A stretch of DNA of 64,000 nt. Source: Tubiluchus corallicola. Its lineage: Eukaryota > Animalia > Priapulida. Under the pieces are notes generated by a model that was not told where the DNA came from, did no database searches, and saw nothing but the letters and a program-made list of their open reading frames with translations. Every line of letters begins with the position of its first letter. Position 1 is the stretch's first letter. This document shows positions 1 through 64,000 of the stretch, piece by piece. The position numbers and the translations under genes are program-made. The stretch spans positions 372,001-436,000 of the forward strand of contig JAQGDQ010000014.1 in assembly GCA_030141605.1 (NCBI GenBank). The letters run 5' to 3'.

Positions 1-2237
1 TTGATGCAAGAGACTAATGACAGCCTACGTAATATCCCGAAATAGAGATGATTTTGTTACGCCTGCTGACGATTCTTATATTTTTACAAGATACTGAAAT
101 TAATAGCTATTCATTATCATGTAGACAATTGCTGATTGTTATACAGATAGACTAGTTTATTACTGTTATAATTTCCCCAAAATGCTTAAAATAGACATCT
201 TGTACAGAATATGACATCATATGATCTAGAATATTGGTAATTAATTTTGTCCTTATTCATCATCTTAGTTTTCGCTCAGTTTTTGCAAGTATGTAAATAA
301 CCTCTATAGTTTGTAGTTTTGTTGATTTTCAGTAATTTTATAATTATTTTTTTTTCATAATAGTAGTTGTAGATGACGCTATTGCCAATATCCAATTAGT
401 CGCATACGTTGTATATGACTGACTGGTATGTTGCCTCCGGTACGATGTATAAATTTCTTACGTGCAATGCATTTTTACTTTATATGCATAAGTTCTTCAT
501 TGAGAAATAAAGATTTTATCTACCTACCTATCTATCTATTTTTGTCATTAACGAGTGGAATACCATTAGCAATCAGATCTTTGACTGATAAACCACATAA
601 AAATGCTATTTCAATGAAGTAGAATTTTATTTGTACCCTTCGGGTCTATTTTAAGTCTGGCTTTTATTATAAAAATGATATTATTATAATAAATGCTTAA
701 AAAACCGGTTTTGAAAGAACGTACCATTTTATTATAAAGCTAATAAGAAACCAAGGAAACTAAGGAAAATTTACCTCTTTGCTCAAAACTATGTATATTT
801 TAGCTAAATAAACTAAGGAGCTATTGAAATAAAACTTTTGCTTTATAGTTAAACTAATGTGTAAGCGTTTGTTGTTCATTGAAATCGAAGTTTGGCATAT
901 GTATAATACTAAAAACGAAGCAGAAACGAGGATATGATGATTTGACCGAGAGTTATAGCTTAATGGCGGCGTCCTCGCTTGCCCTCCACGAGGTAGACTG
1001 TTTAACTACTGTATTATTGGTTCTTTGACCAAGCAAGCTGGTTTATCGCAGTTACGCGCGGATAATAATCGGAATTACCTTTAAAATAATATTGAATTAC
1101 TTTAAGGTGTTATCCCTAGACTATTATATGTCATGGTCATGATGATGATGACGACGACGACGATGATGATGAAGACAACGATGATGATGGTGATAATGGT
1201 GGCGATGATCATTATGATGATTGAATGAGAATTCGATAGCTATTTCCAGAATGGACGAGGTATGCAGCTGGATGACTTTGAGCAGAAGTTGACCGTTTTT
1301 AGTTAAGGGGTTCTCACTGTGAATCTGGAGGATTCATTGTTATTTGTTTAAACGTCGTATGCATAATTAGTCAGTATCTGTGTAGTAATGGTTCTTATCA
1401 ATACTTATCAACATTTATGTTCAGATTGTGTTGCATCAGTTACACCATAATTAACTGATTTTCTTTAGCTGCAAATGTTATTAGTAAAACTATATAAGCA
1501 AATGCATTTTGTATGCGATGTTCCTTTATTGTTTTGACTTTGAATTACTTCAACTTGCTGGCTTATCGTGCAGTCTGCTGCTGTTATTAATGATGATAAA
1601 ACGACTTGTCCCAAGAGAACGATATTGTATTAATTAATAACGGACCGGCAGTGTGTAAATCAAAGCGATGGCTTCTCGAGTAACTGCCGTGCCCGACAAA
1701 ACAATGCAACGATGGGTCACTAAGCACAGTTTTTCAACTGATAGAAAGAGAGAGAACATTTTTTCAGCGAGCTTGATCCGGTTTATTGATATTCTGATTG
1801 TGCACCTGATTGCCATACAGCCTAGCTTCTTGCTGTAGCTTTTTCATATTCTTTTCACGTTCTAAGATCCTCTGACTCAAGGGAACATTTCTTCTGTTTC
1901 CTGGTTAGCTTGTTCATTTAGGCTGTTCATTATGAACGGTATAAACATAAAGCCCTTTGGTTATTGATAAGAATTATCCGATCACGCCCCTGGAGAATGG
2001 ATTTCGACTTGGGCAATAATGTAGTCAATTAGACACAAGCCTATTTTGTAAGCTTTTAATGTGGTTATTGACATTGGAACGTGAACATGATTTCCTGGGT
2101 CCCCGTTGCAAACAAGCTCAGCTGTGATTTTGTTGTTGTTGAGGTTATTAAGTGAATAAATAGAGTAAGAGCAAGTGTGAGCAGAGAAGAAATAAAAATT
2201 TTCATTTTACTTAACAAAAATAAGAAATGTGATAACA

Positions 2238-2363
2238 CCCATTGCTAATTGGCTACTTTATATAAAACTACGGCCCATTTTTTAGTTTTAACAATATATA
2301 TATATATTGTTAAAACTAAAAAATGGGCCGTAGTTTTATATAAAGTAGCCAATTAGCAATGGG
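2238..2363. repeat. Perfect 126-bp palindrome (63-bp arms, centred in a TA run)
   Basis: CCCATTGCTAATTGGCTAC...AACAATATATA|TATATATTGTT...GTAGCCAATTAGCAATGGG; symmetry axis between 2300 and 2301. Confidence 0.95.
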
Positions 2364-2364
2364 C

Positions 2365-5300
2365 TAATATATATATATATATATTATATTATATATAATA
2401 TATATATATTGCCATCATATTACATGGCACACATAAAAAATTAAAAATAGACTACAATAATATTTTTTTAATAAAAATATGTATAGTTTAATACACATAA
2501 AAACGTATAGAGAAGACGGAAATAAAATCACACGCTAGTTGACACATATTTCATTAATGATGCAGTCGATATCATTTGACTGTGTAGTATATATTCACGC
2601 AAATCCATCATTTCTTTTAAAACGCTAACATTATTTTTAATATCAACAGGAATGTTCTTATAGTAGTAAAATATCACGTAGAGACGTCAAATTATGAGCC
2701 ACAATTTTGTCTGAGCATAAGTTTTCAGTAACATTGTTGCAAAAAGACGAAATCAGGCTACAAAGAGCAGTGTGAGCCACGTGACTAATCACTGGCACAT
2801 GATGATTTAAAACACTGTTTGTAAATTTGCCGAATTTTAATTTATAAATGATTTCTGAAGGAAGCAATCAGAAAGAAGAGTAATGATATTACAATATGTT
2901 CCAGGAGATAAGCGCCACATCATTCGAAAAGCATTTCTCCATGCAGCAAAGAATTTAGCAACACAGTGACTAGGCAGGTTCCAAAAGTGTACGCCATAAA
3001 AACTACAACAGTATTGTTTAAACAATTTACATTGTAAGTCAGGATGAATTTGACCAAAACCAGTATTAAGAATATTAAAATTTTCCCAAAATTTTGTTAT
3101 AGCAAAGGAAGTCACACTATCATCATCAGTTGTACTTAAATTATGACCAAAATGTACAACACCGTCAATGTTTGTTAGAAAAACGCGGCTTACAAAAAAA
3201 TTGGCGTTTCATGGTAACACAAATGCGGCCAGTAAAGGTCATAAACTTACCTTTTTCACCGTTAAATACAACATCATGGTCAGTAGCATATTTTTCACAT
3301 TTTACAACAATTAGCTTTAACCCTTTCAAAGAAGGGGCTAAAAATGAGATCATCTGTATATCCCAAACAAACTGTATAATAATATCCAAAATGGCAACCA
3401 ACGTCACTTTTTAAGTCTGTCAAATAAGCCATCAATGTACAGTGCAAATAAAACAGTCGAAAGGACTCCACCTTGCTTCACGCCATTTTTATACAAAATT
3501 TATCATTTAATTCACTGCCCCATTTGACCTGTAAAGTTTGATTAGTGTACATATATAACATAAACCGTACCACAGTAGGGACATACTTTTGTAAATGAGT
3601 TTTCTAAACAACTTACAATAATTTACTCGATTGAATGCTTTGGCTGCATCCAGTAACAGAGTGTACACATTACTTCTTTTACAATTATAATAGTTTATGG
3701 TTTCAGACATAACAAACGTACACTGAGACTTAAGCCTTAAAACCGAATTGCAGTTCAGAATTATTTAATGCAGCATTTTCCTTATCCAAAAAACGATCAA
3801 ATCAAATATTTTACCAATTACACTAGTGAGTGCAATTGGTCTGTAATTATGAGAACGTGAAAGTAATTTGCTTTTTCCTTTGGGAATAGGTAACACGGCC
3901 CGCACATCATACTATCTAGAGTAACACCATGATAATCTTAATTTTAAATACACAAACAACAAATTCTTCCCGTATATTATCTGATCAGAATTTAGGCCTT
4001 CCTCTCTAATTTACTTTGCTTAAGCTTACGTACACACTTGATCACGTCATCAGCACTAATTCTATATACTTCTTCTTCTCAGCTTTTCCCTATGCGGGGT
4101 CGCCGTTGTGAATAAGTTTTCTCCATGCATTCCTGTTGTTGACCATCTCTTCATTTATGTTCTTCTCTCTAAGGTCTCCGTTTATGCATTCAAACCATCT
4201 CAGCTTGGGTCGTCCTCTTTTTCTATTTCTATATACATTACTAGTATATTGCTCAGCTAATTGTCTTATGATTTCTGATTTCATCTTTTCCATTTCAGTA
4301 TCATTATATGGGACACAGTTACATGATTTTTTATATTTGTAACTAAACACCTTCACAATTTCATCGTCACCACTACAGCCGTCAATAGATGCAGGAGAAG
4401 CACGGTTCCGACCTTTAATCTTTTTTACCTCTCTACATAAATCACGTTGCCTATTACTAGCAATAGCTTCAACCATTTTTTGCATTTTTATTTTTTACCA
4501 TCTTTTCGTATTCTTTTTACTGCTCTACGGTATCTTGCAGGGCTGATACGATCTGACCGTCATGTGGTTGACCGCATGACTTCCATTGGTTATTCCACAT
4601 TAAAAATTCACTTCGTAAATGTTCAACATAATCAGACCAACCGGGTACATTGTTAGTCTCAGACACATTGTTGGACCCTGAGCCAGTCTTGGGAATACAT
4701 TCATATGCGTCAATGCAAGCATTAATTACATCACTATATAGAGCACGTAAATCGGTTAAATGTGCTGAACAATGAATATTGCTATATTGTAATATCGCTT
4801 TATCATACACATTTTTTAAGATTGATATTTAATCTACATTATCATTATTAGTTGCTTTACACCAAGCCACTTTAGGAACATAGGTTCTTTCCTTTAAATC
4901 AAAGTGAGTGGTTCAAATTAATCTAAATATCAATACTGACAGGAACGTGGTCCGAATGTATATTATTGTCTATTACAGTACAAGATTTTACGTTTTCTGG
5001 TAAATCACTCGACCTCAAAACATCATCAATTCTAGACATAGGACCATTGTATGTATATGGAACACTGGCATGTTCAATGCCAAAGACTTCCACGTATTCA
5101 GCATCATTATCATCCTGATAATAGAAATCGTATGGCATATAAGCGTTGATCACTAGTATTGCAAAATATCCGCGTCCCTCATTATGGTCTTGATAAAATC
5201 AAACTTCGGACCCGATGCCCTAAAATCTTTACAATTAAAAATTTTAAGAATTTGTCAACGGCCATGTTAAAATAAATTAAAATTAAAGTTGACTACCAGC

Positions 5301-5620
5301 GGACTTGTCTTCGTTACTCATTGATTCCTTGTTATTGGACGAATTACTATCAAACCATCTTTCTTCTCAGCTCTATGCCATCAACGAATACAGATATCAC
5401 CTGGCGAGAATTGTGGGTCCGTGATCTTTGCAGTATCCCCTATTGAAACGGAAACATTGAAAGAGTTAAACTTCGACAAATCATGACTTTTCTTTTTTGA
5501 AATTTGATGCACATTCACATTTTAATTTTCAAATTAAGCAGCCATTTTCGCCCTGCAGTTTTTACTCAGAGCTAAAATACTACGCAACAGCAATTAAGTT
5601 AATTAAAATGGCGTAACTGC
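2365..5620 (-). mobile_element. Near full-length decayed non-LTR retrotransposon (LINE: ORF1 C-terminus, APE endonuclease, RT); clade uncertain, possibly Proto2/CR1-group
   Basis: Minus-strand frameshifted fragments in the expected order. ORF1-type NSFNVSV...DPQFSPGDICIR*W (~5380-5470); endonuclease INAYMPYD...SRID...HSDHVPV (4923-5153); PGWSDYV; RT motifs LLDAAKAFNRVNY, NGVKQGGVLSTVLFALYIDGL (~3420-3490), GYTDDL; then YCCSFYG..W and WRNAFR.MWRL. Ends at a (TA)n tract. Confidence 0.85.
4070..4226 (-). mobile_element. 5'-truncated RTE-clade LINE 3' end inserted within the larger LINE
   Basis: Encodes RKRGRPKLRWFECINGDLREKNI...NRNAWRKLIHNGDPA*, typical of an RTE C-terminus, followed by a (GAA)n tail. 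Flanked by the 10-bp direct repeat TTCTATATAC (4060-4069, 4227-4236). Confidence 0.85.
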
Positions 5621-5989
5621 GTTGTTTTCATGGCTGCGTGACAAAGATTAAAGAGTAAGTGTAACTTAGAATTCACTTGTCGATTAAGACGGTTAGTAAT
5701 TTTAAATTAATATTAATTAGGTAATAAACTACGTTGGTTTAAATAATAGACACTATAGAACAGACAAGTCTGATAATTAGGTCTGCGCAGTTTGCTTATA
5801 GTGTCCAAAAGAATGTCAATTTATTTACATTACAATTTGCAGTTACATGCTTAACGTTAGTTATAGTGCACCTGGCACCGAAATGACTTGTACTAAAGGT
5901 ATTTCGAGACAGATTTTCATTTTCTTTTTCTCGAATTCCTATTAAAGAACGAATTATGCACGAATTATTGGTTGCTATACATAACGGCA

Positions 5990-6120
5990 TATTCTTATAT
6001 TATATTGCTTCTTACTAGATGTATATTCTTATTGCTACATTGATCATGTACAATATCACTTTGGTTGATAGTATTGATATTCTCATAGTATGGGTTCTCA
6101 CGTTCCCATACTAAATTAGT

Positions 6121-6163
<43 letters not shown>

Positions 6164-6560
6164 CACTAATTCGGTTGATTAGCCCTAATATTATATTGTA
6201 TGGAGTACGTTTTAATACTACATTGGTTTATGTGCATCCTTATATTACATCGGTTGACGTACATTCTCACACTACATTGGTTGATGGATATTATCATACT
6301 TCACTGGCTGATATACGTTCTCATGCTAAACTGGTTGACATACATTTTCACATTGTGTTGGCTGATGTACATCCACACACTATGTTGCATTGTGCATTGC
6401 ATTTCTCAATTTCTTATACTGCATTGGTTGTTGCACATTATCATACTACAGTGGTTGACGTGCATTCTCACATAGCATTGAATCTTCATTCACATTCTCG
6501 TACTTATTGGTTGATATATCTTTTCATACCATATTCTGCTGATGCAAACTCTCATATTAT
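5990..6560. repeat. Degenerate ~30-bp minisatellite interrupted by (TA)n
   Basis: Recurrent unit resembling CATTGGTTGATRTACATTCTCATACTA; (TA)n at ~6122-6160. Explains the spurious His-rich ORFs. Confidence 0.75.
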
Positions 6561-9500
6561 GTAGCATGCACATTTTCACCAATGTCACTTTATTAATCAA
6601 AGTTGTATTCTTTTACGTAAGGAAAATATAGTGAAACGTACGGACTGCTTTGTTTAGTTTTTAATAACTAATTTCATTGATATGTGGAAAAATTATAATA
6701 ATTAGATTAATAAATATAACACCGACTCATGTTTCCCAGATGGCAAAGAAGAGATAGCCAGCTATTTGATTTAGATACAAATAATATAAATCAGGGAGTC
6801 CAGTGTTACCTACTGAACATTCGCGTGCCTCTGCACTTATTAATTTTCACTAATTACTGCCAAAAGAGTTATCAGACATGGCTTGTGACACATTCTAGTG
6901 GACGTGCATCGTTGAAACCTAGCTTTCTGTTGTACTATTAACAGCATTAATAATGCAGGCTGAGAAAATGATCAATATGGCATAGGTCTGCTGGCTTGCA
7001 ATGTAAACCAGTGATGTGCTTGCTGCTCATTATAATACTCCTAATCTGAATCTGTTTTGATTATAGTGTTTGTCGTACAGCAGCGGTTGCAGAGATTTTA
7101 GCAAGCAGATCATAATGTTCAGGATCTTCGGTGGCTTGTCTCTATTCATTCATTAGGGTCGAGAACCGAGGCATTTTAGTCACCTGTTATAATGAGAGAA
7201 ATGGTTTAAATATTCATTTTGCAAAAGTACTAATTACTTTGATGCGGTAAAGTAAGTGTGTAGAATATTGTTCTGATCTGTGTCAGGTTACCAGAAATGT
7301 ATTTCCTGGATTTTTTAAGCTGTAAGCGAGGATAATGACGCGAAATTCTACGTCAGCGACAGTTTTTTAATTCTGCCTTAAACCCTTGCTGAGAACTAAA
7401 TACGATACCCGCCTGGAAGGTAATAGTTTTCGTTACTTCACGCAGTGATTTAAATTTCGTGTGAAATATCGAAATTCCCTCGGACCGAAAGCCTATTAGA
7501 CGTGATCAATCAAAATTCTTCCTGCGATTGTTTGCTTTTTGGCAGGGTTCTCATTTTTCCTGGCTGAATACAGTGGTGAAATTACACACAATAGCAATTC
7601 CACCTTTCCGGGGAAATTGTTTCGCGAAGCCACTGAAAGCCCAAACGAGGGTTAACAGAGTACACGGCAAGGCGTCACGTTCAGTCCCTTACTGTTTGAT
7701 TATTATATCTGGACTTTCTTCTATTGAGCAATAGCTCTCATGTGTGTTTTAATCTCATGATTGCCATTCCACGGGTGCTTTTAGCTGACAAGATTATGAT
7801 AATGTGAACTGATGACACAATGTCGTTTCTTGTTATTCATCGGGTTAACGTGACTCTGATTGCGCTGGCATCTAGAGTCAATAGCGTACTATGTGGTCAA
7901 TACTGTGGGGCCAAGCGCTCTATCAGCTTACTTATCGACAGCAACGCAAGCCGATATTCGCTGAATTAGACTACCCAACGATCAATTTGCAAAATCAACT
8001 TTTTTCGTTGCTGCAAGACGCATCGTTTTGATGACAAGCTCGTATCACGTTATGCGTTTTATTAAAATGCGCGCGCCCGCAGTTCACCCTGCAATGTAAT
8101 TGGGTTAAATAGAGGAAGTTGGCAAATAAGTGTAAAGCATGAACAGCAAACACAGAGAAAGATTTTGTGTGAATAAAACAAAATTAAATACCGAAAACAC
8201 ATTTAACTGAATAGTGGTGTAACAGTTGTTTCAGAAGTCTGTGAAAGATGATTTTTCCATTCACTGTCAAAATTTATTTTCTTTTGAACGTATCATGTTA
8301 ATATTGCAGTGTGCCCAGGACAATTTCAATCATAAAATTGATAATTTTTGTTAAACATAATAAACAATCTAGATTCATAATTTTGTACTGAAAGAAGTAA
8401 GTTGTGTGAATGGTTGAAGCACAGTTAAATCAATTTCCAATGAATTTATCAATCTATGAATGTACAAATAAATTTTAGTCTATTTTTATGGTTGTATGAT
8501 GGATACACCAGCCTATATCAACTTACAACACTTAGTGAAAGACTGGTATATACTATAATTGCCCAACATTAAGTTTTGCCTTTCTCGTTACTAAATTCGT
8601 TTTTCGATTTACCTAGAATTTCGATCTGTTGGATATTAATTTTGCTCGACAATTTATGATGTTTTTGCAGCAGGTTTCAGCAGAATTTGCATTAACTTAA
8701 GTGCACAAAACCAGTCTGGTACTGCAGCTATGATGACCGTGATACGCTAAAAATGTTTGCTACACAGATCGTAATTTTAGCCAGATATTATCGAAATTTA
8801 ACACGTTTTATGGGTTTAACCATTCAAACATTGTCGTTTAATAAACAGTTTCATCTCGGCATGTAATCATGGCATGAATGTAGACTGTATAATATATTCC
8901 ACGCGATCCCCAAGTCTAGTATATTGCTTGTTATAAAATGTTATTGCAGGCTGATGCGACGAGGTTTTTGATGAAGATTATGTTACGCCAGAAATGCAGC
9001 TGTGACATGAAGGAGACCTTCAGGGCGATGATACGATTTCATGCCTACACAACGTTTGCTTACAGATTTGTGGTGTGAATAAAAACTATAATGGATGACG
9101 CAAGTTGTTTTAAAATAATGCAGAAGTCTTGTACAAAGCATTTAATGTAATTTGTGTGCCGTTGTTGTAATTTAGGAGTCCTATTAGGTAAGAGTTCTAG
9201 TCTCACACTCAGATTGGAAGTCATTTAATAAGTGAATATATTTAAAACAATAAGATCTCGATTCGATGAGGTAGTCGATTCGAGTAGATTCGATGCTGAT
9301 TTGTGACATTTTGTAGCTGTTTTATTCCTGCCTCAGATAATTAATTATACAGAAAAAACTGTGAATAAATTGCATCCTTGAGCCACATTTTTGCTATTCA
9401 TGAATATTTTGCATATCTTTTAATGGCAGCTGAGCTTAATCATGATCATGAACTTATTGTCACGCAGGTGTTTCGCACAGAAGCAAATGAAGTCTCAATT

Positions 9501-10364
9501 TAAAGACCCTTAGTTCAGGTTACCTATGACATATTGTAGCAGTTTTTGTGCTTTTTTTCTGAGGTCATCATCCATTATTTAACAAGTTAAGCGAGTTCAC
9601 TTATTGCTGCATCCTAACACCTTACGCCTTTGTTTGCATTTTTGGAAGAAAGAGCCTTTGGTGATGTCCGACTTCCATAATGATCAATAAATTCTTGTGA
9701 AGTTCATTTGTCATATTTCAATCTTTGATCTCAGATTGTACTTCAGATAATCTGTGTCACTTAGACTTTTAGACCTTTTAGTGCATACATAGGATTGCAT
9801 CCATTTAGTGTACTTTGACTTTGAACTTAGTCAGGCTCGTGAACAACATTTAAAATTAAACTTTGTTTGCTTTACTTCAGTCATACATCTTTATACCAGC
9901 GTCATGTTGCCTTTAATGGAATTGACAACTTTAGGTCGCGTTTTTTCATTTACCATTACCGTCACGTTACCGTCGAAGATAGAGGTTAAGAATAATAGCT
10001 TATGAGCCTCTCCGCTCTTCCTTTACTTCATGGTAGTAAGAACACATGTTGCCACACTGCGATCATGAAGAGTGGCATAAGACTTCCTGATGCCATTGTG
10101 GAAACCTAGGTTCTATAATTGTATTCTTCTGGATTATATTTCCAATGTTTATCAAGCCGAAGCTTGAATTGGGCAGGATCAGAGGATTGAACTAATTAAA
10201 TTTGTTCGCTTTAATTAAAATGCATCTCGAAATGCTGTAGTATGATAATGTGGGCAAAAATTACGATACGCTTTAATGATTATTTCAACTTTGACGTCTC
10301 AAAACCACAATTTTTTGTGTTGCTGTTGAATATCAAACGTCACAGATGTTTTCAAAACATGCTA

Positions 10365-11050
10365 CTTCAGCACAGCATTGGGTGCAACTCAGCAGAGCAC
10401 ATTGAGCACAATGCAATACAGTCAGACAAAGCACAGTGTAGCACAGCCTAGCATGCACAACTCAGCCTGACAAAGTACATCACATCCCAACACACGCAGC
10501 ACAGCCAGACAAACACAACACAGTCCAACACACAGCAGCACAGCCCGAGAAACAGGACAGGGCAGCGTAGCAGACACATCACAGTCTGACAAAGCACAGT
10601 ACAGCCCAATACACGCAGCACAGCCGGACAAACATAGCGCAGCCCAACACACAACACAGCATGACAAACACAACGCAGACCAACACACAGCTAGACAAAC
10701 GCAGCACAGCACAGTCTGACAAAGCATATCACAGTACAGCGTAGCAGACGCAGCATAGCCTGACAAAACAACGCAGCCAGACAAACACAGCACAGCACAG
10801 CGTAGCAGACACAATACAGCCCGACAAAGCACAGCACAACCGAACACACGCAACACAGCCAGAAAACAACACATCCCAGCACACAACAGCACAGCGCAAC
10901 TTATAAAATAGAGTCTTGTAAAGCGTAATTTAGCATAAAACATCACAGTACAACACAGCACAGTACAAAACAATGCAACGCAAGTTCATACGTGACATCA
11001 CAGTACAACACTGCACAGTACAATACAATGCAACGCAAGTTCATACATGA
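10365..11050. repeat. Degenerate CACAG-based minisatellite ending in two 55-bp tandem copies
   Basis: Repeated CAGCACAGCC(A/G)GACAAA(G)CACAG-like units. 10941-10995 and 10996-11050 are near-identical 55-mers. Explains the Cys-rich minus-strand ORFs. Confidence 0.85.
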
Positions 11051-11417
11051 CAAACCTTAAACCACTTAATTCAGGCCAGACGCACAAGGTGACAACATTT
11101 TTATTACATTTACACATTCTTAGCTTGTTTAATACCCCAACCACAGAGCTAGTACCAGCAGTGTTTTATGTTTCGTGTTTCAGTGAACAGGAACTGTTAA
11201 CATGATGTGTGGCAAATGTAACGCTGGTCTGTCTGGCTTCCAGTACCCAGATCAGGATGTAGATTTCTGTAAAATCGATATTAAGGGTTCTAATGGTTAT
11301 TGACAATAAACTGTGAATGCATGGTAAATAGTCATAAAGTAAAATAACGACAACTCGTGCGCGCCGCGAAAAAATTCGTTAATTTGATCATATAGTGTTC
11401 AACCCTTTAATCAATGG

Positions 11418-11640
11418 AAATAAGTAAGTAAGCAACCAGACAAGCAAGCAAGCGAATGGACAGGCAAGTAAGTAAGAAAGCAAGCAAATAAATAAATAGA
11501 TAGATAGATAGAGAAATAAGCAAATAAGTAAGTAACTAAGTAAGTAAGTGAGTGAGTAAGCAAACAAGCAGGTAACTAAATAAATAAATAAATGAATACC
11601 TGCATAAATAAATAAATAAATAACTAAATATTTAAATTAG
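11418..11640. repeat. Compound tetranucleotide microsatellite (TAAG/AAGC/TAAA/GATA)
   Basis: Directly visible. Confidence 0.8.
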
Positions 11641-12487
11641 TAAATGCATTGGCAATTTCAAGTCGGGCTTCGAGAATGGCTGACCATATGGGGCTAATAA
11701 TGTACCAGGAAGGTGAGTACCTCGTTTTTTGTTTTTTGTTACCTCGTTTGAGAGCTGGTCGAGAGTGCAAGGCGTAAGTGTATCATTAGGTTCATATAGT
11801 TTGGTTCTAAACTAACCTGGGTTTTCCCGCCTAAGGGTTAAATGAAATAAATCCGTATCTAATATCTTTATTAAGGAAATGAGCTGGCAAAAATATTTTG
11901 CGAACTGTAAAGAATGCTGATACGATCTCCGATCGAAGTTTTCTGAATAACTAAAACGTACAAAATTTATGCAGAAAAACTGGTTGATATGCAGATAGCA
12001 ATTATCACAGCAAGAAATAGCTAGAAGGTCTTACCAAGTTAAAACTATCAAAACTTCACATATTCACGTAACATCAAAGACACTGTCCCTTACCGAGTTT
12101 CAAAAATCACGTGTCTAAATTCTTAATCAACTTTTAATTAAAATTAAATTTGACACTCATCATGTCCATAGTTTTGCGAATTCTTGTTCTCTCGCCTGTG
12201 GGGATTTCTTGACAGTAATTAAATTTCGATGATTACAATTATTATTATTATTATTATCTTCGTCTTGGTAAATGAAATTTTCTGAAAATGGAGGCGTAAT
12301 TAAATATACCTAATGTCTTTACATTGTTTGTGCTGTATGGGGCAGGTTTAATCGGCTCATAAATTTAATTATTTTTATTCCTCTATGCGGCACATACATT
12401 GAGCTTAATTGTCCTTGTACCATGTCTTTTGTTGCTTCTTCTCAGTTGCCTTCTCCAAGAAAGAATGAGAAGTAGGAAAGAGAAGAA

Positions 12488-12925
<438 letters not shown>

Positions 12926-15291
12926 TGAATTGAACTGACAGTTTTATACAGCCTGGTTTCTTCTTCCTGTTTCTTTTTTATATTCTTTTCACATGCTAAG
13001 ATGCTCTGTCTCAAGGGACACACACAAATATTTCTTCTGTTTTCTGATTAGTTTATTCATTTAGGTTGTTCATTGTAGAGCCCTGTTGTTATTCTTGTTG
13101 ATGAGTGAAAATAACAACAGCAGCGACAGTGGCGGTGACTCCGGCAGTAGCAAAGAAAACAACAAATCAGCAAAGCCGCTTGCCACTTAACTTCTTAACC
13201 TCTGTAGATTCTAGCTTTCTTTTAATCTTAAAAATTTAGAAATATGTTTCAGTGTAACAATAAATGTCTTTTGTGCAGAACTGTTATAACAGCTGATAAA
13301 AATATTTGACGAATAGTGCAGTTAAAAATGAACTGACAACATGATTTAGCTGTTTTAACACGCTGCCATGTATGTTATCAAGCATACTGTAGGTGCCGTG
13401 GACCATGTCAAACATTTACCAAACAGAGCAATGGCCCATTATAATGCTTACGTATCGCATGCATTAGATACTGGATTGGATTTATTATGTAATAACATAT
13501 TAACATGCGAGTGTGTATACAATACACCGCCTGGCTCTGGGGGTTTGCTGAAATGTCCAGCGCTGTATGGCTTGAGAAGCCATTTTACCACTTCCATTGA
13601 AGCCGTTCTTGCAATTCGGTCCATTTCGTGGATGACCTACTAATCATCAATAAGTGGGAATTGGGTAGCGATTATTGAAACGTTGAAAGAGTGGCAGAGT
13701 TGTGTGCTAAGATGACTAATAATGTTTGCCAACATTTTGTTTGAAATTGTTATTTACTGTAGCGGAAGATTTTACGGGCATGTTTAGAACATGCTGTTAT
13801 TGATTATGTTTCTTTGATTATTACGTTTTTATTATTTAATTAAATATCACGTGATCTGTTCTATCTTAGCTGATCACCCTCGAGAATTATTCACGAGTAT
13901 AGTATCAAGTACTGGGTACACTTGCTTGTTTGTTCGTCTCCAAAATAATATTGTATACACATTCGCTTGCTAACGTGTTATTACGTAATAAATCCAATCC
14001 TGTAATAATGAACGGGATACCTAAGCATATAATGGCCATTGCTCACTTTGTGAAATGCTTAATATGGTCCTCATGTTAACACGGCACACACAGTACGTAT
14101 GCTTGGCAACATACATACCAACATTATTAAAACAGCTAAATCACTTTGTTTTTTAAAATTTGTCAATTCACTTTTAACTGCGTTATTCGCCAAACAGTTG
14201 ATATTAATATCACTAAACCAGTCATCAATTCAAAAGGTTTAGGGTATTCTTTTCCTGCCACGAATATTCCTGCAGTGATAAAAGGTCAAAGGTCAGGGAC
14301 TCAACTTTTCATTTTACGAAAATATGGCGTCTGGTATTTCACCATGTGTGTGAACCAGCGTTCTGCATATTCTCAAAATGGAACTTGACAATCAATGAAA
14401 GTTTTGGATCATTTTGGGGGTCTGTGAGTTGTAAGCGGCGGGAAGAATTCGCCATTTCAAAATGTTTTATTAAGACCTGCAAGTTAAACTTTATGCTCAA
14501 CATTTAACTGATCCGTGGCCTAGCATTCCAACAAATAATTTTGCGAAGCTCAAGTGCAAATAGTCTGTGTGGTACCGCACAACTCTGAGGTTCAACAAGA
14601 TCGTGAAATTTGGTGCTAAATCGCAGTAATCGCTTCAAGTGTGAAAGTTAACTCGCTTTCTTAAACCACTTTTTGGCTTTTATGAAGAAAAAAGTGCGGT
14701 ATTTCTCTCAGACGACGCCTGGTCACTCTAATATGTTGTCCCCAGTTGTATGCAGCTGTTAACTTCTTCACGACTAGCGTTTCCCGTATTTCCTCTTCTA
14801 ATGTAGGTGTAACAAAGTAACGTGAGCGTAGTTAATTACGTGCGCTGGGGCTTCGAGTTATGTGCGTTCACAGCCTTTTCGTGTTATGCGCTGCGAGTCA
14901 TTAATGATAGTTTCAATTACAGTTATCATCAGATGCTCTACGGGTATGAGGGATGATAATGAGAGGATGTACAGTAGTTTATTACGATTTGGGAGGCGGC
15001 TATTGCTGCTGCTGTAGACATAATTGGGCGGTGATTAATGAGGACTTAATGATTATTCACTATTTGAAATTAATTATGCAAAAGATGGATTCATACTTGC
15101 CGGCTTAAGTATATTTAAACTAAATTCAGTAATTCAGTTTTGTAAACTGTTTATATATCTGGTATTTTGCGCTTCTGCGAACTGTCACTGATGCTTTGTT
15201 GTTCTTATATTTTTATACAATATAATTATTCTTGCGATTCACAGTATCAAAAGATCCAATATAGAACTTGATGCATGAAATTATTCATCGA

Positions 15292-15545
15292 GGTGTATAG
15301 TCGAGTGGTCATGGCGCAAGCAACGCTGAAGCTGTTTAGTGAATCGTTCGTGATCTGTGTTCAATACTTGCTCAGGGAGTTTTAGTTGTCCTACTGATTC
15401 TGAGTTTTATCTCTTTGATGGAGGAGGTACATATACTCCACACATGACCAAGACACCTCTGCGGATTCAGTTGATCATTGTAGAGGGCTTGATGAAACGC
15501 CAGGTTCTGGTCGCGCTACGAGGTTGAGTGGAATTTACTTTGGTG
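15292..15545 (+). mobile_element. tRNA-derived SINE-like element
   Basis: GGTGTATAGTCGAGTGGTCATGGCGC gives an A-box (15298-15308) and GTTCAATAC a B-box-like motif (15359-15367), followed by a non-tRNA body. No clean cloverleaf. Confidence 0.55.
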
Positions 15546-15601
15546 TTTAAAAATCAAATGGAAAAATCAGGTCGTCACTGAGGTGCTGATTAGTATTCAT
15601 G

Positions 15602-15602
15602 C

Positions 15603-15697
<95 letters not shown>

Positions 15698-15819
15698 AAA
15701 ACAGAAAAACAAACACACTGACTGACTGGCTGAGGCTGACTGACTGACCGACCGGCCGACCGATTGACTGATTGAGGCCGATTGACTGACTGGCATGACA
15801 GGAAGGCAGGCAGGCAGGC

Positions 15820-15850
<31 letters not shown>

Positions 15851-15870
15851 TAGACGGACAAACAGACGAC
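15602..15870. repeat. (GACA)n / (GACT)n compound microsatellite
   Basis: Directly visible. Confidence 0.95.
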
Positions 15871-17149
15871 CTACACTAGTTCCAGTATAGCATGATCTGC
15901 TATGAAACAAACAGTATCATCAATACACATACATCGAGCTAATTGGGAATCTTAAAAATTTGCTGAAATCTAAAGACTGACAGAAACATAAAGTAGAAGA
16001 TGTAAAAGCAACAAAACGTATCACAGATAAGCCAGTTTTCCTATCATCACGCCGTTACTTTTTTTGGTTTTTAATGCATTTTGCGAACATATAAAAAATA
16101 GAAAAAGTTTTGCACTTGGTCTACGAAGCTTTTATGTTCCATGTAATGCTAATATTGTAAATTTGCATGATATATGTAATGAATTTTACGTATAACATTT
16201 AATATTGTAAACTGAAACAAGAAAAGAAAAACTAGATTCTTTTGGAAATCTATCGAATAGAAACAAAAAAGTAAGCCCTTTTAAAAAAATCATTAAAATT
16301 CATTTCTCTTTGCAATGGAATAAAAAATTTTGCTATTTTTGCGAATACACAAGCCAAATGTCAAGTCAAAAAAGCAAAATTTGGAGATTTTAGTGCGTTT
16401 AATATAATTTATCCTTTTCCTTTTGTAAAGTTTTTTTACTTACATTAAAAAACTGTTCAGTATGAATTCCTAAAACTACAATTATTTTTCTCAATTGGAG
16501 CCTGAATTTACCAACAACTTCATTTGTTTGTTCATGGGACCATTTCTCAACGATAACTTGCTTAAAGAAAGCTGATTTTTTATGTTGTTTTGCGCAGTGT
16601 CGTTTATCAATCCTGTAGTGTTTATTTAATATGTTTTCTGTGTTTTTTTATAAACGGCATGGGTTTATATTTTGAAATTTAGATATCTAAAAAATAAAAT
16701 GAAGAAAATGAATAAAATAAAATTAATGCGTCGTCAGGCATAAAACGTCTATTTTGTAATTTTCTTAGCAAAAATTAATGAGTGCTGAGTCCTTTTTGTC
16801 TTGTGCGATTTTAAAAAAGGGCCTCCTTGTATGTGTCCACTCTTATTGTTTACTTAACATGCCGAACACAGTTTGCTATCATTCGGTTTAGTACCTTTTT
16901 ATTATTGAGGTTATTTTGTCTTATTTGTATTTTAATGCTGAAGGATACCAGTTTAACAAGAGCGTCAGGAACATGAGACTAATCAAGTTTCAGCACACGT
17001 TTTCTACTCCGCTAATTGTTGCACCATTCGCCCGCCCTACTCTTTCTCGACGAGATGGTCAACTGCTTTCTAATTTAAAATTCGTTTTAATTAGACATAG
17101 AACGAAGCAAAATCGTTGATTTCAGTCTTAAAAAGACCTCAATAAAAGT

Positions 17150-17280
17150 GTTGTAATTTCGGAAGGAATTAGCAATTCCCACACAATTTAAATACCCTAA
17201 CCCTAACTCTAACCCTAACGTTAACTCTACCCTAACGCTAACCATAACCCCACCCTAATAGAGCGTTGTAATTTTTACAG
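17150..17280. repeat. Small interspersed element containing degenerate (CCCTAA)n, copy 1
   Basis: CGGAAGGAATTAGCAATT...CCCTAACCCTAACTCTAACCCTAAC...TTGTAATTTTTA. Same architecture at 45410-45530. Confidence 0.5.
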
Positions 17281-17642
17281 TGGTGTTAGCCATTTTAAAT
17301 TAGCAAATGAAATGCACTAAAAAAACTTGCCAATTTACCATTTCTATTGTTTTTTTCGAAGCTGTCTTCTCGTCAAGTTCCCTCTCGTCTTCAGTTTCGT
17401 ATCAGTTGAGAAACAAGCTTGACATCCATCATGGGATCTCGCTATAGTTACAGATAAATCTTGTGTTGCGTTGATTTGTGTTTCAAAACCGGTCACGTGT
17501 CTTGCGGTCGTTTTAAGCGAACGCAGACTCGTCGTATGACGGTAATAATCGAATTTAATTCAGTGCTTAGTCGTTTCCCAAAATAGTTTTTCTTTGTTTT
17601 TTGCTTCTCTCCATTTCTGGTCTCTTTATCTGTCTTATCTTT

Positions 17643-17678
<36 letters not shown>

Positions 17679-19949
17679 TTATTTTCCCCTTTATTTCTCT
17701 CTTTCCTGTTTTTACTTCTCTCTCCTCCTCTCTCTATTCTTTTGCTTTTGTTGTAATGAATTAATCATCTGTTTACCCTTCGTCCCCCTTTTACTCACAT
17801 TGTTCATTTCGTTTCATTTTATTTCATGTCATGTGTTCTTCCTGAACCATGTGCTCTTCATCTCGCCCCTCTTATTCTTCCATGGGTTCCCTTCTCAGTT
17901 ACTCACATCAATGATTAATTTCGTCAGCTACGTTAGGCTTGCGCGGTCTCAGTCTCTGAAGCCCGTAATTAACTTACATGTGAAAGTAAATTGCTCTTGG
18001 TAATTGATTGCATATTGGGATATTCAAATGGACATAACAACAGTGTATATTTTCGCACATAAGATACTCGCTGGCGTTTAGTTACACTGACAGCCCCAAA
18101 TTGGCGTGTTAAGTCTTCCTGGCCCGAACACTAGAAAGAGAAAAGGATGAAATTATGGCGCTCCTATTCTAAAATAATTGTTGTTGTGCAAGATATGACG
18201 CGTGTAATTAGACGTTTTTTATTATTATAACTCTAATTTATTCAGAAAATGCAGGGTACAACTACACAATCCAAACAAGTCTATTTACAGGGCAGTTGAC
18301 ACGTTTACATCCCATTTTCAATAAAAATCACCAGCAAAGTGCTACAAAAAATTCTGCCCAGGCGACTGCGATTTCACATATCTCTGGTACTTACACGATT
18401 TACATAGAAAGTGTAAAAGTAGCCTTTGTTTCCCATGTTACTATCGCTTTTTTTGAAAATCTGAAATGATGAGCCACTTGGATGACCTTAGGTTAATATC
18501 AAGTTGATTTACAAAGCTGGACGACTGATAAACTCCGTTAGACTACAAAAACTGGAAAGAAAAGCCTATAGCAAGACACAGATTTCAACCGTTTGACTGT
18601 AAGTCAATAAAAACTTATGACAATTCTGACGTAATGAATCAACTGGGATAGACGGGAAGGTTCAACTCGCCACCTTGGCCCTGCAAATGCAACTAAACGC
18701 CAGTGAGTATGCTATGTGTGAAAATATGCACAGTTGTTATATCCATTTAAATATTCTAATGCAAATTCAACAATTGGTTGAAAACAGTGCCAGTGTAACT
18801 AATTTTGCTGAACATGGCTAATATGCTATAACTAATATGAGCTATTACCAAACTTTTTGCAGATTTCAATAAAGTTAATGGTTAATGGAACTTGTGTCAA
18901 AATGATTGATAGTACGCTTCTAACTATAGCACCCACTTTAGTGGAGTAAAGGTATCATGGGTAGATTTCCCCAAATCAATATATTTTCGCGTTATCAGAT
19001 CAGACCAACTTGAACAAGACGAACATATCGAGAAGTTGGAAATTTTTGTAGTGCTACGGAATACGGATAAATATGCAAAAATATTTGAAAATTAAACTAC
19101 CGGGCACAAGGGATGTGCAACCTGGGCAAACTTGACAGAAAGTACTTCTATATATTCTCACTTTTTGATAAACACTTGAATAATGTTATTCTTGTTCTAC
19201 GGGCAAAATGTATTCATTTGGGGAAGCTAAACAGTGCTGATAGCTATAATATGCTAACAGTAGGATAAATTCTTGGCGAAAGTTGTACCGATTATGGCAG
19301 TTTGTGGCTTGTCAATCATGCAGTTCTTTGCTCCATTTAAACACACAACAGATTTTGCTACGCTTACTGTCACTGAAAGCACACAGTTAAGTACTTTTAA
19401 AATTTAACGGTAAAATTCGATTATCAAGACAACCGCGTTAATATTAAGCACGATGTTGTGCAAATATAAGTTGGACTGAGACATTCTGGGATGGTGGAGT
19501 ACTTGAGATTAGCATTGATAAGAACCAGTTGGCTAATAGATTATCAAGCAAAAGTATAGAATTATTACTGATTTGCCTTGTACATAGGCCTAGTATGCAA
19601 GATGTATATGGACGTAAATATCAGTACTTATTTTTCTAGTTACCGGTTCGCAAATTTTCGTAAATTTTAATTATCATAAATAAAATTGTCATACTTGCTC
19701 TGGTAAACGTATTAGTTATCAAAATGACATCCAATGATGGTTGTTGGGCAGAATTGTTCTGAGCATTCGTTCACCACCTGTTAAAGACCTGATTTTTACC
19801 TGTTAAAGACATACAAATAATGTTGATTGACTAGTAGCATAAGTGCAACCTGTCTTCAAGGCCAATAGTCAACTGTTCTTGTTAAGGACTTATGGACACA
19901 TGCTTTATACAAATGCTTTAAGACAATTTTTATGTTAATTTTTTAACAT

Positions 19950-20400
19950 ATCAATATAACAAATCAATATAACAATGATTAGAGGCACTTTGATAAAGCT
20001 ATGGTACATCCGATTCTTGATCCTTTTGTTTGGCTAATTTGAATGTCTTTTTAATATAACGTTGCTGCGTTATACCGTTAATTTCTGAATTTAAGCAGCG
20101 CCTAGACTGTTGAAATTTTTATTCACTGGCGTCAAAAAAACATACAGGATTATTGAAATTATTTCAAAATTAAGACTTATTTTTTATTTTTCTTCCGGTG
20201 TGACCAGCTAGCCTAATGTGCACTGCATCTGATACAACATCCCATACAGATTTATAAAGCGCGATGTAAAATGGTGTTAATACCTTGTTGATTAGCTTGC
20301 GGACACTGGTAAAACTTTTAACTCAACTGACTTTCATGCTTAGCCTTACAAAATCGTTGTAAATGGAAATTAGAGTGTGAAAATACGTCATTTGTTAACA
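19950..20400 (+). mobile_element. Highly decayed LINE (RTE-like) 3' fragment; may extend upstream to ~18400
   Basis: Relic peptides KAMVHPIL, KQRL, HPIQIYKARCK (cf. GRPxLRYKDxCK) and ALQNRCKWK (cf. AxDRxxW), in order. Confidence 0.4.
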
Positions 20401-22522
20401 ACTCCAAATCCGTCAGTCAAAGTGAATTAGTTAGAGCCTTGAAATCTGGTTGAACAGATTCTGATTGTAAAATAAGTATTTGGCAAATTGCCATGTGTAA
20501 AAGCACTTAAAGCAGCCAAAATTCGAATCCTGCTCACTGGCCAGGTTTGTTCTGATGATTTCGACTGTGTTTTGCCGCTATATGTGAAGGCTGTTAATTA
20601 TGTGTTGTCCTTGTAGTTGTTTTGGTTAACCTAAAAATAGGTGCAGCAAGGGCGCAATATAAATTTTTAGTAGATTTTTGTTTAGAATTTTGTATTAATA
20701 TTTTTCTTACTTTTTGGCTTGCCTTTAAGAAGCTTGCATCCAAAATTTTACACGTCACTTTTTACTTAAGATTTGAGAAATAACAATTTTTTTAACTTTG
20801 CGTTGGTGTACTCATTATTTTTGTTGGCTTTGTGACATTTTAGAAGAAGTTTTGAATAATTTTGATGTGTTTGGTAATTTGGTAAAGCAGGTCTTACGGA
20901 CTTAAATTTGGGTCGATGCAATTTATTCGTATAATGCAATACAATAACATTTGAATATAGTAACATTTGGTATCATTATTGATGTTATATTACACGCTTA
21001 TCTTTCAAGAGTTTCGTCTTGTAAATCCTGGTATGCTTCCCCAATAGCATTATATGGAGCAGTTCACATATCGAACGCCCTTTAAAAGTTAGTAAATACG
21101 CCAGATGAGATTAATTTGTTCAGATTATATCAGTTAATGCTAATTAAGCACTCGTAGAATCATTGTCTAATTAATGCATAAGTTTACCGGTTCACTTAAG
21201 TTTGTTATTTTCAAAATCACAATGAATACACATTGAAATACATACATTGCAAAACACAGCAAACAAAAAAGTACTGAAATACCTAATTACAAATAATTTG
21301 GATATTTAGGCCAGGAAGGTAAACTTATATCGACCAGAGCAGAAAGGCTTTGGAGAACTTGTTTGTAAACTGTACTAGTTGTTAAATTAAATAAATAATG
21401 ACAAATATTAAATAATAAAGCAAATGGAAGGAGATAGTTCTGTAACGTTTAAGAATGCGAAAACGATGATGATGCAAATGACCAGGATAATCAGATTACA
21501 ATGATGAAAAAATGAAAATTAGTCTCATAAGAATTTAAAGGGAATAAAGCAAATCGGCGTCATTTATTTCATATTTTGATTTTAGGTCTCCACAATTTTG
21601 TACGTAACAGGTGTTGAACAAATTCTAATTTTGCTTTAAAGTTTAAGAGAAAGAAGAAGAGGAGAAAAATGAGAAGCCTCCTACTGACGTAGATTAAAAA
21701 GGAGATAACCTTAAATCAATCAGCTGTTATACTAATAGAGGCAACGTCATAGTTGCTGTAATGGTTTTATTAAGTTATGTGGTGATTGTCTTTTATCAGT
21801 AATAAGGACGTGTGAAGCCGTCGTCTCTGATTCAGCTGCTATTTAGACTTCTTTCTACGAATAGGGCTTCTTTGTTATGTGGCTGAAACGTCATATTGCA
21901 CCTGATTGTATATCATACGAAGCAGTTTTACAAGTGAAAATGCCAAAGTGAGAGCTTCAGTTTTTCATTGTGATCCTGCTTACGAAATGGTGAGGTAACA
22001 TGTTTTTAGCGAAGGAATAACCGAAAATACAAAGAAAAGGGAAGACCAAAAATTGACAGCTCTAAATATCATCTCCTTTTATTAAAAATAAAATCAATGA
22101 CGTAGAAATACAAGACAAAAAAAGCGAGAAAAACTAAGAAGGTACACTATTAAGAACACCTTGGAAAAAAGGCAAGGAAAACGAAAATGAATATTACTGA
22201 ACTGATCTGGCAGAGATACGAGAAAAGGGTACAGAAATAAAGCAACTGAGAGAAAAAATGTGGGGACATTTTTCTTTTATTTATTTATTTTATTGAAGAA
22301 CTAGTACAGTTTACAAAGGTATAAATGAAATAGAGCATAAAGTAACAGTTGTTGAATAAGATGTTCAGAAAAGTATGGTTGTCCCTCAAAAGGAGGTCTG
22401 ACCACCCTCACATGGTAGATAGATAGACGGATGGATGATTGGATGGAGAATTGGATGAATGGACAGAAAAAGAGAGGGAGAATGAGAGCGTGAGAGCGAC
22501 AGCGAGAGAGAAAGCAAGAAAG

Positions 22523-22524
<2 letters not shown>

Positions 22525-22585
<61 letters not shown>
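22525..22585. repeat. (GA)n microsatellite
   Basis: Directly visible. Confidence 0.95.
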
Positions 22586-22588
<3 letters not shown>

Positions 22589-25500
22589 TGGAGGGAGGGA
22601 GAAAGAGAGAAGAAATAAGAAAAAGATACCCTCATCGTCGCCAGCAGAAGCGTTTTCAACACCATTATGATGATCATATGTTATTCTGATGATCATAGGT
22701 CTAGTCTATAGAAACATTGTAAGAATGAGAATACGTCTCCTACGTCTCCTGTCTCGTCTTTTTTCTTCACTCACTCAGTTCCTCTATCTCTCTATCTCTC
22801 TCTTTTATTCTTTCTTTCAGGCTTTTCTCTCTCTTTTCCTTTCGCCCTTTTCTATTTCTGTCTCTTCCGTTTTCTTTTCCCTCTATCCGTGTCTCCTCTT
22901 CCTTATGATCTTTCTTTCTCCTGTGTGTTTTTGTTTTCGCAGCTCTTACCGCAACAGAGTACAAGACCAAAGCGTTTCTCAACCTGCCTGAGAAAACAAC
23001 TGAAGGTCATGGCCTGAAGTGCATAATATACGAAAGGAAGTCATTTAGATCGCGGAAATTACGCGCACTGAATCAGAGGCAAATTTTAGCGCGATCTTCA
23101 AGTGAGTGGCAAACGAATCAGCGGGTAAAAATTCATTAGTAATGGTGAAGTACAGTGGTGTAGATGACGTCATTGGCTGTAGCGCTAAGTACGTAAGTGA
23201 GTGTATGTAGCTAAGTGTGCTAAGCTCTTAAATAATTAGATTATTTCCATTTTTTAAAACCGTTTCGGCACGGACTTTATTCTTTGTACATTTCTTTTTT
23301 CATGTAATGATGTTACCAATTTAAGGTTTATAAAGGTTGCTTTTCACTCATGTTGTTAGCAAAATGTCTCGCTGAATTCAATTTGAATTTTGGAATGTAA
23401 GTTTTACATTAAATAGTTGGAAATCAGACTGAGGTTAATTATGTTTATTAGTTCAATTCAATGTAACTTTATATTTAGTTGTTAAAGTGATATTTAAGTG
23501 TTTAATCACACAAAATATAAAAGTACTATATCAGGAATTTTTTTATGCAATACACGTTATCGTATTGTATCGAATCAGTGCTCAAAGTTATATATTGGTA
23601 TCGTATCGGATCCAATCCGTCTGTCTATCTGTCTCTCTTAGCACTTCCTGAACTCAATGAAACTTTTTGTATCTTGTAAATAAATTGGTGCGCCTTAGCA
23701 GCTCTTATTTTGTTGCTAATCAATATAAAATTTTCACATAAATTTTCCTCTGCCAAACGTTTTTTTACGCACCAGGAAATTCAGTATCATTACCACATTG
23801 GAGTTTATTTCCTGGTAACTAGCTGGCTTATTATCTTCGAGGAATTACTTAAGAAGGTTAACGTGACGAAAAGAAAATACTGATTCTGTCTGGCCTAGCT
23901 AGTGAAATCATTTGCAATAGTTTCTTTAAGATTAACTATTCGAAACAGTAACCCAATGCCCAGTAAGTTTTTCTGACGGTCGCATAGTGATATCAAAATA
24001 TTTCATCTGAATTAATGTTCTAGTTCAAAAAACTGATTTTCTTGTCGTGTTCTACTGCTGATGCTGATGCTGCTGCTGGTGCACGTGGTAGTGCTGCTGC
24101 TCTGAAATGTTTTTCTCCAACAAATGGTTGGATCCTGGTGCATATGAGGTGTTTAGTTTTATTTAAATAAAGTAGCGTTACCCTCTTAACTGATGTCAAC
24201 TTAGGCAATTACTGTCCGATGTGCCAGTATTTAGTGTGAATCACTGTATATCGGATTTCTGATTTTTGGGTCAATGTGGACTTTCACCTTATTTCTCTAC
24301 TAAACGTGGAGTATGTCTTAAACAGGAACAAATTGTTCTTGTTAAAGGTTAACGTAGTCAAAAGCCCTTTCTACTTCTTCAAACATATGCATACAGTAAA
24401 TTTCATACAATACTTTTCCCTGTTTGAACTACCGATAAAGAATAAAAACATAGTGCAGATGATGCATCGGTTACTGCCACAGAAAAATCGGTGCGATTAC
24501 TATGCGGCAGTCACCTGACAGTCTTAAATTATTAGCTTTATAATTTACACGGCTCATAAATGCGCTAAAGTGTACGCCAGAGACCGAGGATTCACGGCTA
24601 TAATGATAAAATGCTAATTGTGCTGCTGTGCTTAGCGCGCTGTGATGCTGTGAAAGATTTGTGGTTAATTGAGTTAGCGTTTGCCTGTTTTACCCTTTTT
24701 GACAGCTGCTTATTATAGGGACATGATTATCGAAGGTGAAAGCAAAAACATCAGGTGCCTGCTATAAAAACGACAGAAAGGGAAATAAGCAAAAGGTAAA
24801 CAAGCAAATACAAGAAAACGAAAGGGTGAAACAAAAAAGAAACATGAAGGAAATAAAAGAAGATAAGAAAGAACAAAGAAAGCAGAAAAAATATATTCCA
24901 TTCACTTTCTTAGAAGTTATTCTTTTTGAGCCAACCAGTTAATGTTTTATTTTTGATTGCTTTGTTACGAACAGACAGACGAATAACAGGAGTTGCAAAA
25001 GACCACCCTGGTTGTCCAGGAAATTATTATTCTCAAATCATAAACTAAGTGAAACATTTGACTGTCTGAGAGTTAAATCTACAGTACTAATGACACAATA
25101 AAATCTACTTATACGAAACTTAACACAATGAGGCAATCGTTTAAATAAATCACATTTAGCGGCTATAAAGTGGTCCATAAAAAGATCTTGTGCGCATGTG
25201 ATAACGGGGTAGACCAAAATAAATACACGGCATTACGAATGGTCTACACTTAATTAGACCTTGAACAGTCGCTGAACAGTAAAAAAAATGCATTCGGTTT
25301 TAGAGCAAGGCATTACAAGTATATAGTTAACTCTTTGGCTCCAAATCTGGTGTCATAGAGTAGCATTAATCGTAGACTTTTATTCAATATGAGGCTATGT
25401 GACGAAACTAAACTTTGAGTGCGAGTGTGGTGGTAAATAAAAGCAAGTAAAACCTAAGACAGAACAAATAAAGGCAGGTAGAACTTAAGTCGGAACCAGC

Positions 25501-26329
25501 GAAAGCAGTGGGTTTCCACTATCGCCCTTATAGTAGATAGTAAATTAATTTTACACTATTTTGTGTTAACCTTTGTTCCTCAATGATTTCCTTAGTTGAA
25601 TACATTGGTTGGTAAAAGATTTCTACTTTTGATGAAAACACAGCTCCCGTTTCTTGATCGAAGATTTCTGTCTCTCCTGTCGAAGATTTCTGTATCTCTC
25701 CTGTCGACCTCCGAGAAGCTAGTAGCATCTCGTTTTTCTCCCGTCTGCTACAGTCAGTTGATGCTGAACACCATGGCAACGGATGGCAGGAAGCAGATTA
25801 ATCAAGTCTTCCAATTAACATGGCCGTTGTTGAGCTTCAACTTGTTCACTGTTGTCGAGCTGTACTGGCTATGTTTAAGTGAGCGAATAAAAGTTTAAGC
25901 TTTAAAACAAACATTGTGTGGGAGAGGAGAGAGGGGGTTCATCATCACTACCTTTTCTAGCATTATTAATCAGCGCTTTGTATTTTCTCATTGCTTTAAG
26001 GTATAGCAGCTATCAATATCATTGTCAGTACAATTTTGGTGATGTCATCTCTATTCTTTTTTGTATTATCAACACTGGTGTCACCTTAATCATGTTTATA
26101 GTCGTTATCATTGCTTTTTGCTCTCCCGTCTGCTCCTTTTTGTTGTGGCTGCTATTCCTTTTCTTTATTTCCTTTTTAATATATCAGTCACTGCCACTGG
26201 CATATTGTAATGGTTTTACTGCCACTGCTGCTTCCATCGATGCACTGGCGTTACTATTGCCATCATTATTGTCATTACACAGTTCCGTCTCACTTTTCAT
26301 CGGTGTTGTTATCATTATCAGTATGTTAT

Positions 26330-26417
26330 TACCATCACACTCATTGTCATCGTTATTATCATCTCTCATAATCGTCATAATCGTAATCATTGTCATCTTC
26401 GTTGTCATCATCGTCGT

Positions 26418-26449
<32 letters not shown>

Positions 26450-26780
26450 GCACCATCACCACCATCACTATCATCATTATCATCATCATCACTATCATCG
26501 TTATCACAAAAGAGGGATATATAATCATCATTATCATCATCACCATCATCATCATCATCATCATCAGCACCACCACCATCACTATCATCGTTATCACCAT
26601 CATCACTATCATCATTATCACAAAAGAGGGATATATAATCATCATCATCATCATCGTCGTCGTTGTCGTCGTTGTCGTCGTCTTCCTCCTCTTCCTCCTC
26701 CTCCTCCTCCTAGTCATCATTATCGTTATCATATTACAAGGTTATAATCATCATTATCGTTATCATATTACAAGGTTATA
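26330..26780. repeat. (ATC)n-based low-complexity tract with internal duplications
   Basis: ATCACAAAAGAGGGATATATAATCATC occurs twice (~26503, ~26617). ATCATTATCGTTATCATATTACAAGGTTATA occurs twice (~26716, ~26750). Confidence 0.9.
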
Positions 26781-28908
26781 TATTTGGTGTCTTCGTTGGC
26801 ATTAATTTCCCCGCTTTTATCTTTTCACAATATGCTTATTATTAATTCAGATCAGTTTGTTGCTTTCTATATCAGAGTATTTTAGCTTAGTGGAACGTAT
26901 CTTTAGAAAAAAAGAATTTTGGGCATAATCATTTGCAATGAATGGTTGCAGAATGATGCTGACGCAGATAATGGTTTTTAAACAAAATGTTATCTTTTTA
27001 TTTGCCATGGTCTTCTTTGTTAAAGTTTTATCACCAGAAAACTTATCTAAGATTAGTCTATTTTTACATTATTCATCAAAAGCATCGCAATAAGTGCTTG
27101 ATAACTTGTTTGAAAATAATTCAGGATGAAGTTGAACTTTTGAAAGTCTGTATTAACCTTGTGCTGGCTTTTAACGCCTTCTTCGAGTACAATATGCGGA
27201 TAACTACTTTTTCGGCTTTCTATTTATTTGGCACTTGGACTTTACAGCTAAAGGGTTTCCACTGGTTCGTATGTAATCGTTGAAGTTTTCTGTCTTCCTT
27301 TTTTGATGACGATGGCAATGATTCCGATGATGACGACTTTGAGATGAATGGCAGAATGGTGACAATATATCTATAAACATGATAGAACTCTTTATTGTTA
27401 TAAAATTAACATCAATGAGTGGTAAAATTCTTATTGCAAAATATTCTCATATCTACAAACTGACAAATTGCCAGATAAATCCAACGTGGTCAAACGGTGA
27501 CGTCCACCTTAATTAGACAAAATGAGCTCGACACAAAGTAAGAACATTCTGACAATCAATCTGTAAAGAAGTAACGCTAATATGTGGAAGTACTAAGCAA
27601 CAATAATATAATTAAACGGTTGTTAGCAGTTATGAGCGACAGACAGTGTTTCGAGTTCCACAAAGATTGAAATTTAACCGGCTATGCTCATTTGACTGTA
27701 GGGTTAGACTAGATTTTCCAATGGAAGAAAGTGTGAACTTGTGATTCATAAAAAATGATTGAAACCTGGATAATTAACCTGGATGGATAATTAATAGATA
27801 GATTGTTAAGATTATTAGGTTAAAACAGCAGACTACATAATAACGTGTCAATGCGCAAGTGCACGATTTTCAGTTCAATGAACACAAGATTTGTTGCTTA
27901 TCTTACATTTCAAAGGTTGAAAAGAGATATATCTGTCAGCTTTATCATCGCTCCACCTAATTTGCATAAAATTATGCAATTTTCGTCTTGAAGATTCTAG
28001 AACGAAGCCAGCTATTACGAGAAAATTTAATGTAATGTTGAAAACCGCGACAGGCATGCATAGTAACCACAACTCACTTAAAATATATAGTTTTAACGGA
28101 AACGGCAAAGAAAGTTCTACATTCATTTTTTATGTATAGTCTTCTGTTATGGATCAACTGCTTTAACTTCTTATTCTGGAGTTTCAGTGAGTAATTAGGA
28201 CTGGCGAAAATGAAAATGATAAGTTTGATACAAAGTTGTGGAAGTACACCATAAATATGTGGAATTACACAGCAGGTAGCTCAAAAAAGTTTAATATCTA
28301 AAAATTAATTTGCGATACTGCTAATTTCTCACTGCATGAATTTTATTCGTTGCATTCGTTTTAATTTTGCAAGCATATTTTGAGGTTGTGACCTTGACCT
28401 TTGACGTTTTCAACACAAAATTATCCCTGGACCTGTACCGAACTTAAAGTGCTGTATTTTGTCCTGCTATTTCAGTTTTAGCATCCATAGTGTTGTTAAT
28501 TGTTACACCTGATGCACATTTATTTGAACAGGAACGTTAATGCTCGATTGCTACAAATTTTCGCTAAATAATTCAAAACCAAATGAATTACCTACCATTT
28601 CGCATCTCAACAGTGAATATTATGACCACGCAGTTTAATGGAATAAGTTATAGCTATGCAATATAATTAGTTTTCAGCTGATTGGTTGTTTACTGCATTT
28701 AATCCTGATATGGCATCAATGGAGTTATATGAAAATTTATCATTTTTCTAGTATTATACGATTGTCAAAGCTTTTGCTTATCTAACTAAATCTATTGTTT
28801 GTATGGGGTGCACAAAAAATTTAACCTTTCGGAATTTTGCCATTTGCATTTTCAGTGCAAAGCTTCAGTTCTCCAGTGACTCCTGTTGCAATTCCTATAT
28901 TTTTTTTC

Positions 28909-29002
<94 letters not shown>

Positions 29003-29143
29003 AAGTAGTAGTAGTAGTAGTAGTGGTGGTAGTGGTGGTGGTGGTGTTGTTGGTGGTGGGGGTGGTGGTGGTGTTGTGGCGGCGGCGGTGGCGGCAGCAG
29101 CGGTAGTGATAATGATTGTGGTAGTGGCTGCAGCAGCAGCAGT
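28909..29143. repeat. (GTA)n grading into (GTG)n and (GCG/GCA)n trinucleotide repeats
   Basis: Directly visible. Confidence 0.95.
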
Positions 29144-29559
29144 AAATTTTATTGTCAAAAGACCAAATTAACTCGACATTCACAAAAATTAAACACCAAA
29201 TCTAAACATTAAAACTGTATACATATGGATGTCAACAGATAATAGAGTTCTAGTGAATTAGAACATTAAAATAAGAACACATACAAAAAATACCAAAGTT
29301 ATTTGTATAATCATATTTTTAAGCAAACTCAACTTTTCAACTGTTCTACAAAGTAGCGAATCATCGTTAAGTGTTTGTTCACCGGCAACATTAAAACAAA
29401 TTTTATATGCGTTCTTGTCTCTGACTTCAGTACTAAATCAACATCAGTATAATTTGTTCTTATATGCCCAGTTAAAGGACAAGACATAAAAATGTTCCTT
29501 TGTTTATCTGCTCCCGCATTTACATAATCTACTTTCTTTTGGCTTTCTTGCCTTTCACT

Positions 29560-30770
29560 CGGTTTCAATTCTTAACGACGAGACTGTAATCTCATACGCT
29601 TAAAAGCGGTGCGATGAAGTTCAAAAGTGTATTTAGGTATTATGACGGGCTCGAACGTGGGACTAAACTTTTCATATGTGTCTCTCTTTGACGAATAACA
29701 CGTTCGAACTGAATCGACATGTTTTTAATGCTCTAATAAAAAATTTTTGTGAGTGGTTCTTATTACTAACAAATTATCAAAACATTTAGTCGGTGTTCCA
29801 TTTGTATTTCTAGCTAGAGTCAGAGTGACCTACAGAGGTCTATGCTTTTCAGGGTGTTCATTAATCTTTTTCCACATTGTCATTTGATGAGATTTTAACC
29901 AGGTTGCTAACAATACAAAATCGTTACACGTAATAGGTCTTACAGACAACAGGGACTTTATCAATTCAAAATACAATCTTAGCTGAAATTAACTCTGAAT
30001 CAGAATTCCAACTTTGTCAACTGTGAAAAACTCCAGCCAGCAATGCGTTTTCCAAAATATTTTTCTTAACCCAGAAAAGAAAAAAAGTAATTCTTATTGA
30101 TAAAACATGGAACTTTATACATGAGTCATTTAAATGCTTAGCATACTAACCTCAAGTTTGGTCTTAACCACATTTATGTCCATTTTGTAATCTTCGCAGA
30201 ATGCTAATAAAGTTTCCATCTTTTCCAGACGTTTTTCGCTGTTGGTTGTAACAATAGAAGTGTCATCCATGAACATAACCTGTGAAAAATCCGTGAGTCC
30301 CCCATCTCTCCCCAGTAACTTTAAAGCTCTCTCCAACGGGTTTATATAAAGACAAAATAGAATACAGGAACTGCGAGATCCTTGCTTCGCCGCAAAACAA
30401 TAACAAATAGTATGATCGCCTAATACACTTGTCGTGCTATACATACGTGCAGTAGCCTGATTCATACGTGAAGTACTGATTCATATCCGTACTTTTTTTA
30501 ATATTTCAAACATTAATGTCCTGCAAACCTGATCACAGGCTTTTTCAAAATCTATAAACAGAATAACATATAATTTTCTCTTTGAGCTCTTGGCAGCATT
30601 TATAAAAAAAATCTCAGCACTAGTATCTGTTCGGCGCTTGCCCACACTGAGCTCCAGATTATTCTGCATCAGGACACACCCAAAATTTTAGCCATTCACT
30701 AATTACAACATCGTATAACTTGCAAAAAGAATTAGCGATACCTATCCCTCTACAGTTATGGCAATTCGCT
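29560..30770 (-). mobile_element. Decayed LINE reverse transcriptase fragment
   Basis: Minus-strand NCRGIGIANSFCKLYD, LYVILFIDFEKACDQV.R, KQGSRSSCILFCLYIN, MFMDDTSIV and INVVKTK, in RT domain order. Confidence 0.8.
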
Positions 30771-31699
30771 GTAGCACCTTTCAAATCATTACATTTATAT
30801 TACACCTACATTACATCTACTTCACACCTACATCACATATACATTACATCTACATTGCATTTTAGAAAAATCTACATTACTTCATTCCAATTTAATTTAG
30901 TATTTTCATATCGCCCTGTATTTTCGTAAGCGCTTAGTTCAAGTTTGACAATTTTGCAGCGCGACGAAAACTTGCACGTTGCTACAATTATACGAGATTG
31001 CCATTGGTAAATGTCAAAATGTCATTTAAAATACTATTATGTTTGCGTTAATTTCCCAAACGATTTTTACTGGCAGAGCCTGAAGTTTACAGAGTTCAAA
31101 GTCCACAGTTTATACAGTTCAGACTGGAAAGGTTTAAATGAAATGAAGTTGTGCAGGCTTCATTTGGACGCAAGTTGTAACTGATTGTCTGACTGATTGA
31201 GTGAATGACTGACGGACCGACTTACTGGCTGACTAACTGTCTGACTGACTGATTGAGTGACAAACTCATAGATGACCAGTTTATCAACATGAATATCGTA
31301 CAGAGACTGAGATTACTTTAAAGTTGTGGATTATGATTTGTCGTCTGATCTGAGGCGGGCTATTTAGTTGTTTATTTGACGCCGAAATTAGCGGTTACTT
31401 GATTATTGATTGGTTACTTTGCACTTAGAAGGGAATTGTGTGTATATGTAATGAACATATTTTTAAAATAGATAAGACAAGGTCATTATGTTATTTATTT
31501 ATTGAAACAATCGAGTTATAAAAAGTACTTTTCAAGAATTTGGAATTTAAGACAAAGTTGCTACATTATTATATGGGTATGATAGCCAAAGGATATTTAT
31601 TGACTCTTTAGTGTGTGCTCACAGAAAAATGTAGTTTTAGTACAAATGTAGTTTCAATATCTGTCTAGCGAAAATGTCTTGCATACACCTGTACACATG

Positions 31700-32248
31700 T
31701 AGGGCGGCTCTAGGTAATTTGACGCTTTCGGCAAAAGTATTTTAGCGTCCCCTTCTCCATGATCCTCATCTTCCAACTCCTTCCCCGTGGTCCATACCAC
31801 AACCCAAAATTGAATTTTTCTTTCATAATATCTTAACAAAGAATAAATGGTACACGTATGTTAGGCTTATACATGTATTATAATGTATTAATTAAGTGTA
31901 GTCAATTACCTATCTAGAGCTTGTGTTGATTGAATTTGAAACTGAATTATAACACTATCGTACGTCTTGGGTGTCTGCGTGGAATGACATAATTTTAGGA
32001 AATCAGATAAAGCAAAAGTAGAAGGAAAGTGTTTTACTGAGGAAAGGCACTTGCTAACAACGAAGAGTCATACATTTTGACAGGAAAATAACACAAGTAG
32101 TTCGTTTCATTTAATAAGTGTTGTGCACTTAAAGAATTAACTGTGTTATTACTTAGGCAAAACTTCAAAATTAAAGAATTTTTCCAGAATTTGGCGCCCC
32201 CCCCCCAAACAACCTAACCTAGTCTGCTTAATGATCGAGCCGGCTCGG
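31700..32248. mobile_element. Putative hAT-like MITE
   Basis: Left end AGGGCGGCTCTAGG and right end CGAGCCGGCTCGG resemble CAGGGCCGGCTC-type TIRs; GGCGCCCC is subterminal. No TSD seen. Confidence 0.35.
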
Positions 32249-33974
32249 TGTTACATAGTACTTCTGCATACAGCGGGATGTACTTCTGTCAATATTTCTG
32301 CTTCCTTTTTTTCAGTATAGCTTTTATTTCCGGCGTGTATCGAGTAGAATACTGTGCAACCTCCAATTGAGTTTTTTGCTACAGCCTTAAGTAAAATTGA
32401 ATAAAATATTGATCGCACGGCTCTGGCTTCTTGACTAGGCTACTCAAGTACGTCCTTTTCGGAAAATAAATGAAACCACGAGTAAATTTTCACCAGTGAA
32501 TAAAATTCACTCCTTGAGCTCGGCATTCATCCAGTTTTAATTAATTGCCAGCCATCTGATGCAAGATTACAGTTACACGTTGAATAAGCTTAGAGAAAGA
32601 AATGAGAGGAAGAATGTTGGAGGAAAGAGTGTAGTAAGTATGCCGGATTTCGTGAAAACGGTGACTAAGTAAGTGAGTGAGTGAGTGAGTGAGTGAGTGA
32701 GCGACCGAGTGAGCGAGCAAGCAAGCAAGCAAGCAAACAAACGAGCGAGAAAGAAAGCATGTAATCAAGCAAGCAAGCAACAAATTTAATGTTTGCATGT
32801 TAAAGTAAATACTGAAATGACAAGTGAATGAAAAACGAACACAGAAAGAATGCTAAATGATTGCAAGAAAAAACGAAAAACTTGGAAAAAAGGATAAAGA
32901 GAAAGCAACGAAGCTTAAGAAGAATGAAAGAAAGAAGGAGCAAACGAAAGAAATAATGGAGGAAAGAAGGGGGAAAGAATGGTTTCGTTGTTATTACGAT
33001 ACACAATATGATTGTGTACGTTGTTGTTGTTACGATATTGCAATAATTATGATTTTTGCTGTTACGAAGGAAATTGTGAAGAAACAAATGAAAGAAGGGA
33101 AGAATGAATAAATATTCAAGTATGGAAAAAGGTGAAAAAAGATGAAAAGAAGGAATGAAAATGAACATTTATGCGTTTTGCAGGGAAACAAGGAAAAAGA
33201 AAACTTACGAAGGAAAAAAGATTAGGAGGCGTCATCTTACTGTGAAACCGAGTTGCTTAAATCTTCCACTTTCTGGCATCCTCTTATAACTCTGTTAATT
33301 ACGCAGTTTTGGTGGAAAAAACACCCACGGGTGGCCGTATTAATCGGTTTATATTATAATATTATAATAGGTTAGATATTAGATTCTGAAATAATACAAA
33401 TGGTTGGAATTTTTGTATTTAATTATGCAATATAACTAATTTTTGTTGGTTTGTTGCTACGTTGCGGGTATCATCGCGCATCCAGAATGATTGTACTTTT
33501 TATGGGCGTGCGCATCTCCATATTTATCTACAATAATCATGAAGCGTGTTAATTTTTCCACATTTTTCCAAGCTGATGTGATGAATTAGTAACAGAAATA
33601 CATGAAAACCGAGCAATGTTTACTAGTAACACGTTCTTGAATTTGTGGCCAGTTGTTGACATACTCGTCATCATCCTCTTCGTCGTCCTCTTTGTCATTT
33701 TCATCATCATCAGCCTTGCTTTTGATATAGTAGGTGTCAACACCATTGCCATTATATTTGTGTCCACTGTCGCCATCAGTCGTCATGAATGTCATCCTTA
33801 TCGTTGCTATCACCATCAACAATGTCAGCAGCATTGAAAAATAATTTTGTCATCGGCTTCATCATCACTATCATCTTATCGCCATCATCATCAACACCAT
33901 TATCGTTGTCATCATTATTATTATCACTATCATTTCAGATACAAATAGTCACTGAATTGCTTTATGATATCTTA

Positions 33975-35474
33975 GAGAACTGTATGTTATTTCACCAATG
34001 AACAAATCACCAGTGGTATTGTTCGCCAGTGGTACATTTCGCCAATCGTACGGTTCGGCAGTGTTACATTTTGCCAGTAGTACAGTCGCCATGATACAGT
34101 TCGCCTGATATAATTTTTTTGATGTATTATTTCTTTGTATTTTATTTTGTTTTATTTCTTTAACATAACGTTCCTGTTTGGCAGTGGTACAGTTAGCCAG
34201 TGCACACTTCGCCAATAGTACATTTCGTCAATAAAATATCTCTGTTATATTATTACCTTATTCTTTAACAAAATCTTGAAGTTTTAGTCACAGAGATGTA
34301 GCTGCATTTTTTCGGAAACTCACTGGTAGATGCTAATGAGACAGCAGACAGAATTACATGTTTCCTGCTTTGGCAATTAATGCTAGGACCAATTTGAAAT
34401 TGACTCGTTTTAAAAACATTTTGAAATTTAAATTTAGCCAGTGTGTTAAACAATACTATAAATTGATATACTCTAACTTTTCTTGAATTTCGGTGAATTT
34501 AATAATGGCCTATCTATATTATTTTTTTCCGTTTTTTTACATTTCTAACTTTAAGTACCAATGGTCAAAAATGACCCACCACTGTTGACCACAGTTTGCA
34601 CTAAAATACTGCATACACTAGTCATTTGTGCAAAGCTGCAGCTGCTGCTACATCGATAGCTTTGGGTTGACCGTTGATGAGTAGTTATTTCCAAGCAAGA
34701 CACAAAACCAGGTAAGTTTAGAATAAAATTTCCGGTTCTTGGAGCGCGAAAAGAACAAATGCTTGTGGATGTTATAGGCATAACTGAGCAAAGATGCTAG
34801 CAGAAGATGATATGGCTGGTCAAGTGTGTGTGACGTTAGTAGATACTTTTTCTGAAAAAAGGTTATCACGTGATAACCGGCAATGACTTTTTACAAGCCC
34901 GAAGCTAGTAAAAAGCTTATAGATTAAAAGGAAAGAGACGCCTGGCGTTGTCATCATCAACAATATCGGGAATCATCAGGAAGAAACGTCGTGAAGTTCC
35001 ATATAATAACGTCTTGATGAAACACAAGCCACTTCATTCAGGTGAAATGTATAAATGCTCTTGAGATAGTGCTGACTGTATATAAAACAAGGATTTTTTT
35101 TAAAAAAAGAACGTTTGCATTGCACAGAGCTTTGGAAATTGACGAAAACCACGAGACACTGGTTTACTGTAAGTGCGGAAAATATGGTATTATTGTTACC
35201 TTGGCAATCATTTTTTTACTGCACAACTAGAACTGAGGCTCCACATAGCGTAAGTTTAGTTTGCACTCGGCATCCAAAAATATCGAGAATACACGGGATT
35301 CGGTTAGGTACGACGTAATAAGATAGCAGAGAAATGTACCGCTGGGAAAATGTACATCTGGCGAAATGTACCACTGGCAAACTGTACCACTGGCGAAGTG
35401 TGTCCGTAGAGACATGTATTGACGAACTGTGCCATTGGCGAAATGTAATTGCGAAATGGGGGGGGGGGTTACCG
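33975..35474 (+). mobile_element. Mutator/foldback-like DNA element with inverted subterminal ~17-bp repeat arrays and internal protease/PHD relics
   Basis: The left array (TTCGCCAGTGGTACA-like units, ~33990-34230) is the reverse complement of the right array (TGTACCACTGGCGAAA-like units, ~35325-35460). Internal relic peptides H*SFV...YIDSFG (34616-34666), NACGCY (~34758-34775) and VYCKCG...W.HF..C (~35160-35225). Confidence 0.6.
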
Positions 35475-36177
35475 TGTTAGAGACTTAGACCTTGATAGCT
35501 GCGCACTGCTTACACGAAGGAAATATAGTTTTGAGCTCTGGACATTTAATTATTGGTTAAATGATTTTATGATCTTTGAACATCTAATTATTGATTCATT
35601 GATTGTCATACAGCATTATTGTTTAGGATAGAACTTGTGGTGTTCATATTGGCTGGGTTAGCGCTGGCGTAATTTTTAATGATGATTTACATTATGTGCG
35701 ACATGAAAGTTTATAATTTTACACTGGCGCTGTTATTATATTCTCCGCCTCATTGCGGATCAATTTTATTGCGCTGATATTTGCGCTTTTAATAAATAAT
35801 TAAATCTTTACAATCAACTACATGTATCATATAATATTTTAGAATAGTTTAATAATTGACAGCTGAAAAAATCTGTTTTTTCCCTTTTCTTATAAATAAA
35901 GGTACCAATTATTCCCAATCGAATCTGAGTTTATCAGACATTTGATGCACAGATATGCATGCTTATTTCTAGAATAAAATAACTGAACTGAAAAAGAGTT
36001 AAATTGAATTCTAGGAAACCTTGGCGAAGGTTTGCAAAGACACTATGGGAATTCGAAACTTAATTGCTGCTTCGAAAAAACAGAAATCAGAAGACAGTTT
36101 ACAAAACAGAAAAAGTAATTCCAGAAAATGATTTTTCCCAACATGAAAAGTTGGAATCCAGCCTGGGTTTAGGAATA

Positions 36178-36237
36178 CGGTGGTCCAGTGGTCCAAGGCG
36201 TCTTGTTTGTAAACAGAAGGTCTCTGATTCAATCAGG
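36178..36237 (+). pseudogene. tRNA-Thr(TGT)-like pseudogene / SINE head, copy 1
   Basis: CGG TGGTCCAGTGGTCCAAGGCG TCTTG TT-TGT-AA ACAGA AGGTC TCTGA TTCAAT CAGG. A-box, anticodon-loop and T-loop layout of tRNA-Thr, with mismatched stems. Confidence 0.55.
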
Positions 36238-36260
36238 AATACAGTCTGCATTTGGAAATT

Positions 36261-36338
36261 CGGTGGTCCAGTGGTCCAAGGCGTCTTCTTTGTAAACAGA
36301 AGGTCCCTGGTTCAATCCAGGTTGCATGCCAACTTTTT
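36261..36338 (+). pseudogene. tRNA-Thr(TGT)-like pseudogene / SINE head, copy 2, followed by an oligo-T stretch
   Basis: Near-identical to copy 1 at an 83-bp offset. Intact T-arm CCTGG-TTCAAT-CCAGG; TTTTT follows; the acceptor stem does not pair. Confidence 0.55.
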
Positions 36339-38029
36339 GACATTCCCTATCTTTCGAGGCAGGCATCAACTTTTAATTAATTGTGGGTTTGTTAAGTTTG
36401 TACCATAATTCGATTTGCCTTCTTTTGTTACTGTGGATTGTGTGAGAAGGCAAAAAAATTTTCCGATTTCTCTGCATACAGACGCGCAAATTTGCGTTAA
36501 TGTCTTTGCCAACCTTCAACAAGGATCCCTATTTCCTCGATATTTCATGGCAGTTTATCTCCTATTCTGACAGACGAATCAGTAAAATCGGTGACGGAGG
36601 AAACGCACAGACAAGACAAACTTCACTGCCTCTATTGATCAGAAAATGTGATTTATTCTCTAATAGCGTTTCTCTTTTTCTGTTTCATGTATCATCCGTG
36701 GAACGCTGACTGCAATAATGTAGGTAAGTGGCGTATTTATAAAACCATTTTTTGTACACTGACTGCGCGTGCATTATTAATCATGTAAAATGTATCGCAT
36801 GTTGATTGCGCGTTTTTCTCTTTGAATGACAAATGTTATGACAAATTGTAAAAGCAAACAGACAGTGGGTTGCGTTTGCTTAAGTTTGTCGATTGTCGTT
36901 ATTGTATACAATGTTTGCTGTCTTTTAAGGTTGATTATTTTAATGTTTTACAAGAGGTATCTGTGCTGATTTCTTCAGATCTTCAAGATCTCTTTTTAAT
37001 TTTGAATTCGGATGACAGCCATTAGAGAAGAAATAAAGGACAAAACCACAGATATCACAAACAAGTTACATCACACAAATTGTTGGGCAGTGAGAACGAG
37101 TTAATATTGAATAATGGACATTTTTAGTGACTGGAAAAATTTCGATCATTGAAGTAACAATAAGAAATCTGAAAGTAGTTGAGAATTGAAACCATAACTT
37201 TCTGATTGTTAATCAAACATGCTAATCGTTACATTGTTTAATAATAGACCGAACTTGTTTTTAATTCTGATCTCAAAATTTCCTCTCGGTCATACAAATC
37301 ACGTTATTTCTATGCAGTAACGATAATAAATCAATAAAACTTATGTAGCATTATAGCCTCGAATATATACAACAAGCGTGTGGGAATGAATATGTTTTTT
37401 TTCTGGAAAAACTTCTGTCATAATTTTTAACATGGACATTCATTTTTGTCCGGTTTGAAAGCCTAATGAACCTTACTGGTTTGGTTGGGACAGTCAAACG
37501 TTACAGGACAAAGATTTCAAGGGCAAATAACAAGAGAGCATATAGACGTCTTATGTTTGTGTTAAGATCACAACAACGACCTCTGATGAAAACATAATCA
37601 TTTTGCTGACTACTTGAAAAACACTAAAACTGTGCATACTTAGAGATTAATAAAAAGACTGCTGCTATCAGAAGCTGTTGTTGCGGTCTTATTTCTTCCA
37701 AAACTAAAATTTCCAATTTGCAGATCTGGAGTTTGTTATTAATATGTTAGTTTTTAATTTATATTTATATAGCGTAGTCTATGGTTTTCCTTTCCTCAAA
37801 TTTTTTTTTGTGTAATTTTATTAATTTCGCTTTTAGTTCGCAACTTCCTTCGCAGCAAAACGAAGTCTGTGTTGCAGCTTTAACACATTACCGTTCTGTT
37901 ATTAATAAACACTTTTAGCGAGTAAAATCAACATCGGTGCTTTTCGGTCTGGCTCAGGCATGTTGAAATTCGCGAATTTATCAAAAACTGCACAGCACAG
38001 CCTGTGAGTTACTGTCATGCTTTTTTGTG

Positions 38030-39755
38030 TTATTTTAGAAAATAAGTGAACAACATCTCAAGGAAATTATTGGGAAGTTGGCACAGCTGAGACGTATAAC
38101 TGGATTATGGGTATTTCATCACTCATTTGTTCCAGTTAATGGTAGCCAGTGAAATTAAGAGAATTGCATATAAACTTGAACTTGTTTAGATAACAGCGCA
38201 TATGATGATATGAATGGGACAATCTTAAAACGAGTAATTAGCTGATTAAGTTTATTACACACTTTTCCGACCGCCAGTGTCGCTAAATGTCGAAGAAGTT
38301 CACTTCCTTCTGGTGTGTCAGCCATCCTGCTTTGACGCCATGTTGTGTCCTCCTTGTTAGCGATCGCTGACCTAATCCGTTTTACATTAGTAGGCTGTTC
38401 TTTAATTAGGATTGTAACTACAACATAAGCATAGACAAGATTATTTAACATCTTTCCAGTAAGAGTATTATTTTGACATAAATTTAAAACACTAAAACTT
38501 ACAAGTTTAGCATTTAATTTACATAATTATGAAAACTACGGACAATGAAGGTTACTAAATGTAGACATTCAGTGGGAAAGTGAGGATTTCTGACGACTTC
38601 TGAGAAAATGAAAAAGAGCTTTAAAAGTCCCTTAAAAGTATAACGAATGCACGGAAAAAGCAAGACGCCTTCTGCTGTGAAAATATGACGATTTGTGCTG
38701 TATTTTTTTTTTACAAAAAAGCGGTTAGGAAGTTGAGTGGTTTTTCCTGACGACACATAGTTGCGTGCAATTAGTAAAAAATTATTAAAAGTTCAATTTC
38801 ATTGATCATTAATATCATCAAAACTTAAGAATTCTGCATGTTATTTGCAGTGTGGTCCATAAGACTGCGCACAATGCGGTTTATACGTAGTCTTTAAGCG
38901 ATTCAAGCTTTGCCTAACAGTTAAAGTCTTCTAGAGACAGTCCCGAATTCGAAGCGGATTCATTCAATTTACTATTTTGAAAACATTCAGGGATGAAACC
39001 TCTTAAATGGTAAACATTTGGGCGGCAGCTGAGTCGCAAAAGAGGAGGAGCAAAGGGTAAGATTGATGAAAAAGCCAGCAAAATGGAAAAGAGGTGACTC
39101 GAGCGTTGTCTTTAAGGGATTCAAGCATTTCGACACTCTCTACAAAATCTCTGAAGTCTTGGCTTTTCACAACATGACAATTTACCACAGAAATCAATTT
39201 CTTGTAAAACAAAAATTTAAAAGTGAGTACTCGCAGTCATTTTTGTATTGAGAATTCGTTTTACTACATTTTACGCGATCAGAAAGAGATGTAGTTGGCA
39301 GCGCTTTATAAATTCAACTTTTGTTTTTTAAAACTTTCTTCACTCGAAATAAAGAAAGTTTTAGTATTGCAAGAAAGACAATATAGGTGATTGAGTAAAT
39401 CGTCATTTAGGAAACGCATCCTAAAAGCAGAAGATAAGAATGCAAGAAAATTACCAAGTGTAGAAATCGAATGAAGAGGTGAGGATTATTGAGGACTTCT
39501 GAGAAAATGAAAAATAGGTTTTTAAACATCTCACAAAAGTATAATGAATATATGGAAAAAAGCAACACGTTTCCTGTTGGGAATTTTCAATGATTTGTGC
39601 TGTATTTTTTACAAAAAAGCCGCTCAGGAAGTTGATTGGTTTTTACAATGCGACACTTGGTTGCGCAATATCTAATATTATTTAGAAATTGATAAAAATG
39701 TAATTCATTTATCACAAATCTGGTTAACCCTTAAAAATTTTGCATGTTACTTGTC
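38030..39755. repeat. Diverged ~0.9-kb tandem duplication
   Basis: 38575-38850 aligns by eye with 39475-39755 (GTGAGGATT..GACTTCTGAGAAAATGAAAAA; GATTTGTGCTGTATTTTTT..ACAAAAAAGC..AGGAAGTTGA.TGGTTTTT; TGCATGTTA.TTG). There is a weaker match of 38030-38110 to 38970-39057. Confidence 0.75.
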
Positions 39756-41004
39756 AAGCGCACTAGTTTCATCTCCAGAAATATCTTCCCGTTCTGTACC
39801 ACTACATCTTTTTTACTCTCAAAAATTACAGATCAATGCTACTTATTGTAGTACACTTTTTGCCAACTAGTGAAGCGACTTATAAGATCTATGCATACAT
39901 TTTAGTTATCCTTAAAACGTTAATTTGTTTAGTAAACTCACTTCTCTTTGGAAATGGATCGACTTATTTACAAAAATCTATATAATCCGTATCTCTTCAT
40001 TCTTCAATACTTCATTCATCTTTTAATTCACGGTGATTTCATAACCTTGGTGACGTGACATAATCTTTGACGTGCATAGCTGTGCGGATATTTACTGTTA
40101 TCCATTCTTCTAAAGAAGTCAAGTATTTGTGACACTGTAGAAGCATTATCAAGGCCAGCGGTTCAGTTTATAAATACATTTTTATGTGAAGTCGCGTTTG
40201 TTACGAAGTCTTGTATGAAGGCAACTGAAAGGACGAGAAGTGTTTGGATATCGATTTCCTGTCAACAAGGCGAAAAGATTCGTTCTTTTGTCGTCCGAAA
40301 ATCAAAATGAAGTGAAAGCTTGGCGATGAAAAGAGAGGGAATTTCTATGGATCGGGCGAATCGCTGAATGGCAGAGTCCGCTGAAGGTCGCTGTCAAGCG
40401 TGCTATAGGGCGAACCTAGATCTATCTTAGCGTTCGGTTTACGTTATTTTTCATGTTTGTTCTGTTCATTTTCTAATTGAATTGCAAATAGGAACGTTTC
40501 TCGAGGATGCCTTTGATGCTAAAGGATTCTCTTACCTATTTGTATGTGTGTTATTTATTTTCCGTGTGAAGGTTCATTATTACTATTGTTATCATTTGAA
40601 AAGAAAATCTGGTTATGACTTTTGAGACTTAGTATCTTTCGCTTAACTACAGCACGTCTTTTCTGCTGTAGACGTGGTTGCCCATATCAATTAGACATGC
40701 ACAGAACTGTATTACCCAATAAAGGATTAATTATAGAGTCTCATGAGTCTCTTGCTTACTTTGACAGTCTTCAGGTCTTACAGCACAACTACATGTAGTA
40801 GGAAGATGGAAATTTTGCTAATGCTAATTAAGTACTATTTTCTCTATAATCAGTTTTTACTTTATTATCAAGAGCTCGAATTTTGATAAAAACCAAATAA
40901 CACCTGTATGGATTAATTATGCAGAATTCTCTTTATCGCTGTACCCTAGGGCACCTCACACTTGGGTGCCCTCAGACTTTGATGACATTTGGCAAAAAAT
41001 CTGT

Positions 41005-41282
41005 TTTTTCACTATGGTTGTGTTAAAATACGCGGTAATTTGCAATAAATAGTAAAATAGTAGTATTTCGTAAAGAATATTTTCATTGACAAACAAGAGA
41101 TAGCTATTCTAGTTTATTTAAAGAATTTGCAATAAATTTACTTCAATGTATATAGATGTCGCTAAGATATATCACGAGTAAAAAATATTCACGACAGGTG
41201 CTATGAGCCAGAGATGATTCAACCTGAGGGGCCACTTAATTTAATTAGTTTAGGTCCCCAAAAAGGTCATAATCCAGCCCTG
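41005..41282. mobile_element. Interspersed repeat (hAT-like MITE), copy 1
   Basis: Aligns with 62985-63256 (e.g. AATAAATAGTAAAATA, AGATAGCTATTCT, TTTAAAGAATTTGCAATAAATTTACTTCAA). Ends TAATCCAGCCCTG. Confidence 0.7.
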
Positions 41283-41470
41283 CCCGTAGGTCTAGCTTTT
41301 GAAGCAAAGATATTGATAATTGATGTGTTGTCGGTTTTCGTGAGTGCAATGGGACTTTTAAGATGCTATTATATAGGCCGCATAATACAGCCCCATACAA
41401 TTCTAACTAATATGTGCATAGCATATTACTACTATGGCATAGCTATCACTAAGTAAATACAATTCTGGTA

Positions 41471-41857
41471 TCAATTAAACAGTGCAAACCACTGGTCGAG
41501 TAAAATGTCTCTGATGGGATCAATATTCCTCCGGGCACCAGCATCAGCTTCTGATAAAAAGCTCGCGTGGAGCTTGTTACAATCCGCTGCAAACTGGTAA
41601 GTGACCACTCCAAGTCCGTCGTGTAAATGAGATCTTGTTTGATTTGAAACACACCACAGAAATTGAATAGTCATGTCCTTGCCCGGCAGTGTGTGGTGAA
41701 GAAGTTCGCTCTCATTGGCTTCTTGCCGAGATGCATGCCGAATTGTGTGGATGGCAGGATTTGTGCTGCCACGAGAGAAAAAGTGGATTTCCGCACAAAT
41801 AGGTGCAAGCAAAGTAATGCCACCGAAGGAATTTTCGTCTCTTATAAAGGCTATTGA
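41471..41857 (-). other. Exon-like open reading frame (128 codons to stop), function unknown
   Basis: GC-elevated, non-repetitive island between AT-rich flanks; open from 41857 to the stop at 41473-41471; natural-looking peptide. No ATG at the 5' end; candidate acceptor AGs nearby. Confidence 0.3.
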
Positions 41858-44800
41858 CTACTAGGGGCTACTATGTATTATATAATAACAGAGTTTATAT
41901 TTGTAATAAATAATTATATTGTATAAAAAGAGCAGACATTCTATTGTGTTATTCGTTAATAAATTTATTATTTGATAAATAAGCAATTAGAAGTCTTCAA
42001 GGGCGGAACCACAACCACCCACGATAGGGTGTAATTTTCAAGGTCATTTTTTGCAAGCTTTTTACCTCAAATTAGTTGTCACAAATTAAATGAAATGGAT
42101 TCTACAACATCTTTTGATGAAAATCAAAGCTAAGTGGTAGCAGCTTTTTCGTTTAAACATAAGTTTAGCCAAGTTGTCACAGTAACAAACTAGGTAACAA
42201 ATCAACAACAATGGATGTAATAATCGTAAACATTTCCTACTGTGTATAGACAGAGTAATGTGTAGTTACAACTACGATTAGTGATTGCAGTAAAAAACTG
42301 CTGTAATACAAACAATTAAGTGTTCACAGAATTATCTAAGTTGGGTAAGAACAGATTAGTAAGGTCATTTCATACAAGATTATAGACTACTTTACACATT
42401 TGTACCCCTTGTTTTCAGTTTTTGGGTTCTTGTTAAAAATCCCGAACATGTGCTCTGCATGCAGAAATGGCCTTGCAGGATATAGAAGACCTTTAGTTAG
42501 TCAGAAAACATTTTTTGTCTCTGCTGCCCCAGAAAACTGGTTTTGGTACATTTCGGCCTTTGGTTATATACTTCTATGATTCAGCAACTACCGTATATCT
42601 GTTTGATCCACTATCTGGATTGTTAATGATTTGCAAAAATCCTATTGTAGCCTATACAGTATAGAAGCATCAAAAATGTATTTTGTTTTCATGTTTTCCA
42701 TGAATTAGTGTTCTAAAACTTGTTTAAATAGTTTTTGCTTTTAATTTACATTGCTTAAGCGCAAAACAGGAATTCAGTTTGGCAGTAGATCGGTATGTCC
42801 TCGGCCGACTTGTCTGTTTATTAAAGGGAAACACGTGGCTTCGAGAAGCCCAAATTTACTGTATCAGATCTCGTCCGCCTCAGTGTACCCTTCTGTAAGC
42901 GCAGCTTAGATTTCTCTGGGGTTGGAATTACTTAATAAAAAAAATGATGTAGGAACTACAAACAATCAAAACGACGTGTTTCTGTTTAAAAATAAAATTT
43001 ACAAACATCTTCAAAATGACCTTTTGAATTTAAACAGAATTTTTTTCTAAACGAGGTTAAGATTGGGTATATTATATTTACGATCTTGAAGGTCACTCAT
43101 AGTTGTTGTTTTTTACTGCTGCAGAGCAAAAATATTGAAGCCAAATTTGCAGCATATCAAACAGTGATTAGTGAAAACTTAACGTATAGAAAATTGAGTA
43201 CTTATTTGAGCACTTAATTGAGCACTTATTCAAAAAGTAACTTGTTTCAAACTTAACTTAGTTTCCTCTCACACTCTAACTTTTCTTTAGCTCCGAAACC
43301 CACGTACTTGTTTTTATTTTTGAAAGCTGTTAGAGAAATTGCTCAGAGTTCGGACTGAGTATCAAATAAATCACATCGATTTTAAATTCCATTCTTATTT
43401 GACATTACGATACACAAACAAAAACAATTTCGGGGCTGAATAAACTTTATTTTGCATTTATTTGAATTTAAACCTTTATTGCAGAATTTCTTCCGTATAC
43501 TAAACAGTAAAATGGTAATATTTAGAGAGTATTCATACAAGACTGGTAACATTGCTTTTAAGTTAGTTTTTATAAATGAGTTTGAGTTTTTTCATGAATA
43601 ACCTACAACACTCACATACGTGTGTAAGTCATATTCACGCAGTTCAAATCGACGCTGTTTTGGCTGAACGTGGGTTAATCATATCAAATTTAGGGCTGCG
43701 TATATAATCCTGCCTGTTTTTCTTTGCATATAGTGCCTTCCGGGTGTTATACCCGCTTGTTGTCGCAACAATATCGAGATTAAACTAACAGAATTGTCTA
43801 GCAATCAATAGCCAGGCGAATTGAATAAGCTAGATTTCATATATAGAAAATTTTGGTAAAACTAATTGCTGCACGGCCTTTCACCGTTGCGTGCGGCTTC
43901 TTACGCGGGTTACATGAACTGGCTGCGGCGTAGTGTGCCCCGTAATACAGCCGCGTAGTGTGCGCATTAAAACAGCACTGAAGGCCAACTATTGCAACTA
44001 AGGCGAAATGCTATTCAATTTCACCCCACCCTCGATATTGTAATGATTCACACCATTACAAATTCACTGCCACCTAAAACAGGCTGGGATATAATAGTTC
44101 TGTAGCGTGATGTCACTGGTATTCTAGCGCATATAACAATGCACGCTCACATGTGACGAAACACAAGATGTTAATGTATCAAAATAAGCCGTTACATAAT
44201 TCCAGCGATTGACGATGATCGTGAAAAGGTCAATGGTTAACTGTACCAGACAACGTATTTGTGTACACTTGACAACGCCTCGCAGTCCATGCTGTTGTAA
44301 TAGTAAGAGTTTTTTAACTCTACCTATCTAGCTAGCTAGAACCTTACCTAGTTCATTTTTTTGTTCCCAAGCAAGATCCTGTTAGTAAATCACTCTACTT
44401 GCAGACTAATGCATAATGAAGTAAAGTACACGTAAAACAACTGACATTACTGAACTAATGCGGGAGGGTGCTTTTCTTTTGCCACCCATCATATGACGGT
44501 TGTAGTTAAGACACGTTTTTGTGGTGCACTTTTGACCTGCAGCAACTGCGCGTGCACAAAACGAAACTGTGAATAAGCTTATTTTTCTCGATATTCCAAC
44601 CTACGAATGTCCAAAATAGGGAGCTGACAAAAATTCAGCTGGGTCTGGAAGGACCTTGCATTGTAAGTTCCCTTAATGATGCTGCCGGCCTTCAATACTT
44701 TTTATGCTTTCAGGCTTTAAGCATTGTGTATTTGCTGTGATACCTGCTTTGATGTGTGTTTGTTGAATATTTCTTATGAATATTTTTACTGTTTTGTCTA

Positions 44801-45409
44801 AAACAATTTTAGATTCCTAGACCTAATTTGTGTTATACAGATTTATGCCAGTTGCTTTTTAATTGCTTACAATGTGTAATATTGGTCACTAATAGAATCT
44901 TAGTTTAAGCGGAATTGTAGGGAAGGTGTTGTGTTGCGCACACTTCAGAGCCCATGCTTTTGTTATTATTACTAATATTGGTTATTGTCACAGTTAGTAT
45001 TGTCAGTATTATTTTTTTCCATTGGCGATGCCCTACGTAATTATCACGACAGACTGTCTTGTATGTATACAAGATGAATGTATACAAAATTACGTATGGA
45101 CTGAAATCACTGAAATATAGTCAGTTATATATATAGTAATACAGCCAGCTAGAGCATTAGAAATAAAGATAGAGAGCAGTGTAGGCAGACGGACAGGAAG
45201 ATAGGGAGCAGGCGAAATTTTAAAGTTGACAATAAAATTATAGAAGGCATATTACCAGCTTGTATAAATTGTTTTTGAATTTAGAATTTCATTTATCTCT
45301 ACCTTGAATTGCCCTATTTTCTTCATGTTGTTCTGTGGAATATCTTAAAAGTTGTGTTTTGATACTACTTCTGTTTTCTGTTGAACAGGAAGCGCCTTGC
45401 TAAAATTTT

Positions 45410-45532
45410 GACGGAAGGAAATTACAATCTAAATTTCCTAAGCCTAACAATAGCCCTAATCTTAACCCTGACCATAACTCTAATCCGCTTCACGAACAAA
45501 TTTCTCGTGTGTGGGAAATTGTAAACTTTAAC
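45410..45532. repeat. Small interspersed element containing degenerate (CCCTAA)n, copy 2
   Basis: CGGAAGGAAATTACAAT...CCTAAGCCTAAC...CCCTAATCTTAACCCTGACCATAACTCTAA...TTGTAAACTTTA. Confidence 0.5.
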
Positions 45533-45558
45533 CATTTTGACTTTGCTAGCGTTTAAAC

Positions 45559-45775
45559 ATAGTTTTAGATAAAGCGCGTGCGCATAGAGAGATTGCTAGC
45601 TTACGCATCGAACAGTACTTCAAAGTGTGCAGTTTTTGTTTAACAATCGAATGCAGTTTTGCCCAACAACATGGCGCCCATTGTTTGCCGAACAGCAGAG
45701 CAATTGTTTGCCTCCTTTTGCCTCACCTTTTGCGCGAGTCTAGCAATCTCTATCTGAGGACGCACCTAAATCAGT
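45559..45775. mobile_element. MITE-like inverted-repeat element (possibly Mutator-type) in the promoter region of the DCX gene
   Basis: Perfect 12-bp inverted repeat AGAGATTGCTAG (45588-45599) / CTAGCAATCTCT (45740-45751), extending imperfectly outward. Flanked by a 10-bp direct repeat GCGTTTAAAC (45549-45558, 45776-45785). Contains NRF1-like GCGCGTGCGCA (45574) and YY1-like CAACATGGCG (45667). Confidence 0.5.
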
Positions 45776-45805
45776 GCGTTTAAACCAACACTACATCATA
45801 GAAAT

Positions 45806-45818
45806 GTTGCTGGGTTAC
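45806..45818 (-). promoter_or_regulatory. RFX X-box candidate upstream of the multi-DCX gene
   Basis: Plus strand GTTGCTGGGTTAC; reverse complement GTAACC-C-AGCAAC fits the consensus GTNRCC(N0-3)RGYAAC exactly. It ends ~170 bp before the ATG, and a GTTACTA half-site follows. Confidence 0.55.
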
Positions 45819-45985
45819 TGCTGTTACTAAGAGCTACTGTAACTATTCTGTTTTCTTTCTCTCCCTGATGCATGATGAGGATAAGGAGTGATGTTCCGTA
45901 TTGGCACAAATGGCATGTATGGAATTAGGAACCAAGATACCAAGATTTTGAGTGTCTTCGGTTGCATAAACTAAACACAAGGAAG

Positions 45986-48900
45986 ATGAGTGAAGAAAAG
46001 ACACAGCCGGCTCAAAAGAGCATACCATCAAAAGCAACTTCAAGGCCAAATACCTCTGGTACTAAATCTAACCAGCCTGCAACCAAGGCAGCAATAGCTC
46101 GAACACAGACTCGCATGCGTAAGCTACCTAGCATAAAAACAGTAAAGGTGTTCATAAATGGCGACCCTTCGTTTGATGGTAAACGGTTTGTTATCAATAA
46201 CAAATATATACAAGACTTTCCCGCTTTAATGGATGAATTGAGTTTTTCCATGAAACCAAATTTTGGAAAAGTTAGGAATCTTTGGCAGGCCGAGAATGGG
46301 AAGCGAGTGGTTGAAATGGATGCAATTGTCCATGGCGCAAATTATGTTGCAGGCGGATTAGGACCTTTCAGACCTTTAAACTATGAAGAAATTGAGGCAA
46401 TTCGGAAAGCATTCCAGGCAGCTGAGATTGCTAGACGTAAGTCCCGTACTTCTGTTAGTGGCGTTCGTCGTGAGTCCAATGAAGAAAACCTTAGCCGGCA
46501 ACCAGTGCTTATTGACATTTTTAAAAATGGTGATACACATTTTTTTCCTGTGAGACTTTTGCTGAGAAAACCCGATTTGCTGAGCTTCGAAACAGTCCTG
46601 CAGGCCATTGCAATGAAAGTTCAATTGTCCAGTGGTGGCTGTATTAAGAGGTTGTATCGCTTGTCGGATGGGCTTAAGGTATCTCATGTTCATCAGATTG
46701 AACCCTTTGGCTGTTATGTTGCTGCTGCTAACGAAAAGTTCAAGACTACGTCTTACAAAACGCCAAAGGCCATCCAGGAAGCTGAAAAATCCATGCTAGA
46801 AAAAGCAGTAGCTAAAGCAATAGCTGACGCAGAAGAACAGAAAAAACGCATGCGCAAACAGCAGACTGTACTGCCAATGGTTATCACTGTGTACAAAAAT
46901 GGCGATGAAAAATTTGATCCTGTTAGTTTATTATTATATGAGAGAGATGTACTGTCTCTTGAAAATACGCTGGAGCAAATTGCCATCAAGGCTCACCTGA
47001 CTAAAGAGATGGCTCAAACACTGTTTCGTATGGATGATGGATCAAAGGTTGATGATCCTTTTGACTTAGATTTTAATGCTACCTATGTTGTTGGGGGCCT
47101 GGGGGAAAAATTCAAACGTGTGGCTTATAAACTACTGGATGCTGTTACTACTGAGGTTCAAGAGGAATATTCTCCAGAGCTAGATAGCACTGAACCTTCT
47201 ACAGTTGATAAAGGCCAAATGGAGGAAACAGACGATGTTAGTTCTGGAACTGGAATCATGATTACTGTGTACAAAAATGGCGATGAAAGTTTTGAACCGC
47301 TTAAGCTCCGCTTGAATAAGAATTACCTGAAGTCACTTGACAACGCTTTGCAGCAAATTTGCGAGAAGACTCATTTACCAGAAAGTGAAGTCACTAACTT
47401 GTATGGTATGGATGGCAGAAAGATCGAGAGATCTCTTGATTTGGACAATAATGGTGTCTTTGTTCTAGCTGGTACTGGAGAAGAGTTTAAAGGAGTAAAT
47501 TACAAGGAACCAGAAAGTGCTTTTGAAATCGGCAGTGCGATAGTAGTATATAAAAATGGCGATGAAGATTTTAAACCTGTAAGGTTACATTTGTATGAGG
47601 ATGATGTGACATCATCTGAAAAAACTCAAGAAGTAATTGCTAACAAAGCTCACCTGAACAAAGATGATGTCAATGCCTTGTATCACATGGAGGATGGTAA
47701 GAAGGTAGATAACCAACTTGATTTGGTGGAGGATGACAATGGCGTTTTTGTTGCTACTGGAGATGGAGAAAAATTTGAACTAGTGGATTACAAACCCGTG
47801 GATGATGCTTTTGAAACAGTAATTACAGTATACAGAAATGGTGACGAAAATTTTAAACCAGTTAGGCTACGTTTGTGTAAAGATGCTTTAATGTCATTTG
47901 AAAAAACAATGCAAGAAATTGCTGAAAAGGCTGGTCTTAGTGAAAGTGAAGTCAAAACCTTGTATCGTGCAAAGGATGGAAGAAAGATGGACGACCCTCT
48001 TGACCTAGATAATGATGGTGTTTTTGTTGTTGCTGGTGCAGGAGAAAAATTCAAACCACTGTCAAAGAGTTATAAACCACTTGGCAGCGTTTCGGATGTT
48101 GTGGTAACTGTGTATAAAAATGGCGATGAAAGTTTTAAACCAGTGAAGCTTCGTTTGCATAAGGATGATCTAAAGTCACTTGAATACCACTTGAAACAAA
48201 TTGCCAGGAAGGCTAAATTGAATGAAAGTGAAGTCAAAACATTATTCCATAAAAATGATGGCAGTGAAATTAATGATCTACTCGATATAGTAAATAATGA
48301 TGTCGTTGTTGTTGGTGGTTTAGCAGAAAAATTTAAGCCAGTTGCTTATAAACCACTAACCAGTGCTTCTGAAGCTGTGATAACCATATTCAAAAATGGT
48401 GATGAAGAATTCGAACCCATCAAAATACGTTTGTCCACGGATGAACAAAAGTCCTTTGAGAGTCACTTGCAACAAATTGCCAAAAAGACCAAACTGAATG
48501 AAAGTGGTGTGAAAACTTTGTATCGAATGGATGATGGCAAAAATATAGATGACCCGCTTGACATAGATGATGGTGGTGTTTTTGTTGTTGCTGGCGCAAG
48601 AGAAAAATTTAAGGCAGTGGATTACAAATCAGCAGCACGGTCTTCCGAAGCTGTGATCACCGTGTACAAAAATGGCGATAAAAATTTTAGACCAGTCAGA
48701 ATATGTGTGAACAAGGATGGTGGGGAAACCCTTGAAAGTCATTTGCAACAAATTGCAGAAAAGGCTCGTCTTAGTGAAAGTGAAGTCAGAGCCTTGTATC
48801 GTATGAAAGATGGTAGTAAGGTGGATGACCCTCTTCTTATAGATAATGATGGCGTTTTTGTAGTTGCTGGTGCAGGAGAAAAATTTGAACAAGTGGCTTA

Positions 48901-49894
48901 TAAACCTATAGTCACTGATGCTGTAATAACTGTGTATAAAAATGGCGACAAAGACTTTGCAGGTGTCAGGTTACATTTGTGTAAAGATGATCTTAAGTCT
49001 GTTAAAGCCATACTGCAGCAAATTGCCAAGAAAACGCGTTTAGATGAAAGTGAAGTACAAACTTTATTTCGCCTAGAGGATGGCAAAGAAATTAACGACC
49101 CTTCAGAAATAGATAATAATGGTGTTTATGTTACTAGTGCTGAAGGAGAAAAATTCAAGTTGATAGCTTATGAGCCACCTAGAAGTCCTGAATTCGTGTT
49201 CACTGTTTACAAAAATGGGGATGAAAACTTTGAACCCATTAAGATACATTTGTATAAAGATGACTTAATATCTTTTGATAGAATGCTACAAAAGATAGCT
49301 GAAAAGGCACACCTAAGCGACAGTGAAGTCAAAACCTTGTTTCGCAAGGAGGATGGTAAAAAACTTGAAGACCCACTTGACTTAGACCTCGACGGAGAGT
49401 TTGTTGTTGGTGGTGTGGGGGAATCATTTAAACCTGTGGCTTATAAACAATTGACCAGTGCTTCTGACATTGATATTACTGTTTACAAAAATGGTGATGA
49501 CAGCTTTGCACCTGTTAGAGTACATTTGAGCAAACAAGATCTTAAGTCACTCGAGACTGCAATGAAGCAAATTGCCGTCAATACTGACTTGAAAAAAAGC
49601 GAAGTCGAAACTTTATATCGCATGTTAGATGGCAGAAGAGTTGATAACTCACTTGATATAGACAACGACGGTACATTTGTAGTTGCTGGTAAAGGTGAAA
49701 AATTTAAATGGGTTCCATATAGACCGCAGCGGCGACCGAGAACAGCTGCAGCTCCAGGTGAACCGTGCCTTTGTGGGACGGAAGAAGGAGATGCCAAGTG
49801 CAAGAAGCATCGCTTCATTCCCGCAAACATACCTGCAGATTACCGTTCAATTTGCCCAGCGAGGAAGCAGGTGATAGGCAGGTGGTTGCATTGA
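45986..49894 (+). CDS. DCDC2-like protein with 12 tandem doublecortin (DCX) domains, single coding exon, 1302 aa
   Basis: Long ORF with no stops (the ORF track starts at an upstream TTG; first ATG is 45986). Twelve copies of the DCX signature (V/I)x(V/I)(Y/F)xNGD...L(Y/F)...G...(Y/F)V...E.F...Y. NGD codons start at 46157, 46526, 46898, 47276, 47555, 47837, 48119, 48395, 48671, 48941, 49214 and 49490. Domain 1 (KTVKVFINGDPSFDGKRFVI...FGKVRNL...NYVAGG..PF..LNY) and domain 2 resemble the N-DC and C-DC domains of DCDC2 from memory. Confidence 0.93.
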   Translation: MSEEKTQPAQKSIPSKATSRPNTSGTKSNQPATKAAIARTQTRMRKLPSIKTVKVFINGDPSFDGKRFVINNKYIQDFPALMDELSFSMKPNFGKVRNLWQAENGKRVVEMDAIVHGANYVAGGLGPFRPLNYEEIEAIRKAFQAAEIARRKSRTSVSGVRRESNEENLSRQPVLIDIFKNGDTHFFPVRLLLRKPDLLSFETVLQAIAMKVQLSSGGCIKRLYRLSDGLKVSHVHQIEPFGCYVAAANEKFKTTSYKTPKAIQEAEKSMLEKAVAKAIADAEEQKKRMRKQQTVLPMVITVYKNGDEKFDPVSLLLYERDVLSLENTLEQIAIKAHLTKEMAQTLFRMDDGSKVDDPFDLDFNATYVVGGLGEKFKRVAYKLLDAVTTEVQEEYSPELDSTEPSTVDKGQMEETDDVSSGTGIMITVYKNGDESFEPLKLRLNKNYLKSLDNALQQICEKTHLPESEVTNLYGMDGRKIERSLDLDNNGVFVLAGTGEEFKGVNYKEPESAFEIGSAIVVYKNGDEDFKPVRLHLYEDDVTSSEKTQEVIANKAHLNKDDVNALYHMEDGKKVDNQLDLVEDDNGVFVATGDGEKFELVDYKPVDDAFETVITVYRNGDENFKPVRLRLCKDALMSFEKTMQEIAEKAGLSESEVKTLYRAKDGRKMDDPLDLDNDGVFVVAGAGEKFKPLSKSYKPLGSVSDVVVTVYKNGDESFKPVKLRLHKDDLKSLEYHLKQIARKAKLNESEVKTLFHKNDGSEINDLLDIVNNDVVVVGGLAEKFKPVAYKPLTSASEAVITIFKNGDEEFEPIKIRLSTDEQKSFESHLQQIAKKTKLNESGVKTLYRMDDGKNIDDPLDIDDGGVFVVAGAREKFKAVDYKSAARSSEAVITVYKNGDKNFRPVRICVNKDGGETLESHLQQIAEKARLSESEVRALYRMKDGSKVDDPLLIDNDGVFVVAGAGEKFEQVAYKPIVTDAVITVYKNGDKDFAGVRLHLCKDDLKSVKAILQQIAKKTRLDESEVQTLFRLEDGKEINDPSEIDNNGVYVTSAEGEKFKLIAYEPPRSPEFVFTVYKNGDENFEPIKIHLYKDDLISFDRMLQKIAEKAHLSDSEVKTLFRKEDGKKLEDPLDLDLDGEFVVGGVGESFKPVAYKQLTSASDIDITVYKNGDDSFAPVRVHLSKQDLKSLETAMKQIAVNTDLKKSEVETLYRMLDGRRVDNSLDIDNDGTFVVAGKGEKFKWVPYRPQRRPRTAAAPGEPCLCGTEEGDAKCKKHRFIPANIPADYRSICPARKQVIGRWLH

Positions 49895-50896
49895 TTTCTG
49901 GACTACAATTTGTTAGCGCACTGAGAGTATTCTTGGTTGTCATGTAAGAAAGGGAGTCATGTTGTCGTACTGCAAACATTGGCAAAATGTAAGCTTGGCA
50001 CTGTTTGATTTAATATTGTTGTAAAACAGCAAGATAAAAATAAGACGACTGTACGCAACATATAAGTTTTCTTAAAGCTTCTTTTAGAGTTTTTCTTTCA
50101 CTTACCCTGTATGACGCATCGCTCAGAACTAGTCGCTTTTCATCGAATTTGTATTTCTTGAAATGTTTTGCTGCTATATCTCTGATATATGGATTGTCTT
50201 TTGGTAGGCAGCGTTTGGAGTAGCACTATAGCAGCCGGACCGCTTGCGTCTGAATTAAAAAAAATGTTAAAAAAATGAATATTCTTGACACGAAGTTTGT
50301 GTTTTTGAACGGTAAGGAGGCCCAGCATGCTAATTAAATCCGCAACCAAAACTGTGATCATTTGAGTCCTTACCAAAGCTGGGCTTAGATCAACTTTGGT
50401 CTGCACAAACTGTGAACAACTGTCAACAAACGAGCATGAACCGAGGCCGTTTACACTATAGAAGGAATAGGTGACACTATATGCGAATATTATAGTACTT
50501 ACCACGACAACACGCATAATTTGCACATGTATATTTTTGTCAGTGGTGTAAACGAGTCTATATCGACAAGTCTTCTAATAGTTTGAATAATTTAAGATCA
50601 TGATTATCAGTTAAAGAAGATAATAACTGACCATACAGATGAACATTGTAGTCTTGCACAAAAGCAATAACAAAATTTACAACACAAGATGTGATCAATA
50701 AAAGACGACAATTTATTTATGACGCTTGAAACAGCAGACCAAACCATGGCTTATGAGTTGTAATTAAGCTATTCACAGAGATTAAAATCTTGTCATCTTA
50801 TTTGACAATGCATTGTTATGATAAGTAAGTGAATAAAATACTCTTCCTAAAACTTGTTTATCCATCCTAGAAACAATGTGCTGAGATTGACTCGTT

Positions 50897-51205
50897 CAGT
50901 CAGTTAATCAGTCAGTCAGTCAGTCAGTCAGTCAGTCAGTCAGTCAGTCAGTCAGTCAGTCAGTCAGTCAGTCAGTCAGTCAGTCAGTCAGTCAGTCAGT
51001 CAGTCAGTCAGTCAGTCAGTCAGTCAGTCAGTCAGTCAGTCAGTCAGTCAGTCAGTCAGTCAGTCAGTCAGTCAGTCAGTCAGTCAGTCAGTCAGTCAGT
51101 CAGTCAGTCAGTCAGTCAGTCAGTCAGTCAGTCAGTCAGTCAACCAGCTAACCAGCCAGCCAGCCAGCGAGCGAGCGAGTGAGTGAGTGAGTCAGTCAGT
51201 GAGTC
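50897..51205. repeat. (CAGT)n microsatellite with derived tetramers
   Basis: Directly visible. Confidence 0.97.
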
Positions 51206-51419
51206 ACCCCGTTTTAAATATTTGTGTATTTGTCAGTTTCATTTATGGCTTCTAGCTATCATATGATTTAATTTTTGTGCTAAATTCTCAATTAATAATC
51301 TAAAATTTCTTCATATGTTTGACTGATTGTTCCAATATTGTTCGATCACGAATTAACTGAACTGATCTAATTAATTCTCTTTGTGTTTTTCATTTTTCTT
51401 ATCCTTTCATTTCCCAGTC

Positions 51420-51420
51420 A

Positions 51421-51488
<68 letters not shown>

Positions 51489-51500
51489 CTCTCTCCTCTT
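51420..51500. repeat. (CT)n microsatellite
   Basis: Directly visible. Confidence 0.95.
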
Positions 51501-52059
51501 TTTTTCAGAAGCATTTTTTTCGTAACGTGTGCAGTCACATCTTGTTTATTATTCTATCACAAACTTGTTATGAAAATTTGGAATTACACTCGAAAGCAAA
51601 AGAATGCGGTTTCATTATCGGGTGCCCTACATTGTGCTAGAAAATACTTAAAGGTACATTAAATTTTGGAACGTGGGTAGCTCTGGTGATATTTCAGAGA
51701 ACCATTTCTCTGAAAATGTCGATGCATTTTGGTGATAGGAGATTTCAAGAGAAAAAATTAGTTTCTGTATACATTGATGACACGCCTTGCTGAATTCAAC
51801 CTGCATGATTAAGTGTTAGAATCACCTCATTTGTGAGCACGATGTAATCACTGTACGTTGATTCAATAACTAAGCAAATAATAATCTCAATCAGTGATTC
51901 TGACATCGATTTTGGGCATAGACTATCATAAGACAAATTTAACAATGATTTTACTTGTGGAGTTGCTGAGCACTTTGGTGCGACATGGTGCGACATGGTG
52001 CATACTTTTTACTTTCGTTTTTTTTACAATTGCCTTCAACTTCATCTATACATTCAACT

Positions 52060-52380
52060 TTATAACTGAACTTGTGTTGTTGTGCAATGCTGAGTTATCG
52101 ACAATAAAAGTTAAGCAGCAGAAGGAAATTGGTGCTTTTCAAAGTCCTCTGTATAGAAAATTATTGGGTATTAAATGGCCTGACAGAATATCCAGTAATG
52201 ATCTGTATGATGTGGTCAAGAAGAATCCTTGAAGTAAACAAATGCAAGTAAGAATATTGCATTTGATTTGGCATGTACTAAGATTACCTCCCTTAGCATT
52301 ACTAAGTGTCTCCTTTTCCTATAGCATTACGTAAAACTCTTGAAACGACAAAAAAGCCGAGAGAGAGTCAGCTAATGACA
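52060..52380 (+). mobile_element. RTE-clade LINE 3' fragment
   Basis: ELVLLCNAELSTI...IGAFQSPLYRKLLGIKWPDRISSNDLY...RILHLIWHVLRLP matches the RTE C-terminal pattern (LLY..E.W...LR.IL.I.W.D.I.N..L...RL.W.GH..R). Confidence 0.75.
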
Positions 52381-55300
52381 TATATATTACAAAAAATTTA
52401 GGAAATACAATGTATAGATTTGAGGCATGATGCAATGACATATATACATATATATACAATTACTTACTATATATAAACTAAGTATTTCTCGTTTCAACTA
52501 TTGGTAATTTTTTAGTATCTTCAAAATTTTCTACCTCCTCAATATTTAGTTATATTCATTTAATAAATTAATCTTCTCGCATCATAAATATTACCGTTAC
52601 TAAGCTCCTCAGTTTTGCTTGTAAGTCGCCATACCAAATTATTGACTAATTCAGTCTAAATTAATAATTAGTTAGGAAATGAATCCTAATTTCTTTATAC
52701 TAATGATCATTATGTCTTGTTACATTAATATAATAATAATATTTACATTATTATTATTCTACAACCCCCATGAACCATTCTAATATATAAGGGAGTGACC
52801 ACTTGGACGTACACTCTACCTACACAAGCTAAATTTGCTTATTGATTATTACTTTTGTAACTGTGTTTTAGTTTTATGTGTGAAATAAAATATCATAGTT
52901 CATAGTGGGCAGTAGCGGTGGACAGGAATCAACAGGTGGGACGTGCCATGTTTTTAAAACGCAGCAGCACCTAGACGACGATGATGTTGTCTACACTAAC
53001 TGTGTTTTTTTGTTTTTTGACCTTCTACTTTCGTTTGTTTCTATTTGGGGGCGCTTTTTCTTTCTGTCTTCTTTTGGTTTTGTCTTTGTTATGTAGATCT
53101 ATTGTGAACGTGAATCACTGCTGGGAATTGTTACAACTGTGCATTTTTCAAAGTTTAATGTAAATAGGCAAAAAAGAAACGAGAAGCCTGTTTAAAGCTA
53201 TATAATAAAAAAAGTTATTTGGGCTTAAATGTGTAGCATTGGGTTATCTGCCTACGCGTGACGTGTTTTAGGGTTCCGTTGTTACGTATGAGTATAATCG
53301 TAATATCTAGAAAACGTTACATCCAGTTTAGACGATTTTTAGAAACTTGCATGGTGTAAAATCATCTTGTGGCTGAAGTTGTGAAAAGCACTAAGCAAAC
53401 TTTTTTATTTAAAAAAAAAGAAAAGGATTTTGAGCCCTGGAAAAACGTTAATGAAAGGCTTCTGTGATTTAATGACATAGAGTTGTCGAAATTGTTATGT
53501 ATTACACCGCAAGGAGAAAATAAAATAGATTATTTATAGAGAATGAAACCAACAAACACTTATATAAAATAATACAATAATAATAATAATAAGTAAAATA
53601 ATAACACTTACACAAAACACCTGAAATTAAGTTCTGCTCAGAATATTTAAGTATACCATCTTATCAACCTGAATTATCCTTGTTGGGGACCTGATTTACA
53701 TAATTGGAGGTTATAGAAGGTTCCAGAACGTTATAGAAGGATCGCTACGGTATTCAGATCATTCCAAATATTCTGTTGTATTACGTGCATCAGAGATCTA
53801 TTTGCTTCGAGAAATTATATTTGGATTTTTTCCCTAACTGTTTTGCATAATAGTATATTAATGTAGTTCTGTTGCAATTGCTGTAATTATATTTGATTTT
53901 TCCTAGCTATAATGCGTAATAGTTATAAGAGATAACACAAATTGCAATGTAAAATTATATGCTGAAGTAGATAATAAATTACAAAAAAATTTACAACTAC
54001 ATCGTCCCCGGCAACAATGCACGCGTGATGACGTAGACAGTGGTTAATCAATAAAACGGGGCATTTAATAACAAATAGATCAGAGGCTGACTGAATTATT
54101 TTTTGTATTATGAGCGTGTTTTGAATTTCTGCGTGTTGCTGACAATATACAACCACATATATCCTTTATATGTGGGCGAATACATACAACCCTGTTCGAA
54201 GGTACTGTGATAGGTACTTTTAAAAAGTACTTTGATAACCTTTTAATACAATATGTAACCTTTAGTATAATATGTAATTTTAGATGTAGTTGTATTATAC
54301 GAAGTAATTTGTGATTTTAGATTGGTAATTTGTGATTGAACCTAGATAGAAGTAAAATCTAAAAGGGGAAGGAAAATATAAATTTTAACTTCATCTCTCT
54401 TTTTCTCGAGTGCTTTTTATTGCAGTTTTATTGTTTTATATGTATGTATAATGTATTTTATCTAATGTGCGCAACTTTTACGTGTAACATGTAATAGTTT
54501 TTAAATCATTGAATAAATAAAAATTTACTCTTAAAAAAGGTAATATTTTCACAACCAGACACATTTTGCAAGGTGGTATAAGACCCCCTTGGGGCACCGA
54601 GGCGCGCAAAGATTTTTTCAAAATTGAATATTTGATGTCTACATGTAAACTTTCATAAAACTTGCAGATAGCTGCTCTTATAATTATCATATGTCTATGC
54701 AACTAGGTTAACAATAATTACTAATAAAAAAAAGTAAGTGTGGCGTGATGAGTATAGTGATGTTTGAGAATGCGAATGTAAGTTTCTTTCGGCCTGGGGG
54801 TAGTAAAAAGTGCTTGTTATCGAGGGGGTGGGTGTTGAATGGTTGTTGTGAGGCCTTTCTTAGCTGTTGGGCCCCGGAACAAAGTACCAGTTGAACCACC
54901 CTCTCATAGGCCCTGATCAGACGTAATGTTTCCGAGAGTGACAAAATCTTATTTATCACTTAACTACGCCTGATCCAGTATAGTTTACTCATGTCAAAAA
55001 CATACAAGCATGAAAAGCAGAACAGCAAGTGGATGTATTTAATGTCGACTCATACAAACACACAAACACTATGCTCGAGGGTAATATTTCATAATGTTTC
55101 GAGAATAAATAACAAAGGTACCGCAAAGTAGAAAATGCCATGCGTTATGATGCGTATGTCTTGTTCAGCTAAAATCAGCTTTCTTTTAGTGACAACAAAC
55201 TGGGCCTTTTGCTCGCCATTTGGTGACATTTATATTTTGCTGGGCGCCATTAGTGAAAAGCCACTGGCGAAAATTAAATTTACCTCGCAGGAAAACTTAT

Positions 55301-56499
55301 ATTTCTGTAACGCATAAACATTGTAATACTTATTATATATGTAAATATATAATAAATAAAATAAACTGTGTATACGTACCATTTTCATTTCAGTCTCATT
55401 GCTATTTTAAAAGAACTCAATTTTTATTCCTGGATTTTGTGAATTTTGTTCACAAATTGCAAGATGAATTTTATGCCGTGCGAGTTTCTAGAAAACAATG
55501 TAAAGAGGATACAACGTTTTCTAATTAGGATTATTTTCACGCGAATCCTACTCCTGTTAGTGACGTCATACTTCTACATAGTACAGAACCAAAGTTTTTA
55601 ATGGTTTCTCAGTTTTTTGCACAGTTGCGCCTAAACTTTGAAAAACAAGAATTCTCGACAGTGATCTATTTGTGCAGTGTATTTATATAACAAACACGAA
55701 ATTAAAGAAAGCTAGAAGAAAAAAGATAAATAAAAACGTGATAGGTAAAACGACATAGGACAAAAAACACATAAAAATAGACAACATAAAAGGGCAATTG
55801 CAATAAAAACAACGTGAGAAAGGTAAAAAGTGTGCAGTAGGCAAAAGATAGCGGTATTAGAGCGATAGCAGTACAAGAAACACTGTCAATAAAACAATAA
55901 TAGCAAAAAAAGACAAAATTAAATATACAGTAGCAAAGGTAAAATAAACAGAGTTAAAATGTAATAAACAGAAAATAAAAATTAATAAGGAAGACCAAAG
56001 TTAAAAACGACAAAAACAGTTGTAATTGTTCAAATTAATTTTAAACATTGTGGAACGCAGATTTGGCTCGTGCTATTAGAATTTAAGGGAAAAAACAAGT
56101 CACTCAGCATATAGGGTTTGTTTTGCCTATTATCACTTGGACTTAGAAAAATATGACAAAGAACTTTGCAAAAATTGTCTAACATGTATGATATTAATTT
56201 ATACTACTGCTGTATTGAAATTCGCTAACAAGGTTGCAGCTGCCATTCACTTGAACATTGTGACATAACTGGTGGACTTCGTAACTCATTTCATTGTTTT
56301 CATTTCATTTAATACGCAGTGTTTTTAAAAAATATTAAAAAAATTAACAAGAAAGCCTAAAATCTGAAAGCAAAATAAAACGTATATAGAGCACAGAATA
56401 AAAGTTTGCAGATATAAGGTTTAGTTATAAGATTACGGATAAATGCACAAAGAGTCAAGGCTACTTACAGGTTGTTAAAAATAACTGATTATTAAAATT

Positions 56500-57700
56500 T
56501 ACCACTTTTAAACGTTTTTTAAAAAGTTTGCTATCCTGAGCACAGACCGAAGGGGCACTGCCGACAGACCCAGGGAGTCGATTCTAGATATTGGTATTCT
56601 GTTTGAGAAAAAGTTTTTAAAAAATCAAGTCGGCAGTGAGTGGGCTGTAACTTCAAACGGTGATACCTTGTTACTTTAGATAAAGGTGCTTTGCTAAAAA
56701 TACATCTTTGTCTATTGTACTGTCTACAGAATAACACATTGTTAGATCATAGTGTGTTCGACGAAGTTCAAGTGACTTAAAAATACTGATCGGTCAGTTA
56801 ATGACATGCTGTCAAGATTTCACCCAGCAAAATATAGCCTTTTTCATAAGAACATTGTGGCTTACCATAAGGCGCACGCTGCTTAAACTAATTCAGATTT
56901 CTAATGTCCGTACAAACTAGCTATTTAATTTTTTTGCAAAAACTTATTAGGCCCACTCTTATTCAATTTAGCAACGATTTTAATGCTTACGTACAAACTA
57001 AAACAAACATCTTTGAAACCAGATGACACACGGACGGCTACATTTACACCTAAGTCTATAATTAATGAAGCCGTGAGTAGTCTCACTGATGTGCTACCTA
57101 CTATACATATTTGGTGGCACACACTTTTTGAACAACAAAATTCAGATACCTCCTAATGCGCGCAATATAGTAGTAATCTTTGACTCGAATTTAAACCGAG
57201 TTGAACATATAGACTGTCTCTAATAAATGCACAAGAACACTTCTCAATGTTATTAAAAATTGTACATCACATCATTTGCTGATGCACAAATTATAAATAG
57301 TTTAGTATTATCACGTAAGCGCTATGGTTTGTTTGTGTATAATAATGCTGCAGATTTTCATTTTGACAAGATTCAAAAGATTATAAATTTTGCAGTTAGT
57401 GTCATGTCGAATCAGCGAAAATATGACCAGATATCCAACATCATCATAAATTTGAAACTTTTGTTTGTTTTCAATTGTAATATGATCGCAAGGACAACTA
57501 GACAGTCAAATTTACTTTTTACTTTCTTCATCAAAATCTAATTCTGTCACAACACTGTTTATAGTCAGGGCAAGCAAGCATTACAATTTGTATGCAATCA
57601 AAACTGAATTAAATAAAACTACAAAATTTGATACATTTAAAAAGAAACGTAGGGAACTTCTTATAAATAGTGGTTGGCTACAATGCATTTTATTTTTTTT
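56500..57700 (+). mobile_element. Decayed L2/CR1-group LINE RT 3' half
   Basis: Relics QG.SIL (~56570-56587), ARNIVVIFDSNLNRVEHID (~57158-57215) and IINSLVLSRKRYG...KIQKIINFAVSV...RKYDQISNII..LK.L. Confidence 0.7.
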
Positions 57701-60231
57701 AACTTCAATCAACCCTTCACAACCGTGCGTTTATCTAATAATTATTAATTTATTATTATTTTATTTTTTTGTATTGATTATTTAATATTCTTTATTTTCC
57801 AAATACCATAGTAAGCCGTCCAAAGAAATACCTCATTTATGGGGAAGTTACATCTAACGTAAAAATAAACAAATAAACAATCATTTTACTGTTGACGAAA
57901 ATTGACAGGATACTGCTTTTCGTCACTTGATGAATGACATCATTGGTGGAGGAATGGGTGTTCAAAAGGGAGCACCCGAACGTGAAATGATCGCGACTTT
58001 AACGTGATTTTACTAATTACCCAAAGCGATTATCACACCTTTATTACCAAATTCTAACATTTTTCCTGAAATTTGAAATATAAGCTTTATAAGCTTAACT
58101 TATCAAAAGGCTTAGCCTTTGCTTTAAACATTATCAAGTCACCTATACAGTCATAATAAAAATAAGGTCAGTCAAACTTCGTCAGAACGCCCCTAATATT
58201 TAGCAAACCAAAATGTCTATATTTGCATAGATATAAATGTATTAACGCATCTCGTTATAATGCCAAACTAACTATAATGCCAACTTTTTTTGCAATTCCA
58301 AAGCAGGCAGAATCAAGAGGTATAAATGATTTTTTCCAAAATGATATTTTTCTTTGAATTAAACTGTTTGTTTCACTTGTTTATTTTACTTCTCTCTTCG
58401 TGGTCTTTTTGTGGTTTTCCGTTTCTCTTCATTTGTTTATCACACACATTGAAAAATGCATTGTCTTGTCCTTTATTAGTGGTTTCATTATTTGTTTTAC
58501 AAGGTTTGTTGATCAGGAGGTCCTTTATCAGGGGGCCTTGATATTCCTTGATTTACAAGCTCTTCTAGCATTGTGCGATGGCTACCTTGCAATTGTGAAT
58601 TGTATTATTCGGGTCCTAGCGGTAAACAAAAGCTTGTTTGATGAATGAAGCTAACTTGCTAGCCGATTTTCCTGCTGTAGTTAGCTAGTTTTCATGCACT
58701 GATGCTTGCGGTTCGTGATTTCTCGCCTGATTTACAGTTCATTTTCTCTCGCTTATAATTCAGCTGCATATATGAAGCCCTCGTCACATTCACTAATCAG
58801 GCGCTCTGGTTTGGCTTCGCAAGCGCCTTTATCGTGGCATTCCACATGCCAGAAAACAACAGGGGCTGATTAGAGGCGTGGTGGGCGGGCAGTGAGGCAA
58901 ACGTTCAAGAAGGAATGTTGACATGTTTCCAACATATTTCAAATGAACGTCTGGTCAATAAAACATGAGTTTTTCTCGTAATTTCTGCTAAATTTCAATC
59001 TCGACCTATAATACAAAATGCAAAAAGATATTAAATGTTTGTGGTATGGTATGTCCCAAAACTGTTTGAAGTTTGGAAGTAGACTTTTTCTTATTTCTTC
59101 TTCTTTTTCCTGTTCTTTTCCATTATTATTCTGTTAATTTGACTAGTTGCGCGGCGGTTTAGCATTAGCCGTCGTAGCGGCGCTTATGTGCCGGGAGCAG
59201 CAGCGTAGATTTAGCTTCTGATTGAAACGGAATATGCAGCTAGGTAATAAGAGCCATAATGTCTAATCATAGGCCAATTTTTAATCTATAAAACGCGGAA
59301 AACTATTAATTTTACGAGGTTGTAAAATGGAGCTGAATAAGATCTTATCGGTGCTTGTAGGCTATTTCTACTGATGGTTGCTCTAGGATTGTGTCATCAA
59401 TTGAGTATCAATGTCAACATTCTTATTGGAAATATAATTTTTCTCGTTTTAAGGGAAAACGCCAATTTCCTACTTCAGTAGTGTTTAAAAACATTTTTAT
59501 TGCCAGTATTCCTGCATTTTTGTTTTTAAACTTAATTAATGGCGGGCGAACCCAACTAGTGATGACGTCACAAACGAACATAATTTTCAACAGCAAAAAC
59601 ATTCCATGAGTGGGTCGCACGTGTTTGTGAAAGAAAATTGAAATACAGTGCTACTGTACAACATTCAATGTAATATACAAAAACTCAGCGAATTTTAAAA
59701 TAAAAATTTAAAGTTAAAATTTAACGCAATGCTCACGCATGAGCTCTCGAACGTGTGCATCACGTCACAAATGAACAGATCTGAACTGAGAGGTACAACA
59801 CCTGCTTTTTATGCAACGCGTTTGGCGAAATGCATGTAACAGCGAAGAACTAGCCGCGGGAGCACGATATTAGTTTTGTGTAGTAATAATTCTTTCACGT
59901 AAGCCATTTTTTAAAAAAATCGCATGTAGAGAACATAGAGAACAAAACCCTATAGAGAACATTGAATTAAATAATGCTGAATAAAGTTTTTCTTTTGCAT
60001 TTTTGTTTTTGTTTTGAAAGAAACGCTCTCCTTTTTCTTTAGTTTTACAGAAAACGCCATTTTTAATATTCTTAGTTTTTCTTAGTTTATTAGTTTTTGG
60101 TAAAAACGCAGTCACCTCAGCATTTTTGTTTAAAAGGAAAAGCCATTTCTTAGCAATTAATAAGTTCTTGTTTAAAAATGTCAGTTTTATCTCATTTTTG
60201 TTTGGACCCTTTCTGATTTTTCTGCAGTGTT

Positions 60232-60296
60232 CTAGAATCAACGCCCTGCAGTGTACTCGTAACTGCCCTACGAGTGTCCAGGGCTCGCAGCTACAG
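60232..60296. mobile_element. Helitron-like terminal hairpin next to CTAG
   Basis: GCCCTG (60243-60248)/CAGGGC (60279-60284) enclose ACTCGTA (60255-60261)/TACGAGT (60269-60275); CTAG at 60232-60235. Confidence 0.35.
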
Positions 60297-60409
60297 AAAA
60301 TCAATTTTTAGCTTTTTCTTCTCATTTTGTGCAAGGGCATTTTTTTCCTTTAACATTTGATTAAGCCTTATTCTGTAGTGACTCCAAGAAGTCACTATTA
60401 CTTCCAGTG

Positions 60410-61545
<1,136 letters not shown>

Positions 61546-62914
61546 TATCAGTACATCTTTGTTTTTCCTTTGATTTCGCTGTCTGCTTTTGAGCACTTGG
61601 ACAATTCGGTATTTTAGTTGCTCTCTTCTTGTATTGACAATCAACAGAAAACCTCAGCAGCTGTGAATTCTCCGCAGTTTATGGGTTTGATGACGGCGTG
61701 GAAATAACCGTGCTGCGGACATTTGCAGTTTCTACCAGCGCGCTAATCTGAAAAGATAGGAAATAGTCGAGGAGGTCGGATTTCAGCGAATTGCGAAGGT
61801 AATTTTCTCAAATCCCTAACGTCTCGTCATTTCCGCACATGAAATTTCGGCCCGGTATAGACATTCAAATGCGTTTTATTTCCTGTAGCTGACGCCGGGT
61901 AAACTATAGCTAACTCTTCTCTAGAGAACAGGTTGGCACTTCATGTGGGCAAACAAGCAATCAAACAAATTTGGTTTTACCTCTCAAAAAATAATTTTAT
62001 TGAAATTATGTATTAAATGTACTTACCAACATCAACATCAACAACAACCATTATATTTTCGCTACAAAAAGACGTATCATTTATTTATAATGTAAATGTG
62101 ATTCACACTATTTATAGTCTTATTTGTTTAAATTTCCAACATTTTTTTTCATTATCATTTATTTCGACATTCATTACAATGCATTATCAGTACAAATGCA
62201 TTCAATACAATGTATTCCATTACAATAACACATACCAGTGTCAAAAGTATAGTCGAGGAGAACTCCACTAAGGCATTAGCCGCTACGTGGCAGACAATAT
62301 TACAAGGTAAAGCCAAAATGAAGTGAAGTTATTGAAATGAGTAAAAATATTAATAATGAAATAACATTTTAATGTGATTTTCCACATCTACACTTAACGA
62401 AAATATCAAAACTTTTTTTTGCAGTAGGAAATTATTTATGTCATTTTTGCTGCACACGTAACAATCCCTAATCGTATAGATATATAATTACGTGTCCAAC
62501 TACTAATTTTTCATTTTCTGAATTATACTATGCAAACTATATTCACCAGCGCAAAACTATTTAACCTGAATATTAGCTGGAATTCGAAAGATGCCAATGT
62601 TAAGTTAACTATTCCTTAACTATTCGTTTATAATTGTTATATTGTTTTACTTAAAAACTGATTCCAAACCCAACAAACATTTTAAAAGATTCATTTTGTT
62701 TGCTGTACTATCTGTTCTATTACATGACTGTAAATGCAGCTATCAGTCTAGGCGACTCTGATTATCACTATGATTTAATTAACAGCAGTAGCAGCAGCAG
62801 CAGCGAAATGTGTGGCTTCTTTGTTTTTGCACAGGCGTGTAGTTGATAAACTGCAGGCAAACATGATCTTTCTTACAGCGTTGCAATTTGTATTGCTGAT
62901 GGGTACGTTAAACG

Positions 62915-63256
62915 CAGGGCAGGATGACCCTATAGGCTAGCATAGGCTGACGTCTAGTACTCATTTGGTATAAAAACATGTTATTTTTCGCTACGGTTAT
63001 GTTGAAATATGTGCTAATTTGGTTTATAATAAATAGTAAAATATTGATATTTTTTAAAGAATGTTTTACTGACAAGCAGAAGATAGCTATTCTTCTGTAT
63101 TTAAAGAATTTGCAATAAATTTACTTCAAGCTATATAAATGTCGCTAAAATATATCATGTGTAAAATATTCAAGACGGGTGCGAGCGTGTTTTAGAGTGG
63201 GGGAGGGCATAATTTCATTAGCCAAGAAGCTCAAAAAAGGTCGTAATTTGGCTCTG
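62915..63256. mobile_element. Interspersed repeat (hAT-like MITE), copy 2
   Basis: Starts CAGGGCAGGATG and ends TAATTTGGCTCTG (imperfect TIR). Body homologous to 41005-41282. Confidence 0.7.
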
Positions 63257-63394
63257 ATTATAGGTGCAAATGTAGGGTTGTAATCCGAGAAATCTAGTCA
63301 TAGGTAAAAAAAATCTTATTTATGATTTTTTTAAACGGCAATCGGCAAATGCGGTGATTGTTTAGGTTGATCATGCTTAATAACTACTAAAAGA

Positions 63395-63720
63395 ATAGCA
63401 GCATCAACCACTAGCACCAGCAACAACAACACAACTGTTACAAACCACCACCATCGGTAGCAACAACACAACCACTATCAGCAGCAGCAACAACACAAGC
63501 ACCATCAGCAGCGCAACACCATCAACATCACCACCATCACCGTTTCCACTGCCACCAATGCTACCACCACCACCACCAACATTAGCAGCAGAAGCAGTAA
63601 CAACAATAGCAGCACCACGAACAACAGCAGCAGTAGCAACAACAGAATCAACGTACGACTAAGCTAACAGTAGCAATTGCAGAAAGATAACAACAGTAAC
63701 GCAGTGACGACAACAATTAC
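63395..63720. repeat. Degenerate CAN trinucleotide low-complexity tract
   Basis: CAA/CAC/CAG runs visible. Confidence 0.8.
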
Positions 63721-64000
63721 ATGAATGTAGGGCGTTTACAATCTAAAGGTGTGATAAATTTTAATTGTTGTAATTGTAATTGGCTGATCATTTACCAGTT
63801 TAATTTTTTGTTGCATAGTAGTTAAACCTTTTCAGTGCTTTTCTGAAAATTTTCCTTAGAAAACGTAGCAGATTATTGAGTAAATTGGAACATTGGTTGC
63901 TGTCCCTTAGTATCACCTTTTCCAAACCTTTTCAACAGGAATTAAGAAGTTTTGATGAACTTTTGGGAGATAATTATGTGCAAATGTGTACTTTGTCTTC

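Follow-up and report, generated by a model that had tools for sequence, protein, structure and literature searches.

A priapulid DCDC2-like gene with twelve tandem doublecortin domains, ten of them carrying a remodelled loop

A single open reading frame (ORF) at positions 45986-49894 of the 64,000-nt stretch of Tubiluchus corallicola DNA analysed here (the window) encodes 1302 amino acids with no internal stop; the alternative frames across the same interval hold 77 and 174 stops. Twelve NGD motifs lie along the ORF at spacings of 369, 372, 378, 279, 282, 282, 276, 276, 270, 273, and 276 nt, exactly reproducing the preliminary description of a 1302-aa ORF with 12 doublecortin (DCX) repeats. 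The ORF, like its parts below, is on the forward strand, and it was classed as DCDC2-like with 12 DCX domains on the ORF reading, Pfam, and an HMM made from relatives only. Pfam PF03607 scored the ORF at 254 bits (cut-off 22; E 4.8e-77), with 11 stretches individually reaching E<=1 where 12 matches had been expected. The relatives-only HMM, made from 302 DCX domains that all came from other proteins, did match 12 of 12 (43-77 bits, E<=2.5e-13), repeats 3-12 included.

The protein opens with a basic segment rich in Ser, Thr, Lys, and Pro (45986-46135; net +8 by charge count). DCX 1 (46136-46387; net +2) is N-type by HMM (N-HMM 91 vs. C-HMM 52 bits) and by tree; domains 2-12, that is 11 of the 12, are C-type and cluster together. 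A 39-aa linker (median in relatives 38) leads to DCX 2 (46505-46759; net +5), in which the loop glycine and basic pair are retained. DCX 3 (46877-47131; net -4) is also C-type and preceded by a 39-aa linker, but its loop is remodelled; an acidic linker of 41 aa (47132-47254; net -11) follows. DCX 4 (47255-47506; net -2) opens a close-packed run that comprises DCX 5 (47534-47794; net -11, the lowest score of the 12 at 43 bits), DCX 6 (47816-48076; net 0), DCX 7 (48098-48352; net +2), DCX 8 (48374-48628; net -3), DCX 9 (48650-48904; net -1), DCX 10 (48920-49174; net -3), DCX 11 (49193-49447; net -5), and DCX 12 (49469-49723; net 0). The linkers between domains 4-12 measure 5-9 aa, against about 38 in relatives. 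A basic 56-aa tail with four Cys, lacking the DCDC2 tail motif, ends the frame together with the stop codon (49724-49894). As donor-like GT sites lie within this interval, the 3' end may be spliced; the term "intronless", used in the preliminary description, holds for the coding frame and at the DNA level only.

DCX 8 and DCX 9 were modelled together. Folded with an alignment, these two domains gave a predicted model with a mean pLDDT of 90.9, which Foldseek superposed on the DCDC2 domain 2dnf at an rmsd of 2.4 Å and on 5io9 at 2.6 Å. In the modelled pair, the ubiquitin-like beta-grasp fold of DCX domains is kept. A single-sequence fold of 1200 aa was uninformative (pLDDT 31), and a two-copy complex prediction of domains 8-9 gave a score of 0.02 (mark 0.32).

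The array was compared with contigs from three runs of one sample (X1-X3), which may be the source of the window, and from a second study (X4). One X1 contig and one X2 contig span the whole ORF. The X2 contig differs from the window by 1 letter and leaves the reading frame intact. Deletions of 1-2 nt that shift the frame occur in the X1 and X3 contigs, all in homopolymers and absent from X2, and from X4 where X4 covers them. The X4 data do not span the ORF; over the six pieces listed they match the gene but for one synonymous change, and they agree with the window at position 49592. Moreover, the repeats are only 60-76% alike in DNA, leaving nothing for an assembler to expand. Mis-assembly of the array, a possibility raised in the preliminary description, was rejected: independent contigs give no sign of it, the X2 contig being in frame across the ORF and the X1/X3 deletions being confined to homopolymers. 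Around the gene, Pfam recognised only a reverse-transcriptase fragment and no neighbour gene among the 150 longest of the 199 flanking ORFs that are non-repetitive, tblastn with 152 proteins found no DCX-related exon in the window outside the ORF, and no clear direct repeat flanking the gene appeared among the 20 of 34 repeat families listed.

In a search of 1.84 billion proteins, the best matches were two-domain DCDC2-like proteins of the DCDC2A/2B/2C group (Anneissia XP_033117416, Branchiostoma XP_078584515, Owenia CAH1774299, and Pycnogonum CAM1328720), the top five matches being 33-38% identical across the first domain pair. These matches, together with an N-type then C-type pair at the N-terminus, bear out the DCDC2-like identity first proposed. 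Among 151 relatives, 143 proteins have 2 DCX domains, 7 have 3, and 1 has 1; none has more than 3, in keeping with the earlier statement that no DCDC2-type protein with a 12-domain array was known. The exact protein sequence is absent from the 1.84-billion-protein collection. With the full protein, a word-indexed search of 7993 candidates 716-2279 aa long gave no match reaching E<=0.001; such searches likewise gave no match to domains 6-8 among 6517 longer candidates, and one protein for residues 45-400. They are insensitive, as another search returned 510 proteins. The ESM Atlas offered, as leads only, ordinary DCX clusters at 0.82-0.85. An HMM of the shared DCDC2 tail motif matched 80 of 152 proteins and found the motif neither in the ORF nor in the six frames of the window; it may lie in a distant spliced exon beyond the window.

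The surplus domains depart from their relatives in loop and charge. DCX-microtubule contacts are mostly electrostatic, and loop 3 enters the protofilament groove (PMC7726794); residues N94 and I95 of that study fall in the remodelled loop in the 4atu alignment. Domains 3-12 were compared with the 143 C-type domains of relatives. The groove-facing loop glycine, present in 132 of 143 relatives, occurs in none of the ten, and the position next to it is acidic in eight of ten vs. 0/143. The second basic residue of the loop is likewise missing from all ten (115/143 in relatives), and the strand-helix loop is acidic in 7/10 vs. 0/143. The median net charge of domains 3-12 is -2.5, against +3 in the relatives (minimum -2; Mann-Whitney P 4e-7, a value that ignores the kinship of the repeats). 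Six other conserved basic columns are kept or gained in 10, 9, 7, 9, 8, and 8 of the ten domains. DCX 1, at net +2, equals the minimum of 143 N-type domains. At the sequence level, changes of loop and charge are common to all ten repeats, a feature missed in the preliminary description. Sequence signs of microtubule binding are retained in domains 1-2 and lost in part from domains 3-12.

The repeats are under constraint. Pairwise identity among repeats 3-12 is 45-66% in protein, and the median dN/dS is 0.29 (42 of 45 pairs, three with saturated dS being left out), supporting the purifying selection suggested earlier. Although dS between repeats exceeds 1, no stop has appeared; in a neutral simulation of the 949 repeat codons, 0 of 2000 runs stayed stop-free after 0.3 substitutions per site. 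The level of constraint is similar across all repeats. The tree built from the 12 repeats has a star-like shape, none of its nine inner branches being supported. As domains 2-12 are C-type and cluster together, the second domain of this gene is the likely source of the array, which presumably arose by repeated in-frame duplication of this C-type domain within an intron-free coding frame.

Upstream of the ATG by 168 nt, on the reverse strand, lies a strict match to the RFX X-box (45806-45818; GTNRCC N1 RGYAAC, the consensus printed in PMC10530576). It is the sole strict match in the 64 kb, and 2000 shufflings of the kilobase upstream of the gene gave P 0.007. This is one short motif, which came to light after the locus had been inspected several times. 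A relaxed X-box-like site adjoins the strict one (45823-45837, reverse strand); the same kilobase holds two relaxed sites (P 0.02) and the window eight. In humans, DCDC2 is under X-box/RFX control and belongs to the axoneme (PMC5024701). The strict X-box points to ciliary expression as a prediction, and the protein would likely be made in ciliated cells or sperm.

Taken together, we favour, at a probability of roughly 45%, a DCDC2-family ciliary microtubule binder in which a canonical anchor would carry a folded, weakly binding arm resembling a chain of beads. The basic N-terminus and domains 1-2 would dock at the four-tubulin vertex, as in DCX; this anchor is suggested by the canonical types of domains 1-2, their 39-aa linker, and their basic charge. 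Domains 3-12 would make up a folded arm, a spacer or scaffold with weak or no lattice binding; this role is suggested by their altered loop and charge, the short linkers of domains 4-12, the kept fold, and the absent tail motif. The arm would stand in for the disordered, acidic tail that ordinary DCDC2 proteins have; at about 35-45 nm, a length estimated from the size of the ubiquitin fold rather than computed, it might set spacing or recruit partners. The basic columns kept or gained in domains 3-12, the net +2 of DCX 7, and the mere +2 of DCX 1 count against this reading.

The preliminary description had proposed a multivalent microtubule or axoneme scaffold. The X-box agrees with the ciliary context, whereas multivalent binding by all 12 domains fits poorly with the loop and charge of domains 3-12, though several conserved basic residues are kept. 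A possible but less probable reading is nonetheless that each of the twelve domains attaches to microtubules or to oligomers of tubulin, weak repeats adding up by avidity to a strong stabiliser, bundler, or nucleator. In its favour are the intact fold of modelled domains 8-9, the six conserved basic columns retained in 7-10 of 10 repeats, and the similar constraint on every repeat; the multiplied type is the C-terminal domain (CDC), the driver of nucleation and 13-protofilament choice in DCX (PMC7726794), and oyster tau/MAP2-type repeats reach ten copies (PMC8985376). However, all ten repeats have changed in loop and charge, linkers of 5-9 aa fall far below the length of ~40 aa with which a pair of DCX domains can reach two sites on the lattice (PMC6281474), and an engineered CDC-CDC construct merely aggregated (PMC7726794). 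Self-association is unlikely: docked molecules would be joined via their C-type domains, which make up 11 of 12, and the resulting network would cross-link microtubule arrays or make them stiffer, as in an accessory structure of sperm or of a sensory cilium. DCX is described as self-associating on the lattice via its CDC (PMC9122500), and in the mechanosensory cilia of flies DCX-EMAP is described as organising dense arrays of microtubules (PMC10471123); the mostly acidic repeats, however, bear like charges and would tend to repel one another.

We consider it improbable that the ORF is a retrocopy that is decaying or not expressed, or that it is an artefact of assembly. A coding frame without introns, where vertebrate DCDC2A has 4-5 exons over the DCX domains (PMC1550402 Table 2), and the frameshifts in the X1 and X3 contigs would suit such an origin, but a stop-free array with dN/dS 0.29 at dS >1, the limited likeness of the repeats, the in-frame X2 contig, the agreement of X4 at 49592, and the upstream X-box speak against it. 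Since a 13-protofilament microtubule has twelve grooves besides its seam (PMC7726794), as many as there are DCX domains here, the chain might also be a molecular ruler, wrapping one lattice turn or spanning a fixed axonemal distance and templating architecture via its re-tuned low-affinity loop; we give this slightly less credence still. Least probable is a platform of tandem ubiquitin folds with no connection to tubulin, such as a linear-polyubiquitin-like docking chain, for although di-ubiquitin and ISG15 chains take the top Foldseek ranks with the two-domain model, they match at an rmsd of 11-16 Å and a TM of ~0.35 through two beta-grasp folds in tandem only and were rejected as architecture-only, while the best per-domain matches are DCX (rmsd 2.4-2.6 Å) and the sequence is plainly DCX.

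DCX domains have been studied almost solely as pairs, and the role of the C-terminal one is disputed between lattice binding with nucleation (PMC7726794) and self-association (PMC9122500). A C-type domain that alone has been multiplied tenfold, with the same loop rewritten in each copy under selection, would be a natural test of what it can do beyond, or in addition to, lattice binding. In addition, in what is likely a ciliary protein, a disordered tail has apparently given way to a folded chain of fixed length.

Against the 151 relatives, what is new here is the 12-DCX array with remodelled C-type copies; the DCX pair itself belongs to the known DCDC2 family. With DCDC2-like proteins the gene shares the N-type then C-type pair, the linker of ~39 aa, the lack of a kinase, EMAP, or ricin domain (none found in the ORF by Pfam scan), and a candidate X-box upstream, as in human DCDC2. 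It differs in having 12 domains instead of 2, the ten surplus C-type copies being altered in loop and charge, and in its 5-9 aa linkers, missing tail motif, and intron-free coding frame. DCX and DCLK1 (PDB 4atu, 6rf2, 6rev, 1mfw) share the fold and the tandem N+C arrangement of domains 1-2 (aligned together, these two match human doublecortin, 4atu, at E 7.9e-14), but they are farther than DCDC2, and this protein has an array of 12 without a Ser/Pro tail or kinase. The three-DCX proteins of fungi, seven of the 151 relatives (for example the chytrid Entophlyctis KAI8928996 and the blastoclad Sorochytrium KAL7749915), also exceed two DCX domains per chain, but have three only, all basic, with linkers of ~60 and ~20 aa. 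All three domains of the two fungal proteins in the tree fall on the N-type side, and their expansion is therefore separate from that of this gene. DCDC1/DCDC5 proteins (PF24478, PF25510) contain several DCX-like domains, and PF24478 cross-matches two stretches of the ORF. They carry a ricin-B lectin domain among the DCX domains (PMC3106376), which the Pfam scan does not find here, and PF03607 fits the ORF far better. Molluscan tau/MAP2-type proteins offer a parallel in the lineage-specific growth of repeat number in a microtubule-associated protein (PMC8985376), although their repeats (up to 10 copies) are unrelated, short, and unfolded, in contrast to the folded DCX domains of the present array.

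The plus-strand interval 45986–49894 holds a single ORF of 1302 codons with twelve doublecortin (DCX) domains; it is real, under selection and unusual in architecture. The other two frames across it carry 77 and 174 stops, and the NGD motif spacings listed in the preliminary description were reproduced (n = 12 motifs). That description had expected twelve hits with the Pfam DCX model; PF03607 scored 254 bits against the ORF, with 11 stretches individually significant, and all twelve domains were recovered (43–77 bits) by an HMM built from 302 DCX domains of relatives, all from other proteins. The structure of DCX 8–9, predicted from a 72-row alignment with a pLDDT of 90.9, lay within 2.4 Å of the DCDC2 domain 2dnf and 2.6 Å of doublecortin 5io9. 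The 56-aa tail (49724–49894) contains four Cys and two His residues, and donor-like splice sites occur in the 3′ tail region at 49755, 49868, and 49879; splicing may yield an alternative 3′ end.

A protein search over 1.84 billion representatives gave 510 matches, none below 1e-30; the best 150 of these plus one from a separate search formed a set of 151 relatives. The named top matches were DCDC2-like proteins of a crinoid, a lancelet, sharks, a sea spider, and reptiles, alongside an unnamed annelid DCX protein and unicellular holozoan proteins. They aligned mostly with DCX 1–2, in agreement with the DCDC2-like identity proposed earlier. Two DCX domains were found in 143 relatives, three in seven, and one in one; none of the 151 compared had more than three, which bears out the proposed absence of a like architecture within a search that would overlook highly divergent arrays and animal genomes lacking annotation. 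A similar array would be expected to rank first, because whole-protein scores sum over domains. A literature search, with most subscription journals outside its coverage, found no comparable DCX array.

DCX 1 resembles the first domain of an ordinary pair (N-type, 91 bits versus 52 as C-type), whereas each of DCX 2–12 scored higher as C-type, the second domain, than as N-type. A tree of 66 domains over 85 columns was built by a quick method from the 12 repeats and the domains of 24 selected relatives with two domains and 2 with three. It separated N and C sides (SH-aLRT 95) and placed DCX 2–12 in one group (88) together with one long-branch outsider. The simplest account of these data would be repeated in-frame duplication of the second DCX domain of the same gene; the tree of the 12 repeats was star-like and indicated no order of duplication.

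The charge, loop, linker, tail, and X-box features described here were not part of the preliminary description. C-type domains of 143 relatives had a median net charge of +3 (minimum −2); values were +2 for DCX 1, +5 for DCX 2, and −4, −2, −11, 0, +2, −3, −1, −3, −5, and 0 for DCX 3–12 in order. The glycine of the post-helix loop, present in 132/143 relatives, was found in 0/10 of repeats 3–12, as was the second basic residue of this loop (115/143 relatives). An acidic residue directly followed the glycine position in eight of ten repeats and an acidic substitution occupied the strand–helix loop in seven of ten, compared with 0/143 relatives in both cases. As described in PMC7726794, contacts between DCX and the lattice are chiefly electrostatic, and loop 3, with N94 and I95, inserts in the protofilament groove; by alignment with 4atu, these two residues fall in the remodelled post-helix loop. 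Linkers measured 39, 39, and 41 aa and then 5–9 aa (median of relatives, 38). Of 152 proteins, 80 matched the DCDC2 tail motif, which was absent from the ORF and the 64-kb window.

We tentatively read the product, at a probability of roughly 0.45, as a ciliary or flagellar microtubule-associated protein. Its basic N-terminus and DCX 1–2 would dock on the microtubule lattice, and DCX 3–12 would form a folded, neutral-to-acidic bead chain that replaces the usual disordered tail and serves as a spacer or scaffold; lattice docking, ciliary location, and arm function are what we infer. That all twelve domains bind by avidity is less likely, even though six conserved basic columns are retained in 7–10 of the 10 repeats and certain columns of repeats 3–12 acquire basic residues; these columns disfavor a total loss of microtubule binding in the repeats. 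A self-association network is improbable.

A dead copy or artefact is more doubtful still. Repeats 3–12 gave pairwise medians of 1.25 for dS, 0.35 for dN, and 0.29 for dN/dS (42 of 45 pairs, three saturated pairs being dropped), and 0/2000 copies simulated under neutrality remained open at 0.3 substitutions per site, which upholds the earlier suggestion of purifying selection. Expansion of the array by the assembler is implausible because repeats 3–12 are only 60–76% identical in DNA. Among contigs from four sequencing runs, the whole ORF was covered by one from X1 (4615 nt) and one from X2 (5264 nt); X1–X3 represent one sample that may be the source of the window itself. The X2 contig differed by one letter, at 49312 (missense H1109Q); X1 and X3 contigs carried 1–2 nt deletions, every one at a homopolymer, with a shared site at 49592 where X2 and X4 match the window. 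X4, from a separate study, matched in the six gene pieces listed, which do not span the array, with one synonymous change at 47332. A ubiquitin-fold platform unrelated to tubulin is the least probable reading of all.

A strict X-box, by the consensus printed in PMC10530576, lies 168 nt 5′ of the ATG (P = 0.007) and is the sole strict match in 64 kb; a relaxed one adjoins it (P = 0.02). P values were obtained from shuffles of the upstream kilobase, and 0.45 strict matches were expected per shuffled window. Human DCDC2 is described as RFX-regulated and axonemal (PMC5024701), and DCDC2C as located at the sperm tail tip (PMC13515645). Short high-copy interspersed repeats lie 5′ of the gene (~44530–44583, ~45454–45534, the latter starting with CCCTAA-like units, and ~45629–45702), where contigs from elsewhere in the genome stack in number. 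A 24-nt inverted repeat bounding 45576–45763 suggests a MITE immediately 5′ of the X-boxes. At 45845–45885, a pyrimidine-rich tract followed by AG is possibly a 5′ UTR splice acceptor.

The genome is animal-like and repeat-rich. A Pfam scan of 150 flanking ORFs gave no convincing match besides a reverse transcriptase fragment (PF00078, E 2.2e-10) at 30133–30480 on the minus strand, likely a decayed LINE-type element. Long microsatellites at 60410–61490, 12492–12923, 50896–51142, and 26347–26655 (units CCACTA ×178, GA ×217, TCAG ×62, and TCA/CAT runs) yield long low-complexity open frames with no gene signs.

All seven three-DCX relatives (P0072, P0086, P0113, P0122, P0129, P0136, and P0152) are chytrid or blastoclad fungal proteins with linkers of ~60 and ~20 aa; for the two placed in the domain tree, the extra domains fall on the N side, and by this placement the three-DCX form is an independent expansion. 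Vertebrate DCDC2A has 4–5 exons across its DCX domains (PMC1550402, Table 2), whereas the coding frame here is free of introns, which would have eased in-frame duplication. The gene may be either a retrogene or an orthologue from which introns were lost. The head region is DCDC2-like but the two-domain count and the tail of DCDC2 are lacking, and we therefore class the gene as derived from the DCDC2 subfamily.
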